In this document: piece by piece, positions 1 to 30,349 of the stretch | Numbering within the stretch: position 1 is the first letter of the stretch | Layout of the letters: the number at the start of each line of letters is the position of its first letter | Virus record (IMG/VR): IMGVR_UViG_2778261692_000006 | Direction: 5' to 3' (one strand) | Length of the DNA: 30,349 nucleotides | Source of the DNA: a virus | Lineage: Duplodnaviria > Heunggongvirae > Uroviricota > Caudoviricetes | The notes under the pieces: model-generated | Database searches by the model: none | Told to the model about the DNA's origin: nothing | Seen by the model: the letters and a program-made list of their open reading frames with translations, nothing else | Made by a program: the position numbers and the translations under genes

Positions 1-342
1 ATGATGAAAAAAAGTATTCTGACGTTTCTGTTACTCACCAGTTCTGCAGCGGCGCTGGCTGCACCGCAGGTGATTACCGTCAGTCGTTTTGAAGTGGGTA
101 AAGACAAATGGGCGTTTAATCGCGAAGAGGTGATGCTGACTTGCAGACCGGGTAATGCTTTGTATGTCATTAACCCAAGTACCCTCGTGCAGTATCCTTT
201 AAACGATATCGCACAAAAGGAAGTTGCCAGTGGGAAGACTAAAGCCCAACCCATTTCGGTGATTCAGATTGATGATCCTAACAATCCCGGCGAAAAAATG
301 AGTCTGGCACCGTTTATAGAACGAGCTGAAAAACTCTGTTAA
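1..342 (+). CDS. Small secreted/periplasmic protein with N-terminal signal peptide; host-side flanking gene (resembles YebY/DUF2511-type proteins, from memory only)
   Basis: 113-aa ORF starting at nt 1; hydrophobic N-terminus [20 protein letters not shown] followed by AP; lies outside the integrase end of the prophage and is followed by an intrinsic terminator. Confidence 0.6.
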
Positions 343-378
343 TTACCTAAAATAGCCTTTTGATTTCCAATAAAAAAA

Positions 379-413
379 CCGCCTCAGTTCTTTCACCAGA
401 ACGGGCGGTTTTT
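379..413 (+). terminator. Rho-independent terminator of the flanking host gene
   Basis: Interrupted GC stem CCGCC..GTTCT / AGAAC..GGCGG followed by TTTTT; an A-run precedes it, so it may act in both directions. Confidence 0.6.
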
Positions 414-569
414 AACATTTCAGCTGATGACCACCACGCTTTTTATTGACCATTTTGCACGCAAACTGGAAAACCTGGCGTCGTCATCTATTCTTAAAGG
501 GCAAGGCAACTAAGCCTGCATTAATGCCAACTTTTAGCGCACGGCTCTCTCCCAAGAGCCATTTCCCTG

Positions 570-603
570 GACCGAATACAGGAATCGTATTCGGTCTTTT
601 TTT
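570..603 (+). terminator. Second hairpin plus T-run inside the putative attachment region
   Basis: 10-bp stem GACCGAATAC / GTATTCGGTC with 7-nt loop, followed by TTTTTTT. Confidence 0.5.
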
Positions 604-636
604 AATTGTATTTAAAATCAATCAGTTGCAAGCGTC

Positions 637-656
637 TCCCCGAAATTCCCCGAAAT
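637..656. repeat. Perfect tandem 10-bp direct repeat CCCCGAAATT x2 in the putative attL
   Basis: Read directly: tctCCCCGAAATTCCCCGAAATTtac, about 80-100 bp beyond the 3' end of int. Confidence 0.5.
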
Positions 657-734
657 TTACTCGAATTTCTGTATTCCGGTCTTTTTTGGTTATATCACAA
701 CCAAAATACATTTAACAATCCATTTACGTTAAAA

Positions 735-1811
735 TCAGAGCAGTAAGTACGTTTTTTCTCTCTCATCAAGATACATTTTTGTTGTCTTCTCCGATGTGTG
801 GCCAAGTAGACGCTGAGCAAATTCTTCTCCACATGTTTCTTTGTACAATCGTCCAGCCAGGCTTCTGATCTCGTGAAAAGTTGGTGGGTTTTCACTGAAC
901 TGGATACCTGTTAATTTTCTGGCTGCGACAAATTTTTTTGTCAGGCCATCCGGGTGAATGCTGCCGTCAGGGCTGTTTTTTCTAATCCCGGCACTGATTA
1001 GATAATCTCCCCGGCTTACCAGGCGGCACTGTTCAACTACTGTACCAAGCCGTAGACCAGCGACAGGAAGGCTGAGTGACAGGGGGATAGCAATCATCAT
1101 TCCTGTCTTAATTTGCCTGATGTGGAGACGATCATCATAAATATCACTAAACCGCATATTCGTTATGTCTTCGCGACGTTGTCCTGTTACAAGGGCTAAA
1201 TCCATAGCTAATGGGAACCATGCCGGAAGTTGATCTGCTGCCTCCCTGATGCAGTTGTATGTCTTTAGTTTCAGTCGTTCTCTTGTAACTACTATTTTCG
1301 GTGCTCTTGTTGGCGTTACTGGATTTTGAGATATACGTCCTTCAACAATGGCCTCACGAAACATATCAGACAACACAGAACGCATTGATCCTGCCATTGT
1401 GTTTTTCCCTCCTTCAATCCACAAATCAAGAAACTCGGCAATATGGCGAGTGGTTATTTCTGTCAGTAAAATCTCTCCCAATTTTTCTTTTATTGTCTCC
1501 AGTTGATTTACCCGAATTTTATAAGTATTTCTGGACACTTTTCTCCTTATAAGAATCGTTTTGTAACGTTCAATCCAGTCTGCCATAGTAAATGAGTCGA
1601 ACCCTTTAAGTTTTTCAATTAAGGCAGCAGGAGAGTAGTTTTTGTATATATAATGATTTGCTTCAATTGCCTGCGCGATTGCATCTCTTCTTGAAATTTT
1701 ACCTAGTGTAAATTCTTCTTTCGTCAGAGGGTTGCGCCAGTAATATGCTTTGTCCCTCCTTCGATATGTTAAGTTCCTAGGCAAATTGGGATCGTATTTT
1801 TTCCGCTGCAT
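735..1811 (-). CDS. int: Tyrosine-type site-specific integrase (lambda Int family)
   Basis: 358-aa ORF at the prophage edge; C-terminal region with RLLGH...TTKMYLD matching the tyrosine recombinase catalytic region; 3' end overlaps xis. Confidence 0.9.
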
Positions 1812-2064
1812 GTTTTAACTTCTCCAGTAACGGACTGTCTCTCCCTTGTCGCCCATTAGGCTGATGGTGTGTTATATCGGTATCAACCTTATTTGGGTTG
1901 ATATAGAAAGCCTCCGGAACCACCCTGTAACTCCTCCCGTGTAGTTCAGGTGCAGGATAAATGTTTCCATTCCTTGCCCATCGTCTCAGCGTTGATATTG
2001 ATGGTGGGTTATCCGGATATCTGAGTTTTCCCCACGTTTTGAGTGTCACAAGATTCATTGCCAT
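1777..2064 (-). CDS. xis: Excisionase (Xis-like)
   Basis: Small ORF immediately upstream of and overlapping int; basic/aromatic N-terminal region resembling lambda Xis; start may be the internal Met at 2058. Confidence 0.7.
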   Translation of the reverse strand: MAMNLVTLKTWGKLRYPDNPPSISTLRRWARNGNIYPAPELHGRSYRVVPEAFYINPNKVDTDITHHQPNGRQGRDSPLLEKLKHAAEKIRSQFA

Positions 2065-2164
2065 ACCTCTTACGATATGACCGCCAGTAAATATACAGAA
2101 TACTGGCGGACGTGATTGATTTTTAATAATCAGCTATGAAGTTATAATTTGGATATAATGCAAC

Positions 2165-2353
2165 TCACGAGGGCAGAAGTTTCTCGCAATTAAAATTTAT
2201 CAGCTTTACTTTCTGCTCTCTGGAAACGCCTGCTTCTTTTTTCCCCGAGAGCATTTTTTCGCATTCCGATTTGGTTAACTTTGTTTTTGAGTACCTTGTC
2301 CAGTTAGTAGGAGTGCCACCTTCCTTTTCAATAGTGGCGGTAATTTTATACAT
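2165..2353 (-). CDS. Small hypothetical protein (position of ydaC in Rac)
   Basis: ORF between xis and lar-like gene; chosen start MYKIT lies a few nt after the lar-like stop; the longer 2165..2425 ORF would overlap lar. Confidence 0.4.
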   Translation of the reverse strand: MYKITATIEKEGGTPTNWTRYSKTKLTKSECEKMLSGKKEAGVSREQKVKLINFNCEKLLPS

Positions 2354-2540
2354 GAACACCTCCATTATTATTTCCAGTGGTTCGTTTATTCCATCGTTCG
2401 AGTGCTTCTTTTTCACTTCCACCATAGCCGGTTCGGGATTCGCATCCGTTACACTTCGCGCGGTAATATCCTGAAATGGCTTTCACCGTTACTGATGGAC
2501 AACCACAAAAAGGGCATGGTTTGACTTTTTCATACCGCAT
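2346..2540 (-). CDS. lar: Lar-like restriction-alleviation zinc-ribbon protein
   Basis: 64-aa product from MRYEKVKPCPFCG with CPFCG...C..C zinc-ribbon motif; same size and position (between recT and xis) as Rac lar; start uncertain (track ORF begins at 2555). Confidence 0.55.
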   Translation of the reverse strand: MRYEKVKPCPFCGCPSVTVKAISGYYRAKCNGCESRTGYGGSEKEALERWNKRTTGNNNGGVHV

Positions 2541-2603
2541 TGTCTTTTCTCTCATATAATAAAATTTTGTGATGGCGGTGAGGCTACACCGCCAAAGTCA
2601 ATA

Positions 2604-3707
2604 TCAGGAGCCGATATATTCTGGTTTCATATCTGTCAGTGTCGTTTTATACGCCTCATATAATTCACCCAGATGTGGCCGGGCAGCATTCAGCGTATTT
2701 TCCAGAGCAGTAAATTTTTGTTCTGCTTCTGGATCACCTGATGAAGGAAGGTCATTTATCATCTTCTCGATACTGGCAATAGCATTGAGACGGTGATGAC
2801 GCCGAACCACTTTTCCTTTAAGCTCGGCAAAGAATTCGCCGATCTGGTTTTTCTGATCCTCTATCTCTTGGCGTAATGCAGTGGTTTCCTCAGTCGTGGC
2901 CGCGCTTTCGACACGCTGCCGGAATTCATCAATCCACGCTTCGTCAATACGCTGTTCGATGGTTTCTGTTCGCTGCTCGCTTACCTCGCTATAATTCTGT
3001 ACCGGCACAGGATTGATGATTTTTTCCTGTGGCTCTTCCAGTTCGTCCGGGGTATACACGCCCAGGATGACGTCAGGACAATAAAGGCGAGCCCAGTATT
3101 TCAACGCCAGATAGGCGAGCTGTTGTTTCGGGTTTGAGGTCCATAAAGGAGAATTACGCGTAATCACGCTGGAAAGAAACACCGGTTCTCCCCAGGTAAT
3201 CTCACTTTCACCGCGAAGAACTGCACCAACTCGAACTGAGAGACCATACTCATCTTCACTGGTCCAACATGGGATCGTTTCTTTTTTCTCATAGATTCCG
3301 CCTCCTTTGGCCGTTTTCTTAACGGTCTCCACTCGGGTGCGAGAGCATTTCTCCCAGTCTCCCTCGTACTTGTAATGGAAGCGGCCTACAATTGCACTTG
3401 AGCTAGAGATCACAGCGTTAACCAGTTGTGCTTCATAACCCAGAACTCCGTTTACCAGGTGTGTTTTCTGAGCCACAGCGTAGGGGTTCATGCCCCATTG
3501 CATGGCTTGCATGATGATTGCCATGCAATCGGCAGGATTTCCGCGAAGGTGATCGGGAACTGTGACGGTGGCCTGTGACATCAACCCGGCTACTGCCTGA
3601 AGTTGCGTCAACGCCTGAACGTTAAAAATAGTGTTACTGGCAGAAATGGTATTTGGTGTCTGCTCTGTCGTGATGATATTGGTATTTTGCATGGTCAGGT
3701 TCTCCAT
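2604..3707 (-). CDS. recT: RecT-family single-strand annealing protein, divergent, with acidic coiled-coil C-terminal extension
   Basis: Immediately downstream of recE with 1-nt stop/start overlap; distant resemblance to RecT conserved segments; 367 aa versus about 269 aa for K-12 RecT. Confidence 0.55.
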   Translation of the reverse strand: MENLTMQNTNIITTEQTPNTISASNTIFNVQALTQLQAVAGLMSQATVTVPDHLRGNPADCMAIIMQAMQWGMNPYAVAQKTHLVNGVLGYEAQLVNAVISSSSAIVGRFHYKYEGDWEKCSRTRVETVKKTAKGGGIYEKKETIPCWTSEDEYGLSVRVGAVLRGESEITWGEPVFLSSVITRNSPLWTSNPKQQLAYLALKYWARLYCPDVILGVYTPDELEEPQEKIINPVPVQNYSEVSEQRTETIEQRIDEAWIDEFRQRVESAATTEETTALRQEIEDQKNQIGEFFAELKGKVVRRHHRLNAIASIEKMINDLPSSGDPEAEQKFTALENTLNAARPHLGELYEAYKTTLTDMKPEYIGS

Positions 3708-6700
3708 TAAGCCAGATGCAGTGCTTCAAGACGACGAAGATCAAAGTCGTTTAATTCGTCGGTATAACTTTCGGTAATCGGTGCTGGCCAGTTGTTTGTC
3801 TCTAGGGCTTCGTTTATCTGGCGTAGCGTCCGGCGATACTCCTGTCGACCAAGTTCCAGGAGTTCCTGCGAGGCTTCCACGACAGCCACCCAGTGATAGC
3901 CAGCATCTTTGTTGACGAAGATCCAGAAAAATTTGTCCAGGTTTGCCACATCGCAATACATTGCGGCGCTGAGGTGATAATCACGCTCAATAATTTCACG
4001 GTGCAGGCGATCTTTAAGTCGTTCCTGCCGCACATAACCGAGGCTGACTGACTTCACGTCAGCGCAAATGCTTTCGTATGGCAGCCGGATTTCGATATCA
4101 GGACGGACCCTGATTTCCAGCCCGGTTTCTTCATCAAACCCGAAATAGCTGATTTCAGATTTGCGATCCGGGTGGTTGAGTAGCCTTGCTGCATCGGTAT
4201 TGTTTTGCAGTGCCGCGTGAATATTTTTTGCCTGTTCATACATATCCAGACTGATAAACGTTTTCCCGGCGTTTTCTTCTTGCTGGCGTTTTTGCCAGTC
4301 CTCCAGTGTCACCAGTTCCGGGCGAATTTTCCGTGCGATTTCGGTTAATTGCTCTTTTGTGCCACTGATGTTGTAAGGCAAAGATTTAGCACGTTCTTTT
4401 TTTGCCAGTTCTGGGTCTACAGTTTCAATTTGATCCAGAAGCTGCTCCCGTGCTCCACTGGTTTTCAACAGAGGAGGGAGGCTTGCGTTGTATTCTTTAA
4501 TACAGGCTTTCATTGCTGATGCTGTATGTTTTTCCCCCTCAGGAATACGCCGAAATTCCACCGGAAGCGAACCGTAAAGGATGCCTGTTTCTTCGCCCCC
4601 AGCACTTACAGACAGTGGCTGTATAAGAGTGCTGTTGTAGCTTTCGATCCACTCTTTCATCTGCTCTGGTGTCATCAGTGCTGGCAGACTGGCATTGTGT
4701 TTTTTAATGATGGCGATCAGTTCGTTAGAAGTAGTAACCACATATTCAGGAACCGGTACCGGAATGGCATATTCATCAGCGAATTTATCCGTTTCCAGAA
4801 CATAACTGTGAATGATCCGCCCACGCAGCAGTGCATCACTTTCCTCGTTCGGAATAGTTCCGGCAATGTGCCGCCCGTGGTAATACATCAGGCTGATACG
4901 GGCATCCTTCAGCATCGTGCTGCTTATTCCGTTGGCGGAGTGATAAACCTCGTTCGGGAGGTTTTCATAGCGGCCTGGCTCGAAATATGACGGCCACATG
5001 ATTTCAGTTGCTACAGGAGCTGACGCTTCACCAGTTTCATCACTGTAATCGTGATGCGGATGGTTGCCAGCGTTCTCCTTGTGCGGATGTTCAGCGCCTT
5101 CCATTTCCTCCGGATCATTTTCCTTAGCTTCAACCTGATTCTCTTCATCGAATGTTTCCTGGTATGTTGCGTCGCCCATTACCGCACCACAGTCAGGGCA
5201 GTTATCCCCGTCAGTCTGACCGCAGGCGGCGCAGACTTTTTCCGGTTCCTGTTGCGCTTCTGGTTCATTTTGTCGCGCATTTGGGCTGTTTTGTTCCGCT
5301 TTTTGGTCGTTCCGTTCCGATTCATGCTGGTTCTGGTTCACAGAATCGCGAGTCTGGATCCCCTTGACCCATTTCGGATCATTAGGGTCGCTAATCCCCT
5401 CAACAAATTCACCACGCGATACAGCAAGTAACTTATCGGCGTCAGGCTGGCTGATATTGGCTGCCTGCATAATTTTGTTTACTTCGTCAGCGGTGACTTT
5501 TACTTGGTTAGCGGAACTCACCTGCGACTGAGCATCCAGCGACTGCGCGTTCTGGCCATGTTCAGTTGTATCCGGTTCCATTGTTTCAGTTGTTGCCTGT
5601 TCACCTGCCATTGCGTCAGATGGTTGTGGTTTTTCTTCTTCTGTTTCACGCTCAGTAACCACCTCGCGGTTAATTTCTTCCAGGATATCTTTTTCCGGCG
5701 TATGCCGGGCAGCTGTGAGAGTTTCCTTGCTGGGGTTCTCGTGATCAGTTTCCGTCAAATAGGCGTTGATATACCCCTGAAGGCGTCCCGGGTAGTGATA
5801 AAATTCAGGGTGTGCGCTTCGGATAAGTGCAAAAATAGCGGCGCGGGAATAGTCCAGAATACCCGGGGTTGCACGAAGTGCTGCGGACCATTCTTTGAAC
5901 GGACTTTCTTTGTTCAGGACTACTTCTTTTGCGCGACGATAAACGCTGCCCGGAATTTCATAAATATTAAAATCCATCGGAAGTGTGGCTGCTGCAATCT
6001 CCACATCCAGTGTGTCGAGGGTGTGTACTAAATTCGGATTGCGATCGGTTTTGTTCCCACCGCCAGCATTAGCACCGGAAGCCGTGCGGGTGATGCGTGA
6101 AACACGATTTCCTTTCATCCACTCTTTTGTCAGCAGGCCGCGATCGGTGTAGTCAGCGTCCAGGTATGCTTCGAAAAAAGCAGTCATTAATCCCAGACTG
6201 GAATTAACGGGATTAGGGAAAACTTTGTCAGTGTCGCGAACCAGTTTGTGGAGGTCGCGAAGTTCCAGTGGGTCGAGCAGGCTGGTTTTGTGCGAAATAG
6301 CCAGGGCAGTAACTGCTGGTAGTTCTTCAGCTCGTGCAATGTGTAATGCCTGTAGTTCGTCGCGTGAAACGTGCGTTACCGGTTTTTCGCTGCCGTGTTG
6401 AGCAAGCCAGCGAATGGGCAGCTCCTGACCGGAAATCGGGAGTAGCATATTCTCCTCAATCTCCGTCATGTCTTCGCCATTAACATTGGTATTGTCAGTG
6501 CTGGCTGGTTTGTCCTGCGCAGAGGATGAGGGCGCGATAAATACCATTGTGATGCCATCTTCCCCGCCTTTTTCGTAACGGTTGCAGAATTCCGTATCAA
6601 ATACGCCTTCTGGTGGAAGGTCATCAACAACGGGCAAATTGACGCGAACAGGTTTTTTAAAGTCATCTTCATCGTAGCCAGCATCGTCAATCGCAACAGC

Positions 6701-6832
6701 ACCACGGGAGATGGCAATGGATAATTTTTTCGCTTCAGCCCAGTAGAAACCGCCTTTAATACCGAGACGTTTTCTTACTTTGTCATTTTTTGCTTCGTAA
6801 TACAGTGGGTAAACTTGTTTATCGGTGCTCAT
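3707..6832 (-). CDS. recE: Exodeoxyribonuclease VIII (RecE), long form
   Basis: 1041-aa ORF with long stretches matching Rac RecE as recalled (e.g. NTNVNGEDMTEIEENMLLPISGQELPIRWLAQHGSEKPVTHVSRD); translationally coupled to the downstream recT-like gene. Confidence 0.9.
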   Translation of the reverse strand: MSTDKQVYPLYYEAKNDKVRKRLGIKGGFYWAEAKKLSIAISRGAVAIDDAGYDEDDFKKPVRVNLPVVDDLPPEGVFDTEFCNRYEKGGEDGITMVFIAPSSSAQDKPASTDNTNVNGEDMTEIEENMLLPISGQELPIRWLAQHGSEKPVTHVSRDELQALHIARAEELPAVTALAISHKTSLLDPLELRDLHKLVRDTDKVFPNPVNSSLGLMTAFFEAYLDADYTDRGLLTKEWMKGNRVSRITRTASGANAGGGNKTDRNPNLVHTLDTLDVEIAAATLPMDFNIYEIPGSVYRRAKEVVLNKESPFKEWSAALRATPGILDYSRAAIFALIRSAHPEFYHYPGRLQGYINAYLTETDHENPSKETLTAARHTPEKDILEEINREVVTERETEEEKPQPSDAMAGEQATTETMEPDTTEHGQNAQSLDAQSQVSSANQVKVTADEVNKIMQAANISQPDADKLLAVSRGEFVEGISDPNDPKWVKGIQTRDSVNQNQHESERNDQKAEQNSPNARQNEPEAQQEPEKVCAACGQTDGDNCPDCGAVMGDATYQETFDEENQVEAKENDPEEMEGAEHPHKENAGNHPHHDYSDETGEASAPVATEIMWPSYFEPGRYENLPNEVYHSANGISSTMLKDARISLMYYHGRHIAGTIPNEESDALLRGRIIHSYVLETDKFADEYAIPVPVPEYVVTTSNELIAIIKKHNASLPALMTPEQMKEWIESYNSTLIQPLSVSAGGEETGILYGSLPVEFRRIPEGEKHTASAMKACIKEYNASLPPLLKTSGAREQLLDQIETVDPELAKKERAKSLPYNISGTKEQLTEIARKIRPELVTLEDWQKRQQEENAGKTFISLDMYEQAKNIHAALQNNTDAARLLNHPDRKSEISYFGFDEETGLEIRVRPDIEIRLPYESICADVKSVSLGYVRQERLKDRLHREIIERDYHLSAAMYCDVANLDKFFWIFVNKDAGYHWVAVVEASQELLELGRQEYRRTLRQINEALETNNWPAPITESYTDELNDFDLRRLEALHLA

Positions 6833-6931
6833 TGTTTTTTAACCTCAACTCAGATTAAAATTAATGCGAGTGATGAATAAATGTCCCAGGTTCTTCACTC
6901 AGGCCTGCACAGTGTGCAGGCTTTCTTTTTT

Positions 6932-7207
6932 TCAGATTTCACCTTTTAATTTCATTGCAATCAGAGTTGCCAGAAATTCGGCTTTTTTTTCTGCGGGCAG
7001 ATTCTTTCCTATGTGCACCAGACACATTTTTTTAACACCATCGTTAAGTGTTTTAACGTTGCCTGATGGACCGTCGATATCAACCACAGTGAATGGGGTT
7101 TCTTTATTTTCTGTCTTAATCACGTAGCCAATACGCTTTCCTTCCAGGGTAACTTCGTGAACAATGTCATCAGTAGTAACAACAGTGGCTTCATAACTGG
7201 TAATCAT
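6932..7207 (-). CDS. racC: RacC
   Basis: 91-aa product from MITSYEATVVTTDD..., size and sequence as recalled for Rac RacC; directly upstream of recE. Confidence 0.8.
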   Translation of the reverse strand: MITSYEATVVTTDDIVHEVTLEGKRIGYVIKTENKETPFTVVDIDGPSGNVKTLNDGVKKMCLVHIGKNLPAEKKAEFLATLIAMKLKGEI

Positions 7208-7281
7208 GTTTTTCTCCTTAATTAAGGTTGAGCGAATCCCTGCCATTGCTGGCATAAATTCAGTTTCGGATAGTCAGTTAA

Positions 7282-7452
7282 TTAAAGTTCGTGTGCCATC
7301 TGGTCTTTTTCGGCACAGATTTCACTACAATATTTTTTCATTTCCGTCGTTGGTATAACTCCACGCATGAAATGAAGTGGTCTTGTAATGATTTTGCTTT
7401 CTTCAATTTCTTTATTGCAAAGGTGATAAGCACATTTTATTTTCTTAGTCAT
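7282..7452 (-). CDS. ydaE: YdaE-like small zinc-binding protein
   Basis: 56-aa ORF ([18 protein letters not shown]...CSEICAEKDQMAHEL) read by hand on the minus strand; below the 60-aa cutoff of the ORF track; start overlaps the kilR stop (TAATG). Confidence 0.6.
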   Translation of the reverse strand: MTKKIKCAYHLCNKEIEESKIITRPLHFMRGVIPTTEMKKYCSEICAEKDQMAHEL

Positions 7453-7673
7453 TACCATGACTCCGCCTTTACAGGTAAACCATCACGACCGAGGAAGACT
7501 CTAATCATGCAGTCAGAAATGCATGTTTTTGTAGTCAGGCTACGAATATAAAGTTTTCGCTTTTTAATATTGTTTGCCGAGGCGATATATGTCCGACCTT
7601 CATGAAGAACATAATCGCCAGGGGTCACACACTGACGTGGTATTTCATCAGTTCCGAAGTGATGAGCAATCAT
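7452..7673 (-). CDS. kilR: KilR, FtsZ-targeting cell-division inhibitor of Rac
   Basis: 73-aa product from [15 protein letters not shown]... with GGAG Shine-Dalgarno upstream; size and sequence as recalled for Rac KilR; track ORF extends to 7685. Confidence 0.75.
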
Positions 7674-7711
7674 AATTATCTCCATTTTTACAAATGAATT
7701 TTGTCGATGCG

Positions 7712-7760
7712 GTGCCTGGTGCCTCCAGGTGACGTTAACCAGTTAACAATTAACGCCGGA
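7712..7760. promoter_or_regulatory. Candidate operator/promoter region of the leftward early operon
   Basis: Palindrome CCTGGTGCCTCCAGG and three TTAAC motifs (GTTAACCAGTTAACAATTAAC) 40-90 bp upstream of kilR; no clear -35/-10 assigned. Confidence 0.3.
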
Positions 7761-8068
7761 TAATCCACCCATAACACTGATGCTTTTAACTGTGCCGCGT
7801 GCGCTTAGCCGCATTCACCGCATCACAAAATTCACTTTAAAAAGGGGCGGCAGGGCAGCCACGGAGTAGAACTGATGCCGCCAAAGACTACACATAGCAA
7901 TGTCGTTATTTACAACCGGAGGCGCACTCCCACCATTTAAATTTAACAGACAAGACCGACTCTTTATGAATACCGGAAATGCGCCTTCGTGTTGTGCGCC
8001 TGTCTTTTTACCACTTCAGGCTCGGTGGTATACTGGAGTTCTCACACAACCAGTAATAAGGTATTCAG

Positions 8069-8263
8069 ATGGATAATAAAGACAAAGCCTGGCTACTTGC
8101 TTTAGCTTTCAGCATCAGATCGCAGCGAGAAACAACTCATCAAGAATTTTTCTCGGAAATCGAGAATGCTGAGAATGAGTTTTTGTCACTACTCAATGAA
8201 CGTGATGCTAAAAAAAGCGCCGATTCACTTAAGGCTTGGGCGAAACTAGGCTCTTCAAAATAA
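8069..8263 (+). CDS. Hypothetical 64-aa protein
   Basis: ORF with AAGG Shine-Dalgarno and an upstream extended -10-like TGGTATACT; 3' end overlaps the convergent gene by about 35 bp. Confidence 0.45.
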   Translation: MDNKDKAWLLALAFSIRSQRETTHQEFFSEIENAENEFLSLLNERDAKKSADSLKAWAKLGSSK

Positions 8264-8447
8264 TTGCTTCTGTAGCGGCATGAACAACTGTTTTTGCCGC
8301 CTCTTCAACTTCCTTGTCTGGACGACCAGCCTTTACTTTTTCTGCAATGACCTCCAGCACAGTTGGAAGAACCTTGCTAATAAGCATGGCTGCCACATCT
8401 TTGCTGCACAATTGACCGTTAATAACAACCAGATCTTCACCAACCAT
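8229..8447 (-). CDS. Hypothetical 72-aa protein, convergent with 8069..8263
   Basis: ATG at 8447 preceded by AAGGGGA Shine-Dalgarno (track ORF starts at a TTG at 8504); candidate promoter TTGTTG-17-TAGATA upstream. Confidence 0.45.
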   Translation of the reverse strand: MVGEDLVVINGQLCSKDVAAMLISKVLPTVLEVIAEKVKAGRPDKEVEEAAKTVVHAATEAIILKSLVSPKP

Positions 8448-8691
8448 CTTTTTTCCCCTTAACGCCGGGTGGCGGAACGTTTTATCTACTGCGCTTTGTA
8501 TCAATCAACAACTGCCGTCATGTTCGTATGCCTCAGGCTGGCTACTTAGCCCTGTTCAGTGGCTGGATAACTCGAGGTATTGTCCAGCCGTTCTCTGGTG
8601 GGGCGTTGTTTGGATATGCTTATTAAACACAATGCGTTTTCTTATGTCAACACGAAATGTGTTTTGTGGTGAGTGTCATATGATGATGGTA

Positions 8692-8716
8692 CAAAAAAGC
8701 CCGCTGATAGCGGGCT
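8692..8716 (-). terminator. Rho-independent terminator downstream of the repressor gene
   Basis: Stem AGCCCGC / GCGGGCT with loop TGATA; the run of As on the plus strand gives a U-run after the stem on the minus strand. Confidence 0.55.
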
Positions 8717-8746
8717 GATTGGCATATTACTGTGATAGCAAGATCA

Positions 8747-9166
8747 TTACTCCGGTGGGGGATTATCTTTAAGCCTGCCTCTCAAATATTTTTCTACATA
8801 CTCATCGATTTCTTTTAGCCGGACTTCAAATAGCTCAATCATTCGTTGTTGTTCTGAGCCAGGTAGCTGGTTAAACAACTCAAGAAGTTTTCGTTGGGAT
8901 TCATTTAACCACAATTCAGAAGATTCCTGTTCTCCAAATAGGAGCTCAGGAGGAGATATGCCAAGTGCCTTTCCCAATACGACAGCGTCATGCACTCCAA
9001 CATTTCTGCTGCCCGCCTCATAGTTACCTATACGCGATTGCGTCCATCCGCAGATTTCAGCAAGTTTTCCTTGAGATAAACCAAGCTTCTGCCTGCGCTC
9101 TTTAAGACGCATTGCAATTTTGTCATTGAGCCTACTAGCGGCAATTTTTTCGTTTTCTTTTTCCAT
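8747..9166 (-). CDS. Prophage repressor, XRE-family helix-turn-helix, with no LexA-like peptidase domain
   Basis: 139 aa; HTH segment LGLSQGKLAEICGWTQSRIGNYEAG; divergent from the cro-like gene; too short to carry an S24 autocleavage domain. Confidence 0.8.
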   Translation of the reverse strand: MEKENEKIAASRLNDKIAMRLKERRQKLGLSQGKLAEICGWTQSRIGNYEAGSRNVGVHDAVVLGKALGISPPELLFGEQESSELWLNESQRKLLELFNQLPGSEQQRMIELFEVRLKEIDEYVEKYLRGRLKDNPPPE

Positions 9167-9262
9167 TGCATCCTTGTATCACGAATCGTGATTTACATAA
9201 AACACAAAACAGCTTGACCATATAACACAAGGTGTGTTTAAAATTGTCATCGGAGGTTTTCA
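9167..9262. promoter_or_regulatory. Divergent promoter/operator region between repressor and cro-like gene
   Basis: Palindrome ATCACGAATCGTGAT (9178-9192); -35-like TTGACC (9214-9219); second palindrome ACACAAGGTGTGT (9225-9237) in the spacer before an AT-rich -10-like segment. Confidence 0.6.
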
Positions 9263-9505
9263 ATGAACAAAATTTCAACATATCGAAAACAGCTTGGGCT
9301 GTCTCAAAGACAACTTGCTGTTCAGTTAGGGTGGATACAAAGCCGACTGGCAAATTACGAAGCAAATTTTCGTACCCCTGGACTAGAGGAGTGCAGAAAA
9401 ATTGTTTCTACCCTTAATCGGCTTGGCGCTCATTGTGGACTTGACGATGTATTCCCCCCAGACGGTAAGCATAGCGAAAACAGCATAGGAGCGGTTGATT
9501 CATGA
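9263..9505 (+). CDS. Cro-like XRE-family helix-turn-helix regulator
   Basis: 80 aa; HTH segment LGLSQRQLAVQLGWIQSRLANYEAN; divergent from the repressor; stop overlaps the next start (ATGA). Confidence 0.75.
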   Translation: MNKISTYRKQLGLSQRQLAVQLGWIQSRLANYEANFRTPGLEECRKIVSTLNRLGAHCGLDDVFPPDGKHSENSIGAVDS

Positions 9506-9924
9506 AAATCAGGCATGAGCACATCGAATCAGTGTTGTTAGCCCTGGCAGCCGAAAAAGGGCAGGCGTGGGTCGCTAACGCAATTACTGAAGAATATCTG
9601 CGCCAGGGGGGCGGCGAATTGCCCCTTGTACCAGGCAAGGACTGGAACAATCAGCAGAATATCTATCACCGTTGGTTGAAAGGTGAAACGAAAGCGCAAA
9701 GGGAAAAAATTCAGAAACTGATCCCTGCGGTTCTGGCAATTCTTCCGCGCGAGCTGCGTCACCGACTCTGCATCTTCGATACCCTGGAACGCCGTGCATT
9801 ACTGGCGGCGCAGGAAGCGTTGAGTACGGCAATTGATGCGCATGATGATGCAGTCCAGGCCGTTTACCGGAAAGCACATTTCAGCGGTGGTGGGTCGCCC
9901 GGCGATTCTGTCGTAGTGCATTGA
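9502..9924 (+). CDS. YdaT-like protein (proposed CII-type regulator position)
   Basis: 140 aa, the same length as Rac YdaT, directly downstream of and coupled to the cro-like gene; assignment by position and size only. Confidence 0.45.
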   Translation: MKIRHEHIESVLLALAAEKGQAWVANAITEEYLRQGGGELPLVPGKDWNNQQNIYHRWLKGETKAQREKIQKLIPAVLAILPRELRHRLCIFDTLERRALLAAQEALSTAIDAHDDAVQAVYRKAHFSGGGSPGDSVVVH

Positions 9925-9969
9925 TTGAAATTGATCGTGCCGGATTGTTTTGTTCGGTATCAGTTAAAT

Positions 9970-10411
9970 GTAACGCTGCGAGCGTTACAAGGTGAAAACA
10001 AATGGCTTCAAACTGGATAAAGCTCGAGGTTATTACGCCGGATAAGCCGGAAATATTCAGGCTTGCTGAGATTCTGAATATTGATCCAGATGCCGCATTA
10101 GGGAAGGTTATTCGCTTCTGGGCATGGGCGGATCAACAAATGATAGACGGTAATGCAGATTGTAACGCTCGCGGCGTTACAAAAAGTGCAATAGATCGCA
10201 TCACTTTTATGGCTGGTTTTGCTGATGCGTTAATTCAGGTTGGATGGCTGATCGAAAATGACGGTGGGCTTTCTCTACCTAACTTTGAACGTCATAACGG
10301 GAAAAGCTCTAAAAAACGGGCGGTTACAAACGAGCGAGTAACAAAAATACGCGAACTGAAACGAAAAGGTAACGCTGCCAGCGTTACACAAACGGATCAA
10401 AAAGCGTTACC
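9970..10411. repeat. Iteron-like palindromes GTAACGC-N3/5-GCGTTAC, putative replication origin
   Basis: Palindromes at 9970-9988, 10162-10180 and 10369-10387, plus half-sites near 10323-10342 and 10404-10411; followed by an acidic-linker coding stretch and an AT-rich segment. Confidence 0.5.
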
Positions 10412-10790
10412 AGAGGAAGAGGAAGAGGAAGATATAAATACTGATCTCCCCCTAAATCCCCCTCGCCAAAAACGAGCGTCTAAAAAATTCGAGCCGGAGG
10501 CTATCGAGCTGCCTGACTGGTTGCCGGAAACACTCTGGCATGAGTGGGTTCAGTTCAGGCAGGCATTGCGAAAACCGATTCGAACGGAGCAGGGCGCTAA
10601 CGGGGCGATACGGGAGCTGGAAAAATTCCGCCAGCAGGGTTTTTCACCTGAGCAGGTGATTCGACACAGCATCGCCAATGAATACCAGGGCTTGTTCGCG
10701 CCGAAAGGTGTTCGACCTGAGACGTTACTCCGACAGGTTAACACCGTTTCGTTACCGGATAGTGCGATCCCGCCAGGCTTCAGGGGGTAA
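10002..10790 (+). CDS. Replication initiation / replisome organiser protein (lambda O-like role, YdaU-like)
   Basis: 262 aa; immediately upstream of the DnaC-like gene; contains the iteron-like palindromes and an acidic EEEEEED linker. Confidence 0.6.
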   Translation: MASNWIKLEVITPDKPEIFRLAEILNIDPDAALGKVIRFWAWADQQMIDGNADCNARGVTKSAIDRITFMAGFADALIQVGWLIENDGGLSLPNFERHNGKSSKKRAVTNERVTKIRELKRKGNAASVTQTDQKALPEEEEEEDINTDLPLNPPRQKRASKKFEPEAIELPDWLPETLWHEWVQFRQALRKPIRTEQGANGAIRELEKFRQQGFSPEQVIRHSIANEYQGLFAPKGVRPETLLRQVNTVSLPDSAIPPGFRG

Positions 10791-10796
10791 CAGACC

Positions 10797-11543
10797 ATGA
10801 AAAATATTGCGACAGGAGGCGTTCTGGAGCGTATCCGCAGACTGACCCCACCACATGTAACCGCCCCATTCAGAACGGTTTCGGAGTGGCGCGAGTGGCA
10901 ACTTGCTGAAGGCCAGAAACGTAGCGAGGAGATCAACCGCCTGAATCGCCAGTTGCGGGTGGAAAAAATTCTGAATCGCTCAGGCATCCAGCCGTTGCAC
11001 CGTAAATGCTCGTTTGCGAATTACCAGGTGCAGAACGACGGCCAGCGATACGCGTTGAGTCAGGCGAAATCTATCGCTGATGAACTGATGACCGGGTGTA
11101 CAAATTTTGCGTTCAGCGGAAAACCTGGTACCGGAAAAAACCATCTGGCGGCGGCTATCGGGAATCGCCTGCTGAAAGATGGTCAGACAGTGATTGTGGT
11201 TACCGTGGCTGATGTTATGAGTGCTCTACACGCCAGCTATGACGACGGGCAATCAGGCGAAAAATTTTTGCGGGAACTGTGCGAAGTGGATCTGCTGGTT
11301 CTTGATGAAATTGGCATTCAGCGCGAGACAAAAAACGAGCAGGTGGTGCTGCATCAGATTGTTGATCGCCGGACAGCGTCGATGCGCAGCGTGGGGATGC
11401 TGACAAACCTGAACTATGAGGCCATGAAACCATTGCTCGGCGAGAGGATTATGGATCGCATGACCATGAACGGCGGGCGTTGGGTGAATTTTAACTGGGA
11501 GAGCTGGCGTCCGAATGTCGTCCAGCCAGGAATTGCGAAGTAA
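10797..11543 (+). CDS. DnaC-like helicase loader (IstB-like AAA+ ATPase, YdaV-like)
   Basis: Walker [16 protein letters not shown] and Walker B LLVLDEIG. Confidence 0.85.
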
Positions 11544-11565
11544 TTTTTACCGGGAGAAAAATTTA

Positions 11566-12315
11566 ATGGAGACTGTTTTTGACGCACTGAAAGCAATGGG
11601 AAAAGCCACATCCATAGAACTTGCTGCGCGACTTGATATCAGTCGTGAAGAAGTGCTGAACGAACTATGGGAACTGAAAAAGGCTGGTTTTGTTGATAAA
11701 AGCGCGTACACCTGGCGTGTGGCTGATAACAACGTTCAGCAGGAACAGCCAGCGCCGGAAGAAACTACTACGGCAACAGTGACAAAAATTTCGGAGAGCG
11801 ATTTAACCGCGACGATTGAACAACGCGGACCACAAACGGCTGATGAGCTGGCTACATTGTTTGGTACCACATCACGCAAAGTGGCTTCAACGCTGGCAAT
11901 GGCAATCAGCAAAGGTCGTCTGATTCGCGTAAATCAGGGCGGTAAATTTCGTTACTGCATACCGGGCGATAATTTACCAGCAGAGCCGAAAGCAGCATCG
12001 GTAGCGGAAACTGATGGTAAGGCCTTTCCTCAGCCCGCAGGTGTTGCGTTACCAGTACAGGAAGCTGCAACACAGGAAGATATTAAAACAGAAACTGTGG
12101 CGGACATTGTGCAGTCGCTGCCATCGTTTACTGAAACGCGAGCGGATGACCTGGTTTTACCATCACTGCATATGGCAAACCGCGAACTGCGTCGGGCGAA
12201 AAATCATGTCCAGAAGTGGGAGCGTGTCTGCGCCGCGCTGCGTGAGTTGAACAAGCACAGGGATATTGTACGACAGATTACTGATTCTTCCCGCCATGTT
12301 GCATCGGAAAAGTGA
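11566..12315 (+). CDS. Hypothetical protein with two winged-helix-like repeats
   Basis: Chosen start METVFDAL (track ORF begins at 11515); two segments resembling wHTH ([30 protein letters not shown] and [30 protein letters not shown]). Confidence 0.5.
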
Positions 12316-12330
12316 TTGCCGGAGGCGCTT

Positions 12331-12753
12331 ATGGCAAAAGTATTTACACAAGAAGAGCGGGAAAAAATTAAGGGGAAGGTTGTTGAGCTCGTGCGCCAGA
12401 GTGGGCGCGAGACGTTACGACAACTGGAAGCTAAGACAGGTGCGACAAGGTATCTGATGAGTGTTCTTGCCAGAGAGCTGGTTGCCAGTGGCGATTTATA
12501 CAACTCCGGCTACGGGTTATTCCCGTCAGAACAGGCTCGTAAGGACTGGCAAAATGCCCGCAAAAAACTATCCAGGGCAAAGGTGAAGAAACCATCTGTG
12601 GTTGATCCTGACCTTATCTGGTCATTACCTGACGGAGAAATACGTCGCTACGACAGGAGTATGAACATAATCTGTCACGAGTGCCGGAAGAGTGAGGTTA
12701 TGCAGCGTGTACTGGCTTTCTATCAGGGTAATTTTCAGGAGGCGGTACTGTGA
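12331..12753 (+). CDS. Hypothetical protein
   Basis: ATG at 12331 preceded by GGAGG; the track ORF starts at an upstream TTG. Confidence 0.5.
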   Translation: MAKVFTQEEREKIKGKVVELVRQSGRETLRQLEAKTGATRYLMSVLARELVASGDLYNSGYGLFPSEQARKDWQNARKKLSRAKVKKPSVVDPDLIWSLPDGEIRRYDRSMNIICHECRKSEVMQRVLAFYQGNFQEAVL

Positions 12754-12785
12754 GTGAAATTAGCTATCAGGCTTCAATTACCGCT

Positions 12786-12806
12786 GGCATTCGCATCAAA
12801 GGAGAG
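12786..12806 (+). repeat. Junction repeat GGCATTCGCATCAAAGGAGAG, copy 1
   Basis: Identical 21-mer placed 4 nt upstream of the ATG at 12811; here intergenic. Confidence 0.8.
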
Positions 12807-12810
12807 GAGC

Positions 12811-13167
12811 ATGGAAATAAAACCAGAAGATGAGTTAAGCAATATCGTTTTATTTCCGGTAAAAGAGGATGACCCTCGTAATCAGGTTAATTTTCTTTAT
12901 GAGCCATCGGAAAGACCATATTGCCATCACGCTTCTGTCCGGGTTGACGAAAAAGAGCGTCAGGTCCGCTGTAAAATCTGCGGTGCAGTTGTGGAGCCAT
13001 TTGACTGGATGCTCTCTGTGGCGAAAAGAGAAACCAGACTGGCAGATGATGTAAGGCTATTGCGCCAGGAGGAACAGGAAAGACGGAAAAATATAGAAAA
13101 GTTAATTCAGATTGAGCGTAACGCGAAAGCGCGGATACGCAGGGTGACAAAATCCAGAACTGAATAA
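12811..13167 (+). CDS. Hypothetical protein with a Cys/His zinc-ribbon-like motif
   Basis: Start MEIKPEDE directly after the junction repeat; PYCHHAS...RCKICGA motif. Confidence 0.5.
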   Translation: MEIKPEDELSNIVLFPVKEDDPRNQVNFLYEPSERPYCHHASVRVDEKERQVRCKICGAVVEPFDWMLSVAKRETRLADDVRLLRQEEQERRKNIEKLIQIERNAKARIRRVTKSRTE

Positions 13168-13262
13168 TTAAATTTAGCACTGTTAAAAATTCGATCCTTA
13201 ACCGGAGGGATTTCTGCACCCTCAGAACATCAGGAGGCCGCCCGAAAGGGCGGTAACAAATA

Positions 13263-13739
13263 ATGCAAGAAATCAAAGAAAATATCAGGCAACAGCTTTA
13301 CGGGTTTTATATTGCTTATGATTTGTGGCTGAAGAACGGGGCAAAACCCGGCGGAGTGTTTTCTCAAAATTATGGTTTATGCGCCAATCTTTTCGATTAT
13401 CTCACATTAATTGGTACCCCCTGTGAGGCAGCGCTGGAGCAATTACACGCTGATTTCAGAAGTGCCGGGCTGAATGAGGCGTTGCCGTTTAACGAGGGTA
13501 AAGAGCATTACCATGAAGAAAGAGGGCACAACATGTGCCATATGAATCCGGCACGAGTGGCGTGGGTCAGGGCGCAGACAGGGCAGCCAGCGCCGGAAGG
13601 ACTGGTTAAAGCGGTGCGCTTCTATGAACAGGTTAAGCGTGAAAATCCGCCAGTCGAAACCGGAGCATGGAAAGACGCTGTTGACTGGGTTCTCGAAGAG
13701 GCTTGTCAGGCTGTAAACATTCGCATCAAAGGAGAGTGA
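13263..13739 (+). CDS. Hypothetical protein; C-terminus encoded by junction repeat copy 2
   Basis: 158 aa ending ...NIRIKGE; AGGAGG lies about 25 nt upstream of the ATG with a GAAA-tetraloop hairpin in between. Confidence 0.55.
   Translation: MQEIKENIRQQLYGFYIAYDLWLKNGAKPGGVFSQNYGLCANLFDYLTLIGTPCEAALEQLHADFRSAGLNEALPFNEGKEHYHEERGHNMCHMNPARVAWVRAQTGQPAPEGLVKAVRFYEQVKRENPPVETGAWKDAVDWVLEEACQAVNIRIKGE
13716..13736 (+). repeat. Junction repeat, copy 2 (18-nt core ATTCGCATCAAAGGAGAG identical)
   Basis: Encodes IRIKGE then stop of the upstream gene and supplies the Shine-Dalgarno for the ATG at 13742. Confidence 0.8.
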
Positions 13740-13741
13740 GA

Positions 13742-14233
13742 ATGCAAATTTCACCGGTTACTCTTCGTGTTGCGAAGGCGTTTATATCCAGACATCACCG
13801 ACACAATAAACCACCTGTTGGGCATAAATTCAGCATTGGTCTGATAAATGATGCCGGAGAATTGATAGGTGTGGCGACAGCTGGTCGACCTGTTGCACGA
13901 CATTTGGACGATGGATTAACGCTTGAAGTAAATCGCACATGTACCACAGGAGAACGCAACGCTAACAGCGCGCTTTATGGTGCTGTCTGGCGAGCAGCAA
14001 AAGCTATGGGTTATCAACGTTGTATTACGTACACCCAGGCAGATGAATCAGGAGCATCTCTTCGCGCAGCTGGTTTTGTTCGTGTGAAAGAGCTTCCTCC
14101 AAGAAAAAGCTGGGCGGAATCAAGCGTCGCCTTGCGGAGTAAACGCGATCCGGTCGGAAACGGTGGTGTTCCTCGTGTGCTCTGGGAAATCAGGAGAATG
14201 AGTACCACTGGCATTCGCATCAAAGGAGAGTGA
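13742..14233 (+). CDS. Hypothetical protein, possibly GNAT-like acetyltransferase fold
   Basis: 164 aa from MQISPV (track ORF begins at a TTG at 13703); segment ADESGASLRAAGFVRV resembles the GNAT motif-B region; C-terminus TGIRIKGE encoded by repeat copy 3. Confidence 0.5.
   Translation: MQISPVTLRVAKAFISRHHRHNKPPVGHKFSIGLINDAGELIGVATAGRPVARHLDDGLTLEVNRTCTTGERNANSALYGAVWRAAKAMGYQRCITYTQADESGASLRAAGFVRVKELPPRKSWAESSVALRSKRDPVGNGGVPRVLWEIRRMSTTGIRIKGE
14210..14230 (+). repeat. Junction repeat GGCATTCGCATCAAAGGAGAG, copy 3
   Basis: Identical 21-mer to copy 1; ends the upstream gene and precedes the ATG at 14235 by 4 nt. Confidence 0.8.
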
Positions 14234-14234
14234 T

Positions 14235-14498
14235 ATGGCAACTTTGACAAAAAAGGAACAGGCATGGTTGAGCGAATTACAGAACGTTCTTGATCGCTGC
14301 CCGTCACCGAAAAAAATTGGTTTTTACACCATTGGCGATAAAAGCATTTACCTGTATGACCTACGCCGCATGGATGAAATCATGGAGGCTCTTGATAATC
14401 GTTCGTCAATGGATTGGTGTGTTGCTGTCCATGATATGAATGCCGGATTTGATGAAAAGATTTTATTCCCCTCATCAGTTGAAAGCACAGCAGGATAA
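14235..14498 (+). CDS. Hypothetical protein
   Basis: 87-aa ORF starting directly after junction repeat copy 3. Confidence 0.55.
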   Translation: MATLTKKEQAWLSELQNVLDRCPSPKKIGFYTIGDKSIYLYDLRRMDEIMEALDNRSSMDWCVAVHDMNAGFDEKILFPSSVESTAG

Positions 14499-14508
14499 GG
14501 ATTAACAC

Positions 14509-15333
14509 ATGACCACTATTACCAAAGAACGTATTGAATTGTTCATTAAAAATCCGCTTGAAAACGGGCTTGCCCGTGGCGAACAAATGGAACTGGCGCA
14601 GATTGCACTGGCCTCACTGGCAGCAGAGCCGGTGGCGTGGAAGGCAACCTTCACGCAAATTGACCATGAATATAATACGTTCACCGCTATGTATTCTGAC
14701 AAAGCAGAAGTCGAACGGTGGGTGCGACTGCATAAAGTAGGTGATTTTCGGGCAAAAATAACACCACTTTATGCATCATCGCCAGCGCTGGTAGTGCCTG
14801 ATAAGTTGCCGCGTGAATACATAAGAGGTTGGCCTCTTGCGTATAGTGATTATGCTGAAGGATGGAACGATTGCCGCGAAGCCATGCTTCAGTCAGGAAA
14901 CTTTCGGGAAAACAAGGATTCGTCAACCAATAATTTTCGGGAAATTTCGGAAACGTCAACCAACTCTCCGCTAATTCCTGGTGAAGTGTTGTCCGCAATC
15001 CGGGAGGTTGCCAGGATTCGTGCCGATTTCGATGATTTTGACGGTGACAGGCGAGGTGTTGGTGATTGTCTGGATGAGGCCGAGCAAGAGCTTATCGTTA
15101 CCATTAACAAATATGCCAGTCAGTTGGCAGTAGAGCCGGTAGTACCTGATGACGTTCTGGAACAGACAGTAGCGTCGCCAGTGCCAGGTAACCAGGTTAG
15201 CGAATTAACAATGTGGGTTAAGCGTCTGGCTCACTCCTTAAAGTACGCCAATAGTTTAAGCAGCTTGCCTGATAAGGCGATGGAATATCTGAAGCAGAAC
15301 GGGTTGGTAGGTGTGGAGGATATTTTACGATGA
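14509..15333 (+). CDS. Hypothetical accessory protein with internal tandem repeat
   Basis: 274 aa; imperfect tandem repeat of about 33 nt at 14899-14963 encoding NFRENKDSSTNNFREISETSTN; stop overlaps the next start (ATGA). Confidence 0.6.
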   Translation: MTTITKERIELFIKNPLENGLARGEQMELAQIALASLAAEPVAWKATFTQIDHEYNTFTAMYSDKAEVERWVRLHKVGDFRAKITPLYASSPALVVPDKLPREYIRGWPLAYSDYAEGWNDCREAMLQSGNFRENKDSSTNNFREISETSTNSPLIPGEVLSAIREVARIRADFDDFDGDRRGVGDCLDEAEQELIVTINKYASQLAVEPVVPDDVLEQTVASPVPGNQVSELTMWVKRLAHSLKYANSLSSLPDKAMEYLKQNGLVGVEDILR

Positions 15334-15413
15334 CCTGGCCTGAAGCATTCGCAACGGTAGGAATGGTGATGGCGGTGGCGCTGGTGGTGTATTCGATTTG
15401 CCGTTGGGGTTAA
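15330..15413 (+). CDS. Candidate 27-aa hydrophobic peptide (MTWPEAFATVGMVMAVALVVYSICRWG)
   Basis: GGAGGA 9 nt upstream of the ATG; start overlaps the upstream stop; strong terminator immediately downstream; below the ORF-track cutoff. Confidence 0.4.
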   Translation: MTWPEAFATVGMVMAVALVVYSICRWG

Positions 15414-15422
15414 CAAACAAAA

Positions 15423-15449
15423 ACCCCGGATTGATGGTCCGGGGTTTTT
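15423..15449 (+). terminator. Rho-independent terminator
   Basis: 8-bp stem ACCCCGGA / TCCGGGGT with 7-nt loop, then TTTTT. Confidence 0.7.
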
Positions 15450-15628
15450 GAAGGAAACAAAACAGAAACAACAATTGCCGTTACCTGTTGTTACCATGGC
15501 AAGTAAACGTATCTCAGGCGAGCGCATTGCGCCGTTCTGACGCAGATAAATTAGCCTGGATAGAAGGTGCTGGCAATAAAAAATAGCGTTTTCTTATCGG
15601 TGTCGGTAAGATTGCTGCGGGTGCTTGA

Positions 15629-15668
15629 GGCTGTCTGCCTCAGGCATGCCACTGTAAGGCAGACAGAG
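15629..15668 (+). promoter_or_regulatory. Structured element in the hok leader
   Basis: 10-bp inverted repeat CTGTCTGCCT / AGGCAGACAG around a loop containing the self-complementary GGCATGCC; an overlapping alternative pairing GAGGC/GCCTC is possible. Confidence 0.4.
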
Positions 15669-15787
15669 AAAAGCCCCAGTTAACATTACGCGTCCGGCAA
15701 GACGCTTAACATTAATCTGAGGCTCAATCTATGAACGGCAAATCTAGGTTAGCCTCTTACGTGCCGAAAGGCAAGGAGAAGCAGGCT

Positions 15788-15943
15788 ATGAAGCAGCAAA
15801 AGGCGATGTTAGTCGCCCTGATCGTCATCTGTTTAACCGTCATAGTGACGGCACTGGTAACGAGGAAAGACCTCTGCGAGGTACGAATCCGAACCGGCCA
15901 GACGGAGGTCGCTGTCTTCACAGCTTACGAACCTGAGGAGTAA
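15788..15943 (+). CDS. hok: Hok/Gef-family type I toxin (HokD/RelF-like membrane peptide)
   Basis: 51-aa product MKQQKAMLVALIVICLTVIVTALVTRKDLCEVRIRTGQTEVAVFTAYEPEE matches the Hok family as recalled; AAGGAG upstream; the track ORF (from 15731) adds a 19-aa in-frame extension. Confidence 0.85.
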   Translation: MKQQKAMLVALIVICLTVIVTALVTRKDLCEVRIRTGQTEVAVFTAYEPEE

Positions 15944-16012
15944 GAGACCAGGCGAGGGAGAAATCCCTCGCCACCTCTGATGAGTCAGGCATCCTCAACG
16001 CACCCGCGCTTA

Positions 16013-16033
16013 ACCCGTTTCGGCGGGTTTTTT
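16013..16033 (+). terminator. Hairpin plus T-run downstream of hok
   Basis: Stem ACCCG / CGGGT followed by TTTTTT; a second GNRA-loop hairpin (GGCGAGGGA gaaa TCCCTCGCC) lies at 15951-15972. Confidence 0.5.
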
Positions 16034-16068
16034 GTTGCGCGCTGAATACGCAGGGTGAAAAATAACCA

Positions 16069-16135
16069 TATATTTGATTATATACACAACACAAAATAAA
16101 AGTCATTGTACCTGCACATTAAATAATCAAATATA
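16069..16135. repeat. 13-bp perfect inverted repeat pair in an AT-rich segment
   Basis: TATATTTGATTAT (16069-16081) and ATAATCAAATATA (16123-16135), 41 bp apart, upstream of the 16180 ORF. Confidence 0.4.
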
Positions 16136-16179
16136 CGGCGTGAAATAAATATTTTTCAGATTAATATTTTTGTCTCTAT

Positions 16180-16431
16180 GTGGATATAACCTTTTGTACT
16201 TATAAACCTGGAGGCATCGTGGAAAAAATAAAGAAACTATTTAGTAGCAAATACGCAGTCATACGTCGTGATGACCTGTCAGTTATAGTCGAAATGGATT
16301 ACTTCCCTGAAATCCCAAAATCAATGATGTATCGTAATGGTCGAAAGGCAATTTTTTTACCGATGAGGGTAAGTGACATTATGGGAAATGATAAACTGCT
16401 GGATGAATTGCGAGTCAGAGCATCCTGTTAG
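16180..16431 (+). CDS. Hypothetical small protein in an AT-rich island
   Basis: Track ORF begins at a GTG at 16180; an in-frame GTG at 16219 has a GGAGG 4 nt upstream; surrounding DNA is visibly AT-rich. Confidence 0.45.
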   Translation: MDITFCTYKPGGIVEKIKKLFSSKYAVIRRDDLSVIVEMDYFPEIPKSMMYRNGRKAIFLPMRVSDIMGNDKLLDELRVRASC

Positions 16432-16502
16432 TATTGGCATTAATTCTGTTATACTACATAACGGGCTGAACACCCATTCTACTGCGCCAGCGGAGAACTA
16501 CG

Positions 16503-17102
16503 ATGGCGCATATACAACTGGTCAAACAAACCTCTTCCGGATTACTTCTCCCGGCGACGCCGGAGAGTTGCGATTTTTTGCATCAAATCAAAATAGGTGA
16601 GTGGATACACGCAGACTTTAAGCGTGTGCGTAACTACGCATTCCACAAGCGTTTTTTCAAACTCCTGCAACTGGGATTCGATTACTGGACTCCGGTCGGT
16701 GGGGCGATCACGCCTCGCGAACGAAAACTGGTGTCCGGTTTCGTTGATTATCTGTGCGAATCAGTAGGCCGGGAACATACGCCAGCTCTGAGCGAAGCCG
16801 CAGAGCAATATCTGAATGCCGTTGCGACACGCAGAACCCGGGATACGGCATTGCTCAAGTCATTTGACGCTTTCCGCGAATGGGTAACCATTCAGGCCGG
16901 ATTTTACACCGAGCATATTTATCCTGATGGTAGTCGTGGGCGCAGGGCAAAATCTATCGCATTTGCGAATATGGACGAAACCGAGTTTCAGCAGGTTTAT
17001 AAAGCCGTACTGAATGTGCTGTGGAACTGGATCCTGTTCCGTAAATTTTCCTCTCCGGAGGAAGTCGAAAATGTGGCCGCGCAGCTGCTGGAGTTTGCGT
17101 AA
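16503..17102 (+). CDS. nin-region hypothetical protein (possibly DUF1367-type)
   Basis: 199-aa ORF immediately upstream of and coupled to the YbcO-like gene; family assignment from memory only. Confidence 0.5.
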   Translation: MAHIQLVKQTSSGLLLPATPESCDFLHQIKIGEWIHADFKRVRNYAFHKRFFKLLQLGFDYWTPVGGAITPRERKLVSGFVDYLCESVGREHTPALSEAAEQYLNAVATRRTRDTALLKSFDAFREWVTIQAGFYTEHIYPDGSRGRRAKSIAFANMDETEFQQVYKAVLNVLWNWILFRKFSSPEEVENVAAQLLEFA

Positions 17103-17392
17103 TGGTGGATTTACGTAAAGCGGCGCGGGGGCAGATGTGCACCGTCAGAATTCCTGGCTACTGCAATCACAATCCCGAAACTTCTGTGCTGGCGCATTAC
17201 AGGCTGGCGGGGACGTGCGGAACAGCGACAAAACCACACGATATGCAGGCTGCGATTGCCTGTAGCTCATGCCACGATTTAATCGACGGGCGGGTAAAAA
17301 CCAGCGATTACACCAAAGAAGAATTACGCCTGATGCACGCAGAAGGTGTTTTTCGTACGCAAGAAATCTGGAGAAAGGAAGGTTATTTATGA
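17102..17392 (+). CDS. YbcO-like Cys-rich protein (DUF1364, putative nuclease)
   Basis: 96 aa with Cys cluster C..C...C...CSSCHD; position before Q as for DLP12 ybcO; start overlaps the upstream stop (TAATG). Confidence 0.55.
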   Translation: MVDLRKAARGQMCTVRIPGYCNHNPETSVLAHYRLAGTCGTATKPHDMQAAIACSSCHDLIDGRVKTSDYTKEELRLMHAEGVFRTQEIWRKEGYL

Positions 17393-17943
17393 TTTACCCA
17401 ACAAATACAGGCAAAAGCGGGGAACACCTTCGTCTCACCACGCTGGAAAGTGTCTGGATTCAGGGAAAACTGCGCATGTGGGGGCGCTGGTCGTATATTG
17501 GCGGCGGTAAGACGGGGAATATGTTTAACCAGTTGCTGGCATCCAAAAAATTGACGAAAACAGCCATCAATGAAGCCCTGCGCAGAATGAAAAAAGTGGG
17601 AATGGATAAAATTGAGCTGGAAGCGTTTTTGCGAGAGATGATCAATGGCAAGCAAAAGACCTGGCTGGCGCATTGTACTGATGCAGAGGCGTTATGTATT
17701 GATCGAGTCATAAGTGAGGTGCTGGCAGAGCATCCTGGATTGATTAGTGTCCTCCGGCAACGGTATGAAGGGCGGGGGATGACTAAGCGCAAAATGGCTG
17801 AATTGCTAAATGATGCACATCCTGAGTGGTGTTACGCCACGTGCCGTAATCGCATAGATGCGTGGTTGAAAATGGCAGAGTTTATGCTCTATCTGCCGAT
17901 GCGTGATGCATTCTCTTCCGGGGATCTAAAAACCGTCTGTTGA
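17389..17943 (+). CDS. Q-like late-gene antiterminator
   Basis: 184 aa from MIYPTNTGK (ATGA overlap with YbcO-like stop); position immediately upstream of terminator hairpins and the late region; contains a W..GRW motif. Confidence 0.5.
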   Translation: MIYPTNTGKSGEHLRLTTLESVWIQGKLRMWGRWSYIGGGKTGNMFNQLLASKKLTKTAINEALRRMKKVGMDKIELEAFLREMINGKQKTWLAHCTDAEALCIDRVISEVLAEHPGLISVLRQRYEGRGMTKRKMAELLNDAHPEWCYATCRNRIDAWLKMAEFMLYLPMRDAFSSGDLKTVC

Positions 17944-18029
17944 CTCAATCTGTTATCCGGGGCTATATTCCTCACGCGCCAGCAAAATCTGGCGTCGGGA
18001 TTGGCGTCCCGGATGAAAAAGGCGACAAC

Positions 18030-18050
18030 AGACGCGCCAGCGTCTTTTTT
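18030..18050 (+). terminator. tR'-like terminator downstream of Q
   Basis: Stem AGACGC / GCGTCT with loop GCCA followed by TTTTTT; another hairpin CGCCAG caaaat CTGGCG lies about 40 nt upstream. Confidence 0.5.
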
Positions 18051-18208
18051 ATTGTCGTTTGCACTGTCACATCTCAATGGTGGGCTGTGTGGGGGCGGAG
18101 CGATCCGCGCCGGTTCCTTTTTCCCGGTTACGCCAACCCTGCACAGTTCACCACCATACTGATTGGCGTCAGCAGTGGTGATGATTCACATAGAAAAAGG
18201 ATCATCCT

Positions 18209-18763
18209 ATGGCTATTCAAATCTCAGTTGAAACTCTTTCCCCGATCACCCATAACCAAATCCCTGTCATTACTACCGAGCTTTTGGCACAACTTTATGG
18301 CACCGAAACTAATAACATCAAAGTGAACTATACACGCAATGCCGAGCGTTTTGTTTGTGGGAAACACTACTTCAAATTGGAAGGGGCTGAGTTGCGGGAA
18401 TTTAAGAACAAGGTTACTCAAAGTAACTTAGTTGCACCGCGTACAAAGCACCTCATCCTCTGGACAGAACGCGGAGCAGCCCGTCACGCCAAAATGCTGG
18501 AAACCGATCAGGCGTGGGAAGTGTTCGAAAAACTGGAAGACTGCTATTTCAGACAAAAGGATCCGTCAGCGCCAGCTTCATGCCAGAAAAGTTACGACAC
18601 GCGAGTTCTCTGTTATCAGCGAGGCGGTGTCACTGTTTCCACAATTCAGTTGCGGGATGATGATATTGTTATTTCCCTTGAGTCATGGCTGGAACTGGCG
18701 AGAGCCAATGGTTGGTTTGTTGTTCGCAGAGATAAACTGGTGGAAAGGCTGATGCAGCTTTAA
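18209..18763 (+). CDS. ORF6N-domain protein (antirepressor-like N-terminal domain)
   Basis: 184 aa; N-terminal 100 aa fit the ORF6N pattern as recalled (IPVITTELLAQLYG...HYFKLEGAELREFK...LILWTERGAARHAKMLETDQAWEVFEKLEDCYF); AAGGA Shine-Dalgarno. Confidence 0.5.
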   Translation: MAIQISVETLSPITHNQIPVITTELLAQLYGTETNNIKVNYTRNAERFVCGKHYFKLEGAELREFKNKVTQSNLVAPRTKHLILWTERGAARHAKMLETDQAWEVFEKLEDCYFRQKDPSAPASCQKSYDTRVLCYQRGGVTVSTIQLRDDDIVISLESWLELARANGWFVVRRDKLVERLMQL

Positions 18764-18859
18764 AAAAGTTCTTGCAATTTTAGCCATAAACTGCTTCAAT
18801 TCCGTTACGCTTCGCAAAGCTGTATCGCGAGGCGAACCAAGCGCATGAACTTTACCAGA

Positions 18860-18886
18860 ACCCGCCATTGAGCGGGTTTTGTTGTT
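18860..18886 (+). terminator. Rho-independent terminator after the ORF6N gene
   Basis: Stem ACCCGC / GCGGGT with loop CATTGA followed by TTTTGTTGTTT. Confidence 0.6.
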
Positions 18887-18900
18887 TCTGGAGAACACCC

Positions 18901-19173
18901 ATGAAATTTTATGAATTATCTTCTGATTCCCGATCTCAGGCCAAAATCACACTGGGTCAGTTGATTGTGGCTCGGGCTAACACCGGGGTGGATGATTTTG
19001 AAAATTTGAGGCATTGCATCGCTGCCGCGTTTATTGCGATGGAGCGCCATGAAAGCGCCCCTGAGGTTGGTGAGGGGCGTAGCGGGAACGGAATACCCGT
19101 TAATGGCGATCAAAAACTAGCATCCAACGTCGTGAACGTGATGATTCACTATCCGTGTGACTCTATAGCGTGA
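18901..19173 (+). CDS. Hypothetical 91-aa protein (moron)
   Basis: ATG at 18901 with GGAGA upstream (track ORF from 18868); no family recognised. Confidence 0.5.
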   Translation: MKFYELSSDSRSQAKITLGQLIVARANTGVDDFENLRHCIAAAFIAMERHESAPEVGEGRSGNGIPVNGDQKLASNVVNVMIHYPCDSIA

Positions 19174-19229
19174 CAGCGACAGTAAATTGGGTAAAATTTT
19201 CTACGCTGCAATATGCGAAAGGGGATGAA

Positions 19230-19799
19230 ATGAACGATCTGCCCGATGACTACTTTCTTGATGCTGACGATGATCTTGTCGATTTTCTTGAAAAACAGGG
19301 TGAAGACTGCATAGGTGAAATCTATCGGTCAAATTCAGTAAATAAAGAAAATGGCTATAAGCTGTTGAGCATCCTAATCGTCGGTATTGGATCTTCATTT
19401 TTGCTGTTAACGCAAAAGACGCAGATTGACTTTCTTAGCGCAGGCATTGCCGTTTTCACCGTGTACTGGTCAGTTTGTGCTATTTATCTTGTTATTAATG
19501 TGCTGACGGTTCACACATACGGACTTGTTTCCACATCACCTGCAGATTTGTATACCGAAGCTTATAAAGGGATTTGCGAGTCCGATTTCGAGAACCTTAA
19601 GGCAAGGGGTTTTGTCGGTAAAAATGACCGCCTTTCAGTGATGAGGCGGTACAGATTGAAAACGTTATGTGTGACTGCTGATGAGTTGCTCCAGGTCAAT
19701 GAAACCATAAGAACCAGACTGAAAAAAGCAAGGATAGCGACTATCCTTGCTCCTGTTTACGCGATTATTATTTCAGCTATCACTTACCTTTTTTTCTGA
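19230..19799 (+). CDS. Hypothetical membrane protein with acidic N-terminus and three predicted transmembrane segments (moron)
   Basis: ATG at 19230 with AAAGGGGA upstream (alternative GTG at 19170 overlaps the upstream stop); hydrophobic segments LLSILIVGIGSSFLLL, AGIAVFTVYWSVCAIYLVINVL and IATILAPVYAIIISAITYLFF. Confidence 0.55.
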   Translation: MNDLPDDYFLDADDDLVDFLEKQGEDCIGEIYRSNSVNKENGYKLLSILIVGIGSSFLLLTQKTQIDFLSAGIAVFTVYWSVCAIYLVINVLTVHTYGLVSTSPADLYTEAYKGICESDFENLKARGFVGKNDRLSVMRRYRLKTLCVTADELLQVNETIRTRLKKARIATILAPVYAIIISAITYLFF

Positions 19800-19926
19800 T
19801 TCCTTCAGCGGAATCACCAACGATCCTTCTACCGACTGAAAAACGGTCGGGTTGAACTGGGGCCGGTTTTTGCTGCTGTGTTGGCTGTGGCTTGCTTTCA
19901 CCTGCCGGCTTGTTTGACTGGCTCAT
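19780..19926 (-). CDS. Candidate 48-aa Pro/Gln-rich basic protein, convergent with the membrane-protein gene
   Basis: Hand translation MSQSNKPAGESKPQPTQQQKPAPVQPDRFSVGRRIVGDSAEGIRKKGK; GGAGA Shine-Dalgarno 5 nt upstream; palindrome GATAAGGTTATC just upstream; below the ORF-track cutoff. Confidence 0.3.
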   Translation of the reverse strand: MSQSNKPAGESKPQPTQQQKPAPVQPDRFSVGRRIVGDSAEGIRKKGK

Positions 19927-20020
19927 CTAATTCTCCATATTTGATAAGGTTATCTTTGGCGATTTAACGATATCAAACACGAGGATATACCGCCAGAAGC
20001 TTAATCTGGCACTCCATCTG

Positions 20021-20045
20021 GCCCCGGCATGTCCCGGGGCTTTTT
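20021..20045 (+). terminator. Strong Rho-independent terminator upstream of the lysis cassette
   Basis: 7-bp GC stem GCCCCGG / CCGGGGC with loop CATGTC followed by TTTTT. Confidence 0.7.
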
Positions 20046-20143
20046 CGTTGTTAGGCTCCGGAAACATCCTCGACTTCTTGTGAGCAAGCCTGAGGGCCTG
20101 AATCTTACACTTAGCACCATCCGAACTCTCGGAGGTGAGGCTT

Positions 20144-20485
20144 ATGAAAATGCACAATGCCCCTCATTCCTGGCCTGACTTACTGGAACTCTTACAAAGT
20201 TGGTGGCGTGGAGATACGCCGCTGGGCGCAGTGGTTATGTCAATTATTATGGCTGGTTTGCGCATTGCCTATTTTGGCGGTGGCGGCGGCTGGAAACGAA
20301 AAACGCTTGAGATTCTGCTTTGTGGTGCTCTGACGCTGACCTTTGCATCCGCGCTTGAGTATGTCGGATGGCCTAAATCACTTTCTGTTGCCATTGGTGG
20401 TGGGGTGGGGCTGATTGGTGTTGATGCTATTCGTGGTGCGGCAATGAGGGTCATCGGTAACAAGTTCGGTGCCCATAAGGAGTAA
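20144..20485 (+). CDS. Holin, lambda S-like with Met-Lys-Met dual-start motif
   Basis: MKMHNAP... with GGAGG 8 nt upstream; hydrophobic segments; directly precedes the endolysin gene (track ORF from a GTG at 20135). Confidence 0.7.
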   Translation: MKMHNAPHSWPDLLELLQSWWRGDTPLGAVVMSIIMAGLRIAYFGGGGGWKRKTLEILLCGALTLTFASALEYVGWPKSLSVAIGGGVGLIGVDAIRGAAMRVIGNKFGAHKE

Positions 20486-20488
20486 TTA

Positions 20489-20965
20489 ATGCAGACACTT
20501 AATTCCCAGCGTAAAGCTTTCCTTGATATGGTGGCATGGTCAGAAGGAACAGATAACGGACGGCAGAAAACCAGAAATCACGGTTATGATGTTATTGTCG
20601 GTGGCGAACTGTTCACTGATTACTCCGATCACCCCCGCAAACTTGTCACGCTAAATCCGAAACTCAAATCAACAGCCGCCGGACGTTACCAGCTTCTTTC
20701 ACGCTGGTGGGATGCCTACCGCAAGCAACTTGGTCTGAAAGATTTTTCTCCAGAAAGCCAGGATGCTGTAGCGCTGCAGCAGATTAAAGAGCGTGGCGCT
20801 TTACCGATGATTGACCGCGGCGATATTCGTCAGGCAATCGACCGTTGCAGCAATATCTGGGCTTCGTTGCCGGGCGCTGGTTACGGTCAGTATGAACATA
20901 GAATCGGTGACCTGATTGCCCGATTTAAAGAAGCTGGTGGGGGGGTAAATGAAGCTGAGATATAA
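20489..20965 (+). CDS. R: Endolysin, lambda R-type lytic transglycosylase
   Basis: 158 aa, near-identical over long stretches to lambda R as recalled (NSQRKAFLDMVAWSEGTDNGRQKTRNHGYDVIVGGELFTDYSDHPRKLVTLNPKLKS...). Confidence 0.9.
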   Translation: MQTLNSQRKAFLDMVAWSEGTDNGRQKTRNHGYDVIVGGELFTDYSDHPRKLVTLNPKLKSTAAGRYQLLSRWWDAYRKQLGLKDFSPESQDAVALQQIKERGALPMIDRGDIRQAIDRCSNIWASLPGAGYGQYEHRIGDLIARFKEAGGGVNEAEI

Positions 20966-21341
20966 GCTGGTTATTGTTGCCTTCTTTGTTACCGTCATCG
21001 GTTCTTTTATCTGGTCTGCCGGGCATTACTACAGCAAATATCAGCACGAAAAGGAGCGCGCTGATGAGGCTGTACGAAATGCTGAATCTGCAACAGCCAT
21101 TACCAGTAACGTCCTGCAATCACTGCAAATCATCAATACAGTTATAGAGGCTAACCAGCATGCAAAACAGCAGAGCGCACTGGAGTCACAGAGAACCCAG
21201 GAAGATATCAAAGTGGCTGTTGCGGATGATGATTGCGCTGTTCGTGTTGTTCCTTCTGGCGCAGTTAAGCGGTTGCACGAATACGCGAACGGTATACGTG
21301 TCGGTGCCGGTCATTCCGTTACCAGCAAGTCTGACGGCTGA
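20949..21341 (+). CDS. Rz-like inner-membrane spanin
   Basis: 130 aa with N-terminal transmembrane segment and helical region; follows the endolysin gene with 17-nt overlap. Confidence 0.6.
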   Translation: MKLRYKLVIVAFFVTVIGSFIWSAGHYYSKYQHEKERADEAVRNAESATAITSNVLQSLQIINTVIEANQHAKQQSALESQRTQEDIKVAVADDDCAVRVVPSGAVKRLHEYANGIRVGAGHSVTSKSDG

Positions 21342-21504
21342 AACACCCCAGCCAGATTTACCCGACCCGTTTACGTGGGGAGCCAGCCTTAACCTGAATG
21401 TTGCGTTGTTGTCAGCGTTAGCACAGTGCAACAGGGATAAGGCTGATATCAGGATTTTTGAGAAAAACAGGGCAGCACAAACCAATGGCACGATTAAACG
21501 TTGA
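21226..21504 (+). CDS. Rz1-like outer-membrane lipoprotein spanin, overlapping Rz in another frame
   Basis: Start MMIALFVLFLLAQLSGC with lipobox LSGC; Pro-rich mature part; begins inside Rz and extends 163 nt beyond its stop. Confidence 0.5.
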   Translation: MMIALFVLFLLAQLSGCTNTRTVYVSVPVIPLPASLTAETPQPDLPDPFTWGASLNLNVALLSALAQCNRDKADIRIFEKNRAAQTNGTIKR

Positions 21505-21670
21505 AGTTATCCCACCAGACAGCGAAACGATGAACGAGATTTTTGCAGAGATTGAACGTAAATATGCGCATCAGCCGATGACGCCAAAAGTTATCGATGA
21601 AATGCAACGCGAAGCGGCGCGCCTTGTAAGGCGAGTGACAAACACGAAGGTTACGTTTGTTCGGGACTGA
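21485..21670 (+). CDS. Small hypothetical protein
   Basis: ORF from MARLNVEV overlapping the Rz1-like 3' end; no family recognised. Confidence 0.3.
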   Translation: MARLNVEVIPPDSETMNEIFAEIERKYAHQPMTPKVIDEMQREAARLVRRVTNTKVTFVRD

Positions 21671-21727
21671 CATTACAGAAGCTCCTTTGATAAGGGGCTT
21701 CGATAATGTCACTAAGAGGAAAAATTC

Positions 21728-22477
21728 ATGGCAAAACCGGACTGGGAGGCCATCGAATCGGCATACCGGGCCGGAGTCCTTAGCCTCCGTGATATAGGCG
21801 AGAAATACGGCGTTACAGAAGGGGCTATCAGGAAGAGGGCCAAAAAGCTTGGTTGGGTACGCAGTGGCGGTACGCAGGTTTGCAAAAATGGTACGCAAAA
21901 AAGAAAAGTGCGTACCAGCAGAAAGCCTGCCATTACTGGCCTTACACAAAAAGGTACGCAACCAAAAACAGAACCTACACTGGATACGAAACCGATACGC
22001 GGAATGCGTACCGATCCCCCGACTAACCCATTCCAACCCGGTAACCAGCAGGCATTAAAACACGGTGGTTATGCCCGTCGCCTTCTGCTCAAAGATGAGG
22101 TGATAGAGGACGCTAAAGCGTTGACGCTCGAGGACGAATTATTTCGCCTTCGTGCTAACAACCTTGTCGCTGCAGAGAATATTGGTCGGTGGCTGGTGTC
22201 GCTGGAAGATGCTAATGGGGACCAGGAAAGGAAGATGCTGATGGAAAATATCAGCGCCGCCGAGAAAGCAATGATGCGCAATACAGTTCGTATTGAGTCC
22301 ATCGTTGGCACGCTTGCGACGGTAGGAAAAATATTTGCTGATACAGCCTACCGCAAGGCCGCCACTGATAAGGTGTCTCTGGAGGCTGATCGTCTTCGCC
22401 GTGATGCAGGTATTGATGATGGCAATGGAGAGCGTGACCTCAATGACTTCTACTCTGACATCCAAACCGACGCTTAA
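21728..22477 (+). CDS. Terminase small subunit
   Basis: N-terminal HTH-like segment VLSLRDIGEKYGVTEGAIRKRAKKLGW; directly upstream of and overlapping the large terminase gene. Confidence 0.6.
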   Translation: MAKPDWEAIESAYRAGVLSLRDIGEKYGVTEGAIRKRAKKLGWVRSGGTQVCKNGTQKRKVRTSRKPAITGLTQKGTQPKTEPTLDTKPIRGMRTDPPTNPFQPGNQQALKHGGYARRLLLKDEVIEDAKALTLEDELFRLRANNLVAAENIGRWLVSLEDANGDQERKMLMENISAAEKAMMRNTVRIESIVGTLATVGKIFADTAYRKAATDKVSLEADRLRRDAGIDDGNGERDLNDFYSDIQTDA

Positions 22478-23846
22478 TCCGGCTTTACGTAGTTTCTGGA
22501 CTACGCGGGCACGTAACAAAGTGCTTTATGGTGGCCGGTCATCGTCAAAATCATGGGATGCCGCTGGCATTGCCATATTTCTGTCGAATAAATACACCCT
22601 GCGTTTTTGTTGTGCCCGTCAGATCCAGAATAAAATCGAAGAGTCGGTTTATACCCTGCTCAAAATTCAGATAGACAGGTTTGGCCTGCGGCACCGTTTC
22701 CGGATTCTGAACAACAAAATCATTAACCGGGTTACTGGCTCGGAATTTGTTTTTTATGGATTATGGCGCAACATCGAAGAAATTAAATCACTGGAGGGGA
22801 TCGATGTGTTGTGGCTGGAAGAAGCCCACGCACTGACGGAATACCAGTGGAAAATTCTGGAGCCAACGATCCGTAAAGAGGGTTCGGAATGCTGGTTCAT
22901 ATTCAACCCCGGACTTGTTACTGATTTCGTCTGGCGCAACTTCGTTGTTGATCCGCCCGAAGGCACTCTCATCCGCAAAATTAACTATGACGAAAATCCG
23001 TTTCTGTCTGACACCATGCTTAAGGTTATCGACGCGGCGCGACGCCGTGATCCGGATGGTTTTAAACATGTGTATGAGGGCGTTCCGGAGTCTGATGATG
23101 ATGCGGCAATCATCAAACTGTCCTGGATAGAAGCCGCAGTGGATGCGCACAAAACGTTAAATTTCGAACCCAGTGGAAGAAAGCGTATTGGCTTTGACGT
23201 GGCTGACAGTGGTACAGATAAGTGCGCTAACGTTTACCGTCACGGATCCGTTGTTTTCTGGGCCGACGAATGGAAGGCCAAAGAAGATGAATTACTGAAG
23301 AGCTGCCAGCGTACTTATCAGGCGGCGCTGGAGCGTGAAGCAGATATTGTTTACGACTCTATCGGTGTTGGTGCGTCTGCCGGTGCTAAATTCTCTGAAA
23401 TTAACGCTGACCGGAAGAGCGAGAATGCATACGCGCGACGTGTGAATTACCAGAGGTTTAACGCTGGTGCTGGTGTGCATGAACCAGATGACGAATACAA
23501 CGGCATCCCCAACAAAGACTTTTTCGCAAATCTTAAGGCTCAGGCATGGTGGCTGGTGGCTGACCGTTTCAGAAATACGTTTAACGCCATTAACAACGGA
23601 GAACAGTATCCTGTGGATGAGCTGATCAGCATAGATTCTCGTTGTCCGTTGCTTGAAAAGCTGAAACTGGAACTGACAACACCTCATCGCGATTTTGACC
23701 GTAACGGACGTGTGATGGTCGAAAGTAAAAAAGACCTCGCAAAACGCGAGATACCGTCACCAAACGTTGCTGACGCATTCATTATGGCCTTCGCGCCAAT
23801 TGATACATCGCTGGATATCTGGGAACAGCTGGGGAGACAGGCCTGA
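22443..23846 (+). CDS. Terminase large subunit
   Basis: Walker A-like LYGGRSSSKSWDAAG and Walker B-like IDVLWLEEAH; acidic residues of a C-terminal nuclease domain; start uncertain within 22335-22445. Confidence 0.85.
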   Translation: MTSTLTSKPTLNPALRSFWTTRARNKVLYGGRSSSKSWDAAGIAIFLSNKYTLRFCCARQIQNKIEESVYTLLKIQIDRFGLRHRFRILNNKIINRVTGSEFVFYGLWRNIEEIKSLEGIDVLWLEEAHALTEYQWKILEPTIRKEGSECWFIFNPGLVTDFVWRNFVVDPPEGTLIRKINYDENPFLSDTMLKVIDAARRRDPDGFKHVYEGVPESDDDAAIIKLSWIEAAVDAHKTLNFEPSGRKRIGFDVADSGTDKCANVYRHGSVVFWADEWKAKEDELLKSCQRTYQAALEREADIVYDSIGVGASAGAKFSEINADRKSENAYARRVNYQRFNAGAGVHEPDDEYNGIPNKDFFANLKAQAWWLVADRFRNTFNAINNGEQYPVDELISIDSRCPLLEKLKLELTTPHRDFDRNGRVMVESKKDLAKREIPSPNVADAFIMAFAPIDTSLDIWEQLGRQA

Positions 23847-25312
23847 TGGCACGAAACAAACAAGCCCTGCGGCGAACTGCGCAGGCCACAGCTGATGGTT
23901 ATGAGAATTTTATTGCCCGCGTAGGGATGCAGACACCTAACCAGCACTCAGCATCCACCTACCGGGCTAATTTCACCAGTCGTAACCGCATGCTGGTGGA
24001 ATGGTCCTATCGTTCGTCCTGGATCATCGGCGAAGCGGTCGATGCTATCCCGGATGATATGACCCGCAAAGGTATTCGCATCACTTCGGAAATTGATGCA
24101 AAAGATCGCGGCATTCTCGAATCACAACTGGATGAGTTGCAAATCTGGGATGCGCTGAATGACGTGCTGAAATGGTCGCGCCTCTATGGCGGCGCGGTGG
24201 GTTTCATCATGATTGAGGGGCAGGCACCAATGACCCCGCTGCGGCTCGAAACCATTGGAGAAGGCAAGTTTAAGGGCATTCTCCCGCTCGACCGCTGGAT
24301 GATTAACCCAGTGCTGACCCGCCGCATTAAAGATATGGGGCCGGACCTGGGTAAACCTGAGTTTTACGATGTGGTGACCACAGCAACGGGAATTCCTGCC
24401 TGGCGCATTCATCACAGTCGTCTGATTCGCTTTGATGGCGTCACGCTGCCATTCCAGCAGAAGATGACCGAGAACGAATGGGGAATGTCGGTTGTAGAGC
24501 GTATCTGGGATCGTCTTACCGCGTTCGACAGCGCTACTGTCGGCGCGGCGCAGCTGGTCTACAAGGCGCATCTGCGCACCTACAGCGTGGAGAAGCTACG
24601 CGAGCTTATCGCACTTGGTGGTCCTGCGTATGAAGCGTTGCTGAAGAATATCGACCTGATTCGACAGTTCCAAAGCAATGAAGGCATGACGCTCATGGAC
24701 TCGCGGGATAAGTTTGAAACGCATCAGTACAGCTTCAGTGGTCTGGATGACATCCTATCACAGTTTGCAGAACAGATTAGTGGCGCTGTTGGTATCCCAC
24801 TGGTGCGGTTGTTCGGACAGTCCCCGAAAGGATTTTCTACCGGTGATGCAGACCTTGCCAACTATTACGACCGCATCAGTTCGTTGCAGGAGAGGCGTTT
24901 ACGTCTTCCGGTGCGTCGGATACTGGACATCATGCATCGTTCGGAACTTGGCAAGCCGCTCCCGGATGATTTCACGTTTGAGTTTAACCCGCTCTGGCAA
25001 ATGTCTGATGTCGATCGCTCAACGGTGGCGTTAAACACCACCAACGCAATCAGTACGGCGCTGGGTGATGGTCTGATGACACTGAAAGCCGCTATGACTG
25101 ATTTGCGCGAAAATTCTGACGTAACCGGCATCGGGGCATCCATTACCGACGAGGACATCGAGAATGCCGAAGATGAAGCGCCGCCCGGCATCGGCGAACC
25201 TGATGACGAACCGCAGGAACCGTCAGGCGGAAATCCGCTATCGAACCAGCCTACGCAGGATAGCGCGGACGGTCGGAGACATCGTAAATGGTCGCTACGA
25301 TGGTTCAAATGA
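23846..25312 (+). CDS. Portal protein
   Basis: 488-aa ORF directly after the large terminase with 1-nt overlap and before the head-morphogenesis gene; acidic C-terminal tail. Confidence 0.65.
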   Translation: MARNKQALRRTAQATADGYENFIARVGMQTPNQHSASTYRANFTSRNRMLVEWSYRSSWIIGEAVDAIPDDMTRKGIRITSEIDAKDRGILESQLDELQIWDALNDVLKWSRLYGGAVGFIMIEGQAPMTPLRLETIGEGKFKGILPLDRWMINPVLTRRIKDMGPDLGKPEFYDVVTTATGIPAWRIHHSRLIRFDGVTLPFQQKMTENEWGMSVVERIWDRLTAFDSATVGAAQLVYKAHLRTYSVEKLRELIALGGPAYEALLKNIDLIRQFQSNEGMTLMDSRDKFETHQYSFSGLDDILSQFAEQISGAVGIPLVRLFGQSPKGFSTGDADLANYYDRISSLQERRLRLPVRRILDIMHRSELGKPLPDDFTFEFNPLWQMSDVDRSTVALNTTNAISTALGDGLMTLKAAMTDLRENSDVTGIGASITDEDIENAEDEAPPGIGEPDDEPQEPSGGNPLSNQPTQDSADGRRHRKWSLRWFK

Positions 25313-25937
25313 CAGTATCACGGAAATTATTGAGGCGCTGGAACGCTACAGTAAAATCATCACCCCCTGGGCGACAAAGGTCGCGGAAAACTTTACTGCG
25401 GACCTGACCCGGCAGAACGAGAAAGCTTGGCGGCAACACAGCAAGAACATCAGTCGCGAGCTCCGCAATCTTGTGGAAAGCGCTCCTGTGGGCCAGGTGA
25501 TGCAATCCATCATCGCCGAACAGGTCAAGTACATCAAATCGCTCCCCCTCGAGGCGGCTGACAGGGTGTACGACATCCAGAATCGGGCGACAGAAGCTGT
25601 TGTGACCGGCGGGAGAGCAGAACATTTTGCTAAAGAAATAGCCGCATCGGGTGATATAGCAAAGTCCAGAGTTGACCTGATTGCCCGTACTGAACTTGGA
25701 CGTGCAACCGGCGCGCTGGATCAGGCGCGTGCGCTGTCAATTGGTTCGAATGGTTATATCTGGCGTACAGCCGAAGATGGTGACGTCAGGCATTCTCATC
25801 GGGAAATGGAAGGTAAATTTGTCGAATGGGGCAAACCTCCAACGCTTGATGGCATGACCGGTCACGCTGGCGAGCTCCCGAATTGTCGCTGTTATAAAGA
25901 AATCGTTTTTCCCACCTCCCATTCTTATCCCGCCTGA
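25164..25937 (+). CDS. Minor head / head morphogenesis protein (Mu F / SPP1 gp7-like)
   Basis: Position after the portal gene; family assignment by position and general resemblance; true start uncertain within 25164-25210, overlapping the portal 3' end. Confidence 0.6.
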   Translation: MPKMKRRPASANLMTNRRNRQAEIRYRTSLRRIARTVGDIVNGRYDGSNDSITEIIEALERYSKIITPWATKVAENFTADLTRQNEKAWRQHSKNISRELRNLVESAPVGQVMQSIIAEQVKYIKSLPLEAADRVYDIQNRATEAVVTGGRAEHFAKEIAASGDIAKSRVDLIARTELGRATGALDQARALSIGSNGYIWRTAEDGDVRHSHREMEGKFVEWGKPPTLDGMTGHAGELPNCRCYKEIVFPTSHSYPA

Positions 25938-25951
25938 ATCGCAGGTAACAC

Positions 25952-27172
25952 ATGAAATATTTTTTCAATACCCGGCTGGGGGAAACCCGCTATCAGCTGG
26001 CTGACGGCTCGTTGCTGTGCAAAGACGTGCCGATAGGACGAACAGGTAAGCAGCTCTATGGTGCTGATGACCTGCCAAAACTGAAACCCGATAAGTTCGG
26101 TGAAATAGTCGTCACGCGTTCTCCTGAGCAGGTATTCCATCCGGCCACGCTTGCCTCATTCGAAGGGATGAGCATCACGATTCTGCATCCTGAAGATGAA
26201 AACGGGAATGTGCGGCTGGTAAATCCCGAGAACTGGAAAGAGCTTGCTGTCGGGCACCTCCAGAATGTCCGGCGCGGGACGGGTGAGCTGTCTGATTTGA
26301 TGCTGGCTGACCTTATCGTCAAAGACGAAAGCGCCATTCAGCTTATCGAAGATGGCCTGCGCGAAGTGTCGTGCGGCTATGACGCGGAGTATGAGCAGAC
26401 CGAGCCAGGTAAAGCCGAGCAGGTCGATATTACCGGAAACCATGTGGCTCTTGTCCCTAAAGGCAGAGCCGGAAATCGTTGTGCAATTGGAGACAGAGAC
26501 ACAATGGCAAATCAAAAGAAAAGCTGGTGGACCCGCATGCGCACGGCCATCAAAACGGGTGACGCTGACACCATGAACGAACTGGTGGAGTCGGCTCCCG
26601 CATCGGTTACAGGAGATGAGGGGGATTTGCCGCAGGGCGTTAATCTCAACATCAACCTGTCCCCGCAGCAACCGCTACCGGACAAAGCACCAGAGATGGG
26701 CGGAGGTCCAACCGGCGACAGTGATGATGACCTCAAAACATTACTGAAAGCCCTGCTGGCTAAGCTGGAAGGAAATGCGACGGGCGATAACGACAATAAG
26801 CCTGACGATAATCCGACCGGTGACGGCGAGGACGATGAAGAGGAAACCACGATTACTGGTGACTCAGCCTGGCGTGCCGAAGTTATCGTTCCGGGTATCG
26901 ATCTGAGCCGTAAGATGAAACCGACCGCGTTCAAACGCGAGGTTCTGGCTTCTGCTGACAAAACGCTGGTTCGCCAGATAGTCGGCGATGCGGATATCCG
27001 CAAATTACCGAAACAATCGGTCGACATGGCGTTTAATGCCGTGTCTGAGATTGCCAAAGGGCGAAACACCCGCGCCACCACCGGCGATGCACAGCGCCTA
27101 AACATGGGCATGACCAGTATCGCTTCCCTGAACAAACAAAACGCTGAATTCTGGGCAAACCGTAAAGGGTAA
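25952..27172 (+). CDS. Head scaffold / prohead-processing protein candidate
   Basis: 406 aa with acidic low-complexity centre; located between the head-morphogenesis and capsid genes. Confidence 0.45.
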   Translation: MKYFFNTRLGETRYQLADGSLLCKDVPIGRTGKQLYGADDLPKLKPDKFGEIVVTRSPEQVFHPATLASFEGMSITILHPEDENGNVRLVNPENWKELAVGHLQNVRRGTGELSDLMLADLIVKDESAIQLIEDGLREVSCGYDAEYEQTEPGKAEQVDITGNHVALVPKGRAGNRCAIGDRDTMANQKKSWWTRMRTAIKTGDADTMNELVESAPASVTGDEGDLPQGVNLNINLSPQQPLPDKAPEMGGGPTGDSDDDLKTLLKALLAKLEGNATGDNDNKPDDNPTGDGEDDEEETTITGDSAWRAEVIVPGIDLSRKMKPTAFKREVLASADKTLVRQIVGDADIRKLPKQSVDMAFNAVSEIAKGRNTRATTGDAQRLNMGMTSIASLNKQNAEFWANRKG

Positions 27173-27175
27173 AAA

Positions 27176-27682
27176 ATGAATAATGTATTTCTGTACCGGA
27201 TGCCTGTTGGCATTGCCGGGGCTGTCTCTCGCCCGCAGGACTTAACCGTCGAACCGGTGGTCCTTAAATCCGATAACGCCTTCGCTGCCTATGGCCTGGC
27301 TGGTAAATACGATGATGACGGTTTTTTCGTGCCGCTGGCAGATGGTGATACCGCAGACAAGGTGAAGGGGATCTACGTGCGCCCTTATCCGACCACTTCG
27401 CAGCCGGACATGGTTCGCCAGGTGGGGACTGGCAAGAACTTCCCGGGCGACGCCATGAAGCGTGGCTACGTGACCGTTAATCTCGGTTCTGATTTTGATG
27501 CCAGCACCATCAAAAAAGGCGACCCGGTATACGTTGTCGTCTCCACTGATGAATCCATCAAAGTGCCGCTGGGTGGATTCATGTCCACGTCAGTCAGTGG
27601 CAAAAACGTGGTGCTGACCAACGCTGAATTCACAGGTGCCGGTGATGCTGACGGCAATGCAGAAATTTCCTGGAAGATTTAA
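27176..27682 (+). CDS. Head structural protein candidate
   Basis: 168-aa ORF immediately upstream of the major capsid gene. Confidence 0.4.
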   Translation: MNNVFLYRMPVGIAGAVSRPQDLTVEPVVLKSDNAFAAYGLAGKYDDDGFFVPLADGDTADKVKGIYVRPYPTTSQPDMVRQVGTGKNFPGDAMKRGYVTVNLGSDFDASTIKKGDPVYVVVSTDESIKVPLGGFMSTSVSGKNVVLTNAEFTGAGDADGNAEISWKI

Positions 27683-27693
27683 GGAACAGACGA

Positions 27694-28635
27694 ATGATTA
27701 CTTTTGATCAGGCAACCGTTGACAGCTCTGGTGCCTTTCTCATCGGGGAGCTGGAGCGACTCGACCAGACGCTGAACCTGCCACTGGTGGGGTACACCTG
27801 GACCCGCGATATTCAGTTGCGTGAAGATGTCTCTATCGCAGATGACATTTCCAGCTGGACGAATACCAGCTTCGCCGCTGCGGGTACTGGTGCAAATCCG
27901 AATGGCAAAAACTGGGTAGGCAAAGACTCAACCGCTATTGCTGGCGTGAACGTGGATATCGGCAAATCCGGTAACCCGCTGAACCTGTGGGGGATGGAAC
28001 TTGGCTGGACGGTCATAGAATTGCAGGCTGCTCAGCAGGTCGGCCGCCCGATTGATACGCAGAAGTATGACGGTATGCAACTGAAATGGCAGATGGATAA
28101 CGATGAACAGGTATATGTTGGCGATTCCGCATTAAACCTGAAAGGCCTTGTTACCCTGGACGGCGTGCCTGTCAACAACGCTGCTAAAACGTGGGCAACC
28201 TCAACACCGGACGAAATCCGCGCAAGCATTAACCAGGTGCTGTCTGATGCGTGGGCCGCTTCCGGTTACTCTGTGGTTCCGCGTGATTTGCTGATCCCGC
28301 CTGAGCAGTTTGCTCTGTTGTCCAGCATCATCGTTTCATCTGCTGGTAACCAGTCCCTGTTGACGTACCTTCAGACCAACACCATCAGCTATCACCAGAA
28401 CGGTGTTCCGCTGAATATCCGCGCGGTTAAATGGCTGAAAGGCCGTGGTGTGGGGGATAAGGATCGCATGGTTGCGTACACCAACGATAAAAAATACGTC
28501 CGCTACCCGCTGGTTCCGCTTCAGAGCGTGCCGGTGCAGTATCGCGGTCTGTATCAGATCGTCACTTACTACGGCAAGCTGGGTGCGGTTGAGCCAGTGT
28601 ACAAAGAAACCATTTCGTACGTTGATGGCATTTAA
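27694..28635 (+). CDS. Major capsid protein candidate
   Basis: 313-aa ORF with a strong context in the head module after the scaffold-like genes. Confidence 0.65.
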   Translation: MITFDQATVDSSGAFLIGELERLDQTLNLPLVGYTWTRDIQLREDVSIADDISSWTNTSFAAAGTGANPNGKNWVGKDSTAIAGVNVDIGKSGNPLNLWGMELGWTVIELQAAQQVGRPIDTQKYDGMQLKWQMDNDEQVYVGDSALNLKGLVTLDGVPVNNAAKTWATSTPDEIRASINQVLSDAWAASGYSVVPRDLLIPPEQFALLSSIIVSSAGNQSLLTYLQTNTISYHQNGVPLNIRAVKWLKGRGVGDKDRMVAYTNDKKYVRYPLVPLQSVPVQYRGLYQIVTYYGKLGAVEPVYKETISYVDGI

Positions 28636-28676
28636 CAGCCACATGGCCCCCTGGCGGGGCCATTAAGGATGACCCG

Positions 28677-28898
28677 ATGGCAAAAAATAATGCAGTAATA
28701 CACGTACATACCCCGTTTGTGCTCACGCTTCCCGACGGTTCACGGCGCGAGTTTGTTAAAGGCCGTCATGCTGTGGAGGAAGACGTTGCCACGCACTGGT
28801 TCACTCGTGCGCACGCGGAAGTATCCGTTGGCAAAGCCACAGACGCGCGTAACGAGGTAAAAAATGCCAAAGAATCAAAGTCTGCCAGCGGTAAGTGA
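28677..28898 (+). CDS. Small head-associated hypothetical protein
   Basis: 73-aa ORF after the capsid gene; 3' end overlaps the next gene by 35 nt. Confidence 0.4.
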
Positions 28899-29271
28899 TT
28901 TTCGCCGCGACTTCCCGCAGTTTGCTGACCCTGCCAAATATCCCGAAGCGCAAATCCAGTTTCGTCTGAATCTGGCCGATGAACTGCTGAGCGAAAACGT
29001 CACCGGCAAAAAGTTGTTTCCGTACTTTGCCGGGTTGTTCGTTGCGCACTACATGACGCTCTGGGCGGCAGACAGTCGGGCGATGCTGGCTGGTGGTCCG
29101 GGCGGTTCAACCAATGGTGTTCAGTCCTCAAAGTCCGTGGATAAGGTAAGCGTCAGTTATGACACCAGCGCGACGCTGAATCCTGATGCAGGTTTCTGGA
29201 ATAACACCCGATATGGCGCTGAATTTTATCAGTTGATCACGATGTTCGGTGCAGGTGGTCGCCAGCTATGA
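28864..29271 (+). CDS. Head-tail connector / head completion protein candidate
   Basis: 135-aa ORF with GAGG Shine-Dalgarno; position after the capsid gene. Confidence 0.45.
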
Positions 29272-29822
29272 GTTTCAAAAGCGGTGTAACAACGAGGGTG
29301 GATAACGCTAAGGCCATTCTGGATGCGCTCAGGTCGTTAACCAAAAAAGATGTGCTGGTCGGCATCCCTTCGGAAGACAGCGGGCGGGATGATGTTCCGT
29401 TTGGTAATGCGGGCATCGGTTACCTCAACGAATACGGCTCACCAGAGCAGAACATCCCGCCACGACCTCACCTGGTTCCCGGCGTTAAATCGGCAGAAGA
29501 GCAGACGGTGCCGCAGCTCAAAGTCGCGGCGCAGGCTGCACTTGATGGTAATGCTGCGGGAGCAGAAAGCGCACTCAACCGTGCCGGAACACTGGCGGCT
29601 AATGGCGTCAGGCGTTACATGACCATTACCGGCTTTACGCCGCTTGCTGACAGTACTGTTGAAGCCCGGGCTCGTCGGGGGCGCAAGGGGGCAACACTGG
29701 AACTTGCCCGGCGTGCTGCTGGCGAATCCCCGGGAACCGAACTGGCGAAACCATTAATTGACACCGGGCAATATCGCAGAGCGATTACCCATGTTGTGAG
29801 GGATAAAAATGCCGACTCTTGA
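29268..29822 (+). CDS. Head-tail adaptor candidate
   Basis: 184-aa ORF translationally coupled to its neighbours. Confidence 0.45.
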
Positions 29823-30198
29823 TGTAACAGATGTGCTTTTTGACCCCGATTTTTGCGACTTCAATTTGTGGGTAACACGCCGTGTGCAAACGGTGGATGA
29901 GGACGGGATCGGCAGCGACAGCGAAGTTAAAAAGCAGTTTGCCGGAGTCGTAACTGTTGATCGCTCTCTGGAAAACCGTCGTATGCAGGCCGGGCAGGTA
30001 ATCAGTGGTGCAATTCTGATTGTGACGACTGAGCGACTGACACAGGGACAGACTGGCCGTGATGCCGATATCGTGACGTATCAGGGCCGTGATTATCGTG
30101 TGACCTTCGTCGACCCGTATACAGCTTATGGTGCCGGATTCGTTCAGGCTCATTGTGAGTTGATGCCGTTTGATGGGGGAACTCCGGTTGAGCAATAA
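29809..30198 (+). CDS. Head closure / head-tail joining protein candidate
   Basis: 129-aa ORF overlapping the upstream gene by 14 nt. Confidence 0.45.
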   Translation: MPTLDVTDVLFDPDFCDFNLWVTRRVQTVDEDGIGSDSEVKKQFAGVVTVDRSLENRRMQAGQVISGAILIVTTERLTQGQTGRDADIVTYQGRDYRVTFVDPYTAYGAGFVQAHCELMPFDGGTPVEQ

Positions 30199-30349
30199 CA
30201 CCAGTACAGAGCGCGGATGGTTAATACCAACCAGTGGCGATCCGGATTATGACGAAGCGCTCGACAGGCTGTTAAGCCAGTGGATGCGTAACGTTTCCGG
30301 TCTGTCTGCCGGGATGGTTCGCCCGCGCTGGCAGAAAGAGCAGCCGCCA
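30188..30349 (+). CDS. Partial CDS, 5' portion of the next morphogenesis gene, truncated by the window end
   Basis: Open frame from a TTG at about 30188 to the window end (...DPDYDEALDRLLSQWMRN...). Confidence 0.3.
   Translation, partial: MSNNTSTERGWLIPTSGDPDYDEALDRLLSQWMRNVSGLSAGMVRPRWQKEQPP

Follow-up and report, generated by a model that had tools for sequence, protein, structure and literature searches.

An interlocked pair of small convergent genes beside a prophage repressor: a candidate accessory cassette with reciprocal lysogenic and lytic expression

The window considered here is the whole 30,349-nt stretch of a Caudoviricetes genome (IMG/VR record IMGVR_UViG_2778261692_000006), in which two small genes, ORF64 and ORF72, converge and overlap next to the prophage repressor. 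The reading that we favour, and to which we give a little better than an even chance, is that this locus is a mobile, interlocked two-gene accessory cassette of temperate phages whose genes are expressed reciprocally in lysogeny and in the lytic cycle. If this is true, ORF64 would be on only in the dormant prophage and ORF72 only during lytic transcription, and the switch would reside in the layout of the DNA, no regulator being supplied. The cassette would then be a compact and portable example of a temperate phage tying an accessory function to its own state. The locus is a well-defined, testable candidate and not a demonstrated new mechanism.

Coding status and predicted proteins of the pair

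ORF64 (64 aa) occupies positions 8069-8263 on the plus strand, and ORF72 (72 aa from its ATG) occupies 8447-8229 on the minus strand. A first-pass annotation of this DNA had described two small convergent genes sharing about 35 bp at their 3' ends. The doubly coding overlap (8229-8263, both strands) is indeed exactly 35 nt long, includes both stop codons and encodes the C-terminal residues of both proteins. The Shine-Dalgarno sequences reported before each gene are likewise in place, AAGG at 8058-8061 (plus strand) for ORF64 and AAGGGG at 8460-8455 (minus strand) for ORF72, each 7 nt from its ATG. In near-identical E. coli genomes PGAP annotates the two genes at identical coordinates, and the pair appears at NCBI as WP_001419881.1 and WP_000232637.1, both annotated 'hypothetical protein'. 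A 91-aa version of ORF72 starting from a TTG at 8504 was discarded, since homologues give it no support.

ORFs of this size are common (59 that are 30 aa or longer occur in 6 kb), so a lone ORF of 60-70 codons is unconvincing. Among 29 distinct cassette sequences neither ORF is interrupted or changes in length; the ATG-to-ATG span is 379 nt in 28 of these 29, and the overlap measures 35, 32 or 29 nt in 25, 1 and 3 of them, respectively. Moreover, each gene varies most at the third codon position of its own frame, with variable sites at first, second and third positions numbering 29/22/43 of 53 in ORF64 and 22/24/45 of about 61 in ORF72. When distant pairs are compared over their non-overlapping parts, pS lies between 0.64 and 0.88, which is near saturation, against a pN of 0.20-0.39. 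Variation is lowest in the overlap, where 10 of 35 sites differ as against 59% and 49% in the flanks, and purifying selection on ORF72 spans the whole length of the gene, beyond the hairpin region described below. According to this comparison, ORF64 and ORF72 both encode proteins under purifying selection. The first-pass annotation had left room for the case that neither ORF is conserved as a coding sequence; both are conserved.

It had also placed neither protein in a recognised family, and profile and structure searches bear this out. Pfam, NCBIfam and PADLOC returned nothing for ORF64 or ORF72, and in PHROGs both proteins match only families of unknown function (PHROG 22868 for ORF64, PHROG 23495 for ORF72). 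PDB sequence profiles gave no match for either protein, Foldseek against BFVD gave none at E <= 0.001, and toxin, antitoxin and defence models matched neither of them. Rfam has nothing beneath the two ORFs, and literature searches on the pair's accession numbers and PHROG ids gave no match. Homology to SieB, YdaF, YdfC, YmfI and YmfJ was rejected in every case. An N-like antiterminator role for ORF72 was rejected as well, given that there is no Pfam match (N_peptide) and that one locus (L025) carries a separate N_peptide-like gene upstream of its ORF72 homologue. The predicted fold of ORF64 is a helix (3-16) plus a long helix (24-61; AF2 pLDDT 77.5, pTM 0.41), and that of ORF72 is a beta-hairpin (6-15) plus two long helices (AF2 pLDDT 80), with a low-confidence C-terminal tail in which pLDDT falls to 58-46 at the end. 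As read from the sequences, neither protein has a hydrophobic stretch able to span a membrane.

Transcription signals on the two strands

A promoter scan places the predicted ORF64 promoter at 8007-8034 on the plus strand, with a -35 box TTTACC (8007-8012), a 16-nt spacer and an extended -10 element TGgTATACT, of which the TG lies at 8026-8027 and the hexamer at 8029-8034, 34 nt before the ATG. Within the spacer of this promoter lies an inverted repeat, ACCAC-N10-GTGGT (8010-8029), which also occurs at two places that lack the cassette, in front of ymfI and near sieB. The element TGgTAT(A/G/C)CT stands 31-34 nt before the ORF64 ATG in nearly all loci, and one clade has a second promoter type, also with an extended -10, at 30 nt. 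The noncoding block that holds the promoter is more conserved than the coding sequence. Indeed, a 57-nt version of it, 93% identical, stands directly upstream of the unrelated gene ymfI of e14 in K-12; this 57-nt block is found in about 470 E. coli genomes, and it is recognisable upstream of the ORF64-like gene in a distant locus (L072). ORF64 has, by prediction, a conserved sigma-70 extended -10 promoter of its own. Three other candidates in this region were set aside: a minus-strand promoter in the palindromic -10, of which only the plus-strand TAT..T is conserved; a LexA box in the 5' region of ORF64, whose CTG and CAG lie 15 nt apart (10 nt in the LexA consensus); and a structured minus-strand RNA across the promoter block, for which the fold z was +0.47.

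At its other end the ORF64 unit carries a conserved RNA hairpin (8275-8300, plus strand), situated 12 nt after the ORF64 stop and inside codons E48-T59 of ORF72. The ORF72 stretch that bears it, EEAAKTVVHAAT, contains the conserved motif AAKTVV..AA, which reads AAKTTAEAVV in the distant group. The fold z of the hairpin is -2.2; among 11 distinct sequences 95.5% of the cells are paired, with three pairs changed on both sides. Its covariation score was reached by none of 500 shuffles (0/500), and slid controls pair only 28-64%. Owing to G-U pairs, pairing is better on the plus strand, in 105 of 110 cells against 94 of 110 on the minus strand. Moreover, the hairpin is kept at loci where ORF72 has decayed, and the distant pairs have at the matching position a canonical intrinsic terminator with a GC-rich stem of 8-10 bp, a UUCG loop and UUUUU. 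The hairpin is probably a terminator or a 3' stabiliser of the ORF64 mRNA, whose end is predicted, probably, about 40-50 nt into ORF72. The hairpin is followed in the window by a weak U-tail (CUCUUCAA), and 8275-8300 was not among the terminators that the scan reported, so the ORF64 transcript may extend further. Since the hairpin sits inside the most conserved codons of ORF72, the two genes are physically interlocked. Taken with its predicted promoter, Shine-Dalgarno sequence, open frame and covarying 3' hairpin, ORF64 is by its sequence signals an autonomous, moron-like unit.

ORF72 belongs to a different transcription unit. The prophage repressor (8747-9166, minus strand) is a protein of 139 aa with an HTH_3 domain and no S24 peptidase domain, and the terminator scan finds a strong repressor terminator at 8716-8698 on the same strand. 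Downstream of that terminator lies a predicted early-left (pL-type) promoter (8650-8622, minus strand), made of a -35 box TTGACA (8650-8645), 17 nt and a -10 box TTTAAT (8627-8622). Candidate repressor operators, AACAC-N5-GTGTT, lie over its -35 and -10 (8649-8663, exact, and 8626-8640, with one mismatch), and a third copy, exact, is found at 9224-9238 between the repressor and cro-like genes; these are the only three matches in 30 kb, all of them beside the repressor gene. An early-left leader motif, GTTCCGCCACCCGGCGTTAAGGG (8456-8478, minus strand), includes the ORF72 Shine-Dalgarno sequence. In the form GTTCCGCNACCCNGCGNTAAGGG the motif stands before the ORF that opens the early-left region at 53 of 67 loci, ydaG of K-12 Rac included, and a variant of it lies upstream of Qin ydfA. 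ORF72 has no promoter of its own in the window; it is the first cistron behind a predicted promoter that lies under candidate repressor operators. The promoter that the first-pass annotation had ascribed to each gene thus holds for ORF64, where it is predicted and conserved, and not for ORF72, which is cistron 1 of the repressor-controlled early-left operon.

In that operon, the protein gene that follows ORF72 is kilR (7452-7685, minus strand). Between the pair and kilR lies a DicF-like sRNA (7845-7896, minus strand; Rfam RF00039, 60.9 bits, the threshold being 48), absent from the first-pass annotation, with a terminator at 7862-7847 on the minus strand according to the scan. The stretch from DicF to kilR aligns with Qin dicF-dicB and with Rac kilS-kilR. 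On the minus strand between ORF72 and DicF no terminator is predicted, so early-left transcription must cross the whole ORF64 unit in antisense, the promoter included, and kilR can be reached only by transcription across antisense ORF64. The mRNAs of the pair had been taken to be mutually antisense over their shared ends. This is right as far as the overlap goes, yet the predicted antisense stretch far exceeds 35 bp and is asymmetric. A distinct base composition for the cassette was also considered and rejected, its GC content (42.7%) being like that of kilR (41.5%) and the repressor (42.9%).

Distribution of the pair and rival explanations

The cassette is rare. It was found in 30 of 5,426 complete E. 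coli genomes and in one GenBank phage record only; the plasmid scan yielded no copies, the metagenome scan gave no match, and the viral contigs gave none for P0074 or P0076. A single match in the scan of genome contigs was dismissed as spurious because of its low identity and its non-enterobacterial (Nomurabacteria) host. Among 1.84 billion proteins the ORF72 family makes up only 15 representative clusters; the ORF64 family comprises 46 clusters from seven genera. The genera that carry the pair are all enterobacterial, namely Escherichia, Salmonella, Klebsiella, Raoultella, Citrobacter, Edwardsiella and Superficieibacter. We compared the genomic contexts of about 65 loci, and the genes are convergent in every locus examined. 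An intact convergent ORF72, with an overlap of 29-35 nt, is present at 59 of the 63 loci with intact ORF64. The surroundings vary: the repressor beside the pair is of the HTH-only or the S24 type, the neighbours include KilR, Lambda_Kil, ParE/Phd, N-like and other proteins, and at some loci an N-like or other small gene precedes ORF72. In three loci of one clade (L024, L065 and L067) ORF64 is accompanied by a remnant of ORF72 or by no ORF72, and at L041 ORF72 is intact and ORF64 disrupted; two further loci (L045 and L046) are truncated. Each gene can therefore persist with a damaged partner, so that neither is strictly required in order to tolerate the other in a prophage.

The weakest relatives of ORF72 led to a group of distant loci (L069-L073). 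In L069 and L070/L071, an ORF72-like gene of 93-98 aa lies between the tail tube and tail assembly chaperone genes of a myovirus-type tail module, and an ORF64-like gene of 60-64 aa converges on it with an overlap of 83 or 71 nt. In L072 the pair follows directly after an S24 repressor and overlaps by 122 nt, and in L073 the ORF72-like gene comes after a DnaC-like gene, its ORF64-like partner being a short, decayed remnant. Profile-profile comparison confirms that both halves of these pairs are homologous to ours (95.4%, E = 1.9e-8 for ORF64; 98.5%, E = 3.8e-15 for ORF72). At each distant locus the ORF72-like gene reads in the direction of the lytic operon around it, and the ORF64-like gene reads against that operon. 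The pair is still convergent and overlapping at about 26-34% protein identity, the overlap ranging from 29 to 122 nt over all loci, and the tail-operon pairs have none of the Rac-type flanking anchors. As judged from these contexts, the pair is not bound to the slot beside the repressor. Co-inheritance of two genes could follow simply from an embedded terminator together with conserved flanks, which is a counterpoint to the cassette model.

Several explanations compete with that model. One or both ORFs might be untranslated, the conserved element being an antisense RNA or another noncoding feature. The small size of the ORFs, the absence of a known protein family and the conserved hairpin would fit such an explanation, and lambdoid immunity regions do hold antisense RNAs, such as oop and the sas RNA of P22 (PMC12197685). 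However, the substitution pattern essentially excludes it, pS being far above pN and third positions varying most in each frame. Both ORFs are, moreover, intact and of constant length in the 29 sequences and intact in the distant relatives, both follow a good Shine-Dalgarno sequence, and nothing in Rfam lies beneath them; we consider a noncoding locus extremely improbable. A more serious contender is that ORF64 and ORF72 are functionally unrelated proteins joined only by their interlocking and by conserved flanks, the overlap being a frozen packing accident. Indeed, the ORF64 hairpin lies inside ORF72, solo or damaged partners exist, and the overlap encodes C-terminal tails, of which that of ORF72 is predicted with low confidence. 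In addition, the leader motif and the promoter block are common to Rac-, Qin- and e14-type loci with other cargo, and may be recombination anchors. Yet the pair stays convergent at about 26-34% identity while its overlap changes (29-122 nt), it persists in a tail operon without Rac-type anchors, and ORF72 is selected along its whole length and not at the hairpin alone. We judge this explanation unlikely, if far from negligible.

The pair might also act at the protein level in the manner of a toxin-antitoxin or abortive-infection system, in which one product is harmful, the other neutralises it by binding, and convergent transcription sets their ratio. Such a system would account for the tight linkage of small proteins that are mobile between phage contexts, and the orphan ORF64 with a decayed partner resembles orphan antitoxins. 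Autoregulation could act through the inverted repeat in the ORF64 promoter, and the exclusion gene sieB uses the same slot in Rac. Several features are difficult to reconcile with it, however. The genes are convergent and do not form a co-transcribed bicistron, no toxin, antitoxin or defence model matches them, and neither protein has a hydrophobic segment that would span the membrane. Moreover, ORF72 occurs with a disrupted ORF64 (L041) and the reverse cases exist, and the inverted repeat also occurs at ymfI and near sieB in the absence of the cassette. We therefore hold a toxin-antitoxin-like pair to be distinctly improbable.

A proposed reciprocal switch and its relation to known systems

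We return to the reading of the locus as an accessory cassette with reciprocal expression. In a lysogen, the repressor would shut pL, so that ORF64 would be expressed from its own promoter with ORF72 off. Upon derepression, transcription from pL would make ORF72 and would silence ORF64 by running over the ORF64 promoter; in addition, the pL RNA and the ORF64 mRNA could form a duplex of about 270 bp, again silencing ORF64. Conversely, in the lysogen the ORF64 mRNA may pair with leaky read-through from pL and dampen DicF and kilR. The layout would in this way bear on the control of the cell-division inhibitors DicF and KilR, which are encoded directly downstream on the antisense strand. From the likeness to sieB-ydaF and ymfI-ymfJ, we infer that expression of ORF64 and ORF72 would be mutually exclusive, as in an excludon.

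As to function, it is possible, though doubtful, that ORF64 is a factor of the lysogenic state, for instance in phage exclusion, and ORF72 its lytic-phase partner or antidote. We are led to this guess because the pair is kept in unrelated contexts, because ORF72 is always on the lytic strand and because sieB sits in the slot in Rac. A fuller version seems to us quite unlikely. It would have a mobile two-protein module of a kind not described before, with ORF64 as lysogen effector and ORF72 as its partner in an early or late lytic operon, wired to mutual exclusion through a terminator placed in the partner's codons, and serving either for exclusion or abortive infection with self-immunity or as a lytic-commitment device.

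In prophages of the Rac, Qin and e14 types the stretch that follows the repressor appears to be a swap site, bounded at one end by the conserved leader motif and at the other by the promoter block. Rac, Qin and e14 themselves carry other cargo there, and at least three unrelated convergent pairs occupy the slot, one of them with sieB. Since the slot receives unrelated pairs, one of which includes an exclusion gene, ORF64 is a reasonable candidate for an anti-phage or host-modifying factor. The first-pass annotation had likened the position to that of lambda rexAB and Rac sieB. The second half of this analogy stands, K-12 Rac carrying sieB there; the first does not, as lambda rexAB is co-transcribed with cI and hence lies outside the slot, and only sieB is a positional analogue.

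The combination found here is, to our knowledge, undescribed: a pair of proteins whose genes remain convergent and overlapping through deep divergence, in early and in late operons, with the terminator of one inside a conserved motif of the other. We place the locus outside SieB, N and the type I and type II toxin-antitoxin systems because those of their defining features that were looked for were not present. In particular, type I systems combine a small hydrophobic toxin peptide with a noncoding antisense RNA; such a peptide is missing here, and both strands of our locus are protein-coding. Type II systems resemble the pair in being mobile two-gene cassettes of small proteins with orphan copies, but they are co-transcribed, whereas ORF64 and ORF72 are convergent and without a recognised toxin or antitoxin domain. 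The likeness to morons is closer. ORF64 similarly has a predicted sigma-70-type promoter and a Shine-Dalgarno sequence, with a 3' hairpin as candidate terminator, and it is likewise found antisense in lytic operons at varied insertion points, the tail operon included. Unlike morons, it is obligately paired with a gene on the host-operon strand that contains its terminator, and its GC content is not distinct. A gene that faces a lytic operon in antisense and brings its own promoter is regarded as a typical accessory locus (PMC7067206).

The sieB-esc-sas system of P22 and lambda resembles the model that we propose, in that it combines an early-left factor expressed in the lysogen, self-protection and control by an antisense RNA (PMC12197685, PMC7067206). 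There, however, Esc is made in frame from within sieB and the sas RNA is noncoding, whereas here two unrelated protein genes lie on opposite strands; ORF64 is without homology to SieB (hhalign 0.1%; no Pfam or PHROG link). In Rac, sieB-ydaF (with ydaG) likewise has the repressor on one side and, on the other, an sRNA (kilS/DicF) and then kilR. As here, the early-left operon begins with small coding sequence that converges with a gene on the opposite strand and overlaps it, and the leader motif upstream and homologous sequence downstream are common to both loci. The proteins differ, ORF64 compared with SieB (hhalign 0.1%) and ORF72 compared with YdaF both scoring below 0.2% probability, and SieB is longer, at 162 aa. 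The overlap is 4 nt in sieB-ydaF against 35 nt here, and sieB and ydaF are not known to move together in the way that ORF64 and ORF72 do. In e14, the layout is repressor (ymfK) <- ymfJ <- -> ymfI, with a convergent overlap of 63 nt, and ymfI shares the ORF64 promoter/5'UTR block, 93% over 57 nt. YmfI and YmfJ are unrelated to ORF64 and ORF72 and longer (113 and 102 aa). During an SOS time course, transcripts of ymfJ increased late by 4-4.8 log2 (about 16-28-fold) and YmfJ protein was detected, with ymfI little changed (PMC11002266). Both sieB-ydaF and ymfI-ymfJ are among 165 convergent excludons identified by RNA-seq (PMC12288877). The overlapping transcripts that define a convergent excludon are predicted for our locus from the 35-nt overlap, the hairpin and the missing minus-strand terminator. 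By position and layout, the locus would be expected to work like the sieB-ydaF and ymfI-ymfJ excludons.

Repressor and early-left leader

The minus-strand gene at 8747-9166 encodes the repressor, an HTH protein of 139 aa that has no S24 peptidase domain. For that reason, induction is likely to depend on an antirepressor and not on RecA-stimulated self-cleavage. The motif AACAC-N5-GTGTT occurs only three times in the window (8626-8640, 8649-8663 and 9224-9238), and all three sites flank the repressor gene; they are candidate OL and OR operators. A separate palindrome, ATCACGA-A-TCGTGAT, unlike this motif, lies at about 9177-9191.

The leader motif GTTCCGCNACCCNGCGNTAAGGG (window 8456-8478; 3968-3990 in locus L003; minus strand in both) was present at 53 of the 67 loci. 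It is found 5' of the first early-left ORF irrespective of the gene, whether ORF72, ydaG, an 81-aa gene or a 70-aa gene. It may act as a signal for translation or as an element of the RNA. The leader of Qin ydfA carries a variant of it, CGCT-ACCCC-AGCG, in which the small hairpin (CGCC-ACCC-GGCG) is preserved despite changes on both sides.

ORF72 core and accessory modules

Certain ORF72 homologues are longer, being extended at the N-terminus (105-116 aa) or at the C-terminus (143 aa); these longer forms comprise proteins P0071, P0072 and P0074, with loci L022 (4152-4496) and L072 (2950-3300). The 72-aa unit is the conserved core. Some relatives have a toxin-antitoxin pair (PhdYeFM/ParE), or else a ParE-like gene, immediately downstream of the ORF64/ORF72 cassette within the early-left operon (L016 4947-5509; L013 5445-5669), which shows that this stretch accumulates accessory modules.

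ORF64 promoter block and structured RNAs

The ORF64 promoter/5'UTR block (8000-8056, plus strand) shares 93% identity with its e14 counterpart upstream of ymfI (L068 2920-2985), turns up in roughly 470 of the 5,426 E. coli genomes, and is conserved beyond the needs of a promoter alone. Its spacer contains a conserved inverted repeat, ACCAC-N10-GTGGT, and its 5'UTR contains CTGG-N13-CCAG; a repeat related to the block's own occurs near sieB in K-12 Rac. RNA structure on the minus strand of the block was unsupported (z = +0.47).

The other Rfam matches in the window (463-607, 2169-2347, 15619-15793 and 17963-18158) were SraC/RyeA with SdsR/RyeB, the RalA antitoxin RNA, a sok antitoxin RNA, and isrK with the C4 antisense RNA, the latter accompanied by its a1b1 target. 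SraC/RyeA and SdsR/RyeB are host flank, and the prophage end is therefore nearby.

Between the ORF64/ORF72 pair and kilR lies a DicF-family sRNA with its terminator (7845-7896, minus strand, 60.9 bits), followed by the kilR leader with a sub-threshold STnc100 match (7690-7855, minus strand, 42 bits versus a threshold of 47). The DicF-to-kilR stretch is the portion of the region common to about 4,600 E. coli genomes. The position held here by the DicF-family sRNA is occupied by kilS in K-12 Rac and by dicF in Qin.

Follow-up and report, generated by a model that had tools for sequence, protein, structure and literature searches.

The segment at 9970-10457 of the window, by which we mean the whole 30,349-bp stretch of DNA analyzed here, is probably the replication origin of a prophage, bound by the protein whose gene it overlaps. 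We infer from the sequence that the gene's own product would bind here, that an adjoining tract would unwind and that replication would start at this place. Comparison of the locus with its relatives shows the palindromes at its core to be under selection as DNA, to co-vary with the N-terminal domain of the encoded protein (N-domain) and to be strictly linked to that domain. An earlier note on this DNA had proposed a lambda-like origin bound by its gene's own product; DNA-level selection, covariation with the N-domain, the placement of the tract at the domain linker and the position of the gene in the 'O' slot all argue for that proposal.

Taken together with its relatives, the locus may belong to a large and apparently undescribed family of initiators and origins (~4,300 cluster representatives at E<=1e-10), a broader reading that we regard as evenly balanced. 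In such a family the origin would lie in the initiator's own coding sequence and be kept as DNA across phyla, as two 19-bp palindromes ~200 bp apart, half-sites in helical register and a GA-rich unwinding tract, and the DNA would dictate the protein motifs G-N-A-x-S-V-T, A-L-P and R-E-E-K-R-R-E. Repeated switches of specificity would have come about by single base changes made symmetrically in both arms (for example GTAAC to GTCAC), in step with residues of a basic helix and forming a natural recognition-code series, and the arrangement would supply a rule for locating origins in thousands of temperate phages including epsilon15, SPN1S, TL-2011b, CP2 and phiPSA1. In the literature on oriJ, YdaU, the motif, the epsilon15 origin and initiators that bind within their own gene, our coverage of which was incomplete, no description of the element was found.

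Palindromes in and beside the initiator gene

The pattern GTAACGC-N5-GCGTTAC (GTAACGCNNNNNGCGTTAC) has exactly three matches in the window, designated copy 0, site 1 and site 2 (Table 1), against a chance expectation of 0.03 estimated from shuffles. None of 100 shuffles reached three copies, so the pattern is not a product of chance, and the three palindromes that the earlier note had placed in and near the initiator gene are borne out as exact matches at 9970, 10162 and 10369. A search that tolerated up to two mismatches brought out no fourth palindrome in the window. Each copy is 19 bp long, with arms of 7 bp around a 5-bp spacer; the copies at 9970 and 10369 can also be read with 8-bp arms and a 3-bp spacer, which explains why the spacer had previously been given as three or five. 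The distances from copy to copy are 192 and 207 bp. Copy 0 is non-coding, and sites 1 and 2 share one reading frame. The DnaA box TTWTNCACA has no match in the window versus 3.5 expected, an Rfam scan of 9000-11600 returned nothing relevant, and a scan of 9150-10900 for sigma-70-like sites found nothing promoter-like near any palindrome copy, the upstream one included.

Within E. coli and Shigella, 52 haplotypes were compared by per-site pattern analysis; indels of the (GAR)n run and of the spacer confound an ungapped comparison. The spacers are polymorphic and the arms almost invariant, those of copy 0 being intact in 50 of the 52 haplotypes, with a variable spacer, and those of site 1 in all 52. 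The length of the purine run changes by 6-nt steps, and the run is always all-purine.

Table 1. Features of the window, with positions counted from its first letter.
Feature	Position	Strand	Remarks
HTH repressor gene	8747-9166	-	
pR-like promoter candidate	9244..9273	+	Sole sigma-70-like match in 9150-10900; consensus match only; would serve the cro-like, cII/YdaT-like and initiator genes
cro-like HTH gene	9263-9505		
YdaT/cII-like gene	9502-9924		
Palindrome copy 0	9970..9988	.	GTAACGC-TGCGA-GCGTTAC; intergenic, 14 nt 5' of the start codon, adjoins the Shine-Dalgarno sequence
Replication initiator gene	10002..10790	+	262 aa; phrog_2509 match, AF2 models
Degenerate left half-site GTAATGC	10150..10156	+	12 bp 5' of site 1; arose with a 12-bp (4-aa 'NADC') insertion
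Palindrome site 1	10162..10180	.	GTAACGC-TCGCG-GCGTTAC; codes C54-N-A-R-G-V-T60; low-confidence loop of the N-domain
Basic helix coding region	10305..10367	+	aa 102-122 with invariant K104, R106 and R112; helix in both AF2 models; candidate DNA-recognition element
Palindrome site 2	10369..10387	.	GTAACGC-TGCCA-GCGTTAC; codes G123-N-A-A-S-V-T129; disordered linker; core of the putative origin
Right half-site GCGTTAC	10404..10410	+	Codes A135-L-P137; fits the half-site array (~12-bp register); belongs to the 22-nt module
Polypurine (GAR)n run (10412-10432), then A/T-rich segment	10412..10457	+	Putative DNA-unwinding element; codes the acidic linker
DnaC-like helicase loader gene (YdaV homolog)	10797..11543	+	NCBIfam PRK12377 E=1e-152, DnaC E=4e-91; Pfam IstB_IS21, Bac_DnaA
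DUF1627 YdaW homolog			Gene after the loader in the Rac-type order

The initiator and its gene neighborhood

The window is a Rac-type lambdoid prophage of E. coli. The region around the initiator gene is its immunity and replication module, where the gene order of repressor, cro-like gene, ydaT, ydaU, ydaV and ydaW is that of the K-12 Rac prophage. The loader gene starts 7 nt downstream of the initiator gene. The gene that follows the initiator is likewise DnaC-like in PAN70, phiPSA1 and Carin1; it is a DnaB-type helicase gene in Raharianne and three other loci, and lambda-P-like in a further two. Lambdoid 'O' proteins classically have partners of these three types.

The initiator matches PHROG 2509 over its full length (residues 1-262, E=1.2e-89); the name of that group, 'replication initiation protein', is an annotation. 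At E<=0.01 the 262-aa protein matches no Pfam family, including Phage_rep_O and PF07120 (DUF1376). It is laid out as a predicted DNA-binding N-domain (aa 1 to ~122), a disordered acidic linker (aa 123-150) and a C-terminal helical domain (aa ~176-246), the last of which is common to the window initiator and K-12 YdaU. The residues encoded by the sites, 53-57 and 123-150, are loop or linker segments of low confidence in the AlphaFold models.

Three assignments to known proteins were considered and rejected. Only the last 19 residues match DnaT (primosomal protein I), at 16.9 bits versus an equivalog cut-off of 201. The lambda O family gives no Phage_rep_O match, and the hhalign probability of the family profile against lambda O is 0.07%. 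An N-domain of the DUF1376/YdaU type is likewise excluded; the window protein has no match to PF07120 whereas K-12 YdaU matches it at E=2.7e-26, and hhalign aligns the C-terminal domain only.

Homologs and conservation of the sites

A search with the N-terminal 125 residues returned 6,782 representatives of 50% identity clusters at E<=0.001, and 4,272 at E<=1e-10. Their hosts are found among the Enterobacterales, Pseudomonas, Burkholderiales, Xanthomonas, Vibrio, Planctomycetota and Verrucomicrobiota including Akkermansia, and the named phages that carry the N-domain include epsilon15, SPN1S, TL-2011b, CP2, PAN70 and phiPSA1. The N-domain family has no Pfam model and no solved structure. Among plasmids the domain was found in just two, both large and phage-like, and the plasmid search returned no minimal replicon with it.

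Approximately 390 loci were gathered and reduced to 149 non-redundant representatives, at least 102 of which have two or more cognate palindromes within the gene. The palindrome recurs at ~+148 to +172 and ~+337 to +395 from the start codon, with a freely variable spacer. Proteins with sites at the same two positions are only 35-55% identical, their hosts range from 35 to 68% GC, and the conserved intragenic sites span Enterobacterales, Pseudomonas, Burkholderiales, Planctomycetota and Verrucomicrobiota. The upstream counterpart of copy 0 is largely limited to relatives from Enterobacterales; one viral contig has it at -45.

Spacing in related phages had been named in the earlier note as a point on which the proposal could be checked. 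The same two intragenic positions are retained, and the distance between sites 1 and 2 is spread over 189-260 bp across the family (279-300 bp in the GTCCGC group) and shows no robust helical phasing. An early sample had clustered near multiples of 10.5 bp; over 84 pairs, R was only 0.26-0.29, and the distinct distances were not significant.

Selection on the DNA and covariation with the protein

Codon columns were picked from the protein alignment alone, blind to the DNA. At the site columns Asn is AAC in 68/68 cases, His is CAC in 31/31 and Ser is AGC in 51/51, and Val is GTT, GTG or GTC and never GTA; usage elsewhere in the same genes is AAC 67%, CAC 69%, AGC 26%, GTT 26% and GGT 19%. Site 1 uses the same codons in hosts whose GC content ranges from 39 to 68%. 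All three reading frames are represented among the copies of site 2 (48, 31 and 14 representatives), and in the epsilon15/phiPSA1 group the first site has been relocated to +65, where it codes S-A-L-K-A-D. Fixed codons, the use of three frames, the relocation of site 1 and the non-coding copy 0 together indicate that selection acts on the DNA and not on the peptide. Since the coded residues fall in low-confidence loop or linker segments, the motif G-N-A-x-S-V-T is most simply a by-product of the DNA element.

Variant palindromes point in the same direction. Types with two or more cognate sites are GTCACGC-N5-GCGTGAC, the GTCACA type, GTCCGC(A/T)-N5-xGCGGAC, CTAACGC...GCGTTAG and GTCGCCA; GTTGCGC...GCGCAAC has two sites in one locus and a single site in two others, and GTGGCGC was seen as single sites only. 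A change in one arm is always mirrored in the other, and in most loci the two sites of a gene are both changed. Asn-AAC goes with Val-GTT in 65/68 cases and His-CAC with Val-GTG in 29/30 (Fisher p=1.5e-22, not corrected for phylogeny); a synonymous position, the last base of the Val codon, thus changes in step with the base that opens the Asn/His codon 12 nt upstream. A neighbor-joining tree from which the site-encoded residues were left out requires at least 15 changes of site type. Apart from residue 55, which is directly encoded by the site, site type is best tracked by residues 109, 113, 114 and 116 on one face of the basic helix, and a second group that tracks it comprises residues 13, 15 and 17 in the TPDKPE motif. 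These associations are suggestive, with phylogeny as a confounder.

Half-sites and the purine-rich tract

The half-site GCGTTAC occurs 13 times in the window versus 2.9 expected (4.5-fold enriched), and 7 of the 13 lie within 9970-10410. Two groups of extra half-sites had been reported previously. The one near 10404-10411 holds up at 10404-10410: 47 of 57 GTAAC-type representatives have a 3' half-site 25-37 bp past the start of site 2, the half-site of the window belonging to the +37 class. The other, at 10323-10342 (an everted pair of GTTAC at 10323-27 and GTAAC at 10338-42), has no positional counterpart or enrichment in relatives and is not supported. Near site 1, the four relatives that share the 4-aa insertion have GTAACGC where the window has GTAATGC. 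Counted from the start of site 2, extra half-sites are most frequent at -12 and -24 in left orientation and at +25/26 and +37 in right orientation. The half-sites around site 2 thus face inward and recur once per helical turn (11-12 bp register).

A conserved AT- and purine-rich tract of ~40-50 bp lies 3' of site 2. In the window it begins with 21 nt of purine only at 10412-10432, the longest homopurine or homopyrimidine run of the window, followed by GATATAAATA, and 10407-10457 is the least stable duplex inside the gene. The acidic linker-coding stretch described in the earlier note corresponds to this all-purine run, and the AT-richness ascribed to the segment that follows is only modest (57% over 10411-10450). 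Averaged over the family, AT content at +20 to +70 from site 2 exceeds that of each locus by 0.2 (20 percentage points), and purine content on the coding strand reaches 89%. Among 53 representatives from hosts of at least 55% GC, 140 of the 147 Arg codons in the tract are AGR (95%) versus 13% outside it in these genes (p=1.4e-92), which indicates that the tract, too, is under selection as DNA. In viral contigs, 88 exact matches to the 22-nt module GCGTTACCWGAGAAGAGAAGAG were found; wherever enough upstream sequence was available (83/83), the match lies inside an N-domain gene, at +360 to +447.

Alternative explanations

The palindromes could serve solely as autoregulatory operators or roadblocks by which the initiator limits its own transcription or translation, with replication beginning elsewhere. 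Many plasmid initiators repress their own genes via inverted repeats, which provides a precedent, the upstream copy adjoins the Shine-Dalgarno sequence, and the protein-DNA covariation fits such a role as well as it fits an origin. We nevertheless regard autoregulation alone as unlikely, given that no promoter-like site lies near any copy, that the family-wide sites are intragenic while the upstream copy, for which the earlier note suggested autoregulation, is lineage-restricted, that the strictly linked polypurine/AT tract under DNA-level selection would be left unexplained and that nothing else stands out as a candidate origin. Autoregulation and origin function are compatible with each other. 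It is also conceivable that a different factor binds the sites, whether from the host or from the phage (the loader, a neighboring regulator or a methylase, for example), since it is from comparative data that we infer binding by the gene's own product, and a cytosine methylase gene lies directly upstream in epsilon15 and Vibrio phages. Such a factor is quite unlikely; the neighbors vary (DnaC, DnaB or P partners; regulators) yet the sites stay with the N-domain in 83 of 83 cases, site type co-varies with residues of that domain, and hosts from several phyla argue against a host factor of the same specificity.

Each copy can also be folded as a 7-9 bp stem (z-scores -1.5 to -3.3), and compensatory changes in both arms would be expected of a stem as well, so the palindromes, instead of being bound as duplex DNA, could act as hairpins in mRNA or single-stranded DNA, for instance in translation, in stability or in single-strand priming; in a variant of this explanation, a cruciform or hairpin may be recognized by a protein. 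Against hairpins, which we consider very unlikely, the arm sequence itself, beyond its pairing, is kept across phyla, and mismatches in the arms show no G·U bias on the mRNA strand (20 versus 20 mirror A·C, with 85 other mismatches). Isolated half-sites in a ~12-bp register, a specificity type that tracks protein residues and the lack of any Rfam family match argue in the same direction. The view that the peptide G-N-A-x-S-V-T is what is conserved, with the palindrome a by-product of codon usage, draws on the similar heptapeptides encoded in the same frame by window sites 1 and 2 (C-N-A-R-G-V-T and G-N-A-A-S-V-T) and on residues G50, N51, A52, V59 and T60, which are invariant or nearly so in the protein alignment. 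It is effectively refuted by the non-coding copy 0, by site 2 in all three frames and site 1 relocated in the epsilon15 group, by synonymous codons fixed against the background (GTT 26%, AGC 26%, GGT 19% elsewhere), by the silent Val base that co-varies with the Asn/His codon and by the location of the coded residues in low-confidence loop or linker regions.

Proposed mechanism and significance

If the segment is the origin, dimers of the N-domain, with a winged-helix-like core and the conserved basic helix, would bind the 19-bp palindromes, and further subunits would occupy the half-sites approximately one helical turn apart around site 2. Site 1, joined in Enterobacterales by the upstream copy, each ~200 bp away, could enter a higher-order complex, and the resulting strain would open the adjoining polypurine/AT-rich tract. 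The C-terminal domain would then recruit the DnaC-like loader (YdaV) together with host DnaB.

An origin inside the initiator gene is the classical mechanism of lambda-like phages; what is notable here is that DNA within coding sequence is conserved across phyla, that specificity has repeatedly switched in a symmetric manner and that the element is of practical use for finding phage origins. If confirmed, the element would provide a simple sequence signature for the origins of very widespread temperate phages and prophages whose origins are unmapped, including those of Salmonella, E. coli, Shigella, Klebsiella, Pseudomonas, Xanthomonas, Ralstonia and Akkermansia. It would also be a case of DNA function constraining protein sequence, seen in invariant codons and in 95% AGR arginine codons in high-GC hosts, with a bearing on annotation, on codon-optimization or recoding of phage genomes and on the reading of 'conserved motifs'. 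Symmetric specificity switches paired with one helix face would make a tractable system for the evolution of initiator-origin specificity and of replicon incompatibility or immunity.

Comparison with known origins

Iteron plasmid origins with winged-helix Rep proteins (P1, F, R6K, pSC101, RK2) carry direct-repeat iterons and DnaA boxes, a combination that was not found in the window; the window sites are palindromes, there is no DnaA box, and the putative origin lies within coding sequence. In Bacillus phage SPP1, G38P reportedly binds repeats in its own gene 38 (oriL), beside an AT-rich region, and helicase-loader and helicase genes follow. That system is said to differ in having direct-repeat boxes and an N-domain of another family, and the sole link to it is a weak match of the window initiator to phrog_4880, 'replisome organizer' (E=0.0067).

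The Rac prophage of K-12, whose origin oriJ has been reported active (PMC3945230), shares the C-terminal domain and the A-rich segment with the window at 88-97% DNA identity. Window positions 10533-10800 are 96.6% identical to K-12 DNA, and the C-terminal domain aligns with K-12 YdaU at an hhalign probability of 91.7%. The N-domain of K-12 YdaU, by contrast, is DUF1376 and unrelated to that of the window. K-12 ydaU also has repeats in mid-gene, but these are ATGTTCAAACA/TGTTTGAACAT and not GTAACGC palindromes. The window gene and K-12-type ydaU can be aligned only from the A-rich segment onward (~10428), a mosaic joint which implies that the N-domain and its sites are swapped together as one specificity module between genes that have the A-rich segment and the loader-binding C-terminal domain in common.

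The closest parallel is with lambda, and likewise with phi80, 82 and P22 gene 18, where the initiator gene contains the origin, at the linker joining a DNA-binding N-domain to a loader-binding C-terminal domain. In ori-lambda, 19-bp inverted repeats inside gene O bind O dimers and a neighboring 40-bp A+T-rich region opens, and transcription from pR passes through the origin (PMC5043065). In the window, site 2, the half-site and the tract are at the junction of the N- and C-terminal domains, in the linker of aa 123-150, with site 1 in a loop of the N-domain. The inverted repeats are again 19 bp long and predicted to suit dimers, and an A+T region of ~40 bp that is a candidate for opening lies next to them, purine-rich on the coding strand and coding for a charged linker (K/E/R in lambda). 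As in the lambda operon of pR, cro, cII, initiator and loader, the initiator gene and then a loader/helicase gene would be read from a candidate pR.

The likeness to lambda that the earlier note saw in iterons lying within the gene therefore stands for the intragenic layout and not for a tight iteron array. Lambda has four contiguous iterons within ~85 bp, whereas the window has two or three full palindromes ~190-230 bp apart; no tight array of four or more iterons was found there, and only the half-sites, in 11-12 bp register, are closely spaced (-24, -12, +25, +37). The tract of the window and its family is a GA-rich polypurine run rather than simply AT-rich as in lambda, the recognition sequence persists from phylum to phylum, unlike lambdoid iterons, which vary among close relatives, and the N-domain has no detectable homology to lambda O. 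Most likely, to judge from these comparisons, the element works like a lambdoid origin that stands outside the lambda O family and is built around an unrelated DNA-binding domain.

Number and Placement of Sites in Relatives

In some relatives the palindromic sites are duplicated in tandem, 23-24 bp apart (Table), and an example of the peptide encoded across such a pair is ...GNAGTVSIGNAGSVT..., which shows that the number of sites changes by short in-frame duplications. One planctomycete contig (L059) has a different arrangement, with a short N-domain ORF of 119 aa that holds no site and two palindromes of the GTCAC type lying ~800 bp downstream. This suggests sites that are not coupled to the coding sequence, or a split gene.

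Table. Positions of the features discussed; those marked + are counted from the start of the gene.
Feature	Locus	Position
Duplicated sites	L030	+148 and +172
Duplicated sites	L026	+346 and +369
Duplicated sites	L056 and L157	+345 and +368
GTCAC-type palindromes	L059 (planctomycete contig)	+820 and +853
Site 2	Window	10369-10387
(GAGGAA)n purine run	Window	10412-10432
Initiator C-terminal 19 residues	Window	10734-10790
Overlap of DUF1627 ORF and DnaC-like gene	Window	11515-11543
Region of methylase/initiator overlap	L146 (epsilon15)	342-1511
Region of methylase/initiator overlap	L152 (Vibrio phage 1.211.A)	504-1508
N-domain gene	L483 (plasmid pE16EC1016-8)	6001-6771
ydaU	L003 (E. coli BW25113 Rac)	1901-2758
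Repeat cluster in ydaU	L003 (E. coli BW25113 Rac)	2044-2359

Surroundings of Site 2 and the Initiator Terminus

The length of the purine run, (GAGGAA)n, differs in 6-nt steps between close relatives, being 15, 21 or 27 nt among the 52 haplotypes from E. coli and Shigella; it behaves like a small microsatellite, with each step lengthening or shortening the acidic linker by two residues. Site 2 and the CTTTTCGTTT that follows it on the minus strand together score as intrinsic-terminator-like, a pattern match only, and could represent a stop to antisense transcription. The initiator ends in ...DSAIPPGFRG, and its final 19 residues resemble the last 19 of the model for DnaT (primosomal protein I) in NCBIfam, with a match (E=0.0039) that falls far below the model cut-off, and the ending EIPPGFRG is also found in the Klebsiella homolog P0047. 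The initiator and DnaT may thus have in common a short motif for contacts with DnaB, DnaC or the primosome.

Neighboring Genes and a Plasmid Carrier

In epsilon15-like phages and in Vibrio phages, the beginning of the initiator gene overlaps a gene for a C5-cytosine methylase. Given the CG dinucleotides in the palindromes, the sites might be subject to modulation by methylation. In the window, the last 29 nt of the DnaC-like gene also belong, in a different frame, to a DUF1627 (YdaW-like) ORF. An N-domain gene with 64% identity is carried by the E. coli plasmid pE16EC1016-8 (CP088505.1), a 52 kb, non-mobilizable element in which Mu-like transposase genes adjoin this gene; the "plasmid" is possibly a phage genome in episomal form, or a phage-plasmid.

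Comparison With K-12 Rac

In the Rac prophage of E. coli BW25113, a cluster of direct and inverted repeats (ATGTTCAAACA/TGTTTGAACAT) is located mid-gene within ydaU, which is of the DUF1376 type, and the A-rich segment common to K-12 Rac ydaU and the window lies immediately downstream of these repeats. The ydaU repeats may be regarded as candidate initiator sites of oriJ, the reported active origin of K-12 Rac.

Follow-up and report, generated by a model that had tools for sequence, protein, structure and literature searches.

The accessory 'ea' block of temperate enterobacterial phages carries a short translation-initiation junction that, judging from sequence comparison, very probably doubles as a portable homology patch. 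The best reading of this element makes it a clear example of the lambdoid boundary or 'linker' sequence proposed decades ago, and not a new kind of element. The DNA analysed is a 30,349-nt stretch of a Caudoviricetes virus (IMG/VR record IMGVR_UViG_2778261692_000006; hereafter the window), in which three copies of the element stand at consecutive gene junctions (Table 1).

An earlier, sequence-only reading of the window had reported an exact 21-mer at two junctions and its 18-nt core at a third, and had held that this could not be chance. The coordinates were confirmed. GGCATTCGCATCAAAGGAGAG occurs exactly at 12786-12806 and 14210-14230; positions 13716-13736 differ from it by two mismatches (AAC for GGC), and the core at 13719-13736 is exact. 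Chance was dismissed on the basis of dinucleotide-preserving shuffles of the window, as 100 of these gave 0 matches to the element. Copies 1 and 3 differ by one mismatch in 30 nt (ACC[G/A]CTGGC...), copies 2 and 3 share an extra TGA, and identity among the three copies is limited to 22-30 nt. The start codons of the next genes (ATG 12811, 13742, and 14235) lie 4, 5, and 4 nt past the core of copies 1, 2, and 3, respectively, which agrees with the spacing of 4-5 nt given earlier. AAGGAG is found 6-7 nt 5' of each ATG in all three copies and is the putative Shine-Dalgarno sequence that the element had been said to supply. The arrangement AAGGAG-AGTGAT-ATG follows the Shine-Dalgarno/translational-coupling pattern, with TGA 1-2 nt ahead of ATG in copies 2 and 3. 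These two copies also encode the (N/G)IRIKGE tail and stop of the upstream protein, as had been noted (...NIRIKGE-stop in copy 2 and ...TTGIRIKGE-stop in copy 3); in copy 1, no stop codon follows the tail directly. In an all-against-all blastp comparison of six neighbouring proteins, the sole match was the six-residue tail (E=1.9). The flanking proteins are thus unrelated, as first thought, and paralogous duplication of the flanking genes was ruled out.

Table 1. Features of the window that bear on the junction element (positions are those of the whole stretch).
Feature	Position	Strand	Description
Lambda-type prophage integrase	735-1811		Only integrase in the window
RecT	2604-3707	-	Prophage-encoded
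RecE/exonuclease VIII	3707-6832	-	Prophage-encoded
DUF977 (LygF-like) gene	12331..12753	+	PF06163, profile positions 1-134/134; complete without the tail
Ea22-type 5' junction	12736..12772	+	AGGAGGCGGTACTGTGAGTGAAATTAGCTATCAGGC; homologous to the HK620 hkaH/hkaG junction, 29/36 nt identical
27-codon ead/ea22-like gene relic	12750..12833	+	Holds copy 1; GTG 12750 to TGA 12833; VSEISYQASITAGIRIKGEEHGNKTRR, then stop
Junction element copy 1	12780..12813	+	ACCGCTGGCATTCGCATCAAAGGAGAG GAGC ATG; covers an Ea22-type tail, a Shine-Dalgarno, and the ATG (12811) of the gene that follows
118-aa zinc-ribbon-like gene (phrog_1621), 'D1'	12811..13167	+	Commonest downstream partner of the element
158-aa chimeric gene	13263..13739	+	No Pfam match; C-terminal part 13593-13739 is an Ea22-type module
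Junction element copy 2	13716..13744	+	AACATTCGCATCAAAGGAGAG TGA GA ATG; the final 7 codons of the 158-aa gene with its stop, then a Shine-Dalgarno and the XF1762 ATG
XF1762-family/Mom-like gene	13742..14233	+	Present or absent in related genomes; acquired tail
Junction element copy 3	14204..14237	+	ACCACTGGCATTCGCATCAAAGGAGAG TGA T ATG; spans the 3' end and stop codon of the XF1762 gene, a Shine-Dalgarno, and the ATG of the 87-aa gene
87-aa gene (phrog_1714), 'D3'	14235..14498	+	Elsewhere behind at least 12 different upstream genes
274-aa mosaic gene	14509..15333	+	MTTITKER... head in common with HK620 hkaE (annotated eaA-like there)

The native home of the element, as read from the genes that carry it, is the last ~10 codons of ead/Ea22-like genes, where ~30-37 nt continue without a break into the ribosome-binding site and the start codon of the gene that follows. 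In lambda, it forms the 3' end of ea22 (29844-29874), in HK620 that of hkaG (at the hkaG/hkaF junction), and in P7 that of upf88.3, and the three products (Ea22, HkaG, and Upf88.3) all have the Pfam domain Ead_Ea22 (PF13935). Lambda Ea22 is described as pro-lysogenic. One Ead/Ea22-like cluster accounts for 92 of the 128 upstream ORFs in the viral contigs. Among the cluster representatives shown, LALLDE... is present in 9/9 and the full LALLDERERNQQYIK... core in all but one; at least 10 unrelated C-terminal domains occur among the representatives of this cluster. The consensus is CGCGCCGCTGGCATTCGCATCAAAGGAGAG-TGA-T-ATG, which encodes ...RAAGIRIKGE-stop. Conservation across 56 representative junctions is above background from about -12 to about +25, just past the ATG, that is, over ~37 nt. 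A start codon lies exactly 4 nt past the core in 122 of the 128 occurrences, and a stop codon follows the core directly in 87. Most other carriers outside the window also have the Ead_Ea22 domain; it is in none of the window carriers (DUF977 with the relic ORF, the 158-aa protein, and XF1762). Beyond the tail, continuity with Ea22 consists of the 5' junction and head in the relic at copy 1 and of a C-terminal module at copy 2; there is nothing at copy 3.

The element occurs at gene boundaries with different flanking genes in hundreds of phages and prophages, so the absence from related phages that the earlier reading had envisaged was not found. It is present in at least 120 viral contigs, in 389 phage records (including lambda, HK620, P7, P22-like, and Stx phages), and in 3087 of 5426 complete E. 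coli genomes (57%), where it occupies 6795 places, at most 11 per genome. E. coli QA-1986 630 (NZ_CP101920) matches the window with 99.3% identity across 12300-14600. A scan of species-representative genomes (596 Gb) gave 63 matches. The flanks of 33 of these are identical to lambda DNA and those of two more near-identical, mostly on short contigs of unrelated taxa; the 33 lambda-flanked matches are therefore most likely contamination. About 19 of the 63 are chance 18-mers without shared flanks, ~17 being expected for 596 Gb. A wide taxonomic spread was ruled out, as real matches came only from Escherichia, Shigella, Shimwellia, and two gut-metagenome bins, which are probably mis-binned.

Unrelated flanks reassort across the element. 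Among 220 junctions in ~200 viral contigs (119 unique contexts), 15 upstream and 22 downstream classes occur in 56 combinations. The four-gamete test was failed by 29 of 105 pairs of upstream classes (at least two downstream classes in common); the loci L008/L065/L088/L068 and L010/L108/L089/L125 are examples. Crossovers must fall inside the ~37-nt element because the reassorting flanks otherwise have nothing in common. Polymorphisms to the left of the core stay with the upstream gene, and those to the right (TGATATG, TGAGATG, GAGCATG, and TGAGAATG) stay with the downstream gene. BLAST homology end-points cluster at 12780, 13730, and 14200-14230. Most loci were retrieved with the 18-nt core as the key, and conservation of the core is thus partly ascertained. 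In a set of 79 loci anchored on the 87-aa gene, which lowers this bias without abolishing it, 61 had the element or a close variant, preceded by 12 different upstream genes. At 18 of the 79, the junction between the 87-aa gene and its neighbour has only TGATATG in common.

Copies 2 and 3 enclose a 494-bp single-gene cassette (13737-14230) that consists of the XF1762 gene and one element copy. Two loci, L130 and L168, have the window arrangement minus exactly this cassette, with a single element at the site. The empty junction was also seen in complete E. coli records as one 197-nt alignment; pieces up to ~600 nt apart were joined in these alignments, and the filled form as scored therefore includes alternative short cassettes. 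When plasmids pEc42_3 and pN8B7-2 were compared, the flanks were 98-99% identical, and 100% identity began exactly at the element core. Deletion products from copy 1 to copy 2 or 3 were not seen among the loci compared. The XF1762 NCBIfam model spans residues 3-136 only. Homologues elsewhere end in ...RVLWEI[R/K] with other tails or none, tail-less ones being common, which indicates that the tail was acquired; acquisition of the IRIKGE tail had been put forward as a check on the element. The 56 combinations, the 29 pairs that fail the four-gamete test, and the presence or absence of XF1762 with a single-copy empty site all point to modular cassette exchange, the first of the two roles that the sequence-only reading had suggested.

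Copy 1 had been called intergenic, and this was corrected. It sits in a 27-codon ORF made up of the head VSEISYQA and the tail SITAGIRIKGE, followed by the read-through EHGNKTRR and a stop. The GTG of this ORF overlaps the DUF977 stop codon (GTGA), and the 5' portion of the ORF can be aligned to the hkaG 5' junction; the ORF is therefore a relic of an ea22-like gene cut down to head and tail. Copy 1 is out of frame with DUF977 in the window, and in-frame fusions of DUF977 and the tail exist in other loci (e.g., L026). The GAGCATG junction of copy 1 recurs in 39 of the 128 occurrences. The gene that copy 2 ends is, from its sequence relationships, a chimera that borrows an Ea22-type C-terminal module: 63 homology starts fall at 13590-13599, and the module at 13593-13739 is also the C-terminal domain of Ead/Ea22-like proteins (e.g., in L059). 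The 274-aa gene belongs to the same mosaic accessory block but has no element. Assignment of its MTTITKER... start as an Ea22 head was wrong, since this start belongs to eaA-like genes and the Ea22 head is ...SKIDYQALRE.

Mosaic breakpoints without the element lie in the same block at 13590, 14630, 14850, and 15260. Given these breakpoints and the TGATATG-only loci, the element is one seam among several and is dispensable for exchange. The relic that holds copy 1 likewise implies that deletions here happen outside the element too. All three observations speak for the view that the element is a passive relic, namely the 3' end of the ea22 family with a good ribosome-binding site, and that the combinations arose by illegitimate recombination and selection for intact genes (Hendrix-type), the element taking no part in exchange. 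However, illegitimate joints would not remake the same ~30 nt between 56 unrelated flank pairs. Nor does this view fit the polymorphisms that travel with the upstream gene on the left and with the downstream gene on the right, or the presence of exactly one copy at the empty XF1762 site. We consider it unlikely.

All Ea22 proteins end in [K/R]GE ('+GE') despite their unrelated C-terminal domains, and the significance of this was stated to be unknown (Dydecka et al., 2020; PMC7093339). The motif is the same feature as the element, seen there at the protein level. AAA-GGA-GAG is the Shine-Dalgarno sequence of the next gene read in the frame of the upstream gene, which explains the motif: a Shine-Dalgarno sequence placed within the upstream frame forces the upstream protein to end in K-G-E. 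AAAGGAGAGTGA[T/G][A/G]TG also follows other, non-Ea22 tails. Diverged versions of the element exist. The version GGCATCCAGGTTATCGAAGGAGA, first met in Salmonella records, stands on both sides of XF1762 in L269 and joins ~16 upstream to ~10 downstream contexts in 19 viral contigs, and a version first met in a Klebsiella genome behaves like it. The E. coli version and the Salmonella- and Klebsiella-type versions all retain AAGI[R/Q/K][I/V]; given this partial peptide likeness, the tail peptide may still have some function. GCC-GCT-GGC is kept at third codon positions in all three versions, which suggests constraint on the DNA.

The shared '+GE' ending and the retained peptide would suit a functional tag, in which ...AAGIRIKGE is selected (e.g., as a degradation, interaction, or oligomerisation signal) and transplanted onto unrelated proteins. 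We regard such a tag as very improbable. Most variants seen change the amino acid (R to G, R to C, and G to D), the SNPs inside the element including CGC/GGC at the Arg codon, whereas AAAGGAG is fixed. At 39 of 128 junctions, the tail is internal, with eight further residues behind it. The out-of-frame position of copy 1 relative to DUF977, the common tail-less homologues of XF1762, and the third-position conservation of GCC-GCT-GGC weigh in the same direction. In the C-terminal domain of lambda Ea22, 64 residues are structured (PMC10834534), and the tail lies beyond them. In annotation and protein modelling, the IRIKGE tail should be taken as a junction artefact that is outside the protein family.

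A shared translational operator, the other role suggested earlier, in which the element would be bound on the mRNA by a trans-acting protein or small RNA that co-regulates the following genes, is scarcely credible: three consecutive genes do have identical sequence over the ribosome-binding site, and the 5' half (GCTGGCATTCGCATC) has no obvious ribosome-binding role, but neither the three copies with flanks nor the 37-nt consensus showed a stable or shared RNA fold (z = +0.7 to +0.95, no stabler than shuffled controls), Rfam at E<=1 matched none of the copies, the set of downstream genes is arbitrary and changes, and no candidate regulator was found.

The reading as a translation-initiation junction and homology patch agrees well with the lambdoid linkers. 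Both are short conserved boundary sequences with unrelated DNA on both sides and a proposed role as recombination foci; both occur in the same orientation at equivalent boundaries in many phages (for the element, in contigs, phage records, and E. coli genomes); and in both the flanks reassort, on comparative data in the case of the element. Clark et al. 2001 reportedly proposed, from HK620, that boundary sequences at module borders are foci of homologous recombination, and HK620 itself carries the element, at hkaG/hkaF. Passages in PMC3029335 and PMC2839356 credit the boundary or linker idea to Susskind and Botstein 1978, Botstein 1980, and Clark et al. 2001. The exact sequence string of the element had no relevant match in the searchable literature. 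Beyond that literature, and with the list of Clark et al. 2001 left aside, what this comparison appears to add is the scale (57% of E. coli genomes, 56 combinations, and P1-like phages), the identity with the Ea22 tail, and the Salmonella- and Klebsiella-type versions.

Two other systems are similar in part. T4-type phages have PeSLs (Arbiol et al., 2010; PMC2839356), expression signals that are repeated between accessory genes and that end, like the element, in a Shine-Dalgarno sequence and start codon. [quoted passage not shown] A PeSL, however, is a ~100-bp intergenic promoter and stem-loop, whereas the element is ~37 nt long and sits for the most part within the coding sequence upstream. 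None of the copies is overlapped by a promoter-like or terminator-like site, and no stem-loop was found; a PeSL-type promoter/terminator element was thus ruled out. Integron cassettes are promoterless single genes with a repeated site at each 3' end, transcribed from an upstream promoter, and the element is alike in this respect. In contrast to attC sites, which are imperfect inverted repeats served by an integron integrase, the element has no inverted repeat or fold and would rely on general homologous recombination. An integron-like site-specific system was ruled out because there is no inverted repeat and the only integrase is of the lambda type.

In the explanation that we favour, the 3' half of the element would act as a strong Shine-Dalgarno sequence for the next gene, and the upstream stop codon 1-2 nt before the ATG would complete a compact junction for translation initiation and coupling. 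The element is identical in many phages while both flanks are unrelated, and it would thus serve as a ~30-37-bp portable homology patch. Homologous recombination at this patch, by phage RecET, Red, or Erf or by host RecA, would swap the upstream or downstream DNA, and genes with the element on both sides would be gained or lost as cassettes. In the window, the element has, on this reading, been carried onto non-Ea22 genes, as the relic tail (copy 1), the end of the chimera (copy 2), and the end of the Mom-like XF1762 (copy 3). RecT and RecE of the prophage are candidate catalysts of short-homology exchange; short homologies are substrates of Rad52-like phage recombinases, among them Rac RecT (PMC3945230). 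The element may be kept because it promotes exchange, or it may be a good ribosome-binding site spread passively by recombination.

A more far-reaching proposal, which we put forward tentatively and hold to be possible rather than probable, is that the Ea22-tail junction is a maintained, integron-like cassette platform without a dedicated recombinase. Its genus-specific versions (E. coli, Salmonella-type, and Klebsiella-type) would evolve in concert across unrelated genes and would give temperate phages both an expression signal and homology arms for the capture, loss, and shuffling of single accessory genes. Example cargo would be Mom-like XF1762 and queuine-transferase-like DNA-modification genes. 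Small circular intermediates might mediate the exchange, as shown for the T4-type PeSL.

Phage mosaicism is disputed between homologous recombination at linkers (Susskind-Botstein, Clark) and illegitimate joining at random, with selection acting afterwards (Hendrix and colleagues). The standard objection to the linker view is that most boundaries have no conserved sequence (PMC3029335). The element is an unusually clean and abundant positive case for the linker view, being present in lambda and in more than half of complete E. coli genomes. With its dozens of flank combinations and a natural cassette polymorphism, it makes the linker hypothesis testable in standard strains. Recombination at the element could move DNA-modification and other accessory genes among Stx, lambda-like, P22-like, and P1-like phages.

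The window is a Rac-like lambdoid E. coli prophage, and the three copies of the element, a repeat of ~37 nt with an 18-nt core, are located just downstream of the DUF977 and preceding genes within an accessory block made up of small genes. This block is extremely mosaic; among 5426 complete E. coli genomes, only 12 have its whole 2.3-kb arrangement, whereas 4366 have parts of it. The 21-mer GGCATTCGCATCAAAGGAGAG is exact in copies 1 and 3; copy 2 has two mismatches to it and an exact 18-nt core. No match to the 21-mer was obtained in 100 dinucleotide-preserving shuffles, and the identity at three junctions claimed by the sequence-only reading was thus confirmed. Copies 1 and 3 are alike across 30 nt with one mismatch, and the ATG lies 4, 5, and 4 nt past the core in copies 1, 2, and 3, respectively. 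Copy 2 encodes ...NIRIKGE-stop and copy 3 ...TTGIRIKGE-stop; copy 1, which had been taken as simply intergenic, lies within a 27-codon ORF whose GTG overlaps the DUF977 stop. The six neighbouring proteins are DUF977 and the 118-aa zinc-ribbon-like, 158-aa, XF1762-family, 87-aa, and 274-aa proteins. BLASTp among them revealed no similarity except the 6-residue tail (E=1.9); hence, duplication of the flanking genes was rejected, and the genes are unrelated, as originally proposed.

Coordinates of features in the prophage window and in two reference phages
Feature	Position	Strand	Remarks
Lambda-type integrase	735-1811	-	
RecT	2604-3707	-	
RecE/exonuclease VIII	3707-6832	-	
HTH repressor and YdaT-like gene			
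Replication-initiator-position ORF			262 aa, no Pfam match
DnaC-like gene			
DUF1627 and DUF977 genes			
CAGCCAGCGCCGGAAG, first copy	11746-11761		in DUF1627 gene
DUF977/relic-tail frame difference	12727-12753		
27-codon ORF	12750-12833		
Copy 1	12786-12806		ATG at 12811
GGCCGCCCGAAAGGGCGGT hairpin	13239-13257		
CAGCCAGCGCCGGAAG, second copy	13584-13599		in 158-aa gene
Ea22-like end of 158-aa gene	13593-13739		
Copy 2	13716-13736		core 13719-13736; ATG at 13742
XF1762 gene plus one element	13737-14230		494 bp
XF1762 gene	13742-14233		
Copy 3	14210-14230		ATG at 14235
ATGACCACTATTACCAAAGA head	14509-14550		
hok/sok locus	15619-15943		
sok (Rfam)	15619-15793		112 bits; gathering score 59
Hok/Gef-family ORF	15794-15943		PF01848, E=6e-24
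Lambda element (NC_001416)	29844-29874		ea22 3' end
Lambda element and TGAGATCGG (L121)	1525-1560		
HK620 ATGACCACTATTACCAAAGA head (L122)	3226-3260		

A search with the 37-nt consensus detected the element in 389 phage records, including P22-like and Stx phages. It is located at the end of lambda ea22, at the hkaG/hkaF junction of HK620, and at upf88.3/upf89.0 of the P1-like phage P7, and the Pfam Ead_Ea22 domain is present in lambda Ea22, HkaG, and Upf88.3; its predicted occurrence at junctions of related phages was thus observed. Among the complete E. coli genomes, 3087 of 5426 carry the element, in 6795 places, most of them annotated as an ead/Ea22-like family protein followed by the next gene. 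The upstream ORF belongs to one Ead/Ea22-like cluster in 92 of the 128 occurrences examined. This cluster has the LALLDE... motif in 9/9 representatives and the full LALLDERERNQQYIK... core in all but one, and at least 10 unrelated C-terminal domains in it each end in the same tail. These comparisons show that the element is genuine and shared through common descent. In the literature, the common Ea22 tail has been noticed at the protein level only. NMR of the lambda Ea22 C-terminal domain gave 64 structured residues, and the longer terminal helix of AlphaFold was judged implausible (PMC10834534), which places the tail outside the folded domain.

In lambda, TGAGATCGG... comes directly after the element, with ATC at the place where relatives carry ATG, and then come remnants of a sequence that trails a 6-codon ORF in other phages; the gene formerly behind ea22 seems to have been deleted. 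Lambda-identical flanks around the ea22 end were also found in 33 species-representative assemblies of unrelated taxa (L207-L263; 2 more near-identical), including Streptomyces, Bacillus, Pseudomonas, Vibrio, and Prevotella. Because most of these matches are in ~1-kb contigs, contamination of public assemblies by lambda control DNA is the most likely source.

Flank reassortment was evaluated in 220 junctions (119 unique contexts) from ~200 viral contigs and the window. The 15 upstream and 22 downstream classes were seen in 56 combinations, and at least 2 downstream partners are in common in 29 of 105 upstream pairs. The upstream ends ...SIINSIATG and ...KRWNDSRAAG each occur with both MSAITKER and MALTH genes (L008, L065, L088, L068), and XF1762 and ...KRWNDSRAAG each with both MATLTKKE and MATLQELI genes (L010, L108, L089, L125). 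The comparison thus argues firmly that the flanks have been reassorted; as they are alike in the element only, the crossovers must fall inside it. Variants just left of the core (GGC, AAC, GAC, GGT) track the upstream gene, and those just right of it (TGATATG, TGAGATG, GAGCATG, TGACGTG, TGAGAATG) track the downstream gene. In BLAST of the window against the comparison loci, homology end-points pile up at 12780, 13730, and 14200-14230. In a sample of 79 loci anchored on the 87-aa gene and not chosen by the element, 61 have the element or a close variant behind one of 12 different upstream genes, and 18 have another junction with only TGATATG in common.

The XF1762 gene plus one element is bounded exactly by copies 2 and 3. 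Locus L002 has the window arrangement; in L130 and L168, the neighbours are those of the window, but the element is single and XF1762 is absent; and L175 has other genes at this site. The empty junction aligns without interruption over 197 nt in complete E. coli genomes (H166-H169); the filled left and right junctions occur in 114 and 84 genomes, respectively, with alternative short cassettes pooled with the filled form. In the ~58.7-kb plasmids pEc42_3 (empty) and pN8B7-2 (filled), the flanks are 98-99% identical, and 100% identity starts exactly at the element core. By these alignments, the cassette is polymorphic between two copies, and gain or loss would both fit. Together with the 56 flank combinations, this polymorphism upholds, on comparative evidence, the proposed link to cassette exchange.

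A second kind of shared junction is a head, ATGACCACTATTACCAAAGA... (MTTITKER...), common to many downstream genes including HK620 hkaE; such conserved 5' heads may also be seams (homology end-points at 14500-14530). The end of HK620 hkaF, ...EIKVK* (ATTAAGGTGAAATAG), is similar to the Klebsiella-type tail. Within the 95-nt gap ahead of the 158-aa gene is a G+C-rich hairpin, GGCCGCCCGAAAGGGCGGT, that has a GAAA loop and no T-run after it; it may mark another module boundary, given the clustering of homology end-points around it (65 right end-points; bins 13250, 13260, and 13280). CAGCCAGCGCCGGAAG, an exact direct repeat of 16 nt, may be a further micro-homology joint or a chance match, with ~0.1 repeats of this kind expected in 30 kb; immediately next to its second copy is the block's strongest mosaic breakpoint, where 63 homology starts fall at 13590-13599.

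That breakpoint falls in the 158-aa chimeric gene, which ends in copy 2 and whose last ~48 codons are a module that serves elsewhere, in a bona fide Ea22-like protein (L059), as the C-terminal domain. The first part of the 27-codon ORF aligns with the HK620 hkaG 5' junction and head (29/36 nt), and by this alignment the ORF is an ea22 gene cut down to head and tail. DUF977 is complete without the tail (profile positions 1-134 of 134), and is fused in frame to it in some phages (L026). In the window, a difference of -1 separates the frames of DUF977 and the relic tail across A-AAT-TTT-C (four-T run), for which a simple indel is more likely than low-level frameshifting. Copy 3 ends the XF1762-family gene, labelled a Mom-like DNA modification protein in PHROGs. 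The family model covers residues 3-136 only, and homologues of other genera end in ...RVLWEI[R/K] followed by little (RGL, RMK, RGV) or by other tails, which argues strongly that the IRIKGE tail was acquired.

A conservation profile with one representative per flank combination (n=56) is at background up to ~12 nt before the core, high over CGCGCCGCTGGC-ATTCGCATCAAAGGAGAG-TGA-T-ATG, and at background again right past the start codon, a conserved span of ~37 nt. The start codon is exactly 4 nt past the core in 122 of 128 occurrences, and the upstream stop is 1-2 nt ahead of the downstream ATG, which puts the element at a stop/start junction throughout the aligned contexts. Its 3' half holds AAGGAG 6-7 nt before the ATG, so that, as read from the sequence, each copy would supply the Shine-Dalgarno of the next gene, as had been suggested, with close stop-start coupling. 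The shorter motif AAAGGAGAGTGA[T/G][A/G]TG also follows non-Ea22 tails (...NKGE*, ...HGKGE*, ...TKGE*, ...GKGE*); therefore, K-G-E (AAA-GGA-GAG) is most simply read as the ribosome-binding site of the next gene in the upstream frame. A role of the tail peptide itself is unlikely because most of the variants seen change the amino acid (R to G, R to C, G to D) with AAAGGAG fixed, 39 of 128 junctions have 8 more residues behind the tail, copy 1 and the neighbouring gene are in different frames, and XF1762 homologues without the tail are common. The alternative of a shared translational operator was not supported; its RNA fold is neither stable nor shared (z = +0.7 to +0.95), it gave no Rfam match at E<=1, and no promoter-like or terminator-like site was found in it.

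Parallel versions exist. In L269, a Salmonella prophage, GGCATCCAGGTTATCGAAGGAGA (...GIQVIEGE...) ends both the XF1762 gene and the preceding gene; this 23-mer was found in 19 viral contigs, with ~16 different upstream and ~10 different downstream sequences. A Klebsiella-type version, GCTGGCATCAAGGTGGAGGTGA (...AAGIKVEVK*), first found in a Klebsiella genome, has 3 upstream and 2 downstream contexts. Common to the E. coli, Salmonella, and Klebsiella versions are GCCGCTGGCAT, third codon positions included, and a 3' half rich in purines; judged by these matches, the versions are homologous as DNA, and copies are alike inside each version.

In a Klebsiella pneumoniae prophage (L266-L268), an XF1762 homologue is placed as in the window, behind DnaC-like and DUF977 genes, and next to it the opposite strand carries a Kiwa defence pair (KwaA/KwaB); thus, the accessory block is also a defence-gene hotspot. 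Two genes behind or between elements have a DNA-modification look, XF1762 and a queuine tRNA-ribosyltransferase-like gene (phrog_887; downstream partner class D6 in L020 and related loci), a hint at possible anti-restriction functions among the cassettes. The prophage also contains a type I toxin-antitoxin locus, hok/sok.

Short homologies are recombined by Rad52-like phage recombinases, Rac RecT among them (PMC3945230). Homologous recombination inside ~20-37 bp would exchange the flanks, with the RecET of the prophage, lambda Red, and P22-type Erf as plausible catalysts. Arms of 35-50 nt suffice for Red/RecET recombineering, and short direct repeats are well known to undergo deletion independently of RecA. 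The element may persist through its promotion of exchange, or may be an effective ribosome-binding site spread by recombination. An integron attC site was rejected, since there is no stable fold and the sole integrase is lambda-type. The 'boundary sequences' of Clark et al. (2001) were reportedly described from HK620; because the element is present in HK620, its very sequence is quite possibly among them. The element fits these and the 'linker' of the Susskind-Botstein modular theory, ideas cited in passages of PMC3029335 and PMC2839356. It is also comparable in function to the PeSL cassettes found in T4-type phages, repeated expression signals mediating single-gene gain and loss (PMC2839356); however, those have a promoter and a stem-loop, and the element has neither. 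The element is an unusually well-documented case of the known linker/boundary kind. It explains the '+GE' motif, the [K/R]GE end of Ea22 proteins (PMC7093339), and its lambda copy is a tractable test case for the linker hypothesis.

Follow-up and report, generated by a model that had tools for sequence, protein, structure and literature searches.

A complete hok/mok/sok locus and a separate, conserved gene for a predicted small hydrophobic protein in an Escherichia coli lambdoid prophage

Introduction

The regulatory elements of hok-family mRNAs have been defined (PMC9841398), and the hokW-sokW locus of Sakai prophage 5 (Sp5), also present in phage 933W, functions as a toxin-antitoxin pair, requires RNase III and Hfq, and raised the phage yield of Sp5 (PMC8621323). 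Among the chromosomal relatives, HokD is described as toxic in a cited assay, and the K-12 hok loci are reported to lack post-segregational killing.

Here we describe a hok locus and its upstream neighbours in a stretch of 30,349 nt from a tailed phage record (IMG/VR IMGVR_UViG_2778261692_000006), referred to as the window. The surrounding prophage is of Rac/lambda type, and all parts of the locus, situated in its nin-like region, are in line with the rightward early operon. We consider it likely that three independent neighbours meet here: an intact hok/mok/sok module (15607-16035), a separate peptide gene (15330-15413) and a rare insert (15414-15606) with a terminator and a probable small RNA gene.

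Results

The hok toxin gene and its mRNA

The toxin ORF (51 aa, 15788-15943, plus strand) is preceded by the Shine-Dalgarno sequence AAGGAG (15774-15779) and matches Pfam PF01848 HOK_GEF with E=1.8e-23 (82 bits, cutoff 22), in agreement with a preliminary description of this stretch, which had named a Hok/Gef-type toxin gene starting at 15788 and had seen no relBE-like genes upstream. The ORF fits a Hok/Gef toxin of about 50 aa with an N-terminal transmembrane helix. Indeed, no relBE genes are located 5′ of it, and homology to K-12 hokD starts only at 15774.

The full-length hok mRNA is predicted to comprise 417 nt (15619-16035, plus strand). A match to Rfam RF01794 covers 15619-15793 (112 bits, gathering score 59), DNA homology to 933W spans 15611-16015 with about 92% identity, and the predicted fold has a z-score of −7.2 with closure between the 5′ and 3′ ends. 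On account of the Rfam match and the 933W homology the start is placed at about 15619, so that the predicted leader measures 112 nt as far as the mok ATG and 169 nt in the case of hok. The leader of roughly 280 nt given before is therefore too long, its remainder being unrelated insert, but the inverted repeat and the alternative pairings described with it stand. The 10-bp repeat (CTGTCTGCCT/AGGCAGACAG) is found at 15631-15640 and 15657-15666, inside a larger inverted repeat.

The switching elements known from other hok/sok loci are all present. The tac element GGGUGCUUGAGG (15619-15630), assigned from folds and the Rfam consensus, has three predicted partners: in the full-length RNA it pairs with fbi, after truncation with ucb, and in a metastable hairpin with the segment just downstream of it. 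The fbi element CCUCAACGCACCC (15993-16005) is complementary to tac with one bulged C, and both the minimum free energy structure and the centroid of 15619-16035 pair the two. The ucb or anti-Shine-Dalgarno element AAGCCCC (15671-15677), likewise assigned from folds and the Rfam consensus, pairs with the mok Shine-Dalgarno sequence in the full-length fold and with tac in the Rfam consensus and the truncated centroid. As in R1 (PMC9841398), the mok Shine-Dalgarno sequence reads GAGG (15719-15722), 8 nt upstream of the mok ATG. In the open form it pairs with dcb (AGCCUC, 15751-15756), as seen in hairpin 3 of the Rfam consensus as well as in the centroid of the truncated RNA. Thermodynamic prediction for the 3′-truncated RNA thus yields the tac/ucb and Shine-Dalgarno/dcb stems as the centroid, and the metastable tac hairpin as the structure of minimum free energy. 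All elements named so far are on the plus strand.

The mok ORF (70 aa, 15731-15943, plus strand) is in frame with hok and corresponds to the 19-codon, mok-like extension from 15731 of the preliminary description; 61 of its 70 residues are identical to MokW of 933W. Two plus-strand hairpins are present at the 3′ end, as also noted in that description. The first (15951-15972) lies in the 3′ UTR and is likely to protect the 3′ end of the processed mRNA, as judged from R1 (PMC9841398). The second (16012-16029) forms the hok terminator together with a T-run (16012-16035). An isrK-like match to the 3′ UTR (26.9 bits, gathering score 50) was set aside as terminator-driven.

The sok antisense gene and the hok promoter

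A Sok antisense RNA gene is predicted on the minus strand at 15669-15739 from the sokW annotation of 933W (fold z-score −5.5). The RNA, running from about 15739 to 15669, would begin with a single-stranded 5′ tail that covers the mok start, followed by a long hairpin and a U-run. A minus-strand sok promoter had been proposed around 15700-15790, and a putative one can be read from the sequence at 15746-15774, with a −35 element TTGCCT (15774-15769), a spacer of 17 nt and a −10 element TAACCT (15751-15746). When segments fixed by the search pattern are excluded, few 10-nt blocks of the locus vary as little as those of the promoter. An identical −10 element was mutated with primers YO-421/422 for the promoter-less sokW construct, and this mutation unleashed HokW (PMC8621323).

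All sequence elements of the module are present and the three alternative pairings are predicted, every regulatory part being kept in the window copy. The question of its control, previously left open, is answered by a canonical tac/fbi/ucb/dcb/Sok design, which this copy shares with R1 hok and the experimentally tested hokW-sokW (PMC9841398, PMC8621323).

The hok promoter itself is less well preserved. A putative −10 element TAAGAT (15607-15612, plus strand; TAGAAT in 933W) was assigned by alignment to 933W and by its distance from the predicted mRNA start. A sigma-70 scan 5′ of 15619 revealed neither a consensus hok promoter nor a good −35 element, since the insert replaces the region that holds the −35 element in 933W-type loci.

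The insert between the peptide gene and hok

Of 5426 E. coli genomes, 30 carry the intergenic insert of about 200 nt (about 15414-15618). The insert is 93-100% identical among unrelated strains and also occurs without hok, between two terminators. Its left part is a bidirectional intrinsic terminator (15418-15450), a hairpin with a perfect 13-bp stem flanked by an A-run and a T-run, which bears out the strong terminator noted before behind the 27-aa ORF.

Furthermore, the minus strand of the insert carries a candidate gene for a small RNA (15414-15576), with a −35 element TTGCCA (15576-15571), a −10 element TAATTT (15553-15548) and a predicted transcript from about 15542 to 15414. This RNA would end at the shared terminator and lies outside the hok mRNA. 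The −35 element and a 5′ segment of 44 nt are invariant and the promoter spacer varies; a compensatory change was seen in 1 of 43 predicted pairs. No Rfam family matched the candidate, and a literature search with its sequence found nothing relevant. Pas small RNAs are often encoded within 10 kb of sok, but the paper on them prints no sequences and places pasA beside holin genes, and an identity with Pas seems unlikely.

A conserved 27-aa hydrophobic ORF

The preliminary description had also pointed to a 27-aa hydrophobic ORF with a strong Shine-Dalgarno sequence, translationally coupled to the preceding gene. This arrangement is found at 15330-15413 on the plus strand (MTWPEAFATVGMVMAVALVVYSICRWG): GGAGG (15315-15319, plus strand) lies 10 nt upstream, within the last codons of a 274-aa gene (14509-15333), and the ATG overlaps the TGA of that gene (ATGA, 15330-15333). 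The peptide has one predicted transmembrane helix (residues ~6-24), with Arg25 on its C-terminal side.

The preliminary description had named lack of conservation as a point against this gene, but the ORF is conserved. Of 5426 E. coli genomes, 1291 (about a quarter) carry it, as do more than 120 IMG/VR contigs, 91 phage records and Stx phages; in the collections scanned it is restricted to Escherichia/Shigella. With the hok unit in 4738 and the small ORF in 1291 of the 5426 complete genomes, a chance origin of the described features is excluded. Homology extends from the Shine-Dalgarno sequence and ATG to the stop codon, and both flanks are variable. Whatever precedes the ORF, it retains a Shine-Dalgarno sequence (GGAGGTGAATCAATG, GAAGGTGAATCAATG, GGAGGATATTTTACGATG), and this signal and the ATGA overlap persist together in at least three unrelated upstream contexts. 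The first base of codon 2 is always A, so that the stop codon of the preceding gene stays intact.

Comparisons between clades gave dN/dS values of 0.11-0.25 (pS of about 0.7, near saturation, and pN of about 0.2 correspond to 0.11-0.15), in a dataset gathered in part with a pattern that forces amino-acid conservation. Copies collected without selection on the peptide (11 unique sequences) gave a weaker signal, with dN/dS of 0.46. Of the 34 copies in this set 31 were intact and three had premature stops; all indels were 6 nt long and in frame, giving three peptide variants, and synonymous changes were in excess (p=0.0017). An all-pairs comparison of mostly pattern-selected copies showed low pN/pS only in the sense frame and the codon-aligned mirror frame. 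The pattern of substitutions, the preserved start and stop and the in-frame indels mark the ORF as a protein-coding small gene under purifying selection.

The ORF is unannotated in the RefSeq and phage records checked, and it has no K-12 gene name because it is absent from K-12 Rac and Qin. Searches of Pfam, PHROGs and NCBIfam gave nothing significant (best PHROG 4612, E=0.019; KdpF below its cutoff). Literature searches with peptide strings found nothing relevant, and the supplements of a ribosome-profiling paper on small Sakai genes were negative. Clustering of the peptide with 121-aa DUF551 proteins proved to be a linkage artefact via partial proteins at contig edges and not a fusion. Eleven nucleotides at the end of the ORF (15395-15405) are perfectly complementary to mok codons 2-5 (15734-15744), a match that is not conserved in 933W or strain 12089 and was treated as chance.

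In 41 of 126 copies of the peptide gene no hok mRNA start (tac) was found within 1.2 kb downstream, mostly with unrelated terminators in its place; one of these 41 copies is nevertheless followed by a Hok ORF, and one or two are located at the end of a contig. With about one third of the copies lacking hok downstream, the 27-aa gene does not belong to the hok unit.

Two further small hydrophobic ORFs with a single helix (34 aa and 29 aa), which look unrelated to it, occupy the same position 5′ of other prophage hok loci. Together with the 27-aa family they occur in thousands of genomes.

Discussion

Judged from its sequence, the window hok locus is complete but otherwise an ordinary example of the hok/mok/sok type I system in an E. 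coli lambdoid prophage. This part of the locus is already known, and nothing new is added to it here.

By analogy with R1 hok and hokW-sokW, the module would work as follows. A weak promoter would deliver a stable 417-nt hok mRNA, closed by pairing of tac at the 5′ end with fbi near the 3′ end, in which ucb covers the mok Shine-Dalgarno sequence. Slow 3′ trimming, as in the two model systems, would take off fbi, so that tac could move to ucb and the mok start would become exposed in a hairpin. Hok would presumably be translated solely through coupling to mok. Short-lived Sok, transcribed from the stronger minus-strand promoter, would bind the mok-start hairpin via its 5′ tail, and the duplex would be cut by RNase III. 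Once Sok drops, Hok should enter the inner membrane and become toxic. In the tested homologue Sok drops upon prophage induction, whereupon Hok aids lysis and phage release, and the same role may apply here.

The loss of the −35 region to the insert, together with the missing consensus promoter, means that the window hok could be poorly transcribed. It might even be a silent relic whose mRNA is hardly made, like the K-12 chromosomal hok loci that have been reported as inactive, and the rarity of the insert variant (30 of 5426 genomes) would fit such a fate. We nevertheless regard this as unlikely, since all elements downstream of the promoter are intact, Hok is unchanged in every insert-bearing copy seen, and the insert variant has been kept at high identity among unrelated strains. 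Weak promoters are moreover part of the hok design, and read-through from the early operon under antitermination might supply the transcript. We thus keep to the reading of an intact module beside two independent neighbours. In this arrangement the insert would supply the terminator of the upstream operon and probably also a convergent small RNA gene, for which a promoter, a terminator and a conserved 5′ segment are present.

For the 27-aa ORF, two other readings were weighed against that of a separate small protein gene. Its conservation could stem from a role of the DNA or RNA, e.g. as a recombination linker or as sequence upstream of the hok promoter, with the ORF itself untranslated. The ORF does sit exactly on a mosaic junction, it abuts the hok promoter in 933W-type loci (41 nt to the mRNA start), the RefSeq pipeline makes no call, and pN/pS is also low in the mirror antisense frame. 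That frame, however, has no consistent start or stop, as both flanks vary, and hok is absent at a third of the loci. Substitutions remain codon-like even between clades at about 67% nucleotide identity, indels are all multiples of three, and the translation signals persist in different upstream contexts, all of which makes an untranslated element improbable. The idea of a second membrane toxin, raised in the preliminary description and here extended to include repression by the convergent minus-strand RNA or another antisense RNA, is very unlikely. The peptide is short and very hydrophobic with a size typical of type I toxins, the candidate RNA ends beside its stop codon, and further small hydrophobic ORFs cluster 5′ of prophage hok loci. 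But the gene has no promoter of its own and no long folded 5′ UTR, its ATG overlapping the preceding stop in every context so that no leader exists, and no antisense gene overlaps it. The candidate RNA stops at the shared terminator (~15414) short of the ORF and is missing from most loci that bear the ORF (30 genomes versus 1291). Coupling to ordinary early genes, frequent occurrence without hok and the lack of similarity to toxin families in Pfam, NCBIfam or PHROG likewise argue against a regulated toxin, and we give the proposal little weight.

The 27-aa product is instead predicted to be a single-pass inner-membrane peptide, encoded by the last cistron of the upstream operon and translated by coupling, and would therefore be made mainly while the early operon is on. 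Its most likely role would be to assist or modulate a larger membrane protein from within the membrane, rather than to act as a regulated toxin. That the small ORFs 5′ of hok work together with Hok at the membrane during induction, by tuning insertion or the timing of lysis or by protecting the lysogen, is a speculation to which we give little credence; if it were true, their position would be more than a shared insertion hot spot.

The peptide and the candidate RNA are modest new leads. Three points are of some value: a conserved, predicted 27-residue membrane peptide, encoded in roughly one in four complete E. coli genomes and in O157:H7 Stx2 phages and missed by standard annotation; the two further small hydrophobic ORFs 5′ of other prophage hok loci; and a candidate small RNA of the prophage, encoded between the 27-aa ORF and hok. 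The reading of the published hokW-sokW constructs could also be affected, as the cloned fragment begins 7 nt 5′ of the peptide ATG.

Comparison with known systems

Among known small membrane proteins, KdpF, AcrZ, MgtS and CydX resemble the 27-aa peptide in size, in their single hydrophobic helix and in their neglect by annotation. Nevertheless there is no significant sequence similarity to any of them, and the peptide is phage-borne; KdpF, the best library match, stayed below threshold (14.4 bits, cutoff 26.85).

R1 hok/sok shares with the window locus the set of elements, the three-way switching of tac and the position of the sok promoter over the hok Shine-Dalgarno region. In R1 mok overlaps hok out of frame, whereas the window mok is in frame. 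R1 is moreover a plasmid and the window a prophage, and HokW, a close relative of the window Hok, has only about 44% protein identity to R1 Hok.

The closest described system is hokW-mokW-sokW of 933W and Sp5 (AF125520; PMC8621323), with the same layout over the homologous stretch, an in-frame mok encoding a 70-aa Mok, identical tac, fbi and sok −35/−10 elements, and a homologous 27-aa ORF directly upstream. Between HokW and the window Hok, 5 of 51 positions are changed, chiefly in the tail at the C-terminus, and Mok codons 2-5, the target of the Sok 5′ tail, are completely different. In the window an insert of 189 nt parts the small ORF from the hok promoter, and the prophage is a Rac-like element adjoining yebY, whereas 933W is an Stx phage.

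The toxin itself is closer to HokD (RelF) of K-12 Qin, with 50 of 51 residues identical and 97% DNA identity over 15774-16032; RefSeq names window-type genes hokD. K-12 hokD is transcribed behind relBE, unlike the window copy, and has kept nothing 5′ of the hok Shine-Dalgarno sequence, so that tac, ucb, the mok start, the Sok target and most of sok are missing, all of which are complete in the window. The window locus thus represents the complete version of hokD, of which K-12 retains just a stump, and its relative hokW-sokW has already been studied.

The hok/mok/sok unit

The 51-aa Hok/Gef-type toxin gene of the preliminary description (15788-15943, plus strand) matches Pfam HOK_GEF with E=1.8e-23, and its product differs from HokD of K-12 by a single residue. 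The proposed mok-like in-frame extension from 15731 opens a 70-aa ORF, which is identical at 61 of 70 positions to MokW of the Stx2 phage 933W. Across 15611-16015 the identity to the annotated hokW/mokW/sokW of this phage is ~92%. A plus-strand hit to the Rfam model RF01794 ('sok') spans 15619-15793 (112 bits, gathering score 59), with the last three model positions aligned to the hok ATG; what the model effectively captures is the leader of the hok mRNA, the complement of Sok. Therefore the 5′ end of the hok mRNA is placed at ~15619 (GGGUGCUUGAGG). Because this match and the homology to 933W set the 5′ end, the leader measures 112 nt up to mok and 169 nt up to hok, and the initial estimate of ~280 nt has to be revised. 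The 10-bp inverted repeat (15631-15640/15657-15666) and the 3′ hairpins (15951-15972 and 16012-16029) are present as described. One real uncertainty concerns the hok promoter: the window has other sequence in place of the −35 region known from 933W-type loci, and no consensus promoter was detected there.

All elements defining the hok mRNA family (PMC9841398) could be placed in the window, with tac at 15619-15630, ucb at 15671-15677, the mok Shine-Dalgarno sequence (GAGG) at 15719-15722, dcb at 15751-15756, the hok Shine-Dalgarno sequence at 15774-15779, fbi at 15993-16005 and the terminator at 16012-16035. The full-length transcript is predicted to fold with tac/fbi and ucb/mok Shine-Dalgarno pairing (MFE −174 kcal/mol, z = −7.2). 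After removal of the last 50 nt, the centroid structure has tac/ucb and mok Shine-Dalgarno/dcb stems, and in the MFE structure tac folds onto the adjacent downstream segment; this modelled hairpin is the metastable one described for nascent hok mRNA. The predicted folds give the conformations expected of the hok family, and at the level of sequence every feature by which a family member can be recognised is found in the unit.

Prophage setting and antisense control

The window is E. coli chromosomal DNA and carries a lambdoid, Rac-like prophage; over the first 1500 bases it shares 99.9% identity with the junction of yebY and integrase in an O111:H8 strain. Long ORFs on the plus strand from ~9263 to beyond 22000 comprise replication, accessory, DUF1367, YbcO/DUF1364, Q-like and lysis genes, in agreement with the annotation of the closest relative. 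The locus was therefore assigned to the rightward early operon, within its nin-like accessory stretch, and hok is co-directional with this operon. Further Rfam matches above the gathering score are RyeA/SdsR (463-607, beside the prophage integration site), RalA, the antitoxin of RalR (2169-2347), DicF (7845-7896, minus strand) and isrK with C4/c4-a1b1-type antisense RNA elements (17963-18158, downstream of the Q-like gene). A 176-aa ORF two genes upstream (13703-14233) reaches 23.8 bits for the Pfam Mom family, below the cutoff of 27.1, and a relative of it is annotated as XF1762 family protein in RefSeq.

A sok-like antisense gene had been suggested, and a sok promoter and a predicted Sok RNA can be placed on the minus strand. 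The promoter consists of a −35 element TTGCCT (15774-15769), a 17-nt spacer and a −10 element TAACCT (15751-15746), the hexamer that Takada et al. exchanged (primers YO-421/422, PMC8621323) to obtain sokW without a promoter. With coordinates transferred from the 933W annotation, Sok RNA extends from 15739 to 15669; its predicted fold (z = −5.5) leaves the 5′ tail unpaired, followed by a long hairpin and a U-run. The related hokW-sokW has been proven to act as a toxin-antitoxin pair, which needs RNase III and Hfq; upon mitomycin C treatment SokW is lost and HokW is then seen in the inner membrane, and deletion of the locus halves phage release (PMC8621323). By analogy, we infer the same mechanism for hok/sok of the window. 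Antiterminated early transcription against the sok promoter may add to the loss of Sok on induction.

When 117 distinct hok loci are compared, no other 10 nt of the hok mRNA vary as much as 15729-15738, which cover the mok start and codons 2-3 and form the first binding site for the Sok 5′ tail; the sok promoter blocks, in contrast, are among the least variable. This variability would fit selection for copy-specific Sok-hok recognition where genomes hold several hok loci. The Tyr47 codon of Hok is TAC followed by G (15926-15929), the context of TadA A-to-I editing. Such editing reportedly changes Tyr to Cys in hokB and also takes place at the equivalent position in hokC, hokD and hokE (bioRxiv 10.1101/2025.08.07.668861).

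A conserved small membrane protein gene upstream of hok

GGAGG lies 10 nt ahead of the 27-aa hydrophobic ORF (15330-15413, plus strand), whose ATG overlaps the stop codon (TGA) of the preceding 274-aa gene; a terminator with a 13-bp perfect stem follows at 15418-15450. All of this is in line with the preliminary description. Lack of conservation had been named as an argument against this ORF; it is conserved, being detected by megablast in 1291 of 5426 complete E. coli genomes. In a six-locus alignment homology starts at the Shine-Dalgarno sequence/ATG and stops at the stop codon, and the upstream genes differ (DUF551, L0139-type, the 274-aa protein of the window). A degenerate-codon scan of IMG/VR gave >120 loci, almost all with a peptide of 27 aa. 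Codon 2 is ACC, AGC, AAC or ATC; its first base is always A, which keeps the upstream TGA, and therefore the ATGA overlap is under selection.

Loci gathered via the hok leader, independently of the peptide, yielded two divergent clades, B (MNWPEAFAITGVAMAIAFLVYVICRWG) and C (25 aa, MSRPDAFAGVAIAIAFLVYVICRWG). In an unbiased set, not selected on the peptide, the ORF is intact in 31 of 34 copies, the indels seen are all of 6 nt and in frame (across three peptide variants), and a spanning-tree count revealed a synonymous excess (p=0.0017, dN/dS ~0.46). Between the common clade and clade B, pS is ~0.7, with synonymous sites near saturation, pN is ~0.2 and dN/dS is 0.11-0.15. An all-pairs comparison, mostly of pattern-selected sequences, gave low pN/pS only in the sense frame and the codon-aligned mirror frame, and start and stop of the mirror frame are inconsistent. 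From these sequence comparisons we conclude that the 27-aa ORF genuinely codes for a protein. A scan of representative genomes from 185,579 species recovered the peptide pattern in E. coli and Shigella flexneri only, apart from two short contigs that are apparently contaminants.

The peptide has one hydrophobic helix (residues ~6-24), and the placement of Glu5 before and Arg25 after it suggests that the C-terminus is in the cytoplasm. No significant match was obtained in Pfam, PHROGs or NCBIfam, and text searches found no mention of the peptide. RefSeq annotation is lacking in every locus examined, as is annotation in the 933W, Stx2 phage II and VT1-Sakai records; a few GenBank records name the ORF 'hypothetical' or 'bacteriophage protein'. 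The peptide represents a family of small membrane proteins, so far uncharacterised, that is widespread in the prophages of E. coli, Stx phages among them.

The idea that the peptide is a second membrane toxin was not borne out as far as a type I architecture is concerned, since neither a promoter nor a folded leader nor an overlapping antisense gene was found. The start of a hok mRNA (tac) lies within 1.2 kb downstream in 85 of 126 copies. Among the 41 copies without tac, one has a Hok ORF, one or two are at contig ends, and in most, assorted unrelated terminators and other genes come directly next. VT1-Sakai has a clade-B copy ahead of xis and int, in its leftward early region. Thus, the tac-less copies and the VT1-Sakai placement mark the peptide gene as a free-standing module at the end of an accessory cluster of early genes.

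Other small hydrophobic ORFs with a good Shine-Dalgarno sequence, none of them in the window, directly precede hok at other prophage loci (L130, L135, L143, L150): a 34-aa ORF (MSDDISLAMEGALAVIAVVGVYCLVVFLMDRLGN; 668 genomes, annotated 'hypothetical'), a 29-aa ORF (VLVLKCALAITAVMAIYCLAIVLMDRLSD; 924 genomes, unannotated) and a 59-aa ORF with two helices. Some loci have the clade-B ORF, the 34-aa ORF and hok in a row. This recurrence may be due either to function or to a common insertion site.

The 3′ end of the 27-aa ORF (15395-15405) is perfectly complementary over 11 nt to mok codons 2-5 (15734-15744); this match is absent in 933W and strain 12089 and is probably due to chance. The published pBAD18-hokW-sokW clone (primer YO-432, PMC8621323) begins 7 nt before the 27-aa ATG (933W ~1378-1400) and thus includes the ORF without most of its Shine-Dalgarno sequence; the published hokW-sokW deletion retains the ORF.

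A candidate minus-strand RNA gene

Most loci have 41 nt between the 27-aa stop codon and the hok mRNA start; a few relatives and the window itself have 205 nt. The additional 189 nt (15419-15607) occur in only 30 of 5426 genomes; in two strains the insert sequence is found without hok, between the terminator of the 27-aa ORF and that of a minus-strand gene. In thirteen distinct versions TTGCCA and a 44-nt segment are invariant; between them lie a 17-nt spacer that varies and a TAnnTT hexamer, and after them come a variable hairpin, a U-rich stretch and the shared terminator. Such a layout is that of a small RNA gene on the minus strand, which we regard as a candidate only. The putative RNA of ~130 nt (~15542-15414; region 15414-15576) would have TTGCCA as −35 and TAATTT as −10 element, the invariant 44 nt as its 5′ segment, a U-rich linker and a bidirectional terminator common with the 27-aa ORF. 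RNAalifold predicted three stem-loops, with a compensatory change in only one pair. No Rfam family and no literature match was found for 15542-15414.

Comparison with known loci

The hok/mok/sok part is already known, as is the enrichment of hok in prophages, and the locus is overall ordinary, with a few modest testable leads. RefSeq names the window-type gene hokD. In contrast to the window, hokD of K-12 matches only from 15774 onwards; therefore the window holds the complete form of the locus, and K-12 keeps a fragment behind relBE.

Follow-up and report, generated by a model that had tools for sequence, protein, structure and literature searches.

Between the gene of the Q antiterminator (DUF1133, 17389–17943) and that of a lambda-family holin (20147–20485), the window, by which we mean the whole stretch of 30,349 nucleotides of viral DNA under analysis, carries three small genes that we call A, B and C. 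This confirms the placement between Q and holin proposed in an earlier note, made from the letters alone; the slot is a recognised site for toxin and fitness genes. The intrinsic terminators described there as bracketing the region were also recovered, as hairpins at 18856–18881 and 20020–20041, each followed by a T run. The first is tR'-like and has a T-rich tail (18856–18891, plus strand; −16.1 kcal/mol, z −3.3), and it is kept in all four aligned loci. The second, downstream of B (20020–20046, plus strand; −16.4 kcal/mol, z −2.7), corresponds to a hairpin and T run at the same position in most of 11 diverse aligned loci. Both flanking terminators are positionally conserved in related loci, even though the number of terminator-like sites across the region as a whole does not exceed chance (4 found vs 4.3 expected).

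Further upstream, a promoter-like TTGCAA-17 nt-TTCAAT element (18772–18800, plus strand) stands at the head of a conserved stretch, block 1. Read from the sequence and not flagged in the consensus promoter scan, it is likely to represent the late promoter (pR') region and belongs to the context, outside the cassette described below. Block 1 directly follows a Q gene of 88% identity in phage vB_EcoS-666R9. Partial matches covering little beyond positions 1–42/47 of the query, the tR'-like terminator included, recur in many E. coli genomes.

Genes and control signals of the region

Gene A (18901–19173, plus strand; phrog_26625) is the first ORF after the tR'-like terminator. Its product, previously given as a soluble protein of 91 residues, is indeed soluble, with no hydrophobic segment and a highest 19-residue Kyte-Doolittle mean of 0.64, while its length is 90 residues. 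The AlphaFold2 model (pLDDT 57) consists of two helices forming a helical hairpin and a disordered tail, and is too weak to warrant a fold search. DNA identity to RM8082 stops near 19115, inside the gene, and the final ~18 codons (residues ~73–90) are specific to the recombination junction.

The earlier note had combined A, as the soluble component, with the membrane protein B in a module of two genes for exclusion or abortive infection. In the window and its near-identical twins, A and B do stand side by side in the same orientation, with a terminator on either side; the wider survey speaks against the pairing. Only 5 of 97 B-carrying loci have an A-like ORF, which lies downstream of B and its cassette in four of the five. 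The complete A+B stretch is found in 5 of 5,426 complete E. coli genomes, as opposed to about 250 that carry B and C and no A, and gene A is present without B in RM8082-type prophages. In addition, the tail of A is a junction artefact overlapping the −35 hexamer of the B promoter-like element, within which the A stop codon falls. We regard an A+B module as highly improbable; judged by this sequence context, gene A is an independent small late-operon ORF.

Gene B (19230–19799, plus strand; phrog_11870), defined by its ORF, its homologues and a structural model, encodes a predicted inner-membrane protein of 189 residues. The mechanical ORF begins with GTG at 19170; the conserved start is the ATG at 19230, preceded by AAGGGGA, which yields the 189 residues common to almost all B homologues. 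The description of B as a three-transmembrane protein with an acidic N-terminus holds, with segments at residues 42–60, 66–95 and 169–187 and a net charge of −11 over residues 1–30. The AlphaFold2 model (mean pLDDT 84) comprises an acidic N-terminal helix at residues 5–25, three transmembrane helices and a helical bundle, in a predicted N-in/C-out topology with ~120 cytoplasmic residues, nearly all of the soluble mass lying in the cytoplasmic bundle. The central region is assigned to the cytoplasm because it carries a net charge of +5, in line with the positive-inside rule (the net charge of C is +6). Only a loop of ~6 residues and the C-terminal end are predicted to reach the periplasm. Since almost nothing is exposed there, a classical block of DNA injection by B is disfavoured.

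Ahead of B lies a promoter-like GTGACA-16 nt-TAAAAT (19170–19197, plus strand; 10 of 12 consensus matches). A GGTAAAAT-like element, with one substitution allowed, is present in 64 of 77 IMG/VR loci, mostly 28–34 nt before the B start, and occurs upstream of B in distant relatives as well.

The conserved partner of B, as far as the sequences compared can tell, is gene C (19780–19926, minus strand; phrog_14506), so that the small gene chosen earlier for the soluble-plus-membrane pair was the wrong one. Gene C encodes 48 basic, low-complexity residues (pI 10.6) with an FxxxRxxVGDSA motif, has the Shine-Dalgarno sequence GGAG and converges on B, the 3' ends of the two genes overlapping by 20 nt. 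All 15 loci inspected, from E. coli, Serratia, Yersinia, Trabulsiella, Citrobacter and Leclercia, carry it, as do 73 of 77 IMG/VR loci, where it occurs as 36 distinct sequences. Compared with the window copy, synonymous differences reach 0.63–0.91 per site and non-synonymous differences 0.10–0.38, and the median dN/dS over informative locus pairs is 0.24. This purifying selection indicates that C is a real gene. Its protein is probably disordered. Neither gene C (19926 to 19780) nor the near-invariant 18-nt box at 19958–19975 had appeared in the earlier note.

This box forms part of a conserved leader upstream of C (19927–19990, minus strand), delineated by alignment and folding. The leader is predicted to fold into a hairpin (−15.7 kcal/mol, z −2.8) with an outer stem (19940–19946/19971–19977) and an inner stem (19949–19952/19965–19968), and an extension of the stem reaches the Shine-Dalgarno sequence of C (19933–19936). 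In the hand-drawn structure 80.5% of cells are paired, compared with 29–42% in slid controls, and there are two compensatory pairs; RNAalifold returned no consensus structure for the leader. Little covariation is seen in the hairpin because its sequence is nearly invariant. Just upstream of the box, a weak promoter-like GTGCCA-17 nt-TATATC (19984–20012, minus strand; 8 of 12 matches), read from alignments, is a candidate start for C. That the C transcript begins there is speculative, the element being unflagged in the consensus scan and not a convincing sigma-70 promoter. A transcript of B extending to the terminator at 20020–20046 would run antisense over the whole of C.

The box was also compared by eye with sigma-70, sigma-E, sigma-28 and sigma-54 promoters and with IHF sites, with no consistent fit across loci. 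Rfam searches with block 1 and the C leader gave nothing significant, only sub-threshold noise that included an 11.5-bit isrK-like match.

A cargo cassette with two genomic niches

We read the stretch from ~19170 to 20046 as a self-contained prophage cargo cassette, or moron, made up of the two convergent genes B and C and excluding gene A. Its presence in the Q-holin slot varies between near-identical prophages, which supports a reading as autonomous cargo: RM8082-type prophages share both flanks and lack B and C, and 666R9-type phages are without A and ORF6N. On its Q side the cassette is joined to genes of three families (DUF1133, PF06530 and PF03589), and on its lysis side to at least four types of holin/lysozyme. 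We consider it autonomous because of its own conserved −10 and terminator, its variable presence and this free mixing with Q and lysis types. In the Hendrix/Juhala definition, morons such as HK97 gp15 and lambda bor/lom are likewise inserted between genes that are adjacent in related phages, and such an insertion is seen here by comparison with the RM8082-type and 666R9-type relatives. The resemblance extends to the known cargo slot and to the flanking promoter-like element and terminator; the TAAAAT −10 and the terminators on both sides are putative signals, recognised by their match to consensus and their conservation. The cassette differs from these morons in that it consists of two convergent genes and includes a conserved structured leader, and it has no homology to any described moron product.

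The cassette is common, and widely distributed across Enterobacterales. In E. coli, a diverged B-C allele is present in about 250 of 5,426 complete genomes; relatives were found in Salmonella, Klebsiella, Citrobacter, Enterobacter, Serratia, Yersinia, Proteus and other genera. All copies are annotated as "hypothetical", and C often has no annotation. This wide distribution, together with the anatomy of an independently expressed moron in a slot known for toxins and fitness genes, would also suit a lysogenic conversion function unrelated to phages, with B acting, for example, as an envelope-stress, ion-homeostasis or host-colonisation factor. Nothing in the data points to a specific host function, and the recurrent repressor-side, sieB-like position described below favours a phage-directed role; we judge this explanation improbable.

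All close relatives of B are located between Q and the lysis genes, just upstream of the latter and in the orientation of the late operon. This arrangement raises the possibility that B is chiefly a late product, expressed immediately ahead of the holin from the Q-antiterminated transcript, and that it alters the membrane as an accessory of the lytic cycle. B might then lower the proton-motive force to tune holin triggering, or block superinfection during lytic growth, with C merely stopping leaky B activity in lysogens. Consistent with such a role, B is the first gene past the likely pR'/tR' block in 666R9-type phages, and C runs counter to late transcription, which would silence it. Several points weigh against this role: the cassette is indifferent to holin type and close relatives lyse without it; a simple late-operon gene would have no need of the conserved −10 and the upstream terminator that B possesses; B matches no holin or antiholin model; and distant relatives reside in immunity or early regions, far from the lysis genes. 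Such a lytic-cycle function is unlikely in our assessment.

These distant relatives (21–30% identity) retain the pairing of the two genes. A convergent small ORF abuts or overlaps the 3' end of B in loci L022, L025, L026, L027, L111 and L113, while L112 has an acidic, dissimilar convergent ORF where C would be. In L025, a CI-like repressor gene on the strand of C ends 15 nt before C begins; in L111 and L026 the gene preceding C is repressor-like and transcribed divergently from ydaS/cro-like genes; and in L022 C is immediately preceded by a ribbon-helix-helix (RHH) gene. The Rac prophage of K-12 presents a matching layout, in which racR-ydaG-ydaF converge on sieB. Distant relatives with the B-C pairing adjoin the prophage repressor, in the position that sieB has in Rac. 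This connects the cassette with lysogeny, and the gene order in L025 is an indirect hint at expression from the repressed prophage.

The strict linkage of B and C also brings to mind a maintenance system of the toxin-antitoxin kind, in which B would be a membrane toxin and C a labile antitoxin whose synthesis is coupled, in some phages, to transcription of the repressor. If the prophage were lost, or lysogenic transcription ended, B would be free to kill or arrest the cell, and the prophage would thereby be stabilised. With its short, basic, low-complexity product, C resembles many labile antitoxins, it is read in the same direction as the repressor gene in L025, L111 and L026, and the RHH gene upstream of it in L022 fits as well. 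Convergence is, however, atypical of protein-protein toxin-antitoxin pairs, and neither B nor C matches a toxin or antitoxin family. Type II pairs are co-transcribed and carry TA domains; the convergent genes B and C show neither feature. We rate this explanation as unlikely, about on a par with the lytic accessory; it overlaps mechanistically with abortive infection and is not cleanly separable from an exclusion or abortive-infection reading.

Homology searches and comparison with known systems

A, B and C had no match in Pfam or NCBIfam and fell only into families of unknown function in PHROGs. The cassette proteins showed no homology to virion or lysis proteins in the Pfam and PHROGs scans. 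In PADLOC-DB v2.0.0 (2023 release), A and C gave no match and B only a chance-level one (PDLC00748, E = 0.029); the PADLOC check that had been proposed for the pair thus matched no system protein model. Absence from PADLOC is neutral with respect to a new family and lends no support to a defence role.

Foldseek comparison of B with PDB and BFVD, and a profile search of PDB sequences with B, produced no match, and Pfam scans of 67 diverse members of the B family gave no family assignment. When the B profile was run against 1.84 billion representative proteins, only 94 relatives were retrieved (34–390 residues, most of them 160–220), and these provide no bridge to a named family. A literature search on the B-C family, by protein accessions and by Q-holin defence hotspots, found nothing; a paper on the svsR sRNA was set aside, as it concerns a different locus. 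B was also considered as a holin or antiholin. It had no holin match in Pfam or PHROGs, in scans that do identify the neighbouring lambda-family holin, and we rejected this assignment on account of the predicted N-in/C-out topology with its large cytoplasmic part, which is unlike holins of classes I–III.

A close parallel is SieB, the superinfection-exclusion protein of lambda, P22 and Rac (PF14163). Both SieB and B are prophage membrane proteins of comparable size (162–192 residues vs 189), and the P22 sieB gene is annotated with its own promoter, as B has a conserved promoter-like −10. Distant relatives of B share the position and orientation of sieB in Rac-like immunity regions, with repressor and C converging on B in L025, L026 and L111 just as racR-ydaG-ydaF converge on sieB in K-12. 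This placement holds for these three loci, the window copy and its close relatives being found instead between Q and the holin, a slot which is, to our knowledge, not a known location of sieB. Homology to SieB was rejected: hhalign gave the 67-sequence B profile a probability of 0.3% against lambda SieB and 0.3% against P22 SieB, and PF14163 detects both of these proteins and not B, which has no Pfam match at E ≤ 1. YdaF and YdaG, compared by eye with C, bear no visible resemblance to it. As far as we know, the mechanism of SieB itself is still unsolved.

RexA and RexB, the abortive-infection system of lambda, resemble C and B in pairing a cytoplasmic with a multi-pass inner-membrane prophage protein and in their tie to the repressor transcript. 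RexB has, in addition, a promoter of its own, pLIT, for late expression, and offers a precedent for a membrane component that is produced late. On the other hand, no sequence similarity to B or C was found (no Pfam match), RexB has four transmembrane helices and B three, and rexA and rexB share an operon and a direction, unlike the convergent, overlapping genes B and C, and C has only 48 residues.

PycTM, the transmembrane effector of Pycsar defence (PF18967), is similar to B in being a small membrane-helical protein of a mobile element, and one distant relative (P0164) has a weak PycTM match over a transmembrane segment (E = 0.016). An identity with PycTM was rejected: the B protein of the window gave no match even at E ≤ 1, and a PycTM match at E ≤ 0.01 was absent from all 67 diverse family members scanned. 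Nor was a cyclase gene called or recognised beside B in any neighbourhood examined.

A candidate effector and its proposed restraint by the convergent partner

An exclusion or abortive-infection role of B is plausible, and it gains weight because distant relatives adjoin the repressor, in the position of sieB in Rac. Our preferred reading, held with slightly less than even confidence, is that B acts in the manner of SieB, as an effector of exclusion or abortive infection, and that C restrains it. B would be a membrane-acting effector occupying the niche of SieB in lambda, P22 and Rac. In the lysogen, a low output of B from its own promoter would be kept in check by C, which could restrain B through protein binding, through convergent transcription and antisense pairing, or through both. 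Once transcription tied to lysogeny ends, or Q-driven late transcription crosses B, the B transcript would cover all of C in antisense and the balance would shift towards B. The analysis itself establishes the layout of the cassette, the linkage of B and C, purifying selection on C, conservation of the control elements, the occupation of two niches and the lack of known homologues; we infer the membrane activity of B, its antagonism by C and any effect on phages.

Several observations count against the exclusion reading. The close relatives are co-oriented with the late operon and lie upstream of the lysis genes, where a role in the lytic cycle fits equally; L112 lacks a C-like ORF, the promoter of C is unconvincing and RNAalifold finds no consensus in the leader. 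A more specific proposal, which we put forward tentatively and regard as possible though rather doubtful, is that B and C constitute an undescribed two-component prophage system. In it, a convergent microprotein and a sense/antisense RNA switch at the leader hairpin, the switch reading lysogenic versus lytic transcription, would together control the three-helix membrane effector. Taking over the function of sieB without being homologous to it, such a system would serve exclusion, abortive infection or addiction.

If the cassette is an exclusion or abortive-infection system, it represents a new family with an unusual control logic, namely convergent overlapping genes and a near-invariant leader. 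It would then bear on the prediction of phage host range, including phage therapy against Enterobacterales, and serve as a tractable analogue for SieB. If B instead tunes lysis, the lysis programme would gain a regulator that is both new and portable. In either case the gene pairing to clone is corrected, to B with C rather than A with B.

The convergent gene pair B-C

Genes B and C form a conserved, mobile cassette of two convergent genes with its own putative control elements, located at about 19170-20046 in the lambdoid (Rac/Gifsy-like) E. coli prophage of the window. Gene B (19230-19799, plus strand) has a conserved ATG start after AAGGGGA and encodes 189 residues, with three hydrophobic segments (residues 42-60, 66-95 and 169-187) and a net charge of -11 over residues 1-30. 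In its AlphaFold2 model (pLDDT 84), a long helix (residues 14-62) runs into TM1, TM2 covers residues 68-92, three short helices lie within residues 104-125, and a second long helix (residues 134-188) terminates in TM3. By the positive-inside rule, the N-terminal end and the central part (net +5) are predicted to be cytoplasmic. Structure searches with B returned generic long-helix bundles only. A weak PycTM match in a single distant family member (E = 0.016) covers a transmembrane segment and is absent from the other members.

Gene C (19926-19780, minus strand) is a 48-aa ORF with the Shine-Dalgarno sequence GGAG, and it overlaps the final 20 nt of B. A convergent C homologue accompanies intact B in every one of the 15 hand-inspected loci, and it occurs in 73 of 77 IMG/VR loci, the latter set comprising 36 distinct sequences. 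The C proteins share the pattern MS(Q/E)xNKP...E(S/N)KPQ, a Pro/Gln/Lys-rich stretch, F(S/A/T)xxRxxVGDSA(E/D) and a basic tail; the window copy has a pI of 10.6 and a net charge of +6. With the B overlap excluded, comparison with the window copy gives 0.63-0.91 synonymous changes per site, near saturation, against 0.10-0.38 non-synonymous changes, and the median dN/dS across informative pairs of loci is 0.24, which marks C as a protein-coding gene subject to purifying selection. RefSeq treats C inconsistently between strains. It is not annotated in BCE049 (L001 6950-7295, equal to window 19799-20144), and elsewhere it appears as 71 aa from an upstream GTG (L020 2817-3032; L021 2811-3026). That longer frame reads through the conserved box upstream of C, and in the window a stop codon immediately 5' of the C start closes it.

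Gene A and the late region of the prophage

The earlier note described both plus-strand ORFs, the three hydrophobic segments, the acidic N-terminus and the terminators correctly save for small details. The feature that it picked out is real and not an artefact, but the partner of B is C, not A. We reject the pairing of A with B as highly improbable, since an HMM built for the A family detects A-like ORFs in just 5 of the 97 B-carrying loci. In four of these (Serratia L005-L007, and L068), the ORF follows the cassette and directly precedes the lysis genes. The entire A+B segment is carried by 5 of the 5,426 complete E. coli genomes, while phage vB_EcoS-666R9 and about 246 E. coli genomes carry a 57%-identical B directly after the late antiterminator gene Q, without A. 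In RM8082-type prophages, the same flanks enclose A in a 76-aa version and then an unrelated minus-strand gene of 92 aa, and B is absent between them.

Gene A itself (18901-19173) encodes 90 residues without a hydrophobic segment, modelled by AlphaFold2 (pLDDT 57) as a helical hairpin and a disordered tail. Members of its family are usually 63-76 aa long, and DNA identity of the window to RM8082 ends near 19115, so that the last approximately 18 residues of the window copy are junction-derived. Its ATG lies 20 nt past the terminator stem and is preceded by GGAGAACAC, the same context as in the Serratia copy; no promoter-like site belongs to A itself, and its stop codon falls within the -35 hexamer of the promoter-like site of B. 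The likeliest reading of A is a small ORF that opens the late operon.

Over 18850-19950 the window is 99.9% identical to the prophage of strain BCE049. The local order begins with DUF1367 and DUF1364 genes, followed by the Q-type antiterminator (DUF1133; 17389-17943), an IsrK/C4 RNA region, an ORF6N antirepressor-like gene (18209-18763) and the first terminator (18856-18881; -16.1 kcal/mol, z -3.3). A and B come next, and the second terminator (20020-20041; -16.4 kcal/mol, z -2.7), like the first a stable hairpin followed by a T run, precedes a lambda-family holin (20147-20485), lysozyme and Rz.

Directly after Q there is an IsrK sRNA match (17976-18050, 79 bits), whose promoter TTGACT-18-TATATT overlaps the Q stop codon, with a terminator at 18030-18045, together with c4-a1b1 and C4 antisense RNA matches (17963-18015 and 18073-18158). 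The stretch 17963-18763 has the antQ-isrK-orf45-anrP layout reported for Gifsy-1 (PMC4825925) combined with P1 immI-type C4 control. A conserved block at 18772-18891, consisting of TTGCAA-17-TTCAAT, a spacer of about 55 nt and a terminator, is probably the true pR'/tR' unit, because it lies directly 3' of the 88%-identical Q gene in vB_EcoS-666R9; on this view, the IsrK-C4-ORF6N module would have been inserted between Q and pR'. The block sits where isrJ sits in Gifsy-1, and against Rfam it gave no isrJ match and only an 11.5-bit isrK-like one.

A minus-strand ORF of 180 aa (21494-22036; L001 8955-9503; RefSeq hypothetical protein WP_000762846.1) lies after the lysis genes and before the small terminase subunit; like C, it may be cargo on the opposite strand, here in the lambda bor position. 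The annotation of BCE049 includes a hokD-type type I toxin gene in the nin region, 5' of the DUF1367 gene (L001 2954-3109, by offset about window 15803-15958), and equivalent Hok genes are annotated in RM8082, pPE4 and DEC5E. The pPE4 record (PP818812.1, 'Actinobacillus phage vB_Apl-pPE4') is 95% identical at the nucleotide level to window 18700-18896 and has an E. coli-type nin/Q layout, which suggests an enterobacterial lambdoid phage or a mis-assigned host.

Putative control elements of the cassette

Upstream of B, a TAAAAT hexamer, usually GGTAAAAT, is found in 64 of 77 loci with one substitution allowed, mostly 28-34 nt from the start codon and also in distant relatives. The window site, GTGACA-16-TAAAAT, matches the consensus at 10 of 12 positions, and in many loci a terminator lies a short way upstream.

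Upstream of C, the near-invariant box GGCGATTTAACGATATCA (plus strand, 19958-19975; 60 of 77 loci) is conserved far above the coding region of either gene. On the C strand, this leader (19927-19990) is predicted to fold into a hairpin (-15.7 kcal/mol, z -2.8) with an outer stem UUUGAUA/UAUCAAA, an inner stem GUUA/UAAC, a conserved loop and a stem extension reaching the C Shine-Dalgarno. Pairing is kept in 80.5% of cells compared with 29-42% in slid controls (24 distinct sequences), two of the pairs show compensatory changes (C-G/U-A and A-U/G-C), and only 3 of 500 shuffles equalled the observed covariation score; RNAalifold gave no consensus structure for the leader, and a comparable hairpin can form on the opposite strand. 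The structure is supported but not proven. In RM8082 (L002 4268-4546, minus strand), box, hairpin and Shine-Dalgarno are fused to the unrelated 92-aa ORF (phrog_8894, a family of unknown function) in place of C, so the leader acts as a portable control or expression module for minus-strand cargo.

No convincing C promoter was found, the best candidate being the weak GTGCCA-17-TATATC (20012-19984), and a terminator scan detected no minus-strand terminator after C. The plus-strand terminator (20020-20046) is situated past C, so that transcription of B, or Q-modified late transcription, would generate RNA antisense to all of C and to its leader.

Niches and possible role of the cassette

The B family is compact, with 145 clusters at 90% identity, nearly all of exactly 189 aa, across Enterobacterales; a profile search of 1.84 billion proteins found only 94 representatives. 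The cassette occupies two classical temperate-phage cargo niches, one of them the sieB position by the repressor. Close relatives of B always lie between late antiterminator and lysis genes, accompanied by any of three Q families (DUF1133, PF06530 and PF03589) and by four or more holin/lysozyme types. The small convergent ORF is retained in distant relatives (21-30% identity), which lie in immunity or early regions (the latter in L113): C begins 15 nt past a CI-like repressor gene on the same strand in L025 (phrog_4, E = 1e-38), comes in L111 and L026 after a repressor-like gene that diverges from ydaS/cro-like genes, and follows a ribbon-helix-helix gene in L022.

These distant loci share the layout of K-12 Rac, where racR-ydaG-ydaF converges on sieB, and that of lambda and P22, where N converges on sieB. 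Homology of B to the superinfection-exclusion protein SieB was ruled out (hhalign probability 0.3%), PF14163 being negative for B and positive for the SieB controls. As a prophage moron in a SieB-like niche the cassette is of a familiar kind; its family and architecture are undescribed in the libraries and literature searched.

We infer that B is a membrane-acting effector, which C would restrain during lysogeny by way of the C protein, of C transcription or of the two together. The B/C balance would be inverted by late or non-lysogenic transcription, with exclusion or abortive infection of other phages as the result, a role that we propose tentatively, as possible rather than probable. Direct binding of C to the acidic N-terminal helix of B is a speculation suggested by their complementary charges. 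B matched no holin, Rex, PADLOC or toxin-antitoxin model. Of the main alternatives, an accessory role in lysis or the lytic cycle seems unlikely to us, and we give similarly little credence to a toxin-antitoxin-like maintenance role, which overlaps mechanistically with abortive infection. Proof of a defence or toxin phenotype, and of the antisense switch, would add to the significance of the cassette.

In some close-relative loci, a tRNA array (Met, Phe or Leu, Thr, Gly) lies between cassette and holin, as in a Citrobacter prophage (L008 5820-6127) and two related IMG/VR loci (L085 4820-5053; L091 4814-4965); this slot also holds tRNA genes in Stx phages. In Serratia L006 and L007 (4754-4939), an Ogr/Delta zinc-finger gene of the P2-type late activator family is located immediately upstream of B, between the PF03589 antiterminator and the cassette.

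Follow-up and report, generated by a model that had tools for sequence, protein, structure and literature searches.

In the window, the whole stretch of 30,349 nt of caudovirus DNA that was analysed, two convergent genes lie between a Q gene (DUF1133; 17389–17943) and a holin gene that starts at about 20144 on the plus strand. The first is on the plus strand (19230–19799) and encodes a 189-aa protein with three hydrophobic helices. The second is a small gene of 48 codons plus TGA on the minus strand (19780–19926; ATG at 19926–19924, TGA at 19782–19780), with the translation MSQSNKPAGESKPQPTQQQKPAPVQPDRFSVGRRIVGDSAEGIRKKGK; ORF reading, PHROG 14506 and conservation all identify it. A GGAGA Shine–Dalgarno sequence (19932–19936, minus strand) is placed 5 nt before the ATG. 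The membrane-protein gene ends at 19799 and so shares exactly 20 bp with the small ORF. The small protein is hydrophilic, with 6 Pro, 6 Gln and 10 Lys plus Arg among its 48 residues and no hydrophobic segment. The original prediction of a Pro/Gln-rich, 48-aa minus-strand ORF, with GGAGA at its start and an overlap of about 20 bp with a membrane-protein gene, was therefore accurate in each of these respects.

Conservation of the reading frame and codon substitution across homologous prophages, which had been named as a check on the ORF, gave a clear result. Small-ORF homologues, comprising 33 protein variants, were present in all 85 loci from several enterobacterial genera that carry a membrane-gene homologue with sufficient flanking sequence. 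Their frame is the sole stop-free frame in all 38 distinct nucleotide versions, and the other frames contain stops in 22–38 of the 38. The in-frame median dN/dS was about 0.22, compared with about 1.0–1.3 for four other frames and 0.43 for the antisense frame that shares third codon positions with the small ORF. Only about 7 of the 48 codons overlap the membrane gene, and the 43 alignment columns before the overlap likewise gave a value of about 0.22. In the unique homologous loci printed, a Shine–Dalgarno-like GGAG, GAGG or AGGA precedes the start codon. The frame is under purifying selection; because it is conserved, has this low dN/dS and is the lone stop-free frame, the small ORF is a real, conserved protein-coding gene.

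Homologues of the small protein form 51 clusters in Escherichia, Salmonella, Yersinia, Serratia, Citrobacter, Leclercia and Providencia, with further members in Edwardsiella and Proteus, and the N-terminal (MS-x-x-NKP..E) and C-terminal (F-x-x-x-R-x-x-VGDSA) motifs are kept across genera. The window protein matches PHROG 14506 (E = 3.5e-13; residues 1–48 on profile positions 19–67 of 71) and a 53-aa E. coli variant matches it at E = 6.3e-33; the entry describes a small phage protein without assigned function and does not record the pairing with a membrane gene. The match leaves out the first 18 profile positions, which probably correspond to a start further upstream; a stop codon closes that frame in the window. 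A 71-aa extended form (MFDIVKSPK...) is a RefSeq 'hypothetical protein'. An upstream leader peptide or N-terminal extension of the small ORF was considered and rejected, a TAG closing the frame in the window, and no conserved in-frame start codon was found in the leader sequences of homologous loci. The description of the ORF as unannotated was only half right: PGAP does leave it unannotated in E. coli genomes with this exact variant, but the family is represented in PHROG 14506 and RefSeq, and a homologue is annotated as gp33 in phage vB_Apl-pPE4. AlphaFold returned a model essentially without secondary structure (pLDDT 63), and the small protein is predicted to be disordered. Pfam scanning detected no domain in it, DNA-binding domains included, NCBIfam gave no useful match and PADLOC-DB v2 gave no match.

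The partner is best read from its sequence as a three-helix inner-membrane protein, with helices at about residues 42–63, 66–100 and 166–189, an acidic N-terminal region and a basic middle domain. It matches PHROG 11870 (E = 9.4e-77; residues 1–188 on profile positions 1–188 of 189), a phage protein family that also lacks an assigned function and whose entry does not record the pairing with the small ORF. Searching 1.84 billion representatives with the family profile recovered only 94 relatives. The protein had no Pfam match at E ≤ 1, including to SLATT and 2TM pore-forming effector domains, to which its likeness is general only (two transmembrane helices plus cytoplasmic helices), and ten distant family members yielded nothing family-relevant above the curated Pfam cut-offs. 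NCBIfam gave no useful match, the single PADLOC-DB v2 match (E = 0.029) was not meaningful, a PDB sequence search with the profiles of both the small and the membrane family gave nothing significant, and a fold search was uninformative. A promoter-like site on the plus strand (GTGACA-16-TAAAAT, 19170–19197; 10/12 match) precedes the gene. Its −10 TAAAAT is conserved about 35 nt 5′ of the start across different genomic contexts, and most of 30 distinct contexts keep GGTAAAAT ahead of the gene, often with a terminator before it.

The two genes travel together. They are always convergent, tail to tail, with ORF overlaps of 20–35 bp; the membrane gene is present at 53 of the 54 small-ORF loci that have room for it, and no locus has it without the small ORF. 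The most divergent pair member is again convergent with a 20-bp overlap, beside a different Q family, and the types of the two proteins co-vary (Spearman 0.50, clusters mostly one-to-one). In otherwise homologous prophages the pair is absent, or its place is taken by a YmfI-like gene or by other cargo; matches to phage and E. coli sequences break at about 19949, and the pair is found beside different holin and Q families. We infer, as the best reading, that the small gene and the membrane gene form a mobile two-gene accessory cassette (a moron) in the Q–lysis slot of lambdoid prophages of Enterobacterales. As in other morons, the unit is present or absent among homologous phage genomes, and it has predicted terminators of its own (20020–20046 and 19722–19750). 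Evidence for promoters of its own comprises the conserved −10 of the membrane gene; the small gene has no sigma-70 site shared across loci. Literature searches for the cassette or its slot found no description.

Upstream of the small gene lies a conserved 59-nt hairpin (19930–19988), identified by a covariance model and as an inverted repeat. Its inner arms (19940–19952 and 19965–19977) are 13 nt long and 85% complementary, and its apical core, TTGGCGATTTAAC (19956–19968), is near-invariant. The inverted 7-mers TTTGATA (19940–19946) and TATCAAA (19971–19977) that had been pointed out are there, as part of this longer repeat. The palindrome reported between them fared less well: the 12-mer GATAAGGTTATC (19943–19954; reverse complement, GATAACCTTATC) does have 5-bp arms, but these surround a non-symmetric GG, so that it is imperfect, and it is not conserved in homologous loci. 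The covariance model scored 76.4 bits in the window; 85.8% of cells were paired, compared with 34–48% for slid partners, and 10 pairs show compensatory change. This model was seeded by hand and used instead of RNAalifold on a plain MAFFT alignment of the leaders, which returned no structure as the outer stem shifts register. Rfam gave no match at E ≤ 1 in 19900–20060, and its only matches in 17500–20600 were isrK, C4 and c4-a1b1, near 17963–18158. Read as minus-sense RNA, the hairpin includes in its 3′ arm the Shine–Dalgarno sequence of the small ORF, and the bases of that sequence are paired in this fold. Because the hairpin folds better as plus-sense RNA, with a modest excess of G·U pairs in that sense, an antisense or 3′-UTR role would fit better than a mask over the ribosome-binding site. 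At least ten unrelated cargo genes, all in reverse orientation and within the Q antiterminator–lysis interval, have this core next to their start codons, and because of this recurrence the hairpin is, as far as sequence comparison goes, a shared leader of the cargo slot. The original prediction of an upstream site belonging to the small ORF did not hold up.

Further hairpins flank this leader. Between it and the plus-strand terminator is a second, short hairpin (GCCAGA-N7-TCTGGC, 19992–20010), with a counterpart of different arm sequence at this position in most related loci. The intrinsic terminator itself (GGCCCCGG-loop-CCGGGGC followed by T5; 20020–20046, plus strand) lies just 5′ of the holin gene; its stem has 8 pairs, 7 of them G–C, and most related loci have an equivalent hairpin and U-run. 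It would end membrane-gene transcripts lacking Q modification. On the minus strand, the membrane gene contains a hairpin (GCAAGGATAG-tcg-CTATCCTTGC, then U6; 19722–19750) 30 nt past the small-ORF stop, and this is the probable 3′ end of the small-gene transcript; all 31 distinct loci have a hairpin here, with differing arms, and a strong U-run is confined to the window type, that of most relatives being weak. Position-weight scoring of all leaders found no conserved sigma-70 promoter for the small gene at a fixed position, and neither of the best candidates in the window (GTGCCA-17-TATATC and TTGATA-18-TAACCT) holds across loci. A plus-strand sRNA promoter inside the small ORF (TTGACT-16-CATATT, 19914–19941) was rejected as a general feature, as by eye it is not conserved in homologues.

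Some of the other cargo in the slot resembles candidate defence systems in sequence, with a match to PDC-M04A (E = 1e-32) and weaker matches to PD-T4-10 A/B (E = 1e-4 and 9e-8) and PDC-M14A (E = 5e-5). Because the PADLOC, Pfam and NCBIfam scans gave no match for the membrane protein and the fold search was uninformative, it is genomic context that suggests effector status for this protein and a role in defence. By analogy with other slot cargo, a likely role for the cassette is phage exclusion, abortive infection or membrane-integrity control. Membrane exclusion and abortive-infection morons such as lambda RexB with RexA, P22 SieA/SieB and HK97 gp15 are autonomous accessory units of temperate phages, some of them two-gene units with a cytoplasmic partner. 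The cassette is like them in having an accessory membrane protein in a temperate phage but differs in genomic position and in its convergent overlap, and Pfam, NCBIfam and PADLOC scans detected no homology of its proteins to theirs.

We propose a reading of the whole locus to which we give slightly less than an even chance: a mobile two-gene cassette in which the small protein and convergent transcription regulate the membrane protein. Transcription of the small gene would start at the shared leader and oppose the late operon, giving an mRNA of about 250–270 nt from about 19990 to about 19722. The product, disordered and basic, may serve as a cytoplasmic regulator or antidote that acts on either the middle domain of the membrane protein, which is basic, or its acidic N-terminal region. 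The predicted transcripts (sequence-predicted ends at 19722 and 20046) overlap by about 260 nt; convergent transcripts of this kind would overlap the whole small gene and could damp one another through antisense pairing or transcriptional interference. During the lytic cycle, read-through by Q-modified polymerase would silence the small gene and allow the membrane protein to be made just ahead of the holin. The shared hairpin may mask the ribosome-binding site in cargo mRNA or act as a structured antisense partner in late-strand RNA. Part of the earlier suggestion that the small ORF is an antisense partner or regulator stands: it is an obligate neighbour, and its predicted transcript lies antisense to the membrane gene, across the 3′ end. 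As a regulator the small protein is putative, having no DNA-binding domain and a predicted disordered structure.

A more elaborate version, which we regard as unlikely, is a two-component defence or toxin–antidote system in which the disordered 48-aa protein and antisense transcription gate a three-helix effector. The hairpin, with its invariant UUGGCG loop, would then be a generic riboregulatory off-switch by which Q-dependent late transcription, or the mRNA of a plus-strand partner, quickly silences any reverse-oriented defence cargo in the Q–holin slot and prevents self-harm in the phage's own lytic cycle. The cassette does not have the form of a type II toxin–antitoxin pair, in which both genes share one operon and the antitoxin has a DNA-binding domain: its genes are convergent, and Pfam finds no domain in the small protein, for which disorder is predicted.

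Among known systems, the noncontiguous operon taiEcA/atiEcA of phi80 has a reverse gene that is expressed in the lysogen and whose level drops upon Q expression (He et al. 2024, Nat Commun; PMC11364771). In phi80 the defence protein Tai is soluble, with a mass of 26 kDa, and the small late protein Ati is encoded upstream of the packaging genes (PMC11364771). The likeness is one of arrangement: as in a noncontiguous operon, the reverse gene of the cassette is embedded in, and interrupts, the Q-dependent late unit and adjoins a late-strand partner. Unlike in phi80, the reverse gene has a 48-aa product predicted to be disordered, its late-strand partner encodes a membrane protein and carries a −10 element of its own, the reading frames overlap and the site is between Q and holin. 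On this precedent the roles of the two proteins could be exchanged, the small protein being a lysogeny-expressed effector, such as an inhibitor of a host or incoming-phage function, and the membrane protein a counter-factor or self-immunity protein made only upon Q late transcription. The orientation is the same as in taiEcA/atiEcA (PMC11364771), other cargo under the shared leader is also reverse-oriented and in some cases defence-like, and several other slot cargos likewise share their 3′ end with an overlapping late-strand partner. However, the membrane gene has its own conserved −10 and usually an upstream terminator, with no sign of Q dependence, and a disordered 48-aa protein without a detectable domain would be an unusual effector. 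We therefore consider an exchange of roles improbable, although it deserves weighing.

The inverted repeat could instead be a DNA operator for a dimeric regulator that controls the promoter of reverse-oriented cargo, with no part played by RNA structure. Its core is almost invariant across genera and contains TTGATA, a −35-like hexamer, and the covarying arms could track a co-evolving symmetric binding protein. The arms change freely around a fixed core, and the outer arm pairs in every case with the Shine–Dalgarno sequence of whichever cargo follows, so that an RNA stem is the better explanation. The occurrence of U–A, U–G and C–G variants at single stem positions also points to RNA pairing, and no regulator gene travels with the element. 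The core occurs once in the window; the absence of a second copy tells against an operator, and a trans-acting partner for the conserved loop inside the window was likewise rejected on this ground. We think an operator quite unlikely.

Type I toxin–antitoxin loci with a convergent 3′ overlap, such as bsrG/SR4 and txpA/RatA in Bacillus subtilis prophage regions and par of pAD1, invite another comparison: they occur in prophages and join a membrane-targeted product to a convergent partner RNA complementary to the 3′ end of its mRNA. The cassette shares with them a membrane product, a convergent 3′-overlapping partner and a prophage location, and its predicted opposite-strand transcripts would overlap (the ORFs do so by 20 bp). 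Type I toxins are short hydrophobic peptides (< about 60 aa) countered by a non-coding antisense RNA; by contrast, this membrane protein has 189 aa, three helices and two soluble regions, and the ORF on the predicted antisense transcript is kept by purifying selection. Structured translation-initiation leaders and antisense kissing hairpins are known from hok/sok and CopA/CopT. The leader described here is similar in that its stem includes the Shine–Dalgarno sequence, its apical loop is conserved and the opposite strand provides a perfectly complementary hairpin; unlike theirs, it recurs in front of many unrelated genes of a single prophage slot and has no Rfam match.

The minus-strand transcript might accordingly be mainly an antisense RNA against the membrane-gene mRNA, with the peptide secondary or dispensable. 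The convergent architecture, the 3′ overlap and the structured ends agree with this, as does a UUGG motif in the plus-sense hairpin loop that resembles YUNR, a feature of antisense kissing loops. At two loci the small ORF is frameshifted in an A7 run while the membrane gene is intact; if these frameshifts are real and not sequencing errors, the small protein would not be an indispensable antidote. Against an RNA-only function stand the strong purifying selection on the frame, including the columns before the overlap, the Shine–Dalgarno sequences, the peptide motifs conserved at both ends across genera and the size of the putative toxin, which is not a short hydrophobic peptide. We judge this explanation very unlikely. 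That the small ORF is a chance open frame, conserved through the overlapping membrane gene or a plus-strand constraint, might be suggested by its shortness, its low complexity and its omission by PGAP, but this is already refuted by the dN/dS of the codons outside the overlap, the stops in other frames and the motifs and Shine–Dalgarno sequences conserved across genera.

If the minimal reading alone holds, the cassette is one more conserved moron without an assigned function. If regulation of the membrane protein by the small protein and convergent transcription is correct, a widespread enterobacterial prophage gene pair that is now 'hypothetical' or unannotated would become a defined two-part module, the small partner of which annotation pipelines often miss. 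The Q–holin slot would then be a cargo hotspot marked by the searchable core TTGGCGATTTAAC, which could be used to find accessory and defence genes. The shared hairpin would be a candidate mechanism for shutting off prophage cargo when late transcription starts, a question left by the tai/ati arrangement of phi80.

On the minus strand, the 48-codon frame of the original prediction is present at 19926 to 19780 and translates as quoted, with GGAGA as a Shine–Dalgarno sequence 5 nt ahead of its ATG; the overlap with the 3′ end of the membrane-protein gene, put at about 20 bp, is exactly 20 bp. The proposed check of conservation and codon substitution came out in its favour, in that the frame is kept among related loci and is under purifying selection. 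Across 38 distinct nucleotide versions, median pairwise dN/dS was 0.22 in the small-ORF frame; four other frames gave 1.0–1.3, and the antisense frame sharing third codon positions gave 0.43. Only the called frame lacked stop codons in every version. Removing the part that overlaps the membrane gene gave the same result. On the sequence evidence, the small ORF is a real gene; the in-frame selection and the stop-free frame exclude a chance ORF.

The description of this gene as unannotated holds for the variant and not for the family. PGAP does not call it in five Escherichia coli genomes carrying the exact cassette (the small gene with its membrane-gene partner), but the family is already in databases as a protein without an assigned function. 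The ORF matches PHROG 14506 (E 3.5e-13), and a profile search of 5.8 billion proteins returned 51 family clusters, every one of them from Enterobacterales and either unnamed or labelled 'hypothetical'. PGAP does call a 71-aa extended form of a sister variant; in the window a TAG closes this N-terminal extension, which is probably an artefact. The small protein has a conserved N-terminus (MS-x-x-NKP..E), a Pro/Lys/Gln-rich spacer and a C-terminal motif, F-x-x-x-R-x-x-VGDSA, after which comes a basic tail that mirrors the Phe-rich end of the membrane protein. AlphaFold predicted no stable fold for it (pLDDT 63).

A tblastn search with the small peptide found a 42%-identical ORF, annotated gp33, in phage vB_Apl-pPE4, convergent to and overlapping a 66%-identical membrane-gene homologue; convergent, overlapping pairs also occur in Escherichia phage 673R7, Serratia rubidaea and Yersinia vastinensis. 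Among loci with enough flank around the membrane gene, taken from 80 viral contigs recovered through the membrane protein and other loci then in hand, a small-ORF homologue was present in 85 of 85 and was always convergent, with overlaps of 20, 26, 32 or 35 bp and 33 different small-protein sequences. In the reverse test, 54 small-ORF loci had enough space to hold a partner, and 53 of them carried the membrane gene. The most divergent relative (46 aa) has a 189-aa partner, a 20-bp overlap and a different Q family alongside, and Edwardsiella and Proteus prophages likewise hold the pair. By comparison of these loci, the two genes form an obligate convergent pair that is a mobile cassette, found beside differing Q and holin families. 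Counting against the reading of the cassette proposed below, two loci (L075 and L178) have A6 instead of A7, which frameshifts the small ORF and leaves the membrane gene intact; the A7 run lies in codons 3–5 (GAA AAA AAC) of a 53-aa E. coli variant. A database family member (P0039) has a frameshift in a T-run near the C-terminus. These frameshifts may be sequencing errors or natural slippage. The vB_Apl-pPE4 record (PP818812.1, 'Actinobacillus phage vB_Apl-pPE4', recorded host Actinobacillus pleuropneumoniae) has its genes in an E. coli-like lambdoid order, beginning with a Hok-family gene; three ORFs matching the DUF1367, DUF1364 and DUF1133 genes of the window in length (600, 291 and 555 nt) and spacing come next, and the cassette, which shares the leader core, comes last. 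It may be worth verifying which host was assigned, or where the module came from.

The membrane gene (19230–19799, plus strand; stop codon 19797–19799) encodes a 189-aa protein matching PHROG 11870. The protein has three hydrophobic helices; its N-terminal region is acidic, with a net charge of −9, and its middle region is basic, with 13 Lys+Arg. Its relatives number 145 when clustered at 90%, and clustering at 50% leaves just 94 representatives; none was found in Pfam, NCBIfam, PADLOC or PDB. In many genomic contexts GGTAAAAT is conserved about 35 nt upstream of the start codon, often with a terminator before it, and the membrane gene therefore resembles a self-contained transcription unit; the equivalent promoter-like site in the window is GTGACA-16-TAAAAT (19170–19197, plus strand).

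Upstream of the small ORF, the predicted inverted 7-mers TTTGATA (19940–19946) and TATCAAA (19971–19977) were recovered, and they terminate a longer inverted repeat whose arms, each of 13 nt, are 85% complementary. The supposed palindrome GATAAGGTTATC is not a true one, its reverse complement being GATAACCTTATC. Across the aligned loci this region has a near-invariant core (minus sense, YTGRTATYGTTAAATCGCCAAAAGTAAC) flanked by arms that vary between loci yet remain complementary. A covariance model, seeded by hand, located a 59-nt element in all loci (window, 19930–19988, 76 bits). In the alignment 85.8% of cells were paired, compared with 34–48% when partners were slid by 1–3 columns, and 10 of 21 pairs had compensatory changes, with U-A, U-G and C-G variants at single positions. 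The hairpin has no Rfam counterpart. An exact search of viral contigs placed the core in 103 DNA stretches. In about half of these stretches the adjoining start codon was that of a small-ORF family member; in the others it belonged to at least ten unrelated reverse-oriented genes, including a YmfI-like 92-aa protein, proteins of 148–179 aa and a 67-aa zinc-ribbon protein heading a three-gene operon, so the site is not private to the small ORF. It is the shared leader of a reverse-oriented cargo slot ahead of the lysis genes. In most core-bearing stretches the Shine–Dalgarno sequence of the downstream gene is paired, within the outer stem, to a CCUC-like stretch, and as minus-sense RNA the modelled element would be a 5′ leader sequestering the ribosome-binding site.

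The hairpin may act on either strand. In 19 of 21 cases the plus-sense RNA has the more stable fold, and in that sense a second hairpin and then a strong terminator follow the leader hairpin. A strand-neutral count over 52 distinct copies, themselves related to one another, gave 96 plus-sense-only versus 53 minus-sense-only G·U pairs, an excess that leans towards plus-sense RNA and falls short of proof. Across the leaders, no sigma-70 site that could serve the cargo gene keeps its position, and no promoter of the small gene could be identified, which also counts against the proposed reading. A plus-strand promoter-like TTGACT-16-CATATT (19914–19941) lies within the first codons of the small ORF, facing the leader hairpin and terminator; with no conserved counterpart seen in the homologous sequences inspected, it is probably fortuitous, and in the window variant it could drive a plus-strand RNA of roughly 100 nt.

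The window belongs to an E. coli-type lambdoid prophage, in which the small ORF and leader lie between Q and the holin. All on the plus strand, a DUF1367 (NinB-like) and then a DUF1364 gene precede the DUF1133 Q-type antiterminator (17389–17943), followed by an ORF6N gene (18209–18763), a 101-codon PHROG 26625 ORF (18868–19173) preceding the membrane gene, a lambda-family holin (about 20144–20485) and, rightward, lysozyme, spanins and terminase. The holin frame opens GTG AGG CTT ATG AAA ATG (MRLMKM; 20135–20152, plus strand; PGAP start 20144), which resembles the dual-start (Met-Lys-Met) holin/antiholin arrangement of lambda S. Directly 3′ of Q, plus-strand Rfam matches to isrK (17976–18050, 79 bits), C4 antisense RNA (18073–18158, 74 bits) and the c4 a1/b1 target (17963–18015, 52 bits) precede the antirepressor-like ORF6N gene; together they resemble an antisense-controlled cassette of the P1 immI or Gifsy-1 IsrK kind within the late region.

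The slot is defence-rich, and the Q–holin interval has the look of a hotspot for defence cargo, with the leader element as its marker. Candidate defence-model matches among alternative cargos were PDC-M04A (E 1e-32) and, more weakly, PD-T4-10 A/B and PDC-M14A. In related loci L098, L099, L172, L093, L119, L129, L139 and L141, other reverse-oriented cargo is preceded by this leader and lies to the left of its core, TTGGCGATTTAAC. Examples are a DUF3800/PDC-M04A-like gene (E 1e-32), a 67-aa zinc-ribbon gene with weakly PD-T4-10-like A/B genes after it, a protein with DUF2441 and several that belong to no family. Several alternative cargos are overlapped at the 3′ end by 100–160 nt of a late-strand gene. 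In other E. coli prophages the PHROG 26625 gene converges with a reverse YmfI-like 92-aa gene (15-bp overlap; L002 3102–3596, L088 1543–2037) with the same leader hairpin upstream of the latter, an arrangement that repeats the tail-to-tail design in a second gene pair.

Within the membrane gene, 30 nt past the small-ORF stop, a 10-bp hairpin is followed by U6 (19750–19722). A hairpin occupies this position in 31 of 31 distinct loci with differing arm sequences; a strong U-run is confined to the window type. In the loci read through by eye, the invariant R168 of the membrane protein is encoded by AGG, the rarest arginine codon of E. coli, which pairs with the CCU of downstream Ile-Leu codons within this hairpin (19728–19750; 31 loci), suggesting an RNA-structure constraint within the coding region. 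The small-gene mRNA would run about 260 nt, from near 19990 to this 3′ hairpin, and its whole length would be complementary to the tail of the transcript from the membrane gene, which must reach its terminator at 20020–20046 (plus strand).

We propose that the small protein regulates or neutralizes the membrane protein, that the convergent transcripts damp each other and that Q-driven late transcription would tip the balance between the two genes. Against this, no cassette protein has homology to known defence or toxin proteins. The roles may instead be reversed, with the small protein as effector and the membrane protein as late counter-factor. The RNA may also act without the small protein, which purifying selection on the small ORF opposes. 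That the inverted repeat is a DNA operator is opposed by the cargo-specific pairing of its arms with the ribosome-binding site.

The nearest documented arrangement to the proposed one is the phi80 tai/ati 'noncontiguous operon', in which a reverse-oriented defence gene within the Q operon shows expression in the lysogen that falls once Q is made (PMC11364771). The strict pairing, the convergent-overlap architecture and the shared hairpin marking the Q–holin cargo slot appear to be undescribed so far. We rate the cassette as a putative prophage moron, or noncontiguous-operon cargo.
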